Positions 1 through 64,000 of a stretch of DNA of 64,000 bases are shown here, piece by piece. The DNA is from Candidatus Schekmanbacteria bacterium (GTDB lineage: Bacteria; CSSED10-310; JACPHN01). The stretch is taken from contig JACPHN010000228.1 of the NCBI GenBank assembly GCA_016188575.1, positions 35,961 through 99,960 of the forward strand, read 5' to 3'. The number at the start of each line of letters is the position of its first letter. The first letter of the stretch is position 1. The position numbers and the translations under genes are program-made. Below the pieces are notes generated by a model. That model did no database searches. It saw only the letters and a list, made by a program, of their open reading frames with translations, and was not told the DNA's origin.

Positions 1-15
1 GACGGCGAGCGGCCG

Positions 16-1194
16 TCATTGCGCGATCGACTCGTACAGCCTCTCGAGCTCGGCAACGGATCGCTCCCAACTGTACCGCTCCTCGACCAGTAGCCGGGCC
101 GCCAGCGCCATGCGCTCCGCCGCGGATGGGTCCAGCAAGAGACGGCTGACCTGCTCCGCAAAATCCTCGGCGCTGTCGGCAACCAACAGATGCCGGCCAT
201 GCTCCGCGGCGACGCCGCTGCTCGCGACGCTCGTGGCCACGATGGGGGTTCCCGCGGCCATCGCCTCGAGCACCTTGAAAAGCTGCCCGGATCCGGCGCG
301 GATGGGAGCGACCGACACGGCGCAACGAGCCAGGAAGGGGCGAACATCCGGCACGAACGGGTGGAGCCGGATGCCGGGGTCCTGCCGTGGTAGACGGCGA
401 ACGGGCGCCGCCGGACGGGCTCCGACGATGGTGAGCTTGGTTTGTGGCACGCGCCGCCGGATCAGCGGCAGTACATTGCGGGCGAACCACACGATGCCGT
501 CGACGTTCGGAAAATAGCCGAGGTTACCGACGAATAGAAGCTCACGCCGGTCGCGGCCCGCCGTGCGGCCCGCAAACGCCTCCACGTCGACGCCGTTGGC
601 GTTGACCGTCAGGCCGGGTAGCTGCGCGCCGATCGCCTTGCGATCGACGTCGGAGACGACCGTAGCGCAATCCCACGTCTGGCATAGTCCGGCCTCGTAG
701 CTGCCGATCTGCCGGGCCTCGAGGCCGGCGATGAACCCCATGATGTGCGGATCGCAAGAGCTGCGGCGCAGCATGTTCAGGGCCATCGAGTCGATCAAAT
801 CGATGAGGCGCGGCACACCTGGTTGCCTGTCGAGGTACGGCGCCATGCGCGCCATCTGTGTATGCGTCACGTCCCATGTCCCTCCGTGCAACGCCTCGTC
901 CACCGCCGTCGTCATCCGCGGCAGGAGATGCACCGAGACCTGCCAGGGCAGACCGTATAGAGAGCCGCGAAATAGACCGGTGACCATGTCGGCGCGGCGC
1001 ACCGGAATCGCGACGATTCGGTTGCAATAGCGCGCTACTTCGCTCGCGCCATGCAGGGGTTGGCCCGACCCGGAAAGGCACAGGAGGGTGATACGATGCT
1101 TCCGCGACAGCAGGCGGAGCTGATGGTAGGCGCGCAGGCGATGCCCGGAGTAGAGCGGGTTGGGGAAGCGCGGAGCGATAAAGAGGATCTTCAT
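16..1194 (-). CDS. Glycosyltransferase family 4 (Glycos_transf_1-type), ~392 aa
   Basis: Motif-level GT4 features are present, including the C-terminal EAMAAGTPIVAT...E region. I placed the start at MKILFIAPRF (ATG read at 1192-1194) rather than at the upstream extension of the 562-aa ORF. The gene is divergent from the giant surface-protein gene. Confidence 0.8.
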   Translation of the reverse strand: MKILFIAPRFPNPLYSGHRLRAYHQLRLLSRKHRITLLCLSGSGQPLHGASEVARYCNRIVAIPVRRADMVTGLFRGSLYGLPWQVSVHLLPRMTTAVDEALHGGTWDVTHTQMARMAPYLDRQPGVPRLIDLIDSMALNMLRRSSCDPHIMGFIAGLEARQIGSYEAGLCQTWDCATVVSDVDRKAIGAQLPGLTVNANGVDVEAFAGRTAGRDRRELLFVGNLGYFPNVDGIVWFARNVLPLIRRRVPQTKLTIVGARPAAPVRRLPRQDPGIRLHPFVPDVRPFLARCAVSVAPIRAGSGQLFKVLEAMAAGTPIVATSVASSGVAAEHGRHLLVADSAEDFAEQVSRLLLDPSAAERMALAARLLVEERYSWERSVAELERLYESIAQ

Positions 1195-1447
1195 GTTGGC
1201 TGTGGAGCTTGAGGCGCTCCCACTATACCGCATTGTGCGGCGATTCACCACCGCGCGGCGGACCGTAAAGAGACTCCCTCGAGCAGGCACGCGCGAAACC
1301 GGTGCCGGCGAATGCCGATAATTAGACTTGGAGGCTGGCCTACGCGACATGGAGGCTCCGAAGGCGGCACGCCGTCGCCTCCGAACGAATGGGTGGGCCG
1401 GCCAGATGGGCCTGATTGGGGGCGGGATGTCGAAAGGAGAAGCCGTC

Positions 1448-4400
1448 ATGACCGGTCGCGCTCGAGCTCGATTGGCAGTGTGTCTTGTAACCGTCGTCGC
1501 GCTGTTCCCGAGGCCGTCAGAGCTCGAAGCTGCGATCTCGTTCGTCGAGGCGATCGCGACACCGCTCACGTTTCCCGACGGCAATGGCGCGACGGGCGTC
1601 GCTACCGCCGATCTCAACGGCGACGGTCTCGCCGACTTGGCGGCGACGGTCAATCTCCGGGGACATGGCTTCGTGGCGGTTTTGCTTGGCGGCGGGGACG
1701 GCACGTTTCGCGGCCCGATGACGTTCGCGGTGCCGCGGCAGGAAAGCGGTGCCGCAGCCTTTGGTTACGGTATCCTGGCGCGAGACTTCGACGGCGATGG
1801 CAAGGCCGATATTCTGGTGGCCTGCTCGGAGCGGCGCGAGCTGCTCTTTTACCGCGGGGATGGCGATGGGACTCTGGCCGATCCGGTCGCGACAGCGGCC
1901 ACCTGCCGCCCGGAGCAAATCCAGGCGACGGACCTCGATGGCGACGGCAAGCTAGACGCTGTCGCCGCGTGCGCGCAAGACGACGGTGTATCGGTTTTCC
2001 TGGGCGCCGGCAGCGGCACGTTCCGGTCCCCTGCAGACTACGCCGTGGGTGACAACCCCCAAGATCTGGCACTCGCCAATGTCGACGGCGCAGGTGGGAT
2101 CGACATCGTTCTTGGAAGCTACGGCGCACAAGCAGTGGAGGTGCTCGTTGGCGACGGCAGCGGGGGCTTCGGGGCACCGATCCGCTCCGGCGCCCGCATG
2201 CAGGTCCTCGGGCTGTACGTCGCCGACTTCACCGGGAACGGCGATCTCGACGCTGTGGTGGCAGGCGAGGGGAGCCGGATGGCGTTACTGCCCGGAAGCG
2301 GGGACGGGACCTTCACGACGCCCGCTGACGGCGACCTGGTGCCGATCGAGTCCTCGCCGCGCCGGCGCTTCAGCGAGAATGCAGCGCCGGACCTCGATGG
2401 GAACGGTGTCCCCGACGTCGTTTTTGGCCACAGCGCCAACTTCCTGACGATCGGCCTGGGAGCGAGCGGCGGAGGCATGACGCGGTCGACCTGGATTCCG
2501 TCTCCTGGCTCGGGCCTTGCCGGCGCGGCATATCGCGACGGCACGTCCACGGAGTCGCTCGTCTTCTCGGATTTCAACGGCGATGGTGCCACCGATGTGG
2601 CGGTGGCGTCGCCGTCGACAAATAGCCGGCGCGGCGGCCTGGCGGTGGTGTTGGGGCTGCCAGCGGCCAAAGGGACGTTTCGGGCGCCGCGCAGCTTCGC
2701 GACGAGTCGCGCCTGGAGCACCAACAACCGCGGCGCCGCACTTGCCGACGCCGATAGCGACGGTCAGCTCGATCTGCTCGCCATCACCGACCCTCTCGAT
2801 TTCCTGCGAAGCAATGGTGACGGCACGCTGGCGGCCGCCACCGAGGCGATCCCCCGCATTTCTGGCGCCGGCGAGCTCTACAATTCGCTGCGGGTCACGG
2901 ACTTTGACGACGACGGCAAGCTCGATGCCGTCTGGCTCGGCGCCGGTGGCGTGCAGGGCGGGCCCGCGCCGCGCGACCTCGTCGCCTACGGCAACGCGGA
3001 CGGCACCTTCGGCAACGTCCAGGCCTACGTTCCATCCAGCCCCGACGACGCTGGTGCCAACGTTGTCGCCATTCCAATCGACGGCGCCGATGCTGCCCCG
3101 GACCTCGCGATCTGGACCCGGAATGGGATCGAGACCTGGCTTTACGGAACGGCAGGTGACCGATCGTTCGGGCTCAGTGGCAGCCCGCTTCCTCTGGGGC
3201 AATTCCCACCCTATCCAGCCTCCGGCTTCACCGCCGCCGACTTTGACGGTGACGGTCGGCCCGACATTGTCGCCCGTTCCTGGGGTGAACCGGACGGGCT
3301 CGTCTTTTGGAAGGGCAAGGGCGATGGCGGCTACGAGACCGGCCAGCTTGTCACGCCTGGCTCAGCCGTTCCGGAGCTTCAGGACCTCGTTGCCGTGGAC
3401 ATCGACGCGGACGGCGCGCTCGACCTCGCGGGGAGTGCGGGCGACGGCCTGTACGTGTTGCTCGGCGCGGGCGATGGCACCTTCGCCGCCCCCCAGACCC
3501 TTACGAGCGGTGTGGCGTCGTCCGGGTTGGTTGCGGCGGACTTCGACTTGGATGGCAAGGCGGATATCGCGGTTGCGCACGCTGCCACCACGGCATCCAA
3601 TGGCTTTTCAGTGCTGGCAGGCAACGGCGATGGCACGTTCGACCCGTGGCGTGGTTACGCGGTTGGCAGCAACAGCGCGCCGTGGGCGGGTGCCGGAGAC
3701 CTCGACGGAAACGAAAAACCCGACGTCGTGGTCGGGCACACGGGTACGAGCTACGATCACTTTACTGTCCTCCTCAACGACTCGGCCCCGCGTGCGGACC
3801 TAGCCGCCGCCGTCGCCGCCAGTCCCGATCCCGTCCAGCTCGGCCAGCGCGTGACCTATACGATCACGATCGGCAACGCCGGTCCCGACGCGGCGACGGC
3901 AGTGGTCCTGACGGACTCCTGGAGTCTCGACGCGCCCTACTGGGCAGCCACCCCGTCGCAGGGCTCATGCACGCCCCCCGCGCGCGGTGCCGGACGGGAA
4001 TGGGGAGGCGGGCCCCTCACCTGCGCTCTCGGCGACCTCGCCGCTGGCGCCCAGGCAAGTGTCATCGTCGAGCTGACCAGCGCGAGGATCCTGGGGACCA
4101 TCTGGAACACGGCTGCCGTGAAGAGCGCGGTGGGTGACCCGAACCTCGCGGACAACGGTGCCGCCGCCAGCGCCACGGCGCAGACCTACGGCGTTCGCAT
4201 TTTCGGCCCGACCATCACCATGGTCGGCGACAACCCCACCTACGTGCTCCGCTACTCGAATTTGTTGGGACAGACGATCGCGTCGGCCGTGCTCGTGTTT
4301 CGCTTGCCGCCGACGCTCGAATACGACACCAGCTCGAGTGGCGGCACCTACCACCGAGCCCGCCACGAGGTTTTCTGGAATCTCGGCGATCTGGCCGCCC

Positions 4401-7225
4401 TCGACAGCGGCGAGGTAGCCGTTCGCGGGAAGGTTCCCTGGGGAATCCCGCCACACACCAAGCAAAGTCTAGGGGCGGCACTGGGCTGGTCGGGCAGCCC
4501 CGCCGGCTCACCTCTCGATGTCGCCCCCTACCTGACGTATGAGGCCCGTACGGAGGTCGCCCGCGCCACGCTTACCAGCGCCGAGGTCGATGCTCTGCTC
4601 GCCGCCGATTCCCGCGCCCAGGCGCTCTTCGCTCACGCTCAGACCCAGGGCTACGAATACTACGATATCGCGACCAGGACGACGGCAAACGACGGCTCGG
4701 AGGTCACCCACCTCTGGCTATTCGACCCCGCCACCCGGATGCCGGCCGCGGTTACCGTGCGGACGGGCCCTGGCCTCACCGGCGCGTCGAGCATCCTCGA
4801 GACATTCGGGACCTCCACCTTCGCCCTGGCCGACACGGGCGGAGCCATGGCGCTCGACATGAACCGCAACAGCTTCCTCGGCCCAACAGGCACATGGGCG
4901 ATGGCGAACAGCCCAAGCTACGGGCAGTGCCTCGGCACCTGTATCGGCAAGCAAGTGCCAATCTGGGTAATCGGCCGCGTGTTCAAGGCCGTGGGCGCGG
5001 CGATGAATAGTTGGACCTGCGCCAAATGCGCTACCGGTGACAAGGGGTCGTGCGCCGGGTGCTTGACGCTCCTCTCCGAGAATGTTCCGTTCCTCGGGGA
5101 AGGAGTCGATATTTCCATGTGCGTGAACGACTGCCTCGAGTGCGTGACGGGAAACCCGGACAAGTGCCACCTCTGCGACAAAGATAAGCGTGGCTGTCGT
5201 CCGGCCAACCTGGTTGAGAAGTACATCATGGGCCAGGACGTGGTCATGTACGGCTACGACTGCATCAACGGCGTCTACGCCTATGGGGAAGAAGTCCAGT
5301 TCTGTCCGCTGTGCACGCACGGCCAGACGTGCAAGGCGGAGGAGTGCAGCGACGTGGCGAGCTGCTGCGACTGCCAGAAAGAGAACTGCGCGCGGCCGCG
5401 GGAGGCGCGGCCTTGTGGCCGTAACGCGGCGGCCCGAGCGCCGGCAGAGCAGTGCGATATCAACCAGGACGAGGTAGACGGCGAGGTCCAGACCGCCCAC
5501 GACCCGAACGCGAAGTCTGGGCCGTCCGGTGACGTGGTGCGCGGGCAGACGCTCAGTTATGTCATCGATTATGAGAACACCGGCTCGGGAACGGCGCAGG
5601 GCGTGTTCGTCAGCGACCAGCTCAGCGCCTATCTCGACGAGAGCTCGCTTGTCATCGAGGGCGGAGGCAGCTACGTGCCGGGGACGCGAAATATCTTCTG
5701 GAACGTCGGCGATCTCGCTCCCGGTGCTGCCGGGCAAGTGCGCTACTCGGTCCAGGTGCGCGACGATGCGGCCATCGGCGGCGTGATCGTCAATGTCGGA
5801 CGGGTGTTCTTCCCAAGCGTTCCCGAGGAGACGACCACGAACGCAGTGGTGTCGACAGTGCGGACGGTCGTGGCGGAACCGCAGCAGGTGCAGGTGGTCG
5901 AAAATACCGCTGTACCGATTACCCTCAGCGGCCGCGATCCGGCCGGCCGGGTGCTGACCTACGCGATCGTCAAGCAGCCAAGCAGCGGCAGCCTGACCGG
6001 CACACCTCCAGACGTGATCTACACGCCGGGAATCGACTACGATGGGCCGGATAGCTTCAGCTTCACTGCCGGCAACGGGCTGACGACAAGTGAGGCCGCG
6101 GCCGTCGCGATCGTTGTGACCCCGTCTTTCTCGGATCAGACGCCGCCGCACGTCGTGCGCGTCGAGCCTGCCGACGGGAGCCAGGGCGTCGCGATCACCG
6201 CCGACGCCCGCGCTGAGGTCGCACGCGTCTGCTTCGACGAGCCGCTTGACCCGCTGACCGTCACGGTCGCCAACGTCCGCCTGAGCTCCAGGGGCGAAAG
6301 CGTCGTCGTGGAGCTCGTTCACGATCAGGTGCAGAGCTGTATCGGATTGGTGCCGGCGGTGGCGCTCGCGAATGACACGACGTACGTTGCGGCTGCCGGA
6401 AAGGACCTGAAGGACACCTCCGGCAACGCCATTGAAAGCGACCGCACCTGGAGCTTCCAAACGGCTGGGCAGGGCAGCGCGAACCCGGAACCGGCGACCG
6501 TTGACTTTTGCCTGGCGGCAGTGGGGACTACTTCGGCGGCGCAGAGCGTAACCATTTCGAACGTCGGCGCCACCGACCTGGCGTTTTCGAGCGCGGCGCT
6601 GGACGGAACGGGGGCCGGGGACTTCGCAATCGTATCCGACGGCTGCAGCTCAGGGCGACTGGTGCCCGGCGGAAACTGCGCCGTCGACATTCAGTTTGCG
6701 CCGCTGTCAGCGGGCGCAAAGTCCGCGACGCTGGAGCTTCTGGCGCCGGATGCTACTGTCCACGCGGCGCTCACCGGCGTCGCAGGCCAGACCGCGTTGC
6801 GCCTTGTTGCCGACTCATACACGGTCAGCGAGGCCGGCGGGAACGTCACGCTGGAGGTCCAGCGCCTGGGAAGCACGAGCGCCGAGCTTTCGGCAAGCTA
6901 CGCAACCGCCGATGAGAGTGCCGTGGCGGGTCAGGACTACGTCGCTGCCGCTGGCACGGTGACGGTGCCGGCCGGTCAGTCGACCGGAACGATGACCGTG
7001 ACACTGCTCGACGACGCTGCCCGCGAGGCGGAAGAAGTCTTCCGTGTGGCTCTTTCCGGTGCCGAGGTTTGCGGCGGGACGGCGACCGCGGCGCGTGTCG
7101 TGATCACGGACGACCTGCCCTTGGTCCGGGTAGGAACCCTCGCCGGGTTGCTAGTCGGCCTCGGCGCCGCGGCACTCGTAGCCGCGGCCGCGCGCCGGCG
7201 GCGGTCCCAACACCGCACGCTCTGA
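1448..7225 (+). CDS. Giant secreted surface/adhesin-like protein (~1,926 aa): signal peptide, FG-GAP/VCBS repeats, two DUF11-like conserved-repeat domains, a Cys-rich insert, Ig-like region, Calx-beta domain and a C-terminal hydrophobic helix plus RRRR tail
   Basis: ATG at 1448 is preceded by an AAGGAG ribosome-binding site, and [20 protein letters not shown] is signal-peptide-like. The N-terminal half has many DxDGDG FG-GAP motifs ([32 protein letters not shown] and others). The Calx-beta-like segment is [20 protein letters not shown]...[31 protein letters not shown]. The last 35 aa are [34 protein letters not shown]. The upstream TTG at 1328 given by the ORF track is rejected as an over-extension. 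Confidence 0.8.
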
Positions 7226-7310
7226 AGTCTTGCGGCGTCGGCTGAATGTCGGGTGATGCGCATTGCGCTCGCCATGGCGTGAAGCACATTTGGCCGACGC
7301 CAGCTCTACG

Positions 7311-7347
7311 GGGGCGGACCCCGATTTCGCCCGTCCGCCCCTTTTCC
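7311..7347 (+). terminator. Putative intrinsic terminator: stem GGGGCGGAC, loop cccgatttcgccc, stem GTCCGCCCC, then TTTTCC
   Basis: A 9-bp perfect inverted repeat followed by a T-run lies about 85 nt downstream of the giant gene stop, in the convergent gap before the SnoaL-like gene. Confidence 0.5.
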
Positions 7348-7361
7348 GCTCGGCCAGACGC

Positions 7362-7754
7362 TTACCCGGCCATGAGCGAGCTCAGAACGGCGCGATCGAA
7401 ATACACCTCGTTGCGCTGAATGCGGCCATCCCTGACCCGCACGAAATCCATGCCGTCAGCCTCGGCTGTAGTGCTTCCCCCTGGTTTCCGAAACGTCGCG
7501 TGCCACAACACGGCGCAGCCTTCTCCCCCCTCGAACAAGTGTGCCTCGCGCAACGACCAGTGCATTGTCCAGCCTGCGAAAAGCTTGGTCAGGTATTTTC
7601 GCAGGGCGTCCGCACCCCGCACCGCTCCACGCGTGTTCGGGTCGACATACTCCACGTCGCTCGTATAGATTGACAGCACGCGCTCCACTTCCTGGCTGTT
7701 CCAGGCCGCCATGAACTGCTCCGCCAACCGCAACATTTCGTCCCGTTCCATCAT
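7362..7754 (-). CDS. SnoaL-like / NTF2-fold (ketosteroid-isomerase-like) small protein, ~130 aa
   Basis: Size and pattern are typical of SnoaL_2/NTF2-like proteins (LAEQFMAAWNSQ...VEYVDP...GAD). ATG at 7754 has an AAGGAG ribosome-binding site 5 nt upstream. It lies 10 nt downstream of the TetR gene stop, so the two are probably co-transcribed. Confidence 0.65.
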   Translation of the reverse strand: MMERDEMLRLAEQFMAAWNSQEVERVLSIYTSDVEYVDPNTRGAVRGADALRKYLTKLFAGWTMHWSLREAHLFEGGEGCAVLWHATFRKPGGSTTAEADGMDFVRVRDGRIQRNEVYFDRAVLSSLMAG

Positions 7755-7764
7755 TGCTCTCCTT

Positions 7765-8376
7765 TCATGAACCAAAATGCCGCTGCCATATTCTGCGCAG
7801 TGCGAATGCGCACGTTTCGAGGAGCATCGCTTCCAGCTCCGGCTCCGGCGTCATGCCGGCCTCGACGTCTCGCCTCAGCGCCGCCGTAGGGAGATCGATC
7901 AGGGCGAGCTGAATGCCCCGTACCGCAGCGCCATGCGATGCCCCCGCGAGCCGCACCGCGAACCCGTTGATCGCCTGCGCTGCGGCTTCCGTGAGCGCCG
8001 CCGCGCGCTCTCGGTAGCTCGCCGGCCAGCCGTCCGCGGCAAAATCCTCGCGGCTGTGAAGCAGCAGCAGGCGAGCTTCCCTGGGATGACCCCGGACCCA
8101 TTGACACGTGAATCGGACCGCACCCAGACCCGCCGCCACCGGGTCCTCCGCCGAGAGCTCCTGGAGAAACTGGGCTTGAAACTCCTCCACGAGGCAGAGC
8201 CACACTGCCGCCAGGATCTCGTTGCGCGAAGCATAACGGTGGTAAATGGAACCTGTCGATGCCCCTGCGCTCGCGGCGAGGGCGGCGATGGTCAGATTTT
8301 GGGGCCCGACCTCGGACGAGATCCGGGTCGCGCTCTGCAGAAGCGCTGCCTTGTCAATAAGTGCGTTGCGTCCCAT
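7765..8376 (-). CDS. TetR/AcrR family transcriptional regulator, 203 aa
   Basis: An N-terminal HTH is present (LTIAALAASAGASTGSIYHRYASRNEILAAVW) and the length is typical of TetR. I placed the start at MGRNALIDKA (cat read at 8374-8376); the 453-aa ORF-track extension is rejected. Confidence 0.85.
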   Translation of the reverse strand: MGRNALIDKAALLQSATRISSEVGPQNLTIAALAASAGASTGSIYHRYASRNEILAAVWLCLVEEFQAQFLQELSAEDPVAAGLGAVRFTCQWVRGHPREARLLLLHSREDFAADGWPASYRERAAALTEAAAQAINGFAVRLAGASHGAAVRGIQLALIDLPTAALRRDVEAGMTPEPELEAMLLETCAFALRRIWQRHFGS

Positions 8377-8393
8377 GGCGTCAATTAATTTAG

Positions 8394-8407
8394 CCGTTCT
8401 AGAATGG
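8394..8407. promoter_or_regulatory. Near-perfect 14-bp palindrome CCGTTCTAGAATGG (plus adjacent AATTAATT) in the divergent TetR / fusion-gene intergenic region; candidate TetR operator
   Basis: I read this directly in the 148-bp divergent intergenic region 8377-8524. It is AT-rich relative to the flanking sequence. Confidence 0.35.
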
Positions 8408-8524
8408 TCCGTCAAGATCGCCAGGCGCGGCGATTGCGCCCGCCGCGCCGGGCGATCGGATTGCCGGCCGCGGTCCTGGCGCGCGCTGACTCCAGCGCGC
8501 GATTCCTGGCTTTGGAGGTGCTGA

Positions 8525-10405
8525 ATGGTCGCCCCTGACCACGAACAATGCTGGCTGCGCGCCGACCCCGCGATCGTGGCAGCGCAGCTTGTTCCGGGCC
8601 ACACCCGGATCGTGTTCGCCGGCGATATCGGCACCGGAAAGACCACGCTGCTTACCGGTGTTGCGGATGCCCTGGTTGCCGAGCGAGTTCCCGTTGAGGC
8701 GATCTGCGCCGACCCCGGGCAGCCCGCATTCGGAGTCCCCGGCTGCGTGTCCATCGCCAGGCGCTGCGGCCGCTGCTGGCACGTACTCGGCATGGTCGGT
8801 CTCGGGTCGCTCGACGCGCTCCGGTTTCGTCTGCCGCTGGTGGCGGCAGTGCGTCGCTTGCCCCGCGCGCCAGAGTGCGTGCTGCTCGTGGATACGCCGG
8901 GAGCGGTGCGGGGAATGGCAGCAGCGGAGCTGCTCGCGGCGCTGGTGGCAACGGTGGAGGCCACCGCGGCGGTGGTTGTGGAGCGAAAAGACGAAGCACA
9001 GTCGGTTCTCGACGACCTCGCGGTGGCCGGCGCCACGGTGGTGCGGGTGCGTGCCGCGGCCGCAGCGCGGGGGCGGAGCAGTCGCCAGCGGCGAGCAGAC
9101 CGGACGAGTCGGTGGGAGGAGCACATCGCCGGTGCGCAGGTGCATGAGCTGCCCGTGGCGGGTCTTGCCGTTGGGGGTGCACCGCCTCCGGTCTCCGCCG
9201 CGGCGGCTTGGAGCGGTCGCCAGGCCGTGCTGGTTGGAGAAAACCGCGAGACGTTGGCGATGGGAGAGCTTTTGGGGGTGGACTCAGGCGTCGTCCGCGT
9301 GCTGGCCCCTCGCTTTGAGGTAGCTGCAGCGCGGGCGTTGATCGTCCGCGACGCTATTCGGCGCGATGGTGTACTGACGACCGCCCGTCCCCATTGCGAA
9401 GGTGGTAGGTTAGCCGCGTCCGCGCCCGCGGCGGCGGCGCGGCTCGCGGACTGGGGTGCGGGCTCCCGCCGCTCGGCCGGCCGCGCCTTCGTGGCGGAGC
9501 TGCTCGGCGGACCGTTCGATGATCCGATTCTTCATCTTCGCTGTGCGCGAAAACGGCGCAGTATCCTCTTCGATATCGGCGCGACCGACCGCCTGCCGGC
9601 GCGTGTGGCGCACCAGATCACGGATGCCTTCGTGACCCACGCGCACATCGATCACATCGCCGGACTCTTGTGGCTGATCCGGTGCCGCATTGGCTATCCG
9701 TGCTGCTGTCGGCTCTTCGGGCCGCCGGGTTTCGCCTCACACGTCGCGAATCTGGTAGCCTCGGTGCGCTGGGATCGCATCGGTGACGCTGGCCCACGCT
9801 TCGAGATCACAGAGGTCGGCGAGGAGTTGCTGTCCTGCTGGGAGCTCGTGGTCGGCAAGCAAGAGCTCGCTCTCCGCACAGATGGGGTGCGCCACGAGGG
9901 CACGCTGCTGGAGGAGCCGGGTTTTCGCGTGCGCGCGATCACGCTCGACCACGGCATCCCCGTTCTCGCCTTTGCGGCCGAGGAGAAACCTGATTTGGCA
10001 AGGAGACCACCTGGCCGGACGACCACGGACGACGACCGCGCTGGCACCGGCCGTGTCGTCTACGCCACGGACCTGGCCGATTCGCCCAGCAACCGGAGTC
10101 GGCTGATCGCGTTTGCGCGAGCGGCCCGCACCTTGTACTGTGAGGCTGCTTTTCGCGTCGCCGATGCTGCTCTTGCCCACGCCACGGGGCATCTGACCAC
10201 GCGCGCTTGTGGCGAGATCGCCAGCGCTGCCAACGTCCGTTGCCTGGTGCCCTTTCACTTCTCACGGCGCTACGAGCGAATACCGGCAGAGATCTATGCT
10301 GAGGTCCTTTCGCAATTCCCCGACACCGCCGTGCCGCAGGGCCTGGAGAGCGCGCGCGGTGCTTGCTCGCCGGCGCGTTCAGGCGCTGCCCGGCCGCATG
10401 ATTGA
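8525..10405 (+). CDS. Two-domain fusion protein (626 aa): N-terminal Clp1/Grc3-like P-loop polynucleotide-kinase-like domain and C-terminal RNase Z / RNase BN-like metallo-beta-lactamase nuclease domain
   Basis: ATG at 8525 has a GGAGG site 5 nt upstream. The N-terminal domain has Walker A FAGDIGTGKTTLL, then ICADPGQPAF (DxGQ) and LLVDTPG; this order matches Clp1-family kinases. The C-terminal domain has LFDIGATDRL...FVTHAHIDHIAGL (HxHxDH), DHGIPVLAFAAEE, VVYATDLADS and VPFHFSRRY, which matches the RNase Z HFSxRY signature. Confidence 0.75.
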   Translation: MVAPDHEQCWLRADPAIVAAQLVPGHTRIVFAGDIGTGKTTLLTGVADALVAERVPVEAICADPGQPAFGVPGCVSIARRCGRCWHVLGMVGLGSLDALRFRLPLVAAVRRLPRAPECVLLVDTPGAVRGMAAAELLAALVATVEATAAVVVERKDEAQSVLDDLAVAGATVVRVRAAAAARGRSSRQRRADRTSRWEEHIAGAQVHELPVAGLAVGGAPPPVSAAAAWSGRQAVLVGENRETLAMGELLGVDSGVVRVLAPRFEVAAARALIVRDAIRRDGVLTTARPHCEGGRLAASAPAAAARLADWGAGSRRSAGRAFVAELLGGPFDDPILHLRCARKRRSILFDIGATDRLPARVAHQITDAFVTHAHIDHIAGLLWLIRCRIGYPCCCRLFGPPGFASHVANLVASVRWDRIGDAGPRFEITEVGEELLSCWELVVGKQELALRTDGVRHEGTLLEEPGFRVRAITLDHGIPVLAFAAEEKPDLARRPPGRTTTDDDRAGTGRVVYATDLADSPSNRSRLIAFARAARTLYCEAAFRVADAALAHATGHLTTRACGEIASAANVRCLVPFHFSRRYERIPAEIYAEVLSQFPDTAVPQGLESARGACSPARSGAARPHD

Positions 10406-10435
10406 CCAATACTTTGACCATCGGGAGACGACATC

Positions 10436-12400
10436 ATGGTAGCTCTTGCGCGCACCAACATTCCCGCCGGCGCCGAGGCACCCGCGCCGACTTCCCCGTC
10501 GCCCGGCGCCCACTCCTTCGACTTGGTGCCGCTCATTCCGCGTACGGTGCTTTTCGGTAACCCCACACAATTCCAGGCCCGCCTCGCCCCGGACGCTAGC
10601 CGCTTTTCCTTCCTCGCACCTTCGCCCGCCGGGGTGCTCAACGTCTGGTTACAGACGCTCGGCGCAGCGGATGCGGTCATGATCACCAACGATACTCACC
10701 GGGGCATCCTTCAGCACCTCTGGACGTACGACAGCCAGCACATTGTCTACTTGCAGGATGAGCTAGGCGAGGAAAACGACCACCTCTTTGTCGTGCATCT
10801 GGCCACCGGGATGGTGCGCGACTTGACGCCTTTTCCGGGAGTGCGGGCACAAAACGTCATGCTCGATCGCAAGCATCCTGGCGACCTGCTCGTGGGTCTG
10901 AACTTGCGCGACCGGCGGGTCTTTGACATGTATCGAGTCGACGTGAAGGCCGGGACTGCCGTGCTGGATACTGAAAACCCGGGCGACGTGCTCGGATGGA
11001 TGACGGATCCTGCCTTCGAGATTCGCGCCGCGCTTGCCTCCGGCTCCACCGACGGCAGTACTACGCTGCGCGTGCGCGACAACCGCGACCAACCTTGGCG
11101 CGACCTGGTGACCTGGCCGTTTGGCGAGAATGGTAACGTAGAGGATTTTGCGGCCGATGGCAGGAGCCTGTTCGTCGAGACGACCACAGACTCGGACACG
11201 GCGCGGCTGGTCGAGATCGACGCTCAAACCGGCGAGGAGCTGCGAACGCTGGCGGAAAACCCGAAAGCGGACGTTGGACGCGTGCTGGTCAATCCTGATA
11301 CGCACGTGCTCGAGGCAGTGTCGTTCGACTTTGAGAAAGAAGACTGGACGGTACTCGATGATTCCGTGCGAGCTGATTTCGCGGCGCTGTCAAAGCTCGC
11401 TCCCGACAATCTGTCGATCGTCAGCCGCGACTTGGCGGACCGGATCTGGATTGTGGCGTTCGAGCGCGACCGAGGATCGCTTCGTTACGTTCTGTATGAC
11501 CGCGACGCGAGGTCGAGCAGCGAGCTCCTGGTGAGCCAGCCGGAGCTGGAGGAGTATGCCCTCGCGCCGGTCGAGCCCGTGATCATCAAATCGCGAGACG
11601 GCCTCGATCTGGTGAGCTACTTGACCTTGCCGCCAGGCGTAGAGCCGGTACGCTTGCCGTTCGTGCTTAATCCGCATGGAGGGCCACAGTCCCGAAACAC
11701 CTGGGGCTATCGTCCCAATGTGCAGTGGCTTGCCAATCGCGGGTATGCCGTGCTGCAGGTGAACTTCCGCGGCTCGACCGGATACGGCAAATCCTTCCTC
11801 AACGCGGGGAACGGCGAATGGGGCCAGAAGATGCAGAACGACCTGACGGATGCGGTGCTGTGGGCCGTGGAGCGCGGCATCGCCGACCCGGCGCGGGTGG
11901 CAATCTTGGGTGGCTCCTACGGAGGGTATGCGGTGCTCGCCGGTCTCGCCTTTACGCCCGAGCTGTATGCTTGCGGCGTCGATATGTTCGGCCCCTCGAA
12001 CCTCCGCACGCTGCTGGCTTCGGCTCCGCCATACTGGGAGCTGGCCAAGAAAGAGTCGATGCTCCGCATCGGCGACGTGGAGCACGATGAGGCGCTGAAC
12101 CGGCGTCTGTCCCCGCTGTTTCACGTGGATGCGATCCGCGCGCCGTTGCTCATCGGCCAGGGTGCCAACGACGTGCGCGTAAAGATACACGAATCGGACC
12201 AGATCGCGGCTGCTGTGCGCCAGAAAGGCGTTGCGGTCGAGTACGTGGTCTACACCGACGAGGGACACAGTTTCGTGCGGCCGGAGAACCGATTTGATTT
12301 CTTTGGTCGCGCCGAGCGGTTTCTGGCCCAGCATCTCGGCGGTCGCTGTGAACCGTGGAGCGAGGTCCCGGGGGCGAGCGTGGAGGTGCGGCGGCTCTGA
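10436..12400 (+). CDS. S9 family serine peptidase (prolyl oligopeptidase / acylaminoacyl-peptidase-like): beta-propeller plus alpha/beta-hydrolase domain
   Basis: It shows GGSYGGY around the catalytic Ser, a C-terminal DEGHSF catalytic His region, and a long N-terminal propeller-like region. It starts 31 nt after the fusion gene. Confidence 0.85.
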   Translation: MVALARTNIPAGAEAPAPTSPSPGAHSFDLVPLIPRTVLFGNPTQFQARLAPDASRFSFLAPSPAGVLNVWLQTLGAADAVMITNDTHRGILQHLWTYDSQHIVYLQDELGEENDHLFVVHLATGMVRDLTPFPGVRAQNVMLDRKHPGDLLVGLNLRDRRVFDMYRVDVKAGTAVLDTENPGDVLGWMTDPAFEIRAALASGSTDGSTTLRVRDNRDQPWRDLVTWPFGENGNVEDFAADGRSLFVETTTDSDTARLVEIDAQTGEELRTLAENPKADVGRVLVNPDTHVLEAVSFDFEKEDWTVLDDSVRADFAALSKLAPDNLSIVSRDLADRIWIVAFERDRGSLRYVLYDRDARSSSELLVSQPELEEYALAPVEPVIIKSRDGLDLVSYLTLPPGVEPVRLPFVLNPHGGPQSRNTWGYRPNVQWLANRGYAVLQVNFRGSTGYGKSFLNAGNGEWGQKMQNDLTDAVLWAVERGIADPARVAILGGSYGGYAVLAGLAFTPELYACGVDMFGPSNLRTLLASAPPYWELAKKESMLRIGDVEHDEALNRRLSPLFHVDAIRAPLLIGQGANDVRVKIHESDQIAAAVRQKGVAVEYVVYTDEGHSFVRPENRFDFFGRAERFLAQHLGGRCEPWSEVPGASVEVRRL

Positions 12401-12508
12401 CGCGTTGCCACTCCAGGGCGAAGCGAAGCTCTTGTTCTGGTCAAGAATCCGTCGTACCCTGGAAGGTATCGCCGCGGCCCTGGGCGACGCGGCTCCTCTC
12501 AGGATTCC

Positions 12509-12919
12509 ATGGTGAAGATCAAGAAACGCACGAGCCGTCCCGGCAAAATCAAGGGTGCGATCCGGGCACTGAAGGCCGCCCGCCTCGATCGGGACACCGT
12601 GCGGGTAGGGTTGCACATCCTCGGTGAGAGCTCAGCCACGCCCGGGACGCAGGATGGCGTCGCGCGCGGTCGATCGACAGTGGAGGCGATCGCAGCGGCG
12701 ACCGAGCTGACAGTGGAAAAGGTGGCGAAGAGCTTGCTCGCGCTCCAGAAGATCGGGCTCATCGCGATGCCCGGGAATTCAGGGGGGGCCGCCGCGCCGC
12801 CCGAAGCCGTGGCCTTCGATCTCCCCACGAGCTCTCCTGACGACCAGGATGGCGAAGGTCCCGAACCTCGCGCGGACACTGGCGCGACGCCGCCCTCCAA
12901 TGGAGCACAATCGGCATGA
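12509..12919 (+). CDS. Hypothetical small protein (136 aa), basic N-terminus, possible HTH-like segment
   Basis: Its stop overlaps the start of the next gene as ATGA (12916-12919). The segment STVEAIAAATELTVEKVAKSLLALQKIGL is helix-turn-helix-like. I found no recognisable family. Confidence 0.45.
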   Translation: MVKIKKRTSRPGKIKGAIRALKAARLDRDTVRVGLHILGESSATPGTQDGVARGRSTVEAIAAATELTVEKVAKSLLALQKIGLIAMPGNSGGAAAPPEAVAFDLPTSSPDDQDGEGPEPRADTGATPPSNGAQSA

Positions 12920-13452
12920 GCATACCGTTTCGTCTCGCTCGCCTGATGAAAATGTATGGAAACGCCGCTCTCGACAAGGTCCGCGAGCTCGACCTCGGAG
13001 ACTGGGAGCATGTGCTCGATGATTGGCGTGATCCGGGGCGCAAGGATTCGTCCACGGTTCCGGATCGGGAGGCGTTTGAGGATGCTCTTGACGAGCTCGA
13101 GGCGGAGCTCGCCGAGGCGCGATCGCGTCGCCAGACCTCCAAGGAACGGGAAGAGCCGCGGCGCGCCCGGCCCACAGCGGAGCCAGGAAGCGGCCCCGGC
13201 CACGAGTCGTCGGGGAGGGCAGGCGCTGCCGGCAGACCCAAGAATGACCTGCGCCGTCACTACGCCGAGCTCAATGTCTCACCGGACGCGGACATGAAAA
13301 CCGTCAAGGCCGCCTACAGGCGACTCATTCGCCAGCACCATCCCGACATCCACTCGGGCGATCCGATCAAGGAAAAGACGGCCACCGAGCGGTCTCAACG
13401 ACTCACAGAAGCCTACCGCACAATCGAAAAGTCCCGGCGCGAGGGAAGCTGA
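12916..13452 (+). CDS. J-domain (DnaJ-like) protein with a C-terminal J domain
   Basis: DLRRHYAELNVSPDADMKTVKAAYRRLIRQHHPDIHSGD contains the HPD motif and J-domain helices. The charged N-terminal region has no known domain. Confidence 0.75.
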   Translation: MSIPFRLARLMKMYGNAALDKVRELDLGDWEHVLDDWRDPGRKDSSTVPDREAFEDALDELEAELAEARSRRQTSKEREEPRRARPTAEPGSGPGHESSGRAGAAGRPKNDLRRHYAELNVSPDADMKTVKAAYRRLIRQHHPDIHSGDPIKEKTATERSQRLTEAYRTIEKSRREGS

Positions 13453-13475
13453 AATCCGGCACTGCGCGCCCATTT

Positions 13476-13503
13476 GGCCGAGCCCATGGCGTCGGGCTCG
13501 GCC
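13476..13503. terminator. 10-bp perfect inverted repeat GGCCGAGCCC, loop atggcgtc, GGGCTCGGCC between convergent genes; possible bidirectional terminator hairpin
   Basis: Read directly from the sequence. It sits between the J-domain gene stop (13452) and the convergent ATP-grasp-like gene stop (13529). There is no clear U-tract. Confidence 0.4.
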
Positions 13504-13528
13504 TCAGGCGCGGCGCGCAACCCAGAAG

Positions 13529-14620
13529 CTACAGCGGGGAGCGATACCGCGGCTGAGCCGGGTTATCCATCATCTCGTGCATTTCTTCCAGATACGCTTT
13601 CATCAGTTGATCGACGCCTTCGAAGTCGCCCTGCTGGTGCCAGTTGATGTTGAATCCAACCTGGTCGTTCAGCTCGGTGAGAAACCAGCGGCCACTGATG
13701 TCGCGCATTACGTCCACAGAAAAAACCCCATACGGAAAGAGCTCTCCGATCCGGTGCGCGACGGGATCGACCACGGCCCACGCGCCCGCCGGGTAGCTGT
13801 CGGGGTGGACATAGATCATGCCATGGTCTACGGTTTTTACGTAGGTCTGGATGAAAGAGACCCGGCCATGGTCCTTGATGGCAAACACGAAGCGAGCGTC
13901 GTGGCGTAGCCCGGCCAGCCCGATTTCCGGTATTCCTTCGTAGGTGTGCACCAGCGTCTGGATCACGTAGGGAAGGCGCGCAAGTTGCCCGAGGATGTGG
14001 CGAACAAATCCTGGGTCGTCGATCCGCTGGCCCCACCAATGGCGAAGCTCCAACCCTCGCGGCTGCCGGGTCACCATGAAAATTCCGCGGCTTTCCCAGC
14101 CGTGATCCGGCTTCAGCAGAGCCGCTTCGTGATGCTCGGCATAGGTTTCGTCCATGAGGTCAAAGAATGCCGAGACCTGCTCTTCAACCGGGCCTGACGC
14201 GGGATCAATGCGCCGGGTCAACGCGTGATAGCGCCGGAACGCCTCGTAAGACTTCCATTTCGAACCCACGAGCCGGCTCAAGCCGACGTGACCGAAGATT
14301 GGCAGCCCCAGCTCGATGATTCTGTCGATGACGGCGCGAAAATGCGGCTCACCCTCGTCGAGCTTGTCAAAAACGAAGGTGGCCTCGATGGGCTCTGCCA
14401 CCGGCGCCCAACGCCAGTTGCGCGGGACCCAATAGCCGCTCACCGTGCCGTCTCCTGCGAAGTCGTACGAAGAGCAAAACGCCATGCTTCGTCCCCCGGC
14501 ATTCGCCAGGCTGTGGAAATGCCCGTACGCGCGATTCAGATCGTCGTTGTCACCGTATGGCATGATCCCGGAGCGAATGCTGGGCAGGTCGGAATTGAGC
14601 ATGATCGGGCACTTGCGCAT
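13529..14620 (-). CDS. ATP-grasp-fold enzyme-like protein (TTL/RimK-style), ~363 aa (tentative)
   Basis: ATP-grasp-like features are present: RGIFMV, YVIQTLVHTY...HDARFVFAI, and a C-terminal WFLTELNDQVGFN that resembles the hhhEhN...P motif. I chose MRKCPIM as the start because a GGAGG site sits 6 nt upstream; the ORF-track start at 14692 is an alternative. Confidence 0.55.
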   Translation of the reverse strand: MRKCPIMLNSDLPSIRSGIMPYGDNDDLNRAYGHFHSLANAGGRSMAFCSSYDFAGDGTVSGYWVPRNWRWAPVAEPIEATFVFDKLDEGEPHFRAVIDRIIELGLPIFGHVGLSRLVGSKWKSYEAFRRYHALTRRIDPASGPVEEQVSAFFDLMDETYAEHHEAALLKPDHGWESRGIFMVTRQPRGLELRHWWGQRIDDPGFVRHILGQLARLPYVIQTLVHTYEGIPEIGLAGLRHDARFVFAIKDHGRVSFIQTYVKTVDHGMIYVHPDSYPAGAWAVVDPVAHRIGELFPYGVFSVDVMRDISGRWFLTELNDQVGFNINWHQQGDFEGVDQLMKAYLEEMHEMMDNPAQPRYRSPL

Positions 14621-14927
14621 GAGCCCCTCCAAGCGGCAATGGGATTGAGGCGCGGCGATGAGCGGGAACTGGTTCAGCGCCGCTGGCGTCAAACCCGTGC
14701 GGTTATATCATGGCTGAGGCGGTTTGTGCGAGCACCTCGGAGCCCCGTCGCGAATCTCGTGACACCCCGGGATCACCGCCTGTTCGACGATTCCTGAGTG
14801 AAACGCGGGAAGTAGCGGGCGGATTCATGGGAGGTTGGATTTGTGCCTCTCGCTGCACCGGGAATGAGGGAAGATGCCGCCGGCAACGGCAGCGAGACCA
14901 CGACGGCCCCTGGAGCGACAAGGACTT

Positions 14928-15932
14928 TCATTGTTTTCTTCCCCGTCGCGGGATCACCCGGCTTAGCACCAGCAGCAACAAGGCCAGCCCGCCAGGCGAC
15001 ACCCCAGGCACGGGTCGGAGGAATCCCTGCACCACCGCGATCTGGTTACCGCCGCCAAACGTGGAAAAGAGAAAATCTCCCGTCACGGGATCGATCGTCG
15101 CGCCTTCCGCCCCCGTGAGATCGCTCATGAATGTGCGTCGCGTATTCACCAGGGGGTTGCCGTTGCCGTCGACTTCGTAGGCCCCCACTGCCCCAGCCGT
15201 GTACTCGGAGATGAGCATGCTATTGACGGCGAAGAGCGCGTTTCCGGCGCGGATGTAGACAAACCCCTCCGGTCCTCCGGAAACAGCCTGGTTCCCGGCG
15301 ACCGTCGGATCCAGATCGACCATGGTGTAGGGACCGATGTTGAACGTACCGCTGCCGTCAGGGCTGAACGTCGCAGCGTACCACTGACCGGCCTCCCAGC
15401 ACATAACCTTCACCCGACCGGCGCCACCAAAGCCGGAGGGCACGAAGTTGACCGAGCTTACCGAGCTCGCGGCGCCTTCCGGACCAGCCGCGAGTTGGTC
15501 CTCATCGTCTGTGGTCCCGGGCTTTACCTGTCCGATCTCGTTCTTCGGCCACCGCCCCAGAAACAGGACACCGCCGGGGCCAAACGCCACACCTCCGTCG
15601 TTGTAGTCTCCGATCCCCGAGGCCGCGCCGCCATACTGCAACGCCGTACCGGAAAAGCCAGTGATGTGGCTGTCCGTTCCGCGCACCACAGCGATCGTGT
15701 AGAGCCTACCGGAAGAAGAGTTTGCGTGTCCTCCGATGAGAATCGTATTCTCATCGAGAAACGTCAGTCCGCCGTACTGGGTAGGGAGTCCTGGCACTGA
15801 TCCGATGCTCGTCACGCTGTAGTAGTTGGCGTAGTACGGGTCAATCGTGAGCGCCGGCGCCGCCGGTGCATGGAAGAGGAAGGCAACTGTTGACAACCCT
15901 GCGAAACTTCTCAGATACGCTCGACACTTCAT
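14928..15932 (-). CDS. Secreted protein with a PEP-CTERM-like C-terminal sorting tail (~334 aa)
   Basis: MKCRAYLRSFAGLSTVAFLFHAPAAPA looks like a signal peptide, with a GGGAG site 7 nt upstream. The C-terminus PVPGVSPGGLALLLLVLSRVIPRRGRKQ has a hydrophobic helix followed by a basic tail. Confidence 0.65.
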   Translation of the reverse strand: MKCRAYLRSFAGLSTVAFLFHAPAAPALTIDPYYANYYSVTSIGSVPGLPTQYGGLTFLDENTILIGGHANSSSGRLYTIAVVRGTDSHITGFSGTALQYGGAASGIGDYNDGGVAFGPGGVLFLGRWPKNEIGQVKPGTTDDEDQLAAGPEGAASSVSSVNFVPSGFGGAGRVKVMCWEAGQWYAATFSPDGSGTFNIGPYTMVDLDPTVAGNQAVSGGPEGFVYIRAGNALFAVNSMLISEYTAGAVGAYEVDGNGNPLVNTRRTFMSDLTGAEGATIDPVTGDFLFSTFGGGNQIAVVQGFLRPVPGVSPGGLALLLLVLSRVIPRRGRKQ

Positions 15933-15950
15933 GTTCGTGCTCCCGATGCT

Positions 15951-15964
15951 GTCTATAGATCTAT
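15951..15964. promoter_or_regulatory. Perfect 14-bp AT-rich palindrome CTATAGATCTATAG just upstream of the start codon of the PEP-CTERM-like gene
   Basis: Read directly from the sequence. It lies about 19-32 nt upstream of the ATG and is unusual in a ~70% GC context. Confidence 0.3.
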
Positions 15965-16164
15965 AGGAGGTTGCCGCCGAAGTCAACTTATCGGTTTCAC
16001 TCCGTCCTCCAAGCCAGACTTCGCCGATTTTCGCCGCCGCACAGCGACCGGACCGGCCTCCTGAACAGGACACGACCCATAGCACGGCGGAGGCTTTTCT
16101 TGAGAGCCCAGACGATGTCCAGATCTCCGCGCGTGAAGAAAAGGTCACAAAATTCACGCTCCAT

Positions 16165-17823
16165 TCATTCTTGCTGCCACTGCCGCGACAGCGCCACGAT
16201 TTCCTGGTACGTCAGGATCTCGCGGGTCTTGCGCTCGTCGCACCAACCGAGCAAGCTTGCCATCCGGGAAGCCACCTTGTCGACGGCCGCCAGGCCCTGA
16301 TCCTTGTCACGAAGGAAAAGCTGCGTGCGCCGTTCCATGACGTCCCGAACGGTCTGCGCCAGCTCCAGCTTCACCGCCCAGTCGACCAGGCCGAGCACCT
16401 CGGGCCTTCCCGGCACCAGCGGCTCTCGCAGGCTATCGTCGCTAGCGAGCAGGCGCGCGATTTCCACCCCCCGCATCCCGTAGCGTTCGATGAGATGGCG
16501 GGCGACCGAGCGTGGGACGGTGCCCATGGAGGCTTCTACCGCCTGCGCGGCAATGGTGTCAAAATCGTCGTCGTCCGGCCAACCCACGGCCCCCGGCAGA
16601 GGCCGGCGGCCGGTGTTGGCGTCCTTGACGTCCTCGGGCATCTTCCCGAGAATGGCCATCATTTCGAGCGCTCGGGTGACCAGCTCGGCGGCCATGCGCC
16701 GGTAGGTCGTCAGCTTGCCGCCGGCGATCGTGATGAGGCCATCCGGGTCGACGGTGATCTCGTGCTCGCGCGACACGGACGACGCGGAAACGCCGTCGGC
16801 TCCGATGAGCGGGCGGACACCGCTCCACGTCGCAATCACGTCGCCGGGCGCCAGCTTCGAGTCGGGGAAGTAGGCGTTCATCGCATTCAGAAGGTAGTCC
16901 ACGTCGGCTCGGGTCGCCGAGACCTTGCCAGGGTCGCCCGAGAAGTCGGTATCCGTGGTGCCGACGATGGTTCGATCGCCCCACGGAATCGCGAACAGGA
17001 CTCGGTCGTCGTGCGGGTGGTTGCAGACGATGGCATGGCGGACCGGCAAGCGCTCTGCCTCAAGCACCAGATGGACGCCCTTGGTAGGCCGCAGCAGCGC
17101 CTCACCCCCGAGCCCCAGTGCCCGCGTCCGATCGACCCACGGTCCCGTGGCGTTGATGACCACCGTGGCATTGACGTCGACCTCGTCGTCCCCGAGCACG
17201 TCGCGCACGCGCGCGCCGACGACTCGACCCACACTGTCGCGCAACAGACCCGTCACCCGCGCATAGGTCGCCACGGCGGCACCCTGTGAACGGGCATCGA
17301 GAACGGTCTCGAGCGTCAGCCGCGCATCATCGGTCTGGCAGTCGTAGTAGAGGGGAGCTCCCTTCAGCTCGGTGCGGCCAAGCGGCGGGACTTCCTTTGC
17401 CACCTCGTCCGGGGTGAGGATCCGGTGTCGTTTGGGAGACCGAAACAGAGACAGCCCATCGTACAACCACAGACCGGCCTGCAGGACCCGCATGCCGAAC
17501 CGCGAATGTGCGTACACCGGGAAGATGAATCCGAGCGGGCGCACCAGATGCGGCGCGATATTCATGAGCGTGCGCCGCTCGCTCACGGCCTCGAACACGA
17601 GCGAGAATTCGCGTTGCTCGAGGTACCGCAGGCCGCCGTGCACCAGCTTCGAGCTGCGCGACGACGTGCCGTAGGCGATGTCTTGCGCCTCGACGAGCGC
17701 GACTTTCAGACCGCGCCGCGCCGCATCCCGCGCCGCGCCACACCCCGTGATCCCACCGCCGATGACGAGCAGGTCGTACCGGTCTCCCGCGAACTGTGAC
17801 AATCGCCCCGCTGCTAAACCCAT
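16165..17823 (-). CDS. glpD: FAD-dependent glycerol-3-phosphate dehydrogenase
   Basis: The N-terminal FAD-binding motif is DLLVIGGGITGCGAARDAARRGLKVALVE. Its 552-aa length and conserved blocks are typical of GlpD/GlpA. Confidence 0.85.
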   Translation of the reverse strand: MGLAAGRLSQFAGDRYDLLVIGGGITGCGAARDAARRGLKVALVEAQDIAYGTSSRSSKLVHGGLRYLEQREFSLVFEAVSERRTLMNIAPHLVRPLGFIFPVYAHSRFGMRVLQAGLWLYDGLSLFRSPKRHRILTPDEVAKEVPPLGRTELKGAPLYYDCQTDDARLTLETVLDARSQGAAVATYARVTGLLRDSVGRVVGARVRDVLGDDEVDVNATVVINATGPWVDRTRALGLGGEALLRPTKGVHLVLEAERLPVRHAIVCNHPHDDRVLFAIPWGDRTIVGTTDTDFSGDPGKVSATRADVDYLLNAMNAYFPDSKLAPGDVIATWSGVRPLIGADGVSASSVSREHEITVDPDGLITIAGGKLTTYRRMAAELVTRALEMMAILGKMPEDVKDANTGRRPLPGAVGWPDDDDFDTIAAQAVEASMGTVPRSVARHLIERYGMRGVEIARLLASDDSLREPLVPGRPEVLGLVDWAVKLELAQTVRDVMERRTQLFLRDKDQGLAAVDKVASRMASLLGWCDERKTREILTYQEIVALSRQWQQE

Positions 17824-18311
17824 CCTTGGATAGTCCTTCCTGCAGATACCGTGATGCGCTGTTGCCGCTCGTGTACACCCTATTCGAGACCGCCGTCGCC
17901 GCTTTCGCGCAATCGTCGTCTACCACAATGCAACGCGGGGTTCTCTCGGGAGCTTCTCAAAGACGAAACTGTACCGCGCCCGCCGTTCTCGCTGCAACCC
18001 GCAGCTCCCGGCGCCTCCGAGCGCGCTTCAGAACAGGCGCGCCAGGAGCTCCCGCACCTGTCCCCGCCGGAGCAACGCGATGGCCACCCGGATTCTCCTT
18101 CCGGTACTGGCGACGCCCCGGGCAACTGCCAGAATCCCGGGCGCCGCATGGCGAATCCACGCCCCGCACAGCTCGCCAATCCATGGCGGCCCATCGCCAT
18201 CGCGGTCAGACCTTTCCACCCGCGCCAGCCGGCGCACCAGGACGATGAGCGCCAGATCTCTTGCCGTGCAGGAGCCGAGATCTTCCGTCGAGCGGTGTCG
18301 CTTCCGCACGC

Positions 18312-20387
18312 TCACCGCCGCCTCACCAGATCAACAAGGCGCAGCAACGCCTGCAGCGGCACTCCGCCATACTTGCTCAGTGCCCCATACCGCCAGTGCG
18401 CGCCGCGAACGTGGCGAAGCACCTCGCGCAAGTGCCATATCGGCGGGCCATGAGGCACGGTCGCCAGATCCATCAGATCGCTGCTTCCGAAGTCCTCGCA
18501 GTGGTTGAGGCGCGTGAGCATGGCGACTTCTTCCCGGCGAGGATAGGCGATCGCCCGTTCGAGCATGGCGACAACGAACGGTTTGAGATCCGCGAACCCG
18601 TACCCCGTCAGCAGGCAGGCACGAGCGAAAACCGGGACAAAGGCGAGCACGCCCTGTTGAATCGCACCGATCATGGCGTTGCTCAGGCGCTCGCTACCAC
18701 GCTCGGGAGCGTCCTCGGCTTTCAAGATCGGCACTACCCCGCCCCCGTTGTCGGCGCGGCGATATCCAATTGTCGTGGCCTCCGGTGAGCGCGCGCTCTC
18801 TTCGAACAGCTCTTCGTAGTGCACGCAAACTCTCTCCACCGGCTCCCCGCGCCGAGCGTCGAATAGCAGACCTTCGACCTCGTTGCCGCTGCCGAACCGA
18901 TAGGGAATACCACCTGAGAAGGCGAGATAATACCCCTGGAGGCGTGGGCAGTCGGCGCGCTGCCGAAACGTTCGCCAGAGCGCCTGCTGAATCGTTCCGT
19001 TCCAACCGATGTCCACCAGAGCGACTGCGGACTGACCGAAGAATCCCTCTTGCCCGAGATACTCGGCCAGAAGCTCCCGCGGCGCTGCCGCCTGCTGCTG
19101 CACCCGTCTCTGCACCCGATCATCGCGAAGAAAGGCGTCAAATCTGACATCTCTGGGATCATCGAGTGGCACCGTCAGGTCGGCCATGCCGTGCTCGGCG
19201 GCCAGCCCGGCGAGCAGCGCGTCGGGGAGCCCAAACGCCTTGAACACGCTTTGCAGGCCCCGTTGCCGCGGATTGTTGAAAGGCACGATCGCATCCTCAT
19301 AGGACAGGCCGAACGCGGCCAGGGCTGTGCTCGCGGTCTGCCGAGACACGTACAGGTAGGAGGTCTCCGGTGGTGCACTGGCCGCGAGCTTCGGCCAGAG
19401 CTCCGTGAAAACCCGATAGGGGAGATACCCATCCCGCGATGGGAAAAACAGCTTCGCGACGGGGGCGCGCTGCAGTCGCTCGATCACGCCAAGGGTGAAG
19501 GCGCAATACACGGGTCCGAGCACCTCCCAACCATAGCGCGCGTAGGCATTGTCCGGGCGGGCGCCGTCCGGCTCGTTCTCGGCGATCGACAGACACACCT
19601 CCAGCAGATGCCGCCCGCGCCAGAATCGGCGAGGCCGCCCGAGCTCGCCATAGAAGGCCAGGCGATCTCGCCGGCGAATGTCCGGAGGGTCGCGGAAAAG
19701 GTGCGCGCGGATCCCGAGTCGAGCTGGAGCGCGGGCGTCCGCCTCCGGATTGTCGCCGACGTGCGCGATCTCGCTCGGCGCCACGCCCAGGTCCGCAACG
19801 ATTCTCCAGAACAGCCGCCCCGAATACTTGCCTGCTCCGTGGTCGCCGGAAACATAGAAGTGATCAAACAGGTGCTCGATTCCCTTGTCACGGAAGATCG
19901 CGCGCAGGAGAGCTTCGCCGAGATACATGTCGGAGGTGGCGATGATCGTCTTGCCCCGTTCGCGAAGCCGCTCGATCACGGACCGTATTCCTGGGCGGAC
20001 CGCGCACACTGCGAGCTCCAGGCTCAGCTCGGTCCGTTGGATCAGCTCTTCAACGGGCCGGTGGCCTGCGGTGACGAGTTGCCGAGCCCACACGTAGGCA
20101 AGCTCGTCGAGGCGGAACTCCGGATCTCGTCCGGCGTTCTTGGCCAGCTCGCGCAAGGAGCGCTCGAGCACGTCGCGCCTGGCTGCCTGCTCGGCGCCTT
20201 TGGCCGCGCCCCCAACCGCGGCGGTCACGACCTCGGCGACGCGGCGCTTGACGGCGGCCGGGGGCTCCACGTGGCGGATGAGCACGGTATCGAAGATGTC
20301 AAAGGAGATGACCCGCACGGACCGCGGCAGTCGCGATCCGAACCGCGCGACCGCGGCGACGCCAGAAGCTCGAAGTGAGAGCGCCAT
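18312..20387 (-). CDS. HAD-like hydrolase-fold N-terminal domain protein with a large C-terminal domain of unknown function (691 aa)
   Basis: VISFDIFDTVLIRH is motif-I-like, and ...KTIIATSD... and VGDNPEADARAP are further HAD-like motifs. It is the last gene of a four-gene minus-strand operon, with a 31-nt gap after the SDR gene. Confidence 0.65.
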   Translation of the reverse strand: MALSLRASGVAAVARFGSRLPRSVRVISFDIFDTVLIRHVEPPAAVKRRVAEVVTAAVGGAAKGAEQAARRDVLERSLRELAKNAGRDPEFRLDELAYVWARQLVTAGHRPVEELIQRTELSLELAVCAVRPGIRSVIERLRERGKTIIATSDMYLGEALLRAIFRDKGIEHLFDHFYVSGDHGAGKYSGRLFWRIVADLGVAPSEIAHVGDNPEADARAPARLGIRAHLFRDPPDIRRRDRLAFYGELGRPRRFWRGRHLLEVCLSIAENEPDGARPDNAYARYGWEVLGPVYCAFTLGVIERLQRAPVAKLFFPSRDGYLPYRVFTELWPKLAASAPPETSYLYVSRQTASTALAAFGLSYEDAIVPFNNPRQRGLQSVFKAFGLPDALLAGLAAEHGMADLTVPLDDPRDVRFDAFLRDDRVQRRVQQQAAAPRELLAEYLGQEGFFGQSAVALVDIGWNGTIQQALWRTFRQRADCPRLQGYYLAFSGGIPYRFGSGNEVEGLLFDARRGEPVERVCVHYEELFEESARSPEATTIGYRRADNGGGVVPILKAEDAPERGSERLSNAMIGAIQQGVLAFVPVFARACLLTGYGFADLKPFVVAMLERAIAYPRREEVAMLTRLNHCEDFGSSDLMDLATVPHGPPIWHLREVLRHVRGAHWRYGALSKYGGVPLQALLRLVDLVRRR

Positions 20388-20418
20388 CGGCTCGGTATCC
20401 CCGGGCGCGGCCGGCCGC

Positions 20419-21477
20419 CTACGGCTGAATGCCGCGCTCGCGCATCCATGCGAGGCTTCGGCGCATGCCCTCCGCGAGCGACACTTTCGGCTCGTAGCCG
20501 AGCTCCCGCCGCGCTCGCTCCACGGAGCAGGCGATGTTCTTGTTCATCTCGGACAGCACGTGGAGCTCCGGCGAGTAAAAGCCAGCGTTTTGAAGGATCT
20601 TGTCCGCGAGGTACGCTGCGGCGCTGGCGGCGCCCGGCAGGCGCACGCGGCGATGCTTGCACTGAATCCCGAAATCATGTTCCATGACGCCCTCGATCGT
20701 GTCCACGATTTCGTTCATCGTGTAGGGGTTGCGGTCAGCAATCCAGTAGGTTCGGCCGGACGCCTTCTCGACACGCTCGCCCAGCAATAATCCCTGGCAA
20801 ATGTTGTCCACGTACGCCATGGAGCGGCGGTTTTCTCCATCGCCGACGATGGGCACCCGGCCCGTCTTGATCATCGTGAAGAAGCGCGTCTGCCGGGCCG
20901 GCTGGTGTGGGCCGTAGAACCATGGCGGCCGGATGATGACCGCTTCGAGCTCACCCGAGGCACCGGCGCGGTTCACAATGTCTTCAGCGCGCCGCTTGCT
21001 GAGCCCGTAACCCATGTAAGGGTTGTAGGGAGAACCTTCGTCGAAGACGTGCCGGTTAGAGGCGTTGGTGCCGATGGGTGAGTTCGAGGACACGTGGACA
21101 AGACGCCGCACGCCTGCGCGCGCGGCAGCAGTTACCACGTTTTCTGTCCCTCGGACATTGACCTCGAAAAGCTCTTGGGTGCGGCGGCGCGGGTGAATCA
21201 CGCCGGCCGTATGAAACAGGGTCCCGCCCGCTGCCGCGGCGAAAAAATCGCGCAACGACGAGGGATTCCTGACGTCACCTGGGTGGATGTGCACGGCTCC
21301 ACCGAGTTGCTCGAGCTCGGACGTGTCGGAGGAAGGCAGGACCAGGCAGCGGACCGTGCGCGGTGGCTGCGGAGCCGGAAAGCGCGCGTCGTCTGCAAGT
21401 CCGCTCACCAGCGCGCGCACCAGACGAATGCCCAGCCAGCCGTTTGCGCCGGTCACCAAGGCTACGGGCTCGGTCAT
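20419..21477 (-). CDS. NAD-dependent epimerase/dehydratase (extended SDR)
   Basis: VALVTGANGWLGIRL is the Rossmann motif and YGLSK is the catalytic YxxxK. The start MTEPV has a GGAGG site 6 nt upstream, and its ATG overlaps the GMC gene stop as ATGA. Confidence 0.85.
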   Translation of the reverse strand: MTEPVALVTGANGWLGIRLVRALVSGLADDARFPAPQPPRTVRCLVLPSSDTSELEQLGGAVHIHPGDVRNPSSLRDFFAAAAGGTLFHTAGVIHPRRRTQELFEVNVRGTENVVTAAARAGVRRLVHVSSNSPIGTNASNRHVFDEGSPYNPYMGYGLSKRRAEDIVNRAGASGELEAVIIRPPWFYGPHQPARQTRFFTMIKTGRVPIVGDGENRRSMAYVDNICQGLLLGERVEKASGRTYWIADRNPYTMNEIVDTIEGVMEHDFGIQCKHRRVRLPGAASAAAYLADKILQNAGFYSPELHVLSEMNKNIACSVERARRELGYEPKVSLAEGMRRSLAWMRERGIQP

Positions 21478-22934
21478 GGGTTTTCCTCCAAGAAGCGAAC
21501 GACGTTGCGTCTGGCGAGTGCCATCACGGCTCCCTGTGGGTTCACACCCGGTGAGTCCGGCAGCATGCTCGCGTCGTTGATGTACAGATTCTCGAACCCG
21601 CGCACCTTGCCGAAGGAATTCGCCGCGCAGCGGTCCTCGCGCTCGCCGATGGGGCAAGAGGAAAACGCGTGCACCGTTCCGAGGCTCAGACTCGCGGGCA
21701 CAAGCCGCTCATCCAACCACCGCACGGCCTCGACCTCCGAGCGGATCGCCGGCAGGCCCTGCACGCAAGGGAGCACCTCGATCGCGCCCGCGGCGAGAAG
21801 CACCTCGGACAGCCGCGCCAACCCGCGCGACAGGTGGAGGATGTCGATGTCGGAAAGGTCATAGCGCAAATTTGCGCCATCCGGGTCAACTCGAGAAGGT
21901 CGCACCATTCCCGCCCCAGTTCCTTTCACCGCCACATAATAGCTGGCCATGCAATCCGCATGGCGCATGAGGTCGCGGTTCGCGAGCCAGTTGTCGCTGA
22001 GCAGCATGGCCAGGTGACCAGTGGAGAAGAAGGCGCCGCCGAGCGAGATTTCGGGCCAGAACTCCTTGATTTGAATGAGCGGCACGGGCGACACGCGCCC
22101 CCCGACCGGCTCCGGAAAGCGGGCAGCCACTTTGAGCATTGGATGCACCCGCAGCGTGTCGCCGATGTGGAGCTTGACGCCGCTGCGGCGCAGCAGTGCG
22201 GGTGTTTCTGTAGGGCCGCAGCACACAAATACGTGCTCGCCGAGGATGCGCACGAGCTCCACGACTCCGTCAGCGCGGCTAAATCGCGCGAGAACTCCGT
22301 CGACCCGTGCGCCGCGGCGCAGGAGATGGGTCACGCGGCAGTTGGAGATGAGCCTCGCGCCAGCCGCCCGGGCGCGCGCCAGGACTGTCGAGCGCACGCC
22401 GGCGGTCGGACCGCTCGCATCCCCCTGCGCCGGGTCCCGCGGGTCCGGTCGCGTCAGCGGAGCGCGCGGCACCTCCTGGTAGGACCACCCCATTGCGGCG
22501 ATCCCCCGCGCCAGCGCCGCGGTGCTGCCGGGCCACGGGCGCTTGCTGAGGCCGACGCCGAGCGCTGCTTCCGCCCACTCGTAATGCGGCTCGAGCTCCT
22601 GCGGGCTGGCACCGTCGAGCTCGTAGCGCCCCTTCCAGCTCAACAGGACTTCCCTCGGGACGCGATGCCAAAAGCCGCTGTTGATTTCAGAGCTGCCCCC
22701 GACGCAGCAGCCTTCCACGTAGCCGATTGGAACGCGCCCCACAATCGGGGTCATGCCTCGCCGCCGGTACATGGCACCCATCATCTTGGGGCCATGCTGA
22801 TCAAAGGCTCCCGCGTCCAGGTCGTCTCCTTCTTCGACGACGACCACGTCGCGGCCGCTCGCAGCGAGCTCATGAGCCGTAATCGCTCCGCCGGCCCCCG
22901 ACCCGACGATCACCGCGAAAGGAATTGGCGTCAC
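21474..22934 (-). CDS. GMC-family FAD-dependent oxidoreductase
   Basis: FAVIVGSGAGGAITAHELA is an FAD Rossmann motif and NLYINDASMLP is the C-terminal GMC signature. The likely GTG start overlaps the upstream gene stop as GTGA. Confidence 0.8.
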   Translation of the reverse strand: MTPIPFAVIVGSGAGGAITAHELAASGRDVVVVEEGDDLDAGAFDQHGPKMMGAMYRRRGMTPIVGRVPIGYVEGCCVGGSSEINSGFWHRVPREVLLSWKGRYELDGASPQELEPHYEWAEAALGVGLSKRPWPGSTAALARGIAAMGWSYQEVPRAPLTRPDPRDPAQGDASGPTAGVRSTVLARARAAGARLISNCRVTHLLRRGARVDGVLARFSRADGVVELVRILGEHVFVCCGPTETPALLRRSGVKLHIGDTLRVHPMLKVAARFPEPVGGRVSPVPLIQIKEFWPEISLGGAFFSTGHLAMLLSDNWLANRDLMRHADCMASYYVAVKGTGAGMVRPSRVDPDGANLRYDLSDIDILHLSRGLARLSEVLLAAGAIEVLPCVQGLPAIRSEVEAVRWLDERLVPASLSLGTVHAFSSCPIGEREDRCAANSFGKVRGFENLYINDASMLPDSPGVNPQGAVMALARRNVVRFLEENP

Positions 22935-24433
22935 GACACGGCCCCCGTCACCACCGCGGTCCCCCGAGCGGTCGCCGGTGACGTGCCGTCGGCCAGCCGC
23001 CGCTGCACCTCGGGGTGATCATAGTAGGCCAGATACGCCACCGAGCGGATCGGTCTAAAGAGCTGTCTGGCAAGGCCAACGGGGCCAAACGCCCAAAGCT
23101 CGACTATGTCGCGCCGCACCCCGCTCGAAAGCTGCGCGAAGGGGGCGCGGGCGTGCACATAGGACACCGCGCAAAAGCACCAAATACCACCGCGAAACGC
23201 TACCCGCAGCCGCATTGGCAAGGCCTGTATCTGGCTTGCGCTGAATTCGAAAACGTCGGCGAGAATCTGCTCTCGCGCTTCGCTACCAACGCCGAGCTCC
23301 GCCGGATCGACGAGCGCCTCGATGATCGCGCGCAGGACTACATCTGCTCGTCGCGTCGAGAGGCGTCGGCGGGCGCTGCCGAGGACTTTCATGGGCGATT
23401 CCGGCTCGACCTCGATCGTTGGCGCTCGGCGACCCCCGTACGCGGCGACCAGGGTCGCGCCGACGCCGATTCCGTACCACACCATGACGAGCACACCCCA
23501 GATCGTAATCGGAATATAGAAGGTAAGATGGATGATGACCGCGCAGCCGAACGCCTTGGCCTGCTCCACGCCAAACAGCATCAGCGCCTGCATGGCAATA
23601 TAATGAAAAGTTCCGAAAAAGCCGGGGCTGGCAGGAATCAGAATACCCAAGTTGGTGACGGACATGACGAGCAGCGCCCACGCGGGGTGCGCGCCAAAGC
23701 CGAACGAGACCATTACAAAATAGAACATCGCGACTTCGAGTAGCCACACCGCGGTGCTCAGCACCCAGATTCGCCAGATGTTGTGCAGGCTGCGCAAGTA
23801 TGCCACGCCCTGAACCGCGGCAGTGGTGAACGACACGAAGCGATCTCGCCACTCGGGCTGCAGCCGCTGCGAGATGCCGAGCGCTTTCCCGAGCACATAC
23901 TGCGGAGCAACCACCGCCAGCGCTACGAACGCCGTCGCTACCCCGAACAGCACCGAGACCACCCAGATCGAGACATGCACCCAGGTTTGCTCCGGTGCAT
24001 ACGTGGCCGAGATGAGGAAAAACAGCAGAATCACCAGGCCGTCCAGGAGCCGTTCGACGAAGGTGATCGCAAGGGCGGTCGCCAGCGGCATGCCAGTTCT
24101 TTCGGTGAGCATGCTGGCGCGCACGAGCTCGCCGAGACGTGCCGGTAAAACGTTGTTGCCGGCGTAGCCGATGACGACGATGTTTGTGGCGGTACTGTTG
24201 GTGACTTGTGCCTGGCGACTTACCAGCAGGCGGCATCGCATGCCCCGCACGACGTATCCTGCCAGGCATGCGAGCGCTGCCAGCTCCAGCCACGGATGCG
24301 CGTTGACGTGCGAAAAAGCCTCGGCGACCTTGCTCAGGTCGAGACGGCGCGCTGCCAGGAAAAGGAAAAAGAAACTCAGGCCAATGCCGCCGAAAACAAG
24401 CGCAGCGTTGGCTCTCTGGATGGGTCTGGACAT
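22931..24433 (-). CDS. Polytopic inner-membrane protein (at least 8 predicted TM helices), possibly of the flippase-like / lysylphosphatidylglycerol-synthase-TM family, with a ~170-aa soluble C-terminal extension
   Basis: Hydrophobicity pattern read by eye. I placed the start at MSRPIQRANAALVFGGIGLSFFF (cat read at 24431-24433). It is the first gene of a four-gene operon. The family assignment is tentative. Confidence 0.6.
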   Translation of the reverse strand: MSRPIQRANAALVFGGIGLSFFFLFLAARRLDLSKVAEAFSHVNAHPWLELAALACLAGYVVRGMRCRLLVSRQAQVTNSTATNIVVIGYAGNNVLPARLGELVRASMLTERTGMPLATALAITFVERLLDGLVILLFFLISATYAPEQTWVHVSIWVVSVLFGVATAFVALAVVAPQYVLGKALGISQRLQPEWRDRFVSFTTAAVQGVAYLRSLHNIWRIWVLSTAVWLLEVAMFYFVMVSFGFGAHPAWALLVMSVTNLGILIPASPGFFGTFHYIAMQALMLFGVEQAKAFGCAVIIHLTFYIPITIWGVLVMVWYGIGVGATLVAAYGGRRAPTIEVEPESPMKVLGSARRRLSTRRADVVLRAIIEALVDPAELGVGSEAREQILADVFEFSASQIQALPMRLRVAFRGGIWCFCAVSYVHARAPFAQLSSGVRRDIVELWAFGPVGLARQLFRPIRSVAYLAYYDHPEVQRRLADGTSPATARGTAVVTGAVS

Positions 24434-24616
24434 TACTGGGGGATTCCTGTGCGAAAGTGAGGAGAACGGTAGCAAGGCGCTGGATCCGTGTCAAGTCGGG
24501 CGCGCCGCGCGCGCTCACAGGAGGCTCTTGAAAGCGTCGAGACGGGCCGCTAGACTCCGCGCGGCGCACCCGCGCTCTACCACTATCTGCTCTTCGGATT
24601 TTCTGGAGATGGGCTC

Positions 24617-25645
24617 GTGCACCACCTGATCACCGGCGGCTCCGGCTTCCTTGGAAACCTCATCGCCCGGCGCCTCCATGAGCGCGGCGAGCAGGTCCGT
24701 ATTCTGGACATCTGGGAGGACAAGTCTCGCCCAGCCGGCATCGAGCTCGTTCGCTGCGATATCCGCAATCGCGAGGGCGTGGCCAAGGCGATGCGGGGCA
24801 TCGATATCGTCCACCATAATGTGGCCCTCGTGCCGCTTACAAAATCAGGCTCTTCATTCTGGGATGTAAACGTCGAGGGCAGCCGCATTGCTGCCGAAGA
24901 GGCAGTGAAAGCTGGCGTCAAGAGCTTCGTGCAGATGAGCTCAAGCGCCCTCTTCGGCTGCCCGGAGCACTGCCCCATCACCAATGAGACCGCACCCAAA
25001 CCGGTAGAAATTTACGGGCGCGCGAAGCTTGCCGGCGAGCTCGCTGTGCGCGAGGTCTGCGAGCGAGCAGCACTGCCGCTGGTCGTGATCCGCCCGCGAA
25101 CGATCCTCGGCGAGGGGCGCTTCGGCATTTTTCAGATTCTCTTCGAGTGGATCCGCGAGGGAAGAGACGTTTACGTTATTGGCAATGGCGATATTCTTTT
25201 CCAGTTCGTGCATGCGCACGACCTGATGGACGCCTACATGCTTGCCCTCGACGCTGGACGATCGGGTATCTACAACGTCGGAACGGATCGCTTCGGCACC
25301 TTGCGTGAGGGGCTCGCGCACCTGATCGAGCACGCGGGCACCACGTCGCGGGTGCGCGGCCTTCCAGAGTCTCTGACAATAAACACCCTCAGAGTGCTTG
25401 ACTGGTTGCGGCTCAGCCCCCTTGCGCCCTGGCACTACCTGACGTATCACAAAGCGTTTTACTTTGACGTTTCCCCGCTGCTTGGTCTTGGATGGAAACC
25501 CCGGTACTCCAACGACGAGATGTTTCGGGAGTGTTACGACTGGTATCTGAAGAACAGCGACTTGGCCCGCGCTCCGAAGGATGCCTCGGCCCATCGTAGT
25601 CTTGTAAAGCAGCGTGTTCTGAAAATCGTGAAGTGGTTTTCGTGA
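24617..25645 (+). CDS. NAD-dependent epimerase/dehydratase (SDR), second copy, divergent from the membrane-protein operon
   Basis: HHLITGGSGFLGNLIARRL is the N-terminal motif and YGRAK is the YxxxK. The start is GTG, with GGAG 8 nt upstream. Confidence 0.8.
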   Translation: MHHLITGGSGFLGNLIARRLHERGEQVRILDIWEDKSRPAGIELVRCDIRNREGVAKAMRGIDIVHHNVALVPLTKSGSSFWDVNVEGSRIAAEEAVKAGVKSFVQMSSSALFGCPEHCPITNETAPKPVEIYGRAKLAGELAVREVCERAALPLVVIRPRTILGEGRFGIFQILFEWIREGRDVYVIGNGDILFQFVHAHDLMDAYMLALDAGRSGIYNVGTDRFGTLREGLAHLIEHAGTTSRVRGLPESLTINTLRVLDWLRLSPLAPWHYLTYHKAFYFDVSPLLGLGWKPRYSNDEMFRECYDWYLKNSDLARAPKDASAHRSLVKQRVLKIVKWFS

Positions 25646-25720
25646 TCTGGCGTATGCCTTCGTCAAGATGAGCTACCGAAAACGCTTCGTTTCATCGTCT
25701 GTCAGCCGCAGACTCAGAGC

Positions 25721-26293
25721 TTAGTTCTTCTTCTTGTTCTTCTTCTTCTTGTTCGATTTCTGCTCCTTTTTTTCTTTTCCCTTTTTGTTCCCCTTGTCTC
25801 GCGGTTCCTTTTTTTTCTTTGTCTTGTTCTTCTTTCCTGGAGCCATCGCCTTTTCCTCCTGTTGAATCGACGCAATGCGCTGGGGTGCAGGTGCGGCGCT
25901 GACCTCGGTAGTTATCGGCACCGGCTGCGCCGGCAGATGCTGCTCGGCCGGTGGCGAGGGGGGGATAGGCACAACCGCGCTCACCGGCTCGGTAATGCCC
26001 GATGCCGCGAGAGCCGCATCCCTGAGCTGAGACATCCGCGCAAAACCGACGCCCGGGACTCCCCGCAGGTCATCGTCGGCGGCATTGGCCAAGTCCTGAA
26101 TGGTCATGATCCCCCGCTCGCTCAACACCGCGGCGGTCTTTGCTCCAATGCCCTTTATGGCGGTCAGCGCCGGTGGTTCAATCGTCACGCTGAAGCTCCT
26201 TGTCTGGCGGTTGCCGATAGTCCGGAGACGGTCTTGCTCACCACTGGGTTTGGCCGTGAGGTCGCCAACCCTTGCTGCGACGGGCAAAAGCAT
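25721..26293 (-). CDS. Helix-hairpin-helix DNA-binding domain protein with a Pro/Ala-rich linker and a histone-H1-like poly-lysine C-terminal tail (~190 aa)
   Basis: Two HhH motifs are LTAIKGIGAKTAAVL and LRGVPGVGFARMSQL. The tail is APGKKNKTKKKKEPRDKGNKKGKEKKEQKSNKKKKNKKKN. The coding DNA at 25721-25850 is conspicuously AT-rich (AAG/AAA codons). The start is probably MLLPVAAR, but that is uncertain. Confidence 0.6.
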   Translation of the reverse strand: MLLPVAARVGDLTAKPSGEQDRLRTIGNRQTRSFSVTIEPPALTAIKGIGAKTAAVLSERGIMTIQDLANAADDDLRGVPGVGFARMSQLRDAALAASGITEPVSAVVPIPPSPPAEQHLPAQPVPITTEVSAAPAPQRIASIQQEEKAMAPGKKNKTKKKKEPRDKGNKKGKEKKEQKSNKKKKNKKKN

Positions 26294-26465
26294 ACTTCTT
26301 TTGTCGGCATGCGTAAAGACCGGCCCCGTCTTTGGGGCGCATTTGGTCTCGCTGGAGACTTCGCCCGAGCGTGCCAGGCACCTCTCAACGCTGCTGCAAG
26401 CGCTGTGGTAGTACTGTCGAAATAGTGTTGAAGCTGGCCGCGAAACGCATCGGGAGGTCTTGACC

Positions 26466-27221
26466 ATGACGAGGGCGAGCTGTGTGTTGGGGCGAGCTCT
26501 GTTTCTACTCGCGGTTACCATCGGCGCGGCTTCCGCGGAGAGCGAGCGCGTTCGGGTTCATCTGGTAGACGGGACGGAGAATCTCTGCCACTTGTTGGCA
26601 ATCACGCCCCACGCAATCTCTCTGCTTGAGGCGGGGACGGAGCGGCAGTTCGCGTTGGCCAGCGTGGAGTGGATCGACTTTGGCAATCACGCCGCTGAAA
26701 TGGAGCTGAGCGACAAGGCGAGGGGCGCAGATCCGCACGCCGTGGTGATGACCTCAGGGGCAGCCTACAATGGGGCGATCGTCGGTCTGTCCGACGAGAA
26801 CGTGGAGCTGCGGACGGCGGGCGGCCAAAGAAAGCTGATTTCGGTAGCCCGTGTGGCGCGACTCTATTTTCAGCGACCCGAGTGGTATCCCGAGACAAGT
26901 CGGCTGCACGTGGCGCTGAGTCGGCTGCTGGACGCGCTTCACGAGCTGCGCCGCGCGCTCGATAGTAGCCAGGGAGGCCCCGCGCTCGCGCACACCGCGC
27001 GGGAGTTGCTCGACGCCGCCGAGGCGTTGCAAGCCCAAGCTCACGAGGGGGCTTCGGTGCATGACCTCCGAGCCGGTCTCACCACGCTTGCGGATCGATA
27101 CGACGCGCTACAAGAGGATTTCGAGGCATCCGCGGCGCTCCGGCCGCAGGGCGCCGTGGCGCGGAGCTGGCACCGCCTCGACGCCGCCATGGCCGAGACG
27201 CGTCGGGCCGTGCCGCGCTAG
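26466..27221 (+). CDS. Secreted hypothetical protein (~251 aa) with a signal peptide
   Basis: MTRASCVLGRALFLLAVTIGAASAESE is signal-peptide-like, and a GGGAGG site sits 8 nt upstream of the ATG. I recognised no domain. Confidence 0.55.
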   Translation: MTRASCVLGRALFLLAVTIGAASAESERVRVHLVDGTENLCHLLAITPHAISLLEAGTERQFALASVEWIDFGNHAAEMELSDKARGADPHAVVMTSGAAYNGAIVGLSDENVELRTAGGQRKLISVARVARLYFQRPEWYPETSRLHVALSRLLDALHELRRALDSSQGGPALAHTARELLDAAEALQAQAHEGASVHDLRAGLTTLADRYDALQEDFEASAALRPQGAVARSWHRLDAAMAETRRAVPR

Positions 27222-27270
27222 AGCTCTGAAAATAGCGAAGACAACGGGAACGTGCCGGCATGACGATGTT

Positions 27271-27293
27271 GGCGTCGGCATTCGGCCGACGCC
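27271..27293 (+). terminator. Hairpin GGCGTCGGC, loop attcg, GCCGACGCC, 50 nt after the stop of the secreted hypothetical gene
   Basis: A 9-bp perfect inverted repeat read directly from the sequence. There is no U-tract. Confidence 0.3.
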
Positions 27294-27407
27294 CAATGTT
27301 GGCAGTGGACCGCGGCACTCCTCCGCGCTTGCACCGCCCTGGGAGCCATGCTATTGCGAGGGCGACGCATTGGCGATCCAGGAGTCGACGCATCGGAGGG
27401 TAAGCGT

Positions 27408-28526
27408 ATGGTGAAATGCTCGGCATGTGGTCGGGAGATTCTACCCGAGGCGCGTTTTTGCTCGTGGTGCGGTAGACGCCAATGGATAGACTGCCCCACG
27501 TGCAACCGCGAAGTCCGCGCCGATGCCCGCTACTGTGACGGCTGCGGCCACCCTGTGGGCATGCCACAAGCAGCTACGAGGCTTTCCACTCCGGTCGCCG
27601 CCCACGCCGTCGGCACCAGTCTCGTAGAAAAGGCGGCGGAGCACTGGCAGAACGCAGAGCTGGACGCGGCGCTTGGGCTGTTCGAGCAAGCACTTTCTTT
27701 GTACCGGACAGCGGGCAGCCCGCGGGCCGAAGCGATAACTCTCGCTAACCTCGGGACCATCCACGCTGTTCAGGGGCGCCTCGCGGACGCCGAACGGTGC
27801 TTCCGGGAAGCGCAGCGGAAACACCAAGAGGTGGGAAACATTCCCGCGAGCGCGCTGGCGACGGCGAATCTCGCCGCGATTCTGGGTCTGACAAGACGGT
27901 ACGCCGAGGGGATCGAGTGCTGTCGTGCTGCTGCCGACGCAGTGGGCCTCTCCGGAAACGCGATTGCCAGGGGAACGGTCGCGCACGTGCTCGCGGGGCT
28001 CTTGCGGGACACCGGAGAGCTCGAGGACGCGCGCGCACGGTTTGAAGAGGCGCTGGCGCTGCAACAATCGGCCGACAATGGGCGCAGTGTGGCGCAGGTC
28101 CTGGTGAGCTGGGCGGCGCTCGAGCGGCTCGGCTTCGACGACGCGGTTGAGGCCGAAAACCTCGCAATGGAAGCCGAAGAAACCCTGCGGGACATTGGCG
28201 ACGACATCTACCTGACGCTGTGCTTGTGCGAGCGCGGCCATGTCGCGTTGGCCCTCGGGCTCGAGGCGAGGGAGCTCCTGGAGGAGGCGTACGAGCTTGC
28301 TGAGCCGTTTGCCGCTGGTCCCGACAGCGAGATGGGCCGTGCCCTGGCCCGGCTTGAAGGGGCGCTCGGGGCTCTCGAGAGCGGCGGTGATTTGGTGCGC
28401 GGGGATTGTCCGGACTGGCTTCCAGCAGGGCTCCGGTCCCGGTTGGCAGGTCAGTGCGGCGCCAGCCAGGAGGGCGCAGCGGTGCACGGAAAAACAATGA
28501 CTGGCCGGTCGGAAGCAGGGGGATAA
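27408..28526 (+). CDS. Double zinc-ribbon plus TPR-repeat protein (~372 aa)
   Basis: CSACGREILPEARFCSWCG...CPTCNREVRADARYCDGCG contains two CxxC...CxxC ribbons, followed by TPR-like repeats (AITLANLGTIHAVQGRLADAERCFREA and further copies). The start MVKCSACG has a GGAGG site 8 nt upstream. Confidence 0.7.
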   Translation: MVKCSACGREILPEARFCSWCGRRQWIDCPTCNREVRADARYCDGCGHPVGMPQAATRLSTPVAAHAVGTSLVEKAAEHWQNAELDAALGLFEQALSLYRTAGSPRAEAITLANLGTIHAVQGRLADAERCFREAQRKHQEVGNIPASALATANLAAILGLTRRYAEGIECCRAAADAVGLSGNAIARGTVAHVLAGLLRDTGELEDARARFEEALALQQSADNGRSVAQVLVSWAALERLGFDDAVEAENLAMEAEETLRDIGDDIYLTLCLCERGHVALALGLEARELLEEAYELAEPFAAGPDSEMGRALARLEGALGALESGGDLVRGDCPDWLPAGLRSRLAGQCGASQEGAAVHGKTMTGRSEAGG

Positions 28527-28667
28527 CTGCCCGCGCGGAGTCGTCCGAACCTGTTGCTGTGCCGCCCTGATCTAGCTACCAATTGACATTCAGCGACGTG
28601 GAGCATAGCCTCAGGGCCGCGTCCCCCTTTACATGGACCCCTCACAGCAAGCGTGACAGCGCGCGAC

Positions 28668-29399
28668 ATGGCCGACGAAATCGGTGATAAAGGCGACCGC
28701 TATCGGATCCGCGCCCATCCGGATCTGGCGGCGCCAGACCCGGCTGCCGTGCCGCTCGAACCTGGTTCTGAGGCATCCGATGCGCATGCCCCGGAGCTCG
28801 ATGGTTTTTCCGCGACCGACGCGGCCAGTCGAACGCAGTTTCAGCGCATCATGGGGCGCGCCTCCTCGACCGCGCGATTCAGCTCCGCCGTGGCGGGTGC
28901 GCTCAGCAGCCCGCGGCAGGCCGAGGAGAAGGACCCGCCGGATGTATCCGAGAGCATCTGCCGCCCAAAGAGGAAGAAGTCATCGCGGCCGCCGCGTCGC
29001 ACCGGTCCTGGTGAGCTGAGCTTGGGGGCGATTGCCCTCTATGCGCGTGCGCGCGCCCGCAGGCACGGCGTCCACAGCTCGTCAAGCCTGGGCTGGTTGG
29101 ACGCCGCAGTGCGGTCGTCTGGGGGGGGAGCCGGCGCGGCGGAGATCTGGAAGGTCGCCGTACCTCCTGCCGGCGCCGAGGGGGGAAATCCCTTCTGGCA
29201 GTGGGCCGTTGGCCGGATTCGGCGCATCGCCTCCGCCACCGAGCTCAGCCGGCTCTTGCGGGCGGCGTTGGTAGAGGTCTTGCTGCAGTTCGCGAGTGAA
29301 ACACGACCCGGCGGTGACGGCGAACGCGTGCGGGCATGCATAGAACACGAAGTTAGCGCCCTGCGCGGGGAAGTCTCAACCCGCAAGGCACACCCCTAA
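28668..29399 (+). CDS. Hypothetical protein (low confidence)
   Basis: A long open frame in a GC-rich region with no recognisable motifs. The competing antisense ORFs are shorter. Confidence 0.3.
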   Translation: MADEIGDKGDRYRIRAHPDLAAPDPAAVPLEPGSEASDAHAPELDGFSATDAASRTQFQRIMGRASSTARFSSAVAGALSSPRQAEEKDPPDVSESICRPKRKKSSRPPRRTGPGELSLGAIALYARARARRHGVHSSSSLGWLDAAVRSSGGGAGAAEIWKVAVPPAGAEGGNPFWQWAVGRIRRIASATELSRLLRAALVEVLLQFASETRPGGDGERVRACIEHEVSALRGEVSTRKAHP

Positions 29400-29452
29400 C
29401 CGCCGCGGCTTGCGATCACCGCCTCCACACCGATCCCGGCAGCGGCCCGAGA

Positions 29453-29800
29453 TCAGGCAAAAATATCGATCAGCGTTCCGAGCATCCGGTCGGACGACTT
29501 CACGACGGCCGCGTTGGCTTTGAAGCTATTCGCGGCGTCGGAGCGCTCGACGGACTCCTCTGCGATGTCCGTGTTTGACAGCGTCTTGACCGAGCCGTCC
29601 TTGAAGGCCATGCGGGCCGTAGCATCAGCGTCTTCGACGCGGCCACGCACGCCCCCTCCAGCTCGCTCCTCCGCCCTGACTCGGCTCGCCCTGAATCCTT
29701 CGGTCTGCAGGTTGGCGACGTTGTTCGCCGATACCCCGACGCGTGACGCCTGTAACGACATGCCGGAAATCGCCGCCGACTGGGTAGAAATTGGGTTCAT
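29453..29800 (-). CDS. Flagellar basal-body rod protein FlgB/FlgC-family-like small protein (~115 aa), orphan
   Basis: The N-terminal block AISGMSLQASRVGVSANNVANLQTEGFRASRV is like the rod-protein block ...ANNLANANTPGYK. The C-terminal block VERSDAANSFKANAAVVKSSDRMLGTLIDI is like ...ERANFADNSLKYQ...VL...MLxxLIDI. No other flagellar genes are in the window. Confidence 0.5.
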   Translation of the reverse strand: MNPISTQSAAISGMSLQASRVGVSANNVANLQTEGFRASRVRAEERAGGGVRGRVEDADATARMAFKDGSVKTLSNTDIAEESVERSDAANSFKANAAVVKSSDRMLGTLIDIFA

Positions 29801-29978
29801 ATCAGAGACTATACGTCGCAGCTCGGACCGAATCAAGTGCATGTCCTATGCCCGCCGCTCGCGTCCGGAGGGAACAATACTTCACGCCGATCTGCACGCT
29901 CCTTCATAGCCAGGCGAAGGCGGCAGCCGGCGAACGCGGCACCGAGCGATTCCTTGTTCCTGGCATCCGCGCAGATTG

Positions 29979-29995
29979 TGGCGCGTTTCTTGCAT
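29979..29995 (+). promoter_or_regulatory. Sigma-54 (-24/-12) promoter TGGCGCgtttcTTGCAT upstream of the lipoprotein gene
   Basis: GG and GC are at the canonical 12-bp spacing (consensus TGGCAC-N5-TTGCW). It lies 53 nt upstream of the 30048 start codon, and an NtrC-family activator gene lies immediately downstream. Confidence 0.55.
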
Positions 29996-30047
29996 ATTGG
30001 CTCCAGCCAGGCTGGGACCGCCACTCAAACCGTAGGGAAAGGCACCA

Positions 30048-32363
30048 ATGATGCGCGGACGCATTCTCACAACATTTCTCGCACTATCTCTCATCGCGGC
30101 AGGGTGTACCAATGTGAAAATCGATTCACCCAAGAACGGTGGGCTCTATCCCGATGCTCCGGATTTCAAAGTAAGCTACAACAGTGAGCCGTCAGGCCTC
30201 ACCCTCAAGCTCAACGGCACGGATGTTACCAGTTTCTTCGCCGTGGGCTCCGCCGCCGCGACCGCGTCCGGCGACGCACTGGCCGCCTATGTCCTTCCCG
30301 GCGACAACCAGTTCGAGGTTACCCGGCCGTCTTTCGTGAGCCCCGTCCAGTTTCACTTCGATGTCGTCGGCCCTACCGTCAAGGTGACATCCGTTGACGA
30401 GGCCTCACCTCTCGTCGTTCACGGACGCGTCGAGGACCCGGCCGGTGTGGCGCGCTTGAGCTGCAATGGTGCCGCGGTCACCGTTTCCGGAGGCAGTTTC
30501 ACGGCCACCGTAGCCAACGCCGCCTTCGTCGGCTTCGAGGCGGAAGACGGCTTCGGACACGTCTCCACCACCACCTTTGCGCGGCCCGGCACTGCCCTCG
30601 GCTCCAGCATGGGCGCCCGCCTGAACAAGAGTGGCATCGCCTTCCTGGTGGCGGAAATCTCGAATCTCCTGGGCAAGCTCGACTTCGGCGAGCTGATCAA
30701 GGAGCTCAACCCGCTCTTCGACAAGAGCATCGGTGTGGCGTCCGCTCGCGTGGACGCAACGGATGTCGAGATCTCCGCACCCAAGGTCAGCCTGGCCGTC
30801 TCGCCATCCAACGATGGGACCTTCGATGTCGGAGTTGACATCTCGGACCTCGTCGTCTACGTCCACGCTACCGGAACCGTCATTGGCATTCCGTGGGAAA
30901 CCGACGGAGTCGTCTGGGCGGACCTGGTCAGCTTTGACGGTAAGGCGAAGGTCACCGTCACCAACCAGAAAATCGGTGTGGCGCTGAGCAATCTGTCGCT
31001 GGTTCTGAATGGGTTTGGATTCGACATCAGCGGCTTCCCCGATGTTCTGGAAGGTCTCTTCTTCGACCTGGTCGGCGATCTGCTTGAAGGCTTCATCAGG
31101 GACGAGCTCGCTACACGGATTCCCCCGTATATCGAAGAGTTTCTCAAGAATATCCCCTCTGACTTCCAGATCGATCTTGACGGCCACGCCTTCAGGATCG
31201 CGGCACTGCCCCAGGCGCTGACAACCAAGGACGAAGGCATGTCGGTCCACCTCGCCGCCTCCGTCAGCACCCTTACCCCAGTCGATGTGCCACCAGCCCT
31301 GGGGTCGCTCTACGTTGCTGGCGCGACGCCTGATCTGGGGACCAAGACGCCCGGAGGCAAGGCCTTCGACGCCGGCGCTGTCGTCTCGGGAAACCTGATC
31401 AATCAGGCACTCCTCGAGGGATACCGCGCCGGCCTTACACATGTCGGGCTTGACGAGCAGACCAATCCGCGAATTTCCCCGGCAGGTCTGCGCGGGATCG
31501 GCATGGAGATCCAGGGACTCTTTGATGGAGATGACGTGCGCTTCAACGTGCTGCCATCGAGCCCGCCGTATGCCGGCATTCGCGGCACCCAGACCGCGCT
31601 CGCTGCTCTGGCGATGGACGAGTTTACCTTCGAGCTCGAGCTGCGCAAGCAGGGTACCGACGACTGGCTGCTGGTCTTCGGGGCCGTTCTCGATATGAAC
31701 GTCCCCTTCCTCATCGGCGTCAGCGACAACAACACGGTCAAGGTCACGTTTGAAGAGGTGCCGACCGTGAAGATCCGCGACATCGACGACAGGGGCGTCA
31801 TTGACCTCGACGAGAAGCTCGTGCAAGCGATCATTGATTGGCTCTTGCCGCTCGCCCTGCCGTACCTCGCTGACATCGTCGAGGAAATCAAGATCCCGAG
31901 TTACGAAGGCTATGGCGTCTGGTTGCACGACTTGTTTGCCACCGGCTCCTCGACAGACTACATCGCTTTTGCCGGTAATCTGGTCAAGGATTCGACCCGA
32001 ACCCGCGCCGCGCGTCCGGAAACGTATGTGCTCGTGGAGGATGTTGCGTACACCTCGCGGTCCTTCGCGACCGAGGTCGCACCGGATTCCGCGCTGGATG
32101 GCAAGCTGGTGACCGTGTATGTCGCCGGCGATGTCCCCGGTGCCTCGGTGCTGCAGTACTCGTATCGGCTTGACAGCGGAGAGTGGTCGGTCTGGCGCGA
32201 GCGAACCGAGATCCACCTGCGTCATTTGCTCGCCGGCGATCACGTCTTGGAAGTGCGCAGCCGCACCCCGCAACTTGCGGTCGACCCCACGCCCGCACGG
32301 GTCGTGTTCCGGACTGGACCCGAGTCGTACAGGTTGACGTTGGGGCGACCTTTCGCCCGGTAG
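30048..32363 (+). CDS. Large lipoprotein (771 aa) with a lipobox signal peptide and a C-terminal Y_Y_Y-like domain
   Basis: MMRGRILTTFLALSLIAAGC is a signal peptide ending in the lipobox LIAAGC. The C-terminus VLQYSYRLDSGEWSVWRERTEIHLRHLLAGDHVLEVRSR resembles the two-component-regulator Y_Y_Y domain. The gene is preceded by a sigma-54 promoter. Confidence 0.8.
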   Translation: MMRGRILTTFLALSLIAAGCTNVKIDSPKNGGLYPDAPDFKVSYNSEPSGLTLKLNGTDVTSFFAVGSAAATASGDALAAYVLPGDNQFEVTRPSFVSPVQFHFDVVGPTVKVTSVDEASPLVVHGRVEDPAGVARLSCNGAAVTVSGGSFTATVANAAFVGFEAEDGFGHVSTTTFARPGTALGSSMGARLNKSGIAFLVAEISNLLGKLDFGELIKELNPLFDKSIGVASARVDATDVEISAPKVSLAVSPSNDGTFDVGVDISDLVVYVHATGTVIGIPWETDGVVWADLVSFDGKAKVTVTNQKIGVALSNLSLVLNGFGFDISGFPDVLEGLFFDLVGDLLEGFIRDELATRIPPYIEEFLKNIPSDFQIDLDGHAFRIAALPQALTTKDEGMSVHLAASVSTLTPVDVPPALGSLYVAGATPDLGTKTPGGKAFDAGAVVSGNLINQALLEGYRAGLTHVGLDEQTNPRISPAGLRGIGMEIQGLFDGDDVRFNVLPSSPPYAGIRGTQTALAALAMDEFTFELELRKQGTDDWLLVFGAVLDMNVPFLIGVSDNNTVKVTFEEVPTVKIRDIDDRGVIDLDEKLVQAIIDWLLPLALPYLADIVEEIKIPSYEGYGVWLHDLFATGSSTDYIAFAGNLVKDSTRTRAARPETYVLVEDVAYTSRSFATEVAPDSALDGKLVTVYVAGDVPGASVLQYSYRLDSGEWSVWRERTEIHLRHLLAGDHVLEVRSRTPQLAVDPTPARVVFRTGPESYRLTLGRPFAR

Positions 32364-32481
32364 CCGTAACCCCGATGACCGGTCCGGTTCTGCCGCCGGA
32401 CCGGCAAATAGCCGCCCTCCCTGCGCAACAGGGAGGGCTTTTTCTTGACAGCGCCCGCGTCTTGGCCTAGCCTGCTGGATC

Positions 32482-33873
32482 ATGAGCGAATCCGCCACCA
32501 TCGTCGTCGTGGATGACGAGCCACTCATGCTGAAGTTCTTGGTCAAGAGTCTTCGCAATGAAGGCCATGACGTTTTCGCGGCGACGAACGGGGAAGAGGC
32601 CCTCGCGCTCGTCGATAGCCACAACCCTGACGCGCTCATCGCCGATCTCAAGATGCCGGGAATGACCGGCATCGAGCTTCTGGAGAAGGCGAAGTCCCGG
32701 CGGGCCGGGCTGGATGTCATTGTCATGACCGGCTTCGCGACCGTCGACAGTGCCGTCGAAGCGATGAAAAAAGGCGCGGCAGACTATATTACCAAGCCGT
32801 TTTCGCCTGATGCCATCAAGCTCGCAGTGGCGAAGCTACTTGCTCACCGGCGCGTGCTGCGCGAGAACGACGCTCTCAAAGACCAGCTCGCCGAGCGGTT
32901 CGGCTTTGACAAGCTCATAGGCCAAAGCCGAAAAATGCAGGACGTTTACCGGATGGTGCAGACCGTTGCAGGCGCGACCGTGGTCGTGCTCATCGAGGGC
33001 GAAAGCGGGACGGGAAAAGAGTTGGTGGCGCGGGCAATCCATGCCAACTCGGCGCGCTCCGGTGGCCCCTTTGTCGCGGTCAACTGCAGCGCCCTGGTGC
33101 AGGGCTTGTTCGAGAGTGAGATGTTCGGGCATGAACGCGGCGCATTTACCGGCGCCGTGCAAACCAGACTTGGCCGCTTCGAGCTGGCGAACGGCGGCAC
33201 GATTTTTCTCGATGAGGTCAGCGAGCTGGCACAGGCAGCGCAAGTCAAGCTGCTGCGAGTCCTCCAGGAACGCCAGGTCGAGCGCGTGGGTGGCGCTCGG
33301 CTTCGTGACGTCGACGTCCGGGTAATCTCCGCCAGTAACCGGAACGTGCGCAAGTGCGTGGAGTCCGGGTCGTTTCGGGAGGATCTCTATTATCGTCTCA
33401 ATGTTGTCCGCATCGAGCTTCCACCCTTGCGGGAACGTCTGGACGATCTCCCGATTCTTGTCGAGCACTTCCTCGCGTCCGAAGCGCGTCGCCGCGGCGC
33501 CACGCCGAAGAGGCTCAGCTCGCGGGCTCTCGAAGCGCTGCTGCGCCACTCCTGGCCGGGGAACGTGCGCGAGCTGCAAAACATCATCGCCGGGGCCGTC
33601 GCGTTGTCGCCGTCCGCCGTGATCGTCCCCGAGCATTTTCCCCCGGGCGCGCTGCGCCCCGATGCCGATCCCGTCGGGGCGGACGCCCTACCTCTGCCCG
33701 GACAAATCTCCGGGACGCTCGTGGACGCTCTGGACGCCATCGAAAAGAGGCTGATCGCGCGGGCACTGGAACGTTGCCACTGGGTGCAAGTAGCGGCCGC
33801 CAAGGAGCTCGGAATCAAACGCGCAACGCTGCAGTACAAGATGGCCAAGTATGGCCTGCTTGGCAAGGCGTAA
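32482..33873 (+). CDS. Sigma-54-dependent response regulator (NtrC family): receiver, AAA+ sigma-54 activator and HTH domains
   Basis: IVVVDDEPLMLKFL...D54 region is the receiver domain. GESGTGKELVARAIH is Walker A and GAFTGA is the sigma-54 contact motif. A C-terminal Fis-type HTH is present. Confidence 0.9.
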   Translation: MSESATIVVVDDEPLMLKFLVKSLRNEGHDVFAATNGEEALALVDSHNPDALIADLKMPGMTGIELLEKAKSRRAGLDVIVMTGFATVDSAVEAMKKGAADYITKPFSPDAIKLAVAKLLAHRRVLRENDALKDQLAERFGFDKLIGQSRKMQDVYRMVQTVAGATVVVLIEGESGTGKELVARAIHANSARSGGPFVAVNCSALVQGLFESEMFGHERGAFTGAVQTRLGRFELANGGTIFLDEVSELAQAAQVKLLRVLQERQVERVGGARLRDVDVRVISASNRNVRKCVESGSFREDLYYRLNVVRIELPPLRERLDDLPILVEHFLASEARRRGATPKRLSSRALEALLRHSWPGNVRELQNIIAGAVALSPSAVIVPEHFPPGALRPDADPVGADALPLPGQISGTLVDALDAIEKRLIARALERCHWVQVAAAKELGIKRATLQYKMAKYGLLGKA

Positions 33874-34073
33874 CGACCCGTAACGAAATAACTGTGTCAA
33901 GCACCGAGGCCGAGCGAGAAGGCCGCTGGCGAGGAACGACGACGAAGCGTATCAATGGAGCGATACGGTGAGGAGGAGAGACGAAGCCAGCGGCCTTCGC
34001 AGCCGGCCGAATGCAACAGTTATCTCGTTACGGGTCCGAACTGCGCTGCGCGGTGGCCGTGATGTCGCGTCCA

Positions 34074-35930
34074 TTATCGAGCTTCTTGTGACCTCTCCTC
34101 CTGCTCGGGGGCCACAGGCAGCACAACGCGGAAGGTGGCGCCGAGCCCCGGGCTGCTCTCCACCTCCAGATGACCGCCAAGCTGATCGGCGATCTGGTGA
34201 CAGACAAATAGACCTAGCCCGGTCCCCTCTCCGGGCGGCTTTGTCGTGAAGAAGGGGTCGAACACAATCGGCAGTTGCGCAGCGGGAATCCCCGGCCCCG
34301 TGTCGGTGAAACTGATTGAAACACTGCCCGCGCGATCGGACATGGCGGGCTCGGAGCCTTTGCTCACGGTGATCGTGAGAGCCCCCGTTCCGCCCATCGC
34401 CTGTCCCGCGTTCAAGATGATGTTGGTGAATATCTGATGAAGCTGAATAGCGTCTGCCAACACCTCCGGCCCCCGCTCGCCGCACGAGATGCTGACAGAA
34501 ACGTGGCGCAGGGCCTTGTCGGCCGTAGTCAATGCCAGTGCCTCCCGCAGCACCGCCCCGACGGCCACCGGGCGAATGTCAGGCTGCGTGCTTCGGGTGA
34601 ACGCGAGCAGTTTCCGCACGGTGGCGGCAATACGGGTCAGGCCGCCGATGATCAGCTCCATGTCGTCGCGTTCCATCGACTCGTCAGCAGCCACCAGCTC
34701 CTGGAGATACCCGAGAATGCCGCCGAGCGGGCTATTGATTTCGTGGGCGATCCCTGCCGCGAGTCGGCCCACCGAGGCGAGCTTCTCGGTCCGCACGAGC
34801 ACGGCGTTGGTCTGCCGTAGCCGCTGATTGGCCGAGCGCAGCTCGGACGCCGTCCGGTCGAGTCCTTCGATCTTCTCCCCGAGCTCCCGTGCCATGTCGT
34901 TGAACGCCTTGGTGAGAATAAAGAACTCATCCCGCCTGTCCACGGCGATGCGATGCTCCAGGTGCCCCGCGCGGAGCCGCTCGGCGGCGACCACGAGGCG
35001 ATCGAGCGGTCGCAGCAGGTGCTTGGCCGTCAGAAAAGAGGCCAGCGTGACCAGGATTCCGAGGGCGGCGCCAACCAATACCAAGGTGCGGCGCGTCCGG
35101 GTGCGGATTGCTTCGGCTGGCTCACGCGAGATGGCGACACCCAGTATCGCGGACGGGTGCGGCAGGGAATGTGGAAGCGCCGCCGCGCTGACTGCATGAG
35201 AGATCCCCTCGATGTGTACTTCCGCGACACGTGTCAGGGAAGCGGCGTCTGGCGCTTCGCTCTGTACCAGCAGAGCCTCCGCGAGCTCCTCGACCCCACC
35301 TGGAATCGTGGAGATCGGGGCAATGTCCTTGCCAAGCACAAAAAGCTCCCCGCCAAGGAGCTTTTTCATCTCCGCGACAAATGTCGCGTCAATAACGCGG
35401 CTGGCGACTACCGTCGCGTAGGGGCTGGTGTCGCCGACCGCCACGCCGGCCTTCTGGATGAGCAACCCGCCTTTTGTCCGCAGCGCGAACCTGGTGCCTT
35501 TCCGCGCCAGTGAGCTGGGGATGATCTCGTCTTGCGCATCGGTCCTGGCTGCCGGTTGCGACGGGAAGGACCTCTTGAGCAGCACGCCGGAAGGGTCGAA
35601 CACCTCCAGGCAGTCCAGACCCAGGTCAGCCCGGTAGCGCGCGAGCAACCTGTCGAGCAATGCCTCATTATGGTCGAGAATCGCCACGCGCAACTCGTGC
35701 ACGCCGGCAAGAAGCGTCACGGCCGTTCCCAGCCGCTCGTCGCCCTGCGCAAAAAGCCGGACAGCCGCTGCTTGGAGCTGCTGGCGCCGAACATCGATCT
35801 CTTCGTCCAGCCTCCCCGACACGACGCTGATCGCTGCGGTCGTGGTAAACAGAATGGCGACAACGACCACTGCTTCGGTCAGGAGCAGCAGCTTGGTCCA
35901 GATGCGAAGATCAGGTTTGGTAAGGTGCAT
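34074..35930 (-). CDS. Sensor histidine kinase (N-terminal TM helix, periplasmic sensor, second TM helix/HAMP, HisKA, HATPase_c)
   Basis: AAGIAHEINSPLGGILGYLQ is the H-box and GTGLGLFVCHQIADQLGG is the G2 box. It is convergent with the response-regulator gene. Confidence 0.9.
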   Translation of the reverse strand: MHLTKPDLRIWTKLLLLTEAVVVVAILFTTTAAISVVSGRLDEEIDVRRQQLQAAAVRLFAQGDERLGTAVTLLAGVHELRVAILDHNEALLDRLLARYRADLGLDCLEVFDPSGVLLKRSFPSQPAARTDAQDEIIPSSLARKGTRFALRTKGGLLIQKAGVAVGDTSPYATVVASRVIDATFVAEMKKLLGGELFVLGKDIAPISTIPGGVEELAEALLVQSEAPDAASLTRVAEVHIEGISHAVSAAALPHSLPHPSAILGVAISREPAEAIRTRTRRTLVLVGAALGILVTLASFLTAKHLLRPLDRLVVAAERLRAGHLEHRIAVDRRDEFFILTKAFNDMARELGEKIEGLDRTASELRSANQRLRQTNAVLVRTEKLASVGRLAAGIAHEINSPLGGILGYLQELVAADESMERDDMELIIGGLTRIAATVRKLLAFTRSTQPDIRPVAVGAVLREALALTTADKALRHVSVSISCGERGPEVLADAIQLHQIFTNIILNAGQAMGGTGALTITVSKGSEPAMSDRAGSVSISFTDTGPGIPAAQLPIVFDPFFTTKPPGEGTGLGLFVCHQIADQLGGHLEVESSPGLGATFRVVLPVAPEQEERSQEAR

Positions 35931-35985
35931 GAGAGCTACTCAGGTCGCAGCGCTTGGGCCGTTAGACTGCGCGCGGCTGCTCACG

Positions 35986-37887
35986 TCAGCGGACGGTTAG
36001 AACCGAGTTTTGGCCGCCGAATGGGTCCGGTTTGAACCGATCCGCCTTGATGTCGGAGAGCCACATGACGTCATTGACGACAAACTTGTACTCATATTCA
36101 CCCGGGACCACGTGCAAGGTGATGCGCCACGATCCGTCGCTTGCCGGCCCGGCGAGCTGATGCGAGAGCCTGTTCCAGCCGTTCATGGACCCGGCCACTG
36201 CGACGCAGCGCAGCCGCGGCGGCCGAAAGCGAAACACGAGCGGACCGGATCCGCCCTCAGGAATCACGACGACGCTGCTTTTCCCGCGATCCACTTCAAC
36301 ATACTTCGCGGTCCCTAGCTCCACCCTCTCAAAGGCTGCGGACAGCGGGTCTGCGAACCAATTTGTTTCGTCCACCAGGAAATTATAACGATATCGCCCC
36401 GGAGGAACATCGATGGAGACCGTCCAGACGCCGTCGCCGTCGAGGTCCTCCAGTAGATGAGATACCTTGTTCCAGTGGTTGAAGTCTCCGACGAGCGCAA
36501 TCGTGGACGGGCGGTAGACGACAAACCCGCCATCGGCGTCAGCTTCGAAGTAGTCCGCGGGTTGAAAGCGCAGCTCCACGGGAGTCCGGGGAACCGATCG
36601 CCCGACGAAGATGACCCCGTTGTGACCGCCAAAACCGTCGTTGACGTAGGCATCCGCCTCGGGGTCGGCCATCCACACGTGACCATCGAGAACAAACTTG
36701 TAGGGGTAGTCACCCGCTGGAAGGTCGATGGTGAGGATCCACAGCCCGTCTGCACCGCCGTCCTTGAGCAAATAGGCTTCATCCTGCTTGAAGGCGCCGT
36801 GCTCGGTGTTCGCCCAGCCGTTGAAGCTCCCCGCAAGCTGCACGGATTGGGTCCCTGCAGGGGGGCGGAACCGAAAGGTGACCGGGATCCTGGCGGATTC
36901 CCGTGGTGCGTCCTCGTCGCCAGGGGCCAGATCCTTTTCTATCCGAGCGAGTAGCGTCTGCAGGTGCGCAAAAAGGGGATCGGTCGGAAACGTTGCAAAG
37001 GAGAATAGGCGCCACCGCGCCTTCGATCCGCTGATGCGCAGGACCGAGGCGCGCCCTCCGAGGAGGATCTCATCCTCGGCGGCGCTGGGGTCGGAAAACC
37101 AGTCGTTCCCATTGACGAGGAACTTGTAGTGATATGTGCCAGGTTCAAGGTGAAGCCGTGTGGTCCAGACTCCGTCATTATCTCGGTCTTCCATCGCATT
37201 TGCCGTGCGATCCCACTCGCCCTTGTGCCCAAGTGAAAAGCTCCCGACGAGAAAGACGCTGCGAATGGGGCAGAGAGAAATGGCGCGCGTCAACGTTGCG
37301 CGTGCGGCAAGGGGATCGTTTAGGTGTAGCTGCGCGCTGGCGAGGCGCTCGTAGACGTTCAGCCAGGAAGGGCGGTCGAGCAACAAGGAAGCAAACGCTG
37401 CTGCCGCCTCCTGCCATCGCCCGCTCGCGAGAGCGGCATCTGCCGTCTCGAAGCGATCGAGGTCGGCGGCCAGACGATCGACATCGTCGGCTGCGGGCTC
37501 GAGAGCGCGGGCGTTGGCGCAGGCATGACGCGCTGCCTGGACATTTCCGCGGGCCGCCTCGAGCTCGGCCAGTAGCTTCGTGGCGCTGCTGCGGTCGACG
37601 GCAGCGCCGCGCGGAATCAGCCGCATCGCCCGCGTAACCGCGTCGATGGCGCGGTTCAGGAGGTGGGCGTCGCCGTAGATACGGGCGAGCAGAAGCGCTG
37701 GGTAATGCCAGTTCGGCGCAGTGCGGATGGCGGCGTTGAGCTCTTCTGCGGCTTCACCATAGCGCCTTGCCTGATGCAGAACGATGGCACGCTCGACGCT
37801 CCGCTCCGCGTCGTCATGGGGGCGGGCGCCGATCAGTAGCGCAGTGCAGAAAATCAGAACGCGAAGCGAACGCTGCGAGCGCGTCAT
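35986..37887 (-). CDS. Secreted TPR-repeat protein with four tandem CBM48 / AMPK-beta glycogen-binding-like (E-set) domains (~633 aa)
   Basis: MTRSQRSLRVLIFCTALLIGA is signal-peptide-like. An N-terminal TPR region is followed by four units such as VFLVGSFSLGHKGEWDRTANAMEDRDNDGVWTTRLHLEPGTYHYKFLVNGNDWFSDP. Confidence 0.75.
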   Translation of the reverse strand: MTRSQRSLRVLIFCTALLIGARPHDDAERSVERAIVLHQARRYGEAAEELNAAIRTAPNWHYPALLLARIYGDAHLLNRAIDAVTRAMRLIPRGAAVDRSSATKLLAELEAARGNVQAARHACANARALEPAADDVDRLAADLDRFETADAALASGRWQEAAAAFASLLLDRPSWLNVYERLASAQLHLNDPLAARATLTRAISLCPIRSVFLVGSFSLGHKGEWDRTANAMEDRDNDGVWTTRLHLEPGTYHYKFLVNGNDWFSDPSAAEDEILLGGRASVLRISGSKARWRLFSFATFPTDPLFAHLQTLLARIEKDLAPGDEDAPRESARIPVTFRFRPPAGTQSVQLAGSFNGWANTEHGAFKQDEAYLLKDGGADGLWILTIDLPAGDYPYKFVLDGHVWMADPEADAYVNDGFGGHNGVIFVGRSVPRTPVELRFQPADYFEADADGGFVVYRPSTIALVGDFNHWNKVSHLLEDLDGDGVWTVSIDVPPGRYRYNFLVDETNWFADPLSAAFERVELGTAKYVEVDRGKSSVVVIPEGGSGPLVFRFRPPRLRCVAVAGSMNGWNRLSHQLAGPASDGSWRITLHVVPGEYEYKFVVNDVMWLSDIKADRFKPDPFGGQNSVLTVR

Positions 37888-38461
37888 GCTGCCGGATGCA
37901 ACTGGCGCACCAAATAGGTAGCGCGGCATCTCTTGCCCTCGAGCACAGGTGTACATTCTCGACATCGCGCCCACGCAGGTTTCTGGTGCAACGGCGGCGC
38001 GGTCAGCTTGTACCGACGAGCAAAAGGCTTTCCTCCGTCGCTTCCGTCATACCCACCCTCTATCACTCGTGCGCCGAGCTGACAAGTCCGCAGCGCCTAT
38101 CCCATTTTATCCCGTGCCCAAACGATTCCAGTCGCCGGGCCCGTGGGCGCGCAAACAAGATCATGGTATTCCCCCCTCGGGTATCCCGTGGCCGACTGAC
38201 TGTGGGCCGCGCGCGCTCTGCCAGGTTTTCGGCAGCGCGTGTCCCGCGCGACGCGGCCTGAAGAACCCGACGTTGTCCACATCGGCTGACGTTCCTGGCA
38301 CAGCGCGTGACTTCTCGTGCACAATTCTATTTGTCCGTCGTGCGGGCTCCTGGGGAAGAAGCGCTTATTGCCGCGTTCGCGCGCGATCAGAATGGATGGC
38401 GCGATTTTTGCTAGATGCAAGGTGCCACGCCTGACCACCGTCCTCTGCGTTGGAGTATACC

Positions 38462-40894
38462 ATGTCCCGCACCGCTCGCTACCTCAGCAGCATCGCCTGT
38501 GCGCCAGTCCTCCCCATCGTCGCCATCGCGGCCGCACTGCTGGTGTCCTCGCCGCCCCTGCTGCATGCCGCTGCGGCCGACAACAACGTTGAGTGGGACG
38601 GACTCTTCAGCGATCAGTCTGCGAACTTCATGACCCCAACCGAACCCAGCGCGAGTGACAACATAACGGTTCGGCTCCGGGCGTTTCGCAACGACCTGAC
38701 CGCGGCTGCGGTCCGCTACTGGGACGGTGCCGAGCGCTTTGTGAGCATGACAAAGACGTCAACGGACACCGTCTACGACTACTACAGTGGCGTGATCCCG
38801 GCGCACAGCGAGACGATCTGGTACCGGTTCCGTATTACGGACGGTAGCAAGAGCGCCTGGTACAATCCGCTCGGCCCCTCGGATGCCGAGCCGTCGTCGC
38901 GCGATTTCCAAATCATCCCGGGCCTCAGCACTCCCGACTGGCTCAAGAATGGCGTGATCTATCAGATCTTCGTAGACCGTTTCTTCGACGGCGACTCCGG
39001 CAATAATGTCGGGGCGAACGAGTATTCGCTCGGTGTTCACTGGGACGGCGACCACCAGGGAGATCCGGCGCGGGCGTACACGCACTCGAGCTGGTCTCAC
39101 CAGCCGGATAATGCCCTGAAGCACCTGGCAAATGCCGGCACAGATCCCGGCGCACCGCAGGACGAAGGTCTCGGCCGCATGACCTATGCCGCCAATGTCG
39201 ACTTCTTCGGCGGCGACCTCGCCGGCGTCGCGGCGAAGCTCGACTATCTGCAGGACCTCGGCGTCACCGTGCTGTACCTCAATCCGATTTTTGCCTCGCC
39301 CAGCAATCACAAGTACGACACCATGGATTTCCGCATCGTCGATCCCCACTTTGGAGGCAACGCCGCGCTCCACGACCTGATCGACGCAGCGCATGGACGT
39401 GGCATGAAAGTCGTCATCGACGGCGTCTTCAACCACACCGGGCACTGGCACCGCTGGCTGAATCGGCGTGATGGCGATGAGGCGCTCGCCACGGGCGACT
39501 ATGCCCCCTACGCGGAGGACGGTGCCTTCCAGGCGGTCGAGACTGGGCAGTTTTCCGTCAGCAGTGACGGCGTCGCCGCTTCCACGGTCAATGCCGCCGT
39601 GGACCGCTATACCTTCCGGGACATGGAGACCTATACCGCGGCCTGTCAGAGCCCGCTACCCAAGAATGGCGTCATCGAGGCTGACGAATACTTCTCGTGG
39701 TGGGGATTTTCGTCACTTCCCAAGATCAACTATGACGCAGACTCAAACGGCGATGGCATGGAGGAGCTCCGATACTGGCTCTACGGCGGTCCGAATGGCA
39801 TCGGCAACCTTGGCGAATCTGCCTCCGGAACCGTGATCGCGGGGAGCATCGCCGAGGAAGTCGGCACCACCAAGCCGATTGCGCGGCTATGGATCGAGGA
39901 CTTCGGCGTCGACGGTTGGCGGCTCGACGTTCCGAACGACGCGGGCGGGCGCAGCGCGGGGTACCCCACGTCGAACGACCACGCGATTTGGAAAGGCTTC
40001 CGCAAGGCAGTCAGGAACGCGCGCCTGGACACGTACATCTTTGGCGAGCTGTGGACAGAAAGCGATGTCGCTCCCTACCTCGACAACGGTGACGAGTTCG
40101 ACGCCGTCATGAACTACCACGGCTTCGCCGATCCCGTATCGCTGTGGGTCAATGGTCAAAACACGGCAGCCGAAAAGACCACTACCGACCTCGGCCAGGC
40201 GGACATCATGACTGTCGACCAGTTGGACTCGTGGCTTTCAGGAACGCGGGCGAGCTTCGCAGGTCCAATCGTCTATGCGATGGACAATCTGCTCGATAGC
40301 CACGATTCTCCGCGGTTCCTGCGCCGGACCAAGGCGCACAAGATTCTCAAGGGATGGAAAGAGGGCTCATGCGGATTCTATTCCAACCCCGACTTCTATG
40401 ATGGCAGTGGAGAAGACGTGTGGAAGCTGAAGCTGGCACTGTTCCTACAAATGAGCTACGTTGGCGCGCCTTCGCTGTTCTATGGCGATGAAGTCGGGCT
40501 TTCCGGAGCCGACGATCCCTCGTGCCGGCAGCCCTTCAACTGGAACTATGGCCAGCAAAGCTGGCGCGTGGAGCTTCGCGATCTGGTCAAGAAGCTTATT
40601 GCCGCTCGCAAGCAATATTCGGCGCTGCGAACGGGCTCGATGATGACCTTGTATCGGCACAACGACAATCAGATATACGCGTTCGGCCGCTGGGACAGCG
40701 GTGCTCGCATCACGGTTGTGCTGAATAACTCGAGCTACGCGCAAGACGTGTCGGTTCCGGTGTGGAAACTCGCCATTCCCGACGGCAACAACGTGCTGGA
40801 AGATGCGCTAACGGGGGCGCGGCTGACGGTCGCCTCCGGACATGCTACGGTGCATGTCGATGGCCACTTTGGAGCGCTGCTGGTAAACCGCTGA
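38462..40894 (+). CDS. GH13 alpha-amylase-family glycoside hydrolase (neopullulanase/cyclomaltodextrinase-like) with an N-terminal accessory domain
   Basis: The conserved GH13 regions are present: DGVFNH (I), GWRLDVPND (II), FGELW (III) and LLDSHD (IV). The start MSRTARYL has a GGAG site upstream. Confidence 0.9.
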   Translation: MSRTARYLSSIACAPVLPIVAIAAALLVSSPPLLHAAAADNNVEWDGLFSDQSANFMTPTEPSASDNITVRLRAFRNDLTAAAVRYWDGAERFVSMTKTSTDTVYDYYSGVIPAHSETIWYRFRITDGSKSAWYNPLGPSDAEPSSRDFQIIPGLSTPDWLKNGVIYQIFVDRFFDGDSGNNVGANEYSLGVHWDGDHQGDPARAYTHSSWSHQPDNALKHLANAGTDPGAPQDEGLGRMTYAANVDFFGGDLAGVAAKLDYLQDLGVTVLYLNPIFASPSNHKYDTMDFRIVDPHFGGNAALHDLIDAAHGRGMKVVIDGVFNHTGHWHRWLNRRDGDEALATGDYAPYAEDGAFQAVETGQFSVSSDGVAASTVNAAVDRYTFRDMETYTAACQSPLPKNGVIEADEYFSWWGFSSLPKINYDADSNGDGMEELRYWLYGGPNGIGNLGESASGTVIAGSIAEEVGTTKPIARLWIEDFGVDGWRLDVPNDAGGRSAGYPTSNDHAIWKGFRKAVRNARLDTYIFGELWTESDVAPYLDNGDEFDAVMNYHGFADPVSLWVNGQNTAAEKTTTDLGQADIMTVDQLDSWLSGTRASFAGPIVYAMDNLLDSHDSPRFLRRTKAHKILKGWKEGSCGFYSNPDFYDGSGEDVWKLKLALFLQMSYVGAPSLFYGDEVGLSGADDPSCRQPFNWNYGQQSWRVELRDLVKKLIAARKQYSALRTGSMMTLYRHNDNQIYAFGRWDSGARITVVLNNSSYAQDVSVPVWKLAIPDGNNVLEDALTGARLTVASGHATVHVDGHFGALLVNR

Positions 40895-41163
40895 GAAGCG
40901 GGCAGCGAGACTGGGGCGAGCGCCTCAGTACCGGACGGACGGGTTCGCGCAGGTCTCGCCGCCACCTCAGTGGCGGCCGAGGTCGAAGAACACGCGCGCG
41001 CCGGCGGCGAGAAAGAGCGAGAACCTCACCGCGGCGAGCAACGTGAGCAATGCGGAAGGTCGCGGTCTCCGGTGCGCACTTGACCGCGGCGCGCTCGCCG
41101 TCGCCGCCAGCGGCACTACTGGCAGCGGCGAGCGGCATCGCCAGAGCCGGCCCGCGTACTAGC

Positions 41164-41616
41164 TCAACCGACCTGCTCGGCTTCGTCAAACGCCGGGAAC
41201 GATGAGGCATAGCGGTCTATCCACTCCCGCGCTGCTTCCTCCGTGCTCAGCTCCCGGCCCTCGGTGATGCTCATCTCAGCCTTGTAGTGCATGATGTGGC
41301 AAAGTTGCTCGAGCAAGCGGACGCGAAAAAGATCCTGCTCCTCAACAAAGGCGACGCCGATGTGGCACGTGCCTTCCCGCTCGCGGCACCAGGCGATCTT
41401 TCCCCGAGCCTGGAAGCGAGGCGAAACGATCGGGAACCGGACTTTCACACAGGTTCCGGGCGCGACGGCGTTCGCCGACATATAGCACAGTCCCCCCAGA
41501 CTGATGTTTTGGAGTCGCTCTCGCCGTGTTCCCGTTTCGCTTTCCGCGGAAACGTCGATGGGAACATCAGATGGATGGCGAATGAACTTCCTCATGTCCT
41601 CTACTTTTCGCCACAT
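41164..41616 (-). CDS. PilZ-domain protein (c-di-GMP receptor-like), ~143-150 aa
   Basis: RRERLQNISLGGLCY matches the PilZ RxxxR...(D/N)xSxGG pattern. The start is either 41616 or the MRKF at 41595. Confidence 0.6.
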   Translation of the reverse strand: MWRKVEDMRKFIRHPSDVPIDVSAESETGTRRERLQNISLGGLCYMSANAVAPGTCVKVRFPIVSPRFQARGKIAWCREREGTCHIGVAFVEEQDLFRVRLLEQLCHIMHYKAEMSITEGRELSTEEAAREWIDRYASSFPAFDEAEQVG

Positions 41617-41649
41617 GGTTTGTTATCGGCTCGGTTGTATTCCGCCGAC

Positions 41650-42606
41650 CTAATTCTTTCCTTCAATGTGACTCAAGAATTCTCCTTGCGTCGACATGAG
41701 CAGATACGTGTTTTCGTCGATAGTCTGTTGATAAGTCTCCATAGTCTTGTAGAAAGAGAAAAATTCGGGATCGGCGCTATAGGCGTCCGCGTAGATTTTC
41801 GCGGCCTCAGCGTCAGCCTTGCCCTTGACCTCCTGAGCCTGTGCGTAGGCCTCCGAGGTAATTCGCTTTAGCTCCCGGTCCCGGTCGCCGTTGATCTTCG
41901 CAGACTCGCCGGCGCCTTCGGAGCGGAACTGTTCAGCGATCCGCTTGCGCTCCGAGATCATGCGGGCGTACACCTCGGCGCGCACATCCTCCACGTAGTT
42001 GATGCGCTTGAATTTGAAGTCCAGGACTTCAATCCCGAGGTCCGATTCTTTGATGCGCGCGCCAGCCTTCTCCAGAACGAGAGCCGCCAGTCGATCGCGT
42101 CCCACCTGCACGCGCTCAGCGGCGGCGTCGGGTTCGGCCTGTGCACCACCGACGTGTTGATCCTCGGAGATGGCAAACTCGCGGTTCGAGCTGCGGACGA
42201 CCTCGATGAGGTCATGTCCGGCGATCACATTGCGCGTTTCACCGTCGAGAATGTCATCCAGTCGTGAGCGCGCCCCGGACTCGTCCCTGAGTCGGGTGAA
42301 GAACTGGAAGGCGTCGGATATCCGCCAGCGCGCATACGTATCGACGTACACGAAGCGCTTGTCCCGCGTGGGGACCTGATTGCGCTCCCCATCCCACTCC
42401 AGAAACCGTTTTTCGAAGCGATGAACGACCTGTATCACGGGGATCTTGAAATACAGACCCGGCTTCGTGGTCACCGTGTCACCGACGCGCTCGCCGAATT
42501 GAGTAACAAAGACCTGGTCGGCCTCGGTGACAATGTAGGCGCTGGCGCTGAAGCCCAGGATGGCAATTACCGCGCAGATCGCGACGACGATCAGAGTGTT
42601 TTTCAT
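41650..42606 (-). CDS. hflC: SPFH/band-7 membrane protease modulator HflC
   Basis: An N-terminal TM helix is followed by an SPFH domain. Its start overlaps the hflK stop as ATGA. The local GC content is lower than the window average. Confidence 0.85.
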   Translation of the reverse strand: MKNTLIVVAICAVIAILGFSASAYIVTEADQVFVTQFGERVGDTVTTKPGLYFKIPVIQVVHRFEKRFLEWDGERNQVPTRDKRFVYVDTYARWRISDAFQFFTRLRDESGARSRLDDILDGETRNVIAGHDLIEVVRSSNREFAISEDQHVGGAQAEPDAAAERVQVGRDRLAALVLEKAGARIKESDLGIEVLDFKFKRINYVEDVRAEVYARMISERKRIAEQFRSEGAGESAKINGDRDRELKRITSEAYAQAQEVKGKADAEAAKIYADAYSADPEFFSFYKTMETYQQTIDENTYLLMSTQGEFLSHIEGKN

Positions 42607-43586
42607 GGCTTGACTCCCTCCAAGTTCAGGAGCGGGAGCACACTTTTGATGTCATCATCGACGATGATCTTGTGCTTGACTCGTGGGAAGATCTCCGCCA
42701 TCGTCTCGAGGTAGATCCGCTTGCGCGTGACGTCAGGGGCGGAGCGGTATTCCTGCCAGAGGGCGCGGAAACGGTCGGCATCACCTCGCGCTCGATTTAC
42801 CCGGTCCAGTGCGTATCCCTGAGACTGGGCGATCGTTTCCTGAGCTTGCCCCTTGGCCTTGGGGATAATGCGGTTGAACTCTGCCTTGGCTTCGTTTATC
42901 ATCCGCTCCCGCTCCTGTTGGGCCTGGTTGACTTCGTTGAATGACGGCTTTACTTTATCCGGAGGCGTAACGTTCTGCAATACTATTTGTTCTACATGGA
43001 GCCCATTCTGGTACTGATCACAGAGGTTTTGTAGTTTTTTTGCTACCTCGTCGGAAATCTGCTGTCTCCCCACTGTTAGTACTTCATTGACACTGTGATC
43101 ACCGATGACTTGACGCATTACGGCCTCGTTCATGTCACGGAACGTAGAAACAGCATTACGTACCTTGAATAGGTATGCGCGCTCATCACTGATTCTGTAC
43201 TGCGTAATCCACTCAACAACAGCGACATTGAGATCTCCTGTAAGCAAGAGCGATTCGTCGCTGAAGTCCTTGTTGGAATAGACAGTGCGTCCTCCCGCAG
43301 CCTGTAGTGTGCGAAAGCCGAACTCCTCCTTGAGCTGGCGCTGAACGGGGACTTTTCGGACCGTCTCGATTGGAATGGGCAACTTGAAGTGGAGACCCGG
43401 CTGCAGAGTGCGGTGGTAGCGCCCAAACTGCAGGATCACGGCGACTTCTTCAGGTTCGACCGTAAACCAGATGCTCGTCGACAGCGATAGTACGAAGAGC
43501 GCCACCGCGACCTTGAGATACAGCGAAAGCCGCTTTCTCGCGTTTGGCTTGGGGAGCGCGCTGAGCTTGAAGTCACTGGGATTCAC
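42603..43586 (-). CDS. hflK: SPFH/band-7 membrane protease modulator HflK
   Basis: A TM helix is followed by an SPFH domain (VAVILQFGRYHRTLQPGLHFKLPIPIE). The start is GTG, with a GGGGAGGG ribosome-binding site. Confidence 0.85.
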   Translation of the reverse strand: MNPSDFKLSALPKPNARKRLSLYLKVAVALFVLSLSTSIWFTVEPEEVAVILQFGRYHRTLQPGLHFKLPIPIETVRKVPVQRQLKEEFGFRTLQAAGGRTVYSNKDFSDESLLLTGDLNVAVVEWITQYRISDERAYLFKVRNAVSTFRDMNEAVMRQVIGDHSVNEVLTVGRQQISDEVAKKLQNLCDQYQNGLHVEQIVLQNVTPPDKVKPSFNEVNQAQQERERMINEAKAEFNRIIPKAKGQAQETIAQSQGYALDRVNRARGDADRFRALWQEYRSAPDVTRKRIYLETMAEIFPRVKHKIIVDDDIKSVLPLLNLEGVKP

Positions 43587-43703
43587 GATGTCCCTCCCCG
43601 AATAGGTTCGCCCCGCGGATGTTTCGCGGTGTCCATGGCAAGTCTAGCAGCGCCACGCTCGTGGCGTCAAATGCGATGCGACTTGACCGTAAGCAGTGCG
43701 ACA

Positions 43704-55000: not shown

Positions 55001-56098
55001 GCGCTGTATGAGCGCGCGATCGCCATTTGCAGGGAGTGCGAGGATCACCTGGGAGAAGCGATACGCCTCAACAACCTGGCGCGGCTTCACTACCTGCAAG
55101 GCGCCTACAACAAGGCGCTGCAGCTATTTCGCGCCGCCATGGCCATCTTCAAGAGCTCCGGAGAACGACCCTCGGAGATGGCGGCCCTCAACAATGTCGC
55201 CCTGCTGTACCATGTCGGTGGTCGCCTGGAGGAAGCGCTGGAGATGTATCTGCAGGCGCTCGCCTTTGCGCGTGCGATCGGCGCCGGCGCGCAAATCTAC
55301 TCGACACTCTGCAACATCGCGGATGTCGAGCGTGCCAAAGGGCTGCTAGGTGCCGCTTTCGAGCACGCTCGCGAGGCGCTTGCCCGGTGCCGCGACGTGG
55401 GCAGCCCGCAAGATGAGGCGGCGGTGCTCATCTTGCTCGGCCGCCTGCATCTGCATGCAGGACAGCTCGACGAGAGCGAGGTCATGCTCGTGGCGGCGAG
55501 CGAGAATGCGGCGCGGAGCGGCTCCGTGGCGCTTGAGGCGGAGGCGCGCTACTTCCGAGTCTCGCTTTTGGTTATCCTGGGTCACTTGCAGGAGGCCCGA
55601 GCCGAGGTGCAGGTAGTGGCAGAGCTTGCGCAGCGCTCCGGGGTCGCGGAGCTGGCGCTAGCCGCGCGGGCGGCAGTGGCGCGCCTGGCGGATGCGCTCC
55701 CAGGAGAGGACGAGCTTGCGGCGCTCAGCGAGCGGGCCAGCGGCACCTGGGTGGCCGGGCCGCTTGCGGTCGATGTCGCTGAGGCGCTTCGGCTGCGCGC
55801 CCGGACCGCGGAAGCGGTGCGCCTGTTGTCGCGGCTTATTCCCGGGATCAGCGATCGCACCTATCGATTCCGCCTCCTCCATCTGCGATCGATGTCGCAT
55901 CTCGAGCGCGGGTCACTTCGGCTCGCGGCGGCAGATCGCCGAAGCGCCGGGGATGACGTGGCGGAGCTGCTGGCAGGAGTCCCCGCGGAGCTGCGTGCCA
56001 CGCTGGCCGCGCACCCGTGGGTGCGGGAGGTGCTCGGCGACGGCCAGGTGTCGCCGGCACCCCCCGCCATGCCTCCCCCCGCAAGCGGGGGGAGGTGA
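52085..56098 (+). CDS. Multidomain Ser/Thr protein kinase with a central AAA/STAND-like NTPase and C-terminal TPR repeats (~1,330 aa)
   Basis: Kinase blocks are LGRGGIGVVYRA, HRDLKPANIL and DFGL. The P-loop is FIGGASGSGKTRL. Numerous TPR-like repeats follow. The ORF-track start at 51545 overlaps the divergent activator gene and is rejected; the start is 52085 or 52124. Confidence 0.8.
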   Translation: MVPAAPRKSASTPMSTPNRPVQTVGPFELEEELGRGGIGVVYRARHRATGQAVALKTVRVPDLPMVASIRREIRALARVDHPGVVRIVADGVAAGIPWYAMEIVAGQRLDEYCRRFWLPRAAVVTAAAPVGSAASRTWVITTEAIEVPAAGLAAAASTPPAGAAPPPARQQPTDLGELLGVIIRVCQTLAYIHGESIVHRDLKPANILVKTDGSPVLLDFGLTVRSVGRSSREVLDAEAFQSVGTISYMSPEQIRGELVDARADLYSLGCILYELLTGKLPYAGSTPREILLGHLSSTPIPPAQLAAGIPSELDHLLLWLLAKEPRKRPGYATDVISALIRCGAFQAGMASAPVPRDYLYRPPFVGRTAAVQTLTGCLAELRRGRGSIVFIGGASGSGKTRLMVELTRLARQMVRALALVGESPMPVSPGAPEHWGCTSPLGALREPLRAIGDRCRQDGAAMTARLLGDHARLLAAYEESLAELPGVSALPSPAELPSDAAVVRLFAALLEAFAALADEQPLLLILDDLHWADDLTLQFLSFLCRGDYIKARPWLLVGTYRTEEAGRDLRLLADHSGVHHLQLEPLSEKEVGVLVREMLGLADEPTQFVDFLHSQCEGNPLFVSEYLRTAISQQLLRRTEGTGWHVVDAENAVGGPLYETLRLPRSLADLINRYLDSLGGPAREVLQAAAVIGRETDADLLVQTAGVAEPTTVEATVELLSRKVLEELQGGQLRFTHSKLREVAYGRIAPSRRQQLHGAAAAALSGRADAAAELAGTVARHYESAAMPELAAPYYVLAAERSLARYANREAGDFARRALDLGAASALDAAHHCRALLCLGAVRERAGDWVAACAAFEEAIGIAESARGKLYRQALLAYARLLTRAGDPARAVALSQRCLLLAEAAADLSLQARAHTLQGIAHGMKGEVAAATAFFEQALALGEASGDRDVISQALDHLADMHLQGGCAAEAEALYERAIAICRECEDHLGEAIRLNNLARLHYLQGAYNKALQLFRAAMAIFKSSGERPSEMAALNNVALLYHVGGRLEEALEMYLQALAFARAIGAGAQIYSTLCNIADVERAKGLLGAAFEHAREALARCRDVGSPQDEAAVLILLGRLHLHAGQLDESEVMLVAASENAARSGSVALEAEARYFRVSLLVILGHLQEARAEVQVVAELAQRSGVAELALAARAAVARLADALPGEDELAALSERASGTWVAGPLAVDVAEALRLRARTAEAVRLLSRLIPGISDRTYRFRLLHLRSMSHLERGSLRLAAADRRSAGDDVAELLAGVPAELRATLAAHPWVREVLGDGQVSPAPPAMPPPASGGR

Positions 56099-56153
56099 GC
56101 AGGGGAGCCGCATGCCACGCGGATTGAGCGAGCATGCGCCGCACGGCTCTCGA

Positions 56154-58649
56154 TCAGATCTCGCCGTCGAACGACCCGTTGGTCTGCACCCAGCTCTCCG
56201 TCGCGCCGGACGATACGTCCCACTTGCGCCCGTTTACGCGCAAGATGTCCGTGACCCGGTCGTCGTCGAACAAGCCCAGGTGAAGCTCATCCAGATCTGC
56301 ATCCGAGCTCGCGAAAGTCCGCTGCGTGCCGTCGGCATCGGTCCAGGACGTCGCCCAGCTCGCGGTTGCGCCGAACGAGACCACCCACTGGCCGCCATCC
56401 GCGATGCGCCAGACGTCCGCAATCCCATCGCCATCGAAATCGCCGAATCGCAGCTCGGCAAGAGGTGTGGACGATGATGCGAACGCGTGGCTGACGCCGG
56501 ATGCGTCCGTCCAGCTTCGTGTCCAGCTCCCGGTACCACCGAACGAGACCTCCCAGGTGCCATCGTCCTTGCGGTGAAAGATGTCGATGATGCGATCGCC
56601 ATTGAAATCGGCGAAGGCAAATGTGGAAAGCCCGTAGCCCGAGGATTTGAATGTCCTTGTGGTGCCCGTGCCATCTACCCACGAAGTTTGCCACGCGGTG
56701 GAGCCGCCGAACGACACTTGCCACTGGCCACCTGAGGCAACGTGAAAGACGTCGGTTTTGCCATCACCGTTGAAGTCGCCGAACCGCAGGTCGCTCAGGG
56801 GAATGCTCGAGGTGTTCAGAGGTTGGCCAGCGGTGCCGCTTTCGTCGCCCCATTCCGAGGTGCCGCCGAGCGACAGATACCAGTAGCCGTCATGAGCGCG
56901 AAACAAGTCGGCTTTTTCGTCGCCATCGAAATCGGCGCAGGCCAGCTCGGCGAGTAGCGCATCGCTTGCGTTGAGATGAGCCCAAACGACCTGTGCACCC
57001 GCGGAGATGAACCAACTGCGGCCTGCCGGGAGCAGGACGTCAGTGACGGCGTCTCCGGACAGATCGCAGAAGGCCAGCTCGCTGGAGTGATCTTCATCAT
57101 TCTTGTTGCCAGACATGGTCATGTTTTCGAAGCCGAAGCATTCATCGTTGTCACAGTTCTCGATGGCATAGGGAAACGTATCGGCCTCGATCTCAATGTC
57201 AGTTGCCATGTACTGGTGAACGAAAGTGTTATCTTCTACGATGGCCTCCTCCCTTGGAGTATTTCGGATTCGCACGCCTGCCGGCCCCTCATAGAGAATG
57301 ACATTATGATGTATGTACATCCATTCTCCGGCAGGACCTTTATCTCCATCATCTCCGTGCATATCAATGCTATGTTCGTAGTTTTCGTTCTGATCTAGGA
57401 TGAGATTGTAGCGGGCTTCATAACCGGAGCCTGCATTGCCGCTTCCGGCAATAGCGTGCCGGTTATCATCAAAAACGTTCTTCTCGATCAGTGCGTATCC
57501 GCCGTACACGACAACGCCGTAGCCGAGACCGTCACGCCGGTTGTGGTGAATGTAGTTGTCATGGATGTGCACGTCGGCGCGATGATCCTTGTCCGGGCCG
57601 CTCTCAGCTCGGATCGCGGCTCGGGACCAACCATAGAGCTCACAGTTGAACACTTCCATCTGGGTCGTGTCGATGCGAATGCCCTCCGAGTTGGGGGTGC
57701 CGTACCTGCAATCGGAGCTGTCTCGGCAGACCTCGGTGTCGGGGCCGTCGAGTCTCAACCCAGAGATGACGATATTATCTGAAGTCAAGGACAGCATTCC
57801 GTTCTCGGCGTCGAGATTGTCTGTTTTTATGATGCCGCCGAGCGAGCCATTTTCTCCTCGATCACCGCGTATTGTGATCGCCTTTGATATCTGCACTGGT
57901 GTAATACCGGTAAGGTCTATTGTCTTGTCTGAAGGAATAAAGATAGTGTCTCCATCGACAGACGTGTCAACTAGCTCAATGAAATCATCGGCATTATTAG
58001 CTACCGCTTCCTCAGACGAGTACACTTTTACATTATCGAGCGAGATTCCGTCAGTAGATATCGAATAGTTGTCATACTGCTGGAACGATATTACAGAAGT
58101 GCTCGTTGGATATATTGCTGCCTGTCTAAGACGAGAGGTAACATTTATGCGGTACGATTTCCATACATCATTTGTTTCTTCCTCAGGAACAATGTCGAAT
58201 AGCTTTATGAATGTTCCACCTCCGTTATTTGAGAAATAAATGCCGTCATCGGCGTTATTCTCATCTCCGAAGTCCTTCATCATGAACTCGAGGTATACAT
58301 ACTTGTCCGTATTCAGATTCAGGAACAGGTAGGCCGCATTGCGCGCATACGTTCCTTTTTGGTCGCTGTCGAAGGTAAGGTGGTACGTGCCTTCGTAGGG
58401 ACTGTTTGCCGATGTCACAAGCAGCCGACTCGCGGGGTCGAATTCATGCAGCTCCCAAAAGCCCAGGCGACTGCTTTCGAAGCCCGTCGAATAGGGTAGC
58501 GAGGCGTACGGACGACTTCTCGCCGCGTTGTTTGTGCTCGCCCGCCACGCATGTGCGGAGGCGAGGGAGAGCGCATGGCATACGGCGAGCGCCGGCAGGA
58601 GGGTGATCAAGGTGACCAGGAAGCGTGTTCTGAGCGACGTGTATGGCAT
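56154..58649 (-). CDS. Secreted protein (~831 aa): N-terminal domain, right-handed parallel beta-helix (pectate-lyase-fold) domain and C-terminal FG-GAP/VCBS repeats
   Basis: MPYTSLRTRFLVTLITLLPALAVCHALSLASAHA is a signal peptide (GGGAG site 8 nt upstream). Beta-helix-like repeats include NVFDDNRHAIAGSG. C-terminal DFNGDGKTDV and DFDGDGIADV motifs are FG-GAP-like. Confidence 0.7.
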   Translation of the reverse strand: MPYTSLRTRFLVTLITLLPALAVCHALSLASAHAWRASTNNAARSRPYASLPYSTGFESSRLGFWELHEFDPASRLLVTSANSPYEGTYHLTFDSDQKGTYARNAAYLFLNLNTDKYVYLEFMMKDFGDENNADDGIYFSNNGGGTFIKLFDIVPEEETNDVWKSYRINVTSRLRQAAIYPTSTSVISFQQYDNYSISTDGISLDNVKVYSSEEAVANNADDFIELVDTSVDGDTIFIPSDKTIDLTGITPVQISKAITIRGDRGENGSLGGIIKTDNLDAENGMLSLTSDNIVISGLRLDGPDTEVCRDSSDCRYGTPNSEGIRIDTTQMEVFNCELYGWSRAAIRAESGPDKDHRADVHIHDNYIHHNRRDGLGYGVVVYGGYALIEKNVFDDNRHAIAGSGNAGSGYEARYNLILDQNENYEHSIDMHGDDGDKGPAGEWMYIHHNVILYEGPAGVRIRNTPREEAIVEDNTFVHQYMATDIEIEADTFPYAIENCDNDECFGFENMTMSGNKNDEDHSSELAFCDLSGDAVTDVLLPAGRSWFISAGAQVVWAHLNASDALLAELACADFDGDEKADLFRAHDGYWYLSLGGTSEWGDESGTAGQPLNTSSIPLSDLRFGDFNGDGKTDVFHVASGGQWQVSFGGSTAWQTSWVDGTGTTRTFKSSGYGLSTFAFADFNGDRIIDIFHRKDDGTWEVSFGGTGSWTRSWTDASGVSHAFASSSTPLAELRFGDFDGDGIADVWRIADGGQWVVSFGATASWATSWTDADGTQRTFASSDADLDELHLGLFDDDRVTDILRVNGRKWDVSSGATESWVQTNGSFDGEI

Positions 58650-58894
58650 TTTTGGGCTCCCGCGCAAGATACCAGGATGCGAAAGGTATTTTTGGCGGTC
58701 CACGCTGCATGAATCGTACCAGGTGCGGGGGGGCGCCCGCACTGCCGGCGGAAGCGCCACGCGGCGATATTCTGGCGCCTCCATGGCGGGCCTCCGAACG
58801 CCGAAAGAGAGAAACGCCTGCAAACTATCGCCAAGTTCTTGCGTTTCACCGGTGCCCGGCAGGCTAGTTTGCCGGCCCGTCTTGGCCGTGTAAA

Positions 58895-61060
58895 CTAGCG
58901 TTCACGCCTGCGTCTCTCAGTCCTGAGCCGCAGCGACGTGCCGAGCAGCGCCAGGGAAGCGAAGATCAAGCTCGTGTCCACCGGGACCTCGCTCCCCTTT
59001 CCGGACACGTACAGCCCGGCATTCGTCGCGAGCCAGATGTAGATCGCGATCGGCCGCTGTCCCTCGCCCCAGGTGCACGAGGCTTGCGGCTGGTTGCTCA
59101 GGGCCTGAATGACCATGCCGGCGGGGCCGGCGTAGCTCGGCGGTCCCGTCAGCTCGGTGGCCTCGAACCCGACGCCATAGACGCTCTCGTCGCAACCGAG
59201 ATACACTTCCCGGGTGGTCTCGTCCAGGCTCATGGCCAGACAATACGCTTCCGGTAGCTCGGCCGGCACCCGCACCCAGGTGTTGCCGGCGTCGGTGCTG
59301 CGAAAGAACGCGGACAACACGCTCCCTTCCTGGCGTCTGCCGCCGGCGGCGAAGACGAAGGTCGGCTCGGCCGTCGAACGCTCGATTGCGGTGATCACCC
59401 AGGACGCTACCGCCCCCTGCGCTTCCTCCCAGACCGGATCCGCGGCCGCGGGATCCAGGCGGCGAATCCCCAGGTATTGCTGTTCCTGCCAGGAGGTCGC
59501 GGTCGAGCCGAGGCCGGCAAGCAGCAAGCCGGCCACCGGATTCACGGGCGAGGGGCCCGCCGCCAGCGCGTTCACGGGCCAACCGGCCGTGTCCGAGTCC
59601 AGGGCCCAGGTTGCCGGCGGGGAATCGGATCGCCACACTCCCAGCGGTTCCGTGATCTCGCCCGTGACGCCCAAAAAGAGTGGCGCATCGCCGAAGGCTG
59701 CAAGCGTCCAAAAGCGGCTGTTCGAGCCCCCGAGGTGCAGTGGGCTCAGGTAGTCAAGGCTCGTGCCGCCGTCCGCGGTGTGCGCGATGGCGTCGCTGGC
59801 AGCGTAGAGGTCATCGGCGTTTTCCGGGTCGAGCCCCAAGGCGTGAACCATGGGCAGCCCGGTTGCAAACGCCGTCGTGGTCCAGGTGTCACCGCTGTTA
59901 TCCGTGCGATACACACCACCGTGGCCGCCGACGTAGGTGCGGCCGGCGCAGCCCGCGGAGCGAATGGCAAAGACCGTTTGCGCCTCCAAGCCCTGATCCG
60001 CGGCGATCCACGGATTCGCATCGTCGGCAGCGGCTCGCAGCGCGATGCCGCGTACCGTCGAGGACAGGTGCTGGAAGGTCGTCGCGCCGAGCTCATCGAC
60101 GCCCAGAAACGTGGTCGGCTTCGGCGTCTCGGAAGATACGGGGTAAACGAGCCACGTCGCGCCGCCGTCGGTCGAATAGCGGTCCCCCAGGAAAACGTGC
60201 CCCTGGGAATCCGCGAACACGCGCCCCCGGTAGCCAGAGAAGCTGGTGATCTCCGCGAAGGTCTGGCCGCCATCGGTGCTCGTGTGCAAGCTGTCGAGGT
60301 AGATGGTGTGGGCGCCGGTGTTGGCGCTCGTGGTCCCCACTGTCGGCGAGGCCGCGCTTGCGAATGCCGCCGCGGGCGCTCCCGTCAGGTGCTCCCACAC
60401 CAGAGGTCCGGTGCCGACCGCGGCAACGCCGCGAAACAGCAGGTGAGCCCCGGTGGCAGGAACGTGCACCACGGCGTACACCACCCGTCCACCGTCGTAC
60501 GCCTTGATGTCCTGGAATACAGACGCGGAAACGATCGAGAAATCAGCGAGGACGCAGCTCTTGGTCCAGACACCGTCGCTGCCGCGCCGCCACAGCGCGC
60601 TTGGGGCGCCAAGGAGCAGCCGTCCAGTCCGGTCGATGGCAAGAAACGAAGCTCCGGGCTCCGGCAACGTGTCCTGTTGCCAGGTGCCGCCGCCGTCCGT
60701 CGAGCCGAAAAGGCGCACAGCGCCATCCATCTCGGTCAGCTCGTGCACTGCTCCGTTCGTCTGGTCGACCACTACGTACCCCCGGTTTTCCGTGGCGATC
60801 GCGTGCGACTGAGCCCAGGTGACGGGTTCCTCCGCGGCCGGCGGATCCGCGCGCCACACCGCGAACGGACCTTCCACGGCGACGTACATCCGGCCGTGGT
60901 AAACGCCCCCCGAGCGGTCAACCGCGACGGACAGCGGTCGCCCACCGTACAGCCCCGCGCTCTCCACCCCATAGAGTGTTCCTGCTGCAGACCGGTCAAC
61001 CTTGGCGATCGCGGCAATACCGCCGATCGCGAGCACCGCAGGTAACCACCAGATCTTCAT
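58895..61060 (-). CDS. Secreted BNR/Asp-box repeat (sialidase-like / Ycf48-like beta-propeller) protein with a C-terminal hydrophobic plus Arg-rich tail (~721 aa)
   Basis: Asp-box motifs are STDGGGTW, STDGGQTF, STDGGATW, TDNSGDTW and STDAGNTW. MKIWWLPAVLAIGGIAAIA is a signal peptide (GGGAG site 8 nt upstream). The tail is SLIFASLALLGTSLRLRTERRRRER. Confidence 0.7.
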   Translation of the reverse strand: MKIWWLPAVLAIGGIAAIAKVDRSAAGTLYGVESAGLYGGRPLSVAVDRSGGVYHGRMYVAVEGPFAVWRADPPAAEEPVTWAQSHAIATENRGYVVVDQTNGAVHELTEMDGAVRLFGSTDGGGTWQQDTLPEPGASFLAIDRTGRLLLGAPSALWRRGSDGVWTKSCVLADFSIVSASVFQDIKAYDGGRVVYAVVHVPATGAHLLFRGVAAVGTGPLVWEHLTGAPAAAFASAASPTVGTTSANTGAHTIYLDSLHTSTDGGQTFAEITSFSGYRGRVFADSQGHVFLGDRYSTDGGATWLVYPVSSETPKPTTFLGVDELGATTFQHLSSTVRGIALRAAADDANPWIAADQGLEAQTVFAIRSAGCAGRTYVGGHGGVYRTDNSGDTWTTTAFATGLPMVHALGLDPENADDLYAASDAIAHTADGGTSLDYLSPLHLGGSNSRFWTLAAFGDAPLFLGVTGEITEPLGVWRSDSPPATWALDSDTAGWPVNALAAGPSPVNPVAGLLLAGLGSTATSWQEQQYLGIRRLDPAAADPVWEEAQGAVASWVITAIERSTAEPTFVFAAGGRRQEGSVLSAFFRSTDAGNTWVRVPAELPEAYCLAMSLDETTREVYLGCDESVYGVGFEATELTGPPSYAGPAGMVIQALSNQPQASCTWGEGQRPIAIYIWLATNAGLYVSGKGSEVPVDTSLIFASLALLGTSLRLRTERRRRER

Positions 61061-61437
61061 GAGATTTTTCTCCCTGTCCATCAGGCACGGCGCAGACCAT
61101 CCTATTTTCGCTCGCCAGCTTGCACAACGGCGGCGAACGGCCCTGCCGAGTCCCGCGATTACTGTTTTCCGGACCTTATTCACACCGCGTGCCAGCAGAC
61201 GGATTGACTGAGATTGCCACCGGTTGCACGTTCCATCTGGCGGTATCGTGTACCTTGCACACTCTGCCGAGGCGTGGGCGTTGCGTCGTGTCAATTGCAC
61301 GACAACCCGGCGCTCTGTGCCCGGTGGTGTGCAGCCTGACGCGGCTGCTTTCGTTGGCATGCTCGTTGCTTCCACGGCAACAAAACTCATTCACAGCGGC
61401 GGTACGCCGCAGCCTCGCCAAACAGGAGAAAACGATC

Positions 61438-64000: not shown

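Follow-up and report, generated by a model that had tools for sequence, protein, structure and literature searches.

Closest described systems

Proteins of the BPI/LBP/CETP type (PF01273, PF02886) are eukaryotic lipid-binding proteins with a double-TULIP fold. In bacteria, a described example is TipA/TipB of Bdellovibrio bacteriovorus, which combines a double TULIP resembling BPI with an adaptor of the beta-sandwich type (bioRxiv 10.1101/2025.09.09.675085). This preprint of 2025-26, the first structural work on bacterial BPI-like double TULIPs, sets a precedent for lipid binding by such a protein and gives a measured length of 14 nm for TipA. DUF4403 (PF14356) and YceB/DUF1439 are likewise predicted to be TULIP lipoproteins in the periplasm of diderm bacteria (Levine 2019, PMC6791001), and the predicted DUF4403 lipoproteins are a second precedent for lipid binding by a bacterial double TULIP.

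The locus analyzed here originates from an uncultured bacterium, Candidatus Schekmanbacteria, represented by a metagenome-assembled genome; the whole stretch of 64,000 nt that was analyzed is referred to as the window. Its central gene encodes a protein that differs from the eukaryotic BPI/LBP/CETP proteins in being bacterial and lipid-anchored, and in its added domains, two Ig domains at the N-terminus and one Ig (Y_Y_Y-like) domain at the C-terminus; the sequences are 9-15% identical. Compared with TipA/TipB by their described features, the protein contains its beta-sandwich domains within the same chain, is itself a lipoprotein, and lacks an operonic TipB-like partner because a terminator directly follows the gene. 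No operonic gene for a small beta-sandwich adaptor was found next to it (the next gene encodes a response regulator), and no conserved small neighbor was seen across the homologous loci. Neither the protein nor its close homologues matched the Pfam models for DUF4403 (PF14356) or DUF1439; we consider the family separate from these because of the extra Ig and Y_Y_Y-like domains. Also among the closest described systems is the Y_Y_Y domain (PF07495) of Bacteroides hybrid two-component sensors (PDB 4a2l, 3v9f, and 3ott).

Sigma-54 promoters beside NtrC-type two-component systems are textbook knowledge, and the regulatory arrangement at the locus is therefore ordinary. The interest of the locus lies in the cargo protein rather than in its regulation. 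Systems of the AtoS/AtoC, NtrB/NtrC, and ZraS/ZraR type share the regulator and kinase domains found here and have consensus -24/-12 targets nearby. In the window, by contrast, the two genes are convergent instead of operonic, and they score below every equivalog cut-off.

Table 1. Features of the lipoprotein locus and its glucan-related neighbors (window coordinates)
Feature	Position	Strand	Details
Tandem direct repeat	29913-29944	+	GGCGAAGGCGGCAGCC / GGCGAACGCGGCACCG; 35-66 nt upstream of -24; candidate activator-binding element
Sigma-54 -24/-12 element	29979-29994	+	TGGCGCGTTTCTTGCA; GG 29980-29981, GC 29992-29993
Lipoprotein gene	30048-32363	+	771 aa; ORF starts MMRGRILTTFLALSLIAAGC
Signal peptide and lipobox	30105-30107 (Cys20)	+	LIAAGC
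Two Ig-like domains	30117-30587	+	residues ~24-180
BPI/LBP/CETP-like double TULIP	30603-31997	+	residues ~186-650
C-terminal Ig/Y_Y_Y-like sandwich	32100-32318	+	residues ~685-757
Intrinsic terminator	32376-32446	+	hairpins 32376-32406 and 32414-32438, then TTTTTCTT
Sigma-70-like regulator promoter	32445-32473	+	TTGACA-17-TAGCCT; read by eye; leaderless-like
Response regulator, sigma-54 activator	32482-33873	+	NtrC/AtoC type; REC, AAA+ with GAFTGA, Fis-type HTH
Sensor histidine kinase	34074-35930	-	HAMP, HisKA, HATPase_c; convergent with regulator
Exported TPR protein	35986-37974	-	four CBM48/AMPK-type glycogen-binding modules; start probably ATG at 37887
Inverted 12-mer copy	38369-38380		TGCCGCGTTCGC; upstream of second sigma-54 element (GH13 gene)
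Second sigma-54 element	38397-38412	+	TGGCGCGATTTTTGCT; 49 nt upstream of GH13 ATG at 38462
Exported GH13 alpha-amylase-family enzyme	38450-40894	+	like maltodextrin glucosidase or cyclomaltodextrinase

Domain structure and relatives of the lipoprotein

The lipoprotein ORF proposed in the initial annotation was confirmed: its lipobox-like residues are followed by Cys20, which is invariant in all seven close homologues (7/7; lipoboxes LAGC, LSGC, LSAC, and VAAC). A regular expression for the lipobox matched 80 of 156 family members, among them nearly every full-length one. The Shine-Dalgarno-like sequence GGGAAAGG is located 6-14 nt upstream of the ATG. Prediction as an envelope lipoprotein is supported for the product. 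Neither Pfam nor NCBIfam yielded a direct match for its annotation.

The dominant feature of the protein, a full BPI/LBP/CETP-like double-TULIP body, had been overlooked previously. In a structural model derived from seven sequences, two helix-beta-sheet-helix tubular domains are joined back-to-back via a central sheet; as modeled, the body is folded like the double TULIP of the human proteins BPI/LBP/CETP. The lipoprotein did not match the Pfam BPI families PF01273 and PF02886 at E<=10, one close homologue matched PF02886 at E 1e-3, and the family relative P0341 scored 26.7 bits (cut-off 23 bits, exceeded). The profile match to LBP in PDB was not significant (E 0.68). The likeliest job of the protein would be binding or shuttling of lipids, or of further hydrophobic molecules of the envelope, either in the periplasm or on the cell surface.

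A word-indexed homology search returned just seven relatives, so that the family seemed rare; an exhaustive profile search detected at least 223 clusters (50% identity) at E<=1e-30, for which no Pfam or NCBIfam model was found. Two scans of GTDB species genomes gave no relatives of the lipoprotein, while scanning metagenomes turned up a single distant locus that lacks a sigma-54 site.

The C-terminal domain had been described as Y_Y_Y-like. Searching PF07495 directly gave no match at E<=10 for the lipoprotein or its six close homologues. What stands is a remote resemblance: a profile of the domain matched, repeat for repeat, domains that Pfam calls Y_Y_Y in other proteins (E 1e-48 to 4e-54), and hhalign aligned it in the expected register with three Y_Y_Y domains of solved structure (P=0.0018). 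Against PDB sequences, the same profile gave noise only. Judging from these comparisons, the resemblance is real but remote, as the direct Pfam search was negative and the intermediate-profile and hhalign matches were positive; homology to Y_Y_Y is supported through intermediate sequences and profile/fold comparison, but the domain does not reach the Pfam gathering score. Its occurrence outside a sensor kinase, previously regarded as unusual, is not so, since large proteins other than kinases contain such domains in tandem arrays of 9-31 repeats.

Sigma-54 promoter and transcription unit

An excellent -24/-12 match had been reported upstream of the lipoprotein gene. Indeed, TGGCGCGTTTCTTGCA shows a single mismatch to the consensus TGGCACG-N4-TTGCW, and its GG and GC dinucleotides are exactly 10 nt apart, as sigma-54 promoters require. 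About 53 nt (52-53) separate the element from the ATG, and transcription is predicted to start around 30004-30006. The strict pattern TGGC-N7-TTGCW occurs seven times in the window compared to 0.89 expected occurrences, a number reached in 0 of 100 shuffles; three of these seven sites precede a gene for an exported protein by 49-67 nt. A promoter scan found no sigma-70-type site upstream of the gene on the + strand.

The element was also found in related loci. A GG-N8-TTGCW match is located 38-58 nt upstream of the orthologue's ATG in (i) L001/L002, (ii) L003, and (iii) L005/L006, but is absent upstream in the distant homologues L004, L007, and L008. Given a background rate of 1.4e-4 per nt per strand (P ~0.014 per locus), the joint chance for the three orthologs' elements is P ~3e-6, or ~2e-4 if L001 and L003 are treated as one lineage. 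The intergenic DNA around these elements is otherwise unalignable with the window. Conservation of the promoter position across four lineages makes sigma-54 dependence of the gene very probable, and its sigma-54 promoter is probably functional, in line with the earlier proposal. Two further candidates near the promoter were discarded: a terminator-like match overlapping the -24 element (29968-29985) was attributed to chance (8 such matches compared to 6.9 expected), and an upstream block (29870-29909) which MAFFT hinted to be conserved with the orthologs was not backed by local-alignment statistics (p 0.15-0.36).

Downstream of the gene, the two terminator hairpins together have an MFE of -43.9 kcal/mol (z -4.78; equalled by 0 of 200 shuffles), and the second forms a 10-bp stem with eight G-C pairs followed by a U-run. 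The TTGACA-17-TAGCCT element of the regulator gene ends 8 nt before its ATG. It was not listed by the promoter scanner because its -10 hexamer matches at 3/6 positions only. Having this element of its own, the regulator gene would not be co-transcribed with the lipoprotein gene, and the latter is, as read from these signals, a monocistronic unit. An Rfam search of 29400-38600 gave zero matches.

Further upstream, the repeat at 29913-29944 includes the 12-mer GCGAACGCGGCA and is, we infer, a candidate activator-binding site. Exactly this 12-mer is common to the upstream regions of both sigma-54 elements, i.e. those of the lipoprotein and GH13 genes, a hint that both promoters may be served by the regulator. 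Sharing of an equally long run was seen in 15 of 1000 shuffles that preserved dinucleotides and in 2 of 600 real-sequence controls, so it is moderately significant only (p ~0.003-0.015). Allowing at most one mismatch, seven matches were found in the window (1.95 expected), three of them at the two promoters. The copies lie 17-66 nt upstream of -24, unusually near the promoter for an enhancer, and part of the 12-mer is similar to the -24 element (TGCCGCGTT vs TGGCGCGTT). A different motif, the palindrome GTGAC-N6-GTCAC (TGTGAC-N6-ATCACA in L005), precedes the -24 element by 91-102 nt in L001, L003, and L005/L006, which suggests that a distal regulator is conserved there; the counterpart of the palindrome in the window is degenerate (TCTGC-N8-TCATA).

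Two-component system and neighboring glucan genes

The regulator gene begins 118 nt after the lipoprotein gene, as had been noted, and encodes an intact NtrC-type activator. Its domains are Response_reg (PF00072, 9.8e-30), Sigma54_activat (PF00158, 4.5e-69), AAA_lid_14, and HTH_8 (PF02954, 1.1e-14), and its translation shows a Walker A motif (GESGTGKE) and GAFTGA; with a receiver, an AAA+ domain containing GAFTGA, and a Fis-type HTH, it belongs to the NtrC family. AtoC was the best NCBIfam match, yet scores remained below the equivalog cut-offs for AtoC (448.6 vs 714 bits), NtrC (428 vs 559), and ZraR (370 vs 760). The convergent orientation of the kinase gene was likewise borne out. The kinase, best matched by AtoS in NCBIfam and class-matched to the regulator, has two transmembrane segments around a periplasmic domain of ~240 aa.

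Relatives of the pair were uninformative as a guide to its targets. No orthologues of the kinase were found from which a regulon could be read: the nearest full-length homologues are 29% identical, have dCache-like sensors, and are encoded directly upstream of NtrC-type regulators, in hydrogenase loci. Orthologues of the regulator were not found either, the list of matches being flat at ~50% identity.

The surroundings in the window point to alpha-glucans. The kinase gene lies 55 nt downstream of the CBM48 gene, with which it forms a probable operon, and this pair diverges from the GH13 gene. The element TGGCGCGATTTTTGCT in front of the latter is near-identical to that of the lipoprotein gene; both contain TGGCGCG, which is missing from the other five TGGC-N7-TTGCW matches. 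From this arrangement we infer a glucan link of the two-component system, with the GH13 gene as its probable main target. The system appears linked at least as closely to the starch/glycogen genes as to the lipoprotein gene.

Control of the lipoprotein gene

The explanation we consider probable combines a monocistronic, sigma-54-dependent gene for a lipid-anchored double-TULIP protein with a separately transcribed AtoS/AtoC-class pair, which most likely controls GH13 and maybe the lipoprotein promoter, too. Sigma-54 RNA polymerase would bind the -24/-12 element, and an ATP-driven enhancer-binding activator would be needed for promoter opening. Transcription would begin ~43 nt before the ATG and stop at the double-hairpin terminator. 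After export, the product would receive its lipid at Cys20 and stay attached to a membrane, where the two Ig-like spacers, the double-TULIP tube, and the terminal Ig (Y_Y_Y-like) domain may serve lipid binding or shuttling under inducing conditions. Kinase and regulator would be cognate partners with promoters of their own, and the kinase would be co-transcribed with the CBM48 glucan-binding protein. This pair would most likely control the GH13 gene via the near-identical sigma-54 promoter; in this genome, the shared GCGAACGCGGCA may let it activate the promoter of the lipoprotein gene as well.

Alternatively, the -24/-12 match could be a chance occurrence in GC-rich DNA, with a housekeeping sigma factor transcribing the lipoprotein gene. 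The window does hold ~20 GG-N8-TTGCW matches, many within genes, but the positional conservation in four lineages, the missing sigma-70-like site upstream, and the enrichment of strict-consensus sites make this very improbable. The initial annotation had instead proposed a dedicated envelope module, in which the lipoprotein is the main output or a co-sensor of its own two-component system under positive feedback. Physical adjacency to an intact activator would fit such a module, as would the repeats that precede the promoter as candidate binding sites. Feedback by read-through, however, is countered by the strong terminator and the separate sigma-70-like promoter between the two genes. A sigma-54 activator next to the lipoprotein gene was seen in 0 of the seven homologous loci compared (L001-L008, L012), and the kinase is tied to the CBM48 gene instead; the module is therefore unlikely, and both the ownership and the feedback claims appear weak.

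A sizeable possibility, though short of even, is that the two-component system serves the alpha-glucan locus only, that the lipoprotein promoter depends on an activator encoded elsewhere, as it must in the orthologous loci, and that the adjacency is coincidental. Three lineages retain the sigma-54 element without an adjacent activator, and L001, L003, and L005/L006 share the upstream palindrome, so that a distal activator is at least as plausible for this promoter as the adjacent regulator. The probable operon of kinase and CBM48 genes, the separate sigma-54 promoter of GH13, the isolation of the lipoprotein gene by its terminator, and the presence of two sigma-54 activators (Sigma54_activat domains) in the window, i.e. 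one besides the adjacent regulator, point in the same direction. In the window itself, by contrast, the ortholog palindrome is degenerate, two motif copies exactly match the motif of the GH13 promoter, and the two core promoters share TGGCGCG, unlike the other five matches to the strict pattern; these features speak against this reading. No rpoN gene is present within the window. A comparison of gene order in the window with that of the ortholog loci (neighbors YajQ, FliH-like, SMC-like, and others) revealed no synteny, and none was seen around the lipoprotein gene in the seven other loci.

Implications

Little work has been devoted to the BPI-like double-TULIP proteins of bacteria, and the locus points to a sizeable lipoprotein family with this fold for which the searched libraries contain no model. 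Tentatively, and with more doubt than confidence, this could be a large undescribed lipoprotein family in which a complete double-TULIP tube on Ig spacers, made under inducing conditions, shuttles lipids between the two membranes or bridges them, with sigma-54 control in one clade and maybe rewired here to a glucan-sensing two-component system. Its length would be ~25 nm, estimated from the 14 nm of TipA for the tube plus ~4 nm for each of three Ig domains; this would span the periplasm from the lipid anchor, and the protein could therefore shuttle or bridge lipids between the membranes. The conserved inducible promoter offers a handle on the conditions under which such lipoproteins are made. 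The family is relevant to the question by what means lipids cross the periplasm in diderm bacteria, as well as to possible bacterial roots of the eukaryotic BPI/LBP/CETP fold.

The lipoprotein gene and its probable sigma-54 promoter

The initial annotation had placed every feature of this locus correctly. The window lipoprotein is identical to NCBI protein HYV63_30480 (source: a Candidatus Schekmanbacteria metagenome-assembled genome), and the G+C content around its gene is ~61-66%. A 773-aa antisense ORF (30405-32726, minus strand) covers nearly the whole gene; because the homologues found support the plus-strand frame, it was treated as a shadow ORF, as typical of high-G+C DNA. The divergent orphan gene encodes a FlgC/FlgG-like protein of 115 aa limited to the two rod motifs of flagellar proteins, N-terminal Flg_bb_rod and C-terminal Flg_bbr_C; the scanned ORFs of the 64-kb window included no further flagellar genes.

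Features of the lipoprotein locus, of its ortholog loci and of the lipoprotein
Feature	Position	Strand	Basis
FlgC-like rod-protein gene, orphan	29453-29800	-	
Lipoprotein gene	30048-32363	+	
Response regulator gene	32482-33873	+	
Histidine kinase gene	34074-35930	-	
TPR protein gene with four CBM48 glycogen-binding modules	35986-37974	-	
GH13 alpha-amylase-family gene (real ATG 38462)	38450-40894	+	
GTGAC-N6-GTCAC palindrome	L001 7852-7867; L003 7848-7863		
TGTGAC-N6-ATCACA palindrome	L005 4754-4771		
Two Ig-like domains	residues ~24-180		AlphaFold2 model
Two successive helix/long beta-sheet/long helix units	residues ~186-410, ~440-650		AlphaFold2 model
C-terminal beta-sandwich	residues ~685-757		AlphaFold2 model

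The near-consensus -24/-12 element reported upstream of the lipoprotein gene held up. TGGCGCGTTTCTTGCA (29979-29994) is one base off the sigma-54 consensus TGGCACG-N4-TTGCW, and no sigma-70-type site was found upstream of the gene. Strict TGGC-N7-TTGCW sites are enriched in the window (7 vs. 0.89 expected; 0 of 100 shuffles reached 7), and three of the seven are followed at 49-67 nt by a gene for an exported protein, namely the lipoprotein (29979), the GH13 protein (38397), and a secreted 550-aa protein (48253; start at 48335). Two enhancer-binding activators are encoded in the window (32482-33873 and 50060-51898).

The best evidence that the predicted promoter is real is comparative. Contigs traced from the closest homologues, P0002-P0004 (49-51% identity to the window protein, 63-77% among themselves), yielded the ortholog loci L001/L002, L003, and L005/L006. 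Each carries GG-N8-TTGCW 38-58 nt upstream of the start codon (CGGTACGATTCTTGCT, CGGCATGTTTCTTGCT, and GGGCACAAATCTTGCT); the remaining intergenic DNA of these loci gave no significant alignment with the window. In these sequences, the pattern has a background rate of 1.4e-4 per nt and strand; by chance it would occur in a 100-nt upstream region with a probability of about 0.014, and in all three loci with one of about 3e-6 (about 2e-4 with L001 and L003 taken as one lineage). The element is missing in the distant homologue loci L004, L007, L008, and L012 (30-40% identity, lower G+C), which suggests that sigma-54 control is a trait of one clade and not of the entire family.

Relation to the two-component system

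With its REC, AAA+ (including GAFTGA), and HTH_8 domains, the regulator is intact; it is closest to AtoC, yet scores under all equivalog cut-offs. The kinase most resembles AtoS. Since the only full-length relatives of the kinase (29% identity) have dCache-like sensors and are encoded directly upstream of NtrC-type regulators, a cognate pair is plausible. The further proposal of the initial annotation, that the lipoprotein is under positive feedback from its own two-component system, is opposed by several observations. Two hairpins (MFE -43.9 kcal/mol, z -4.8) occupy the 118-nt gap between the lipoprotein and regulator genes, and TTTTTCTT comes after the second. Directly after them lies a candidate promoter, TTGACA-17-TAGCCT (within 32445-32484, plus strand), ending 8 nt before the regulator ATG; this is a reading by eye, absent from the promoter-scan list as its -10 matches only at 3/6 positions. 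The hairpins and the separate candidate promoter argue that the regulator is not transcribed from the sigma-54 promoter. Moreover, the neighbours of the lipoprotein gene differ at every other locus examined, comprising YajQ and a FliH-like gene (three loci), a 7TMR-DISM hybrid kinase (one), and an AraC-type gene (one), among others; in the orthologous loci, the FliH-domain protein gene comes after the lipoprotein gene. The kinase gene is itself linked to glucan genes: the CBM48 protein gene precedes it by 55 nt, and this pair diverges from the GH13 gene, whose promoter (TGGCGCGATTTTTGCT, 49 nt from the GH13 ATG) has the TGGCGCG half-site in common with that of the lipoprotein gene.

One finding is in favor of a link: GCGAACGCGGCA, a 12-mer, is present at 29930-29941, where a second copy (one mismatch) precedes it by 16 nt, and again in inverted orientation at 38369-38380, where the GH13 -24 element follows after 17 nt. 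Exact shared runs this long appeared in 1.5% of the shuffles and in 0.3% of the controls with real sequence. The 12-mer suggests a link between the regulator system and the lipoprotein promoter, although not conclusively. Its sites are unusually near the promoters, and the motif is in part similar to the -24 element. With the -24 region of the lipoprotein promoter it shows 90% complementarity (AACGCGGCAC vs. GTGGCGCGTT; 29933-29942 and 29978-29987), so the shared motif may partly mirror the promoter core and not be a separate binding site. Three ortholog loci (L001, L003, and L005/L006) have in common a palindrome at a distance of 91-102 nt from the sigma-54 element, on its upstream side; the window version is degenerate (TCTGC-N8-TCATA, 29892-29909). 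This palindrome is a candidate enhancer for an activator. Overall, the initial observation was confirmed, but its interpretation was supported in part only.

Other elements in the window

A sigma-54-like site, TGGTGCGCCAGTTGCA (37897-37912, minus strand), lies just upstream of the probable true start of the TPR-CBM48 gene (ATG 37887). If real, it would put the kinase operon itself under sigma-54 control, possibly with a leaderless mRNA; a match by chance is just as possible. The third well-placed element, TGGCAATCGGCTTGCA (48253-48268), lies 67 nt upstream of ATG 48335, which starts a secreted ~550-aa protein without Pfam or NCBIfam matches. It is followed by the convergent gene of the second sigma-54 activator (50060-51898, minus strand; NifA/NorR-like, without receiver domain), an arrangement mirroring the lipoprotein locus. 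The further match at 48676, inside the 48335 gene, is probably due to chance.

The FlgC-like gene has a candidate promoter (within 29800-29836, minus strand) reading TTGATT-17-TATAGT, 7 nt, then ATG 29800. With -10 hexamers so near the start codons, the mRNAs of this gene and of the regulator gene would both be leaderless; neither gene has a Shine-Dalgarno sequence. The gap between the convergent regulator and kinase stop codons is filled by a ~165-nt near-perfect hairpin (within 33860-34045; MFE -92.8 kcal/mol, z -8.95) with outer arms CCCGTAACGAAATAACTGT (33877-33895; complement 34016-34034) and inner arms GAAGGCCGCTGG and CCAGCGGCCTTC. It had no Rfam match and no second copy in the window, and could be a bidirectional terminator or a structured RNA or element.

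Fold and family of the lipoprotein

Pfam and NCBIfam searches of the window lipoprotein gave no match. Its N-terminus (MMRGRILTTFLALSLIAAGC) is a signal peptide with a lipobox whose Cys does not vary across the family. An AlphaFold2 model based on a 7-sequence alignment (mean pLDDT 72, pTM 0.62) and the sequence matches together indicate that the body is a complete double TULIP of the BPI/LBP/CETP type. The sequence matches agree weakly with this fold: one close homologue matched LBP_BPI_CETP_C at E 1e-3, and the best match of the family profile to PDB sequences was LBP (E 0.68, not significant). Of the more distant relatives that an exhaustive search added, P0341 scores above the Pfam cut-off for LBP_BPI_CETP_C (26.7 vs. 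23 bits), and P0363 falls just short of that for JHBP.

The C-terminal domain, previously described as Y_Y_Y-like, is a remote Y_Y_Y relative. Aligned by hhalign to three genuine Y_Y_Y sequences (PDB 4a2l, 3v9f, and 3ott), its profile fell in the expected register (P=0.0018, probability only 15%). Decisive is the transitive link: the family profile matches large proteins with 9-31 tandem copies of the domain, Pfam names these repeats Y_Y_Y (E 1e-48 to 4e-54), and the stretches that Pfam gives as its best for Y_Y_Y are also those matched by an HMM built from just the C-terminal domain. Given such tandem copies, Y_Y_Y outside sensor kinases is not unusual, contrary to the earlier view. The tandem-repeat proteins (P0292, P0306, P0308, P0318, and P0322; 997-5876 aa) have repeats that score in Pfam as Y_Y_Y, PKD, and Big_13 simultaneously, and some of the proteins contain STAND/AAA ATPase modules.

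A word-indexed search found only 7 homologous proteins; the exhaustive profile search, run against 1.84 billion cluster representatives, gave 2678 matches with E<=1e-3, 1022 with E<=1e-10, and 223 with E<=1e-30. Most full-length members start with a lipobox followed by the conserved motif xVxIxSP...VY..P.F; many are without the C-terminal domain, and others have the double-TULIP core after differing N-terminal regions. Published bacterial double TULIPs are (i) DUF4403, whose members are, by prediction, periplasmic and for the most part acylated (Levine 2019, PMC6791001); and (ii) Bdellovibrio TipA, which binds lipids and membranes and is opened by the beta-sandwich adaptor TipB, and whose authors noted AlphaFold-database double TULIPs fused to beta-rich domains (bioRxiv 10.1101/2025.09.09.675085). 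The window lipoprotein fits this kind, but it matches neither DUF4403 nor other models and, unlike TipA, is without an operonic adaptor.

Proposed mechanism

To the promoter, terminator, architecture, and fold established here we add a scheme for which we infer ligand, location, signal, and activator identity. Sigma-54 holoenzyme would occupy 29979-29994 as a closed complex, and an activator would open the promoter by ATP hydrolysis. This activator could be the adjacent regulator, after its phosphorylation by the kinase, or a distal protein. The mRNA would be monocistronic, terminating at 32376-32446. The lipoprotein would be exported, acylated at Cys20, and displayed on a membrane, where the double-TULIP lumen may bind or transfer lipid-like molecules; the Ig domains may serve as spacers or, as TipB does, modulate TULIP opening. 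The regulatory arrangement at this locus is ordinary; the lipoprotein is a new addition to the recently recognized bacterial BPI-like double TULIPs, representing a large family without a Pfam or NCBIfam model.
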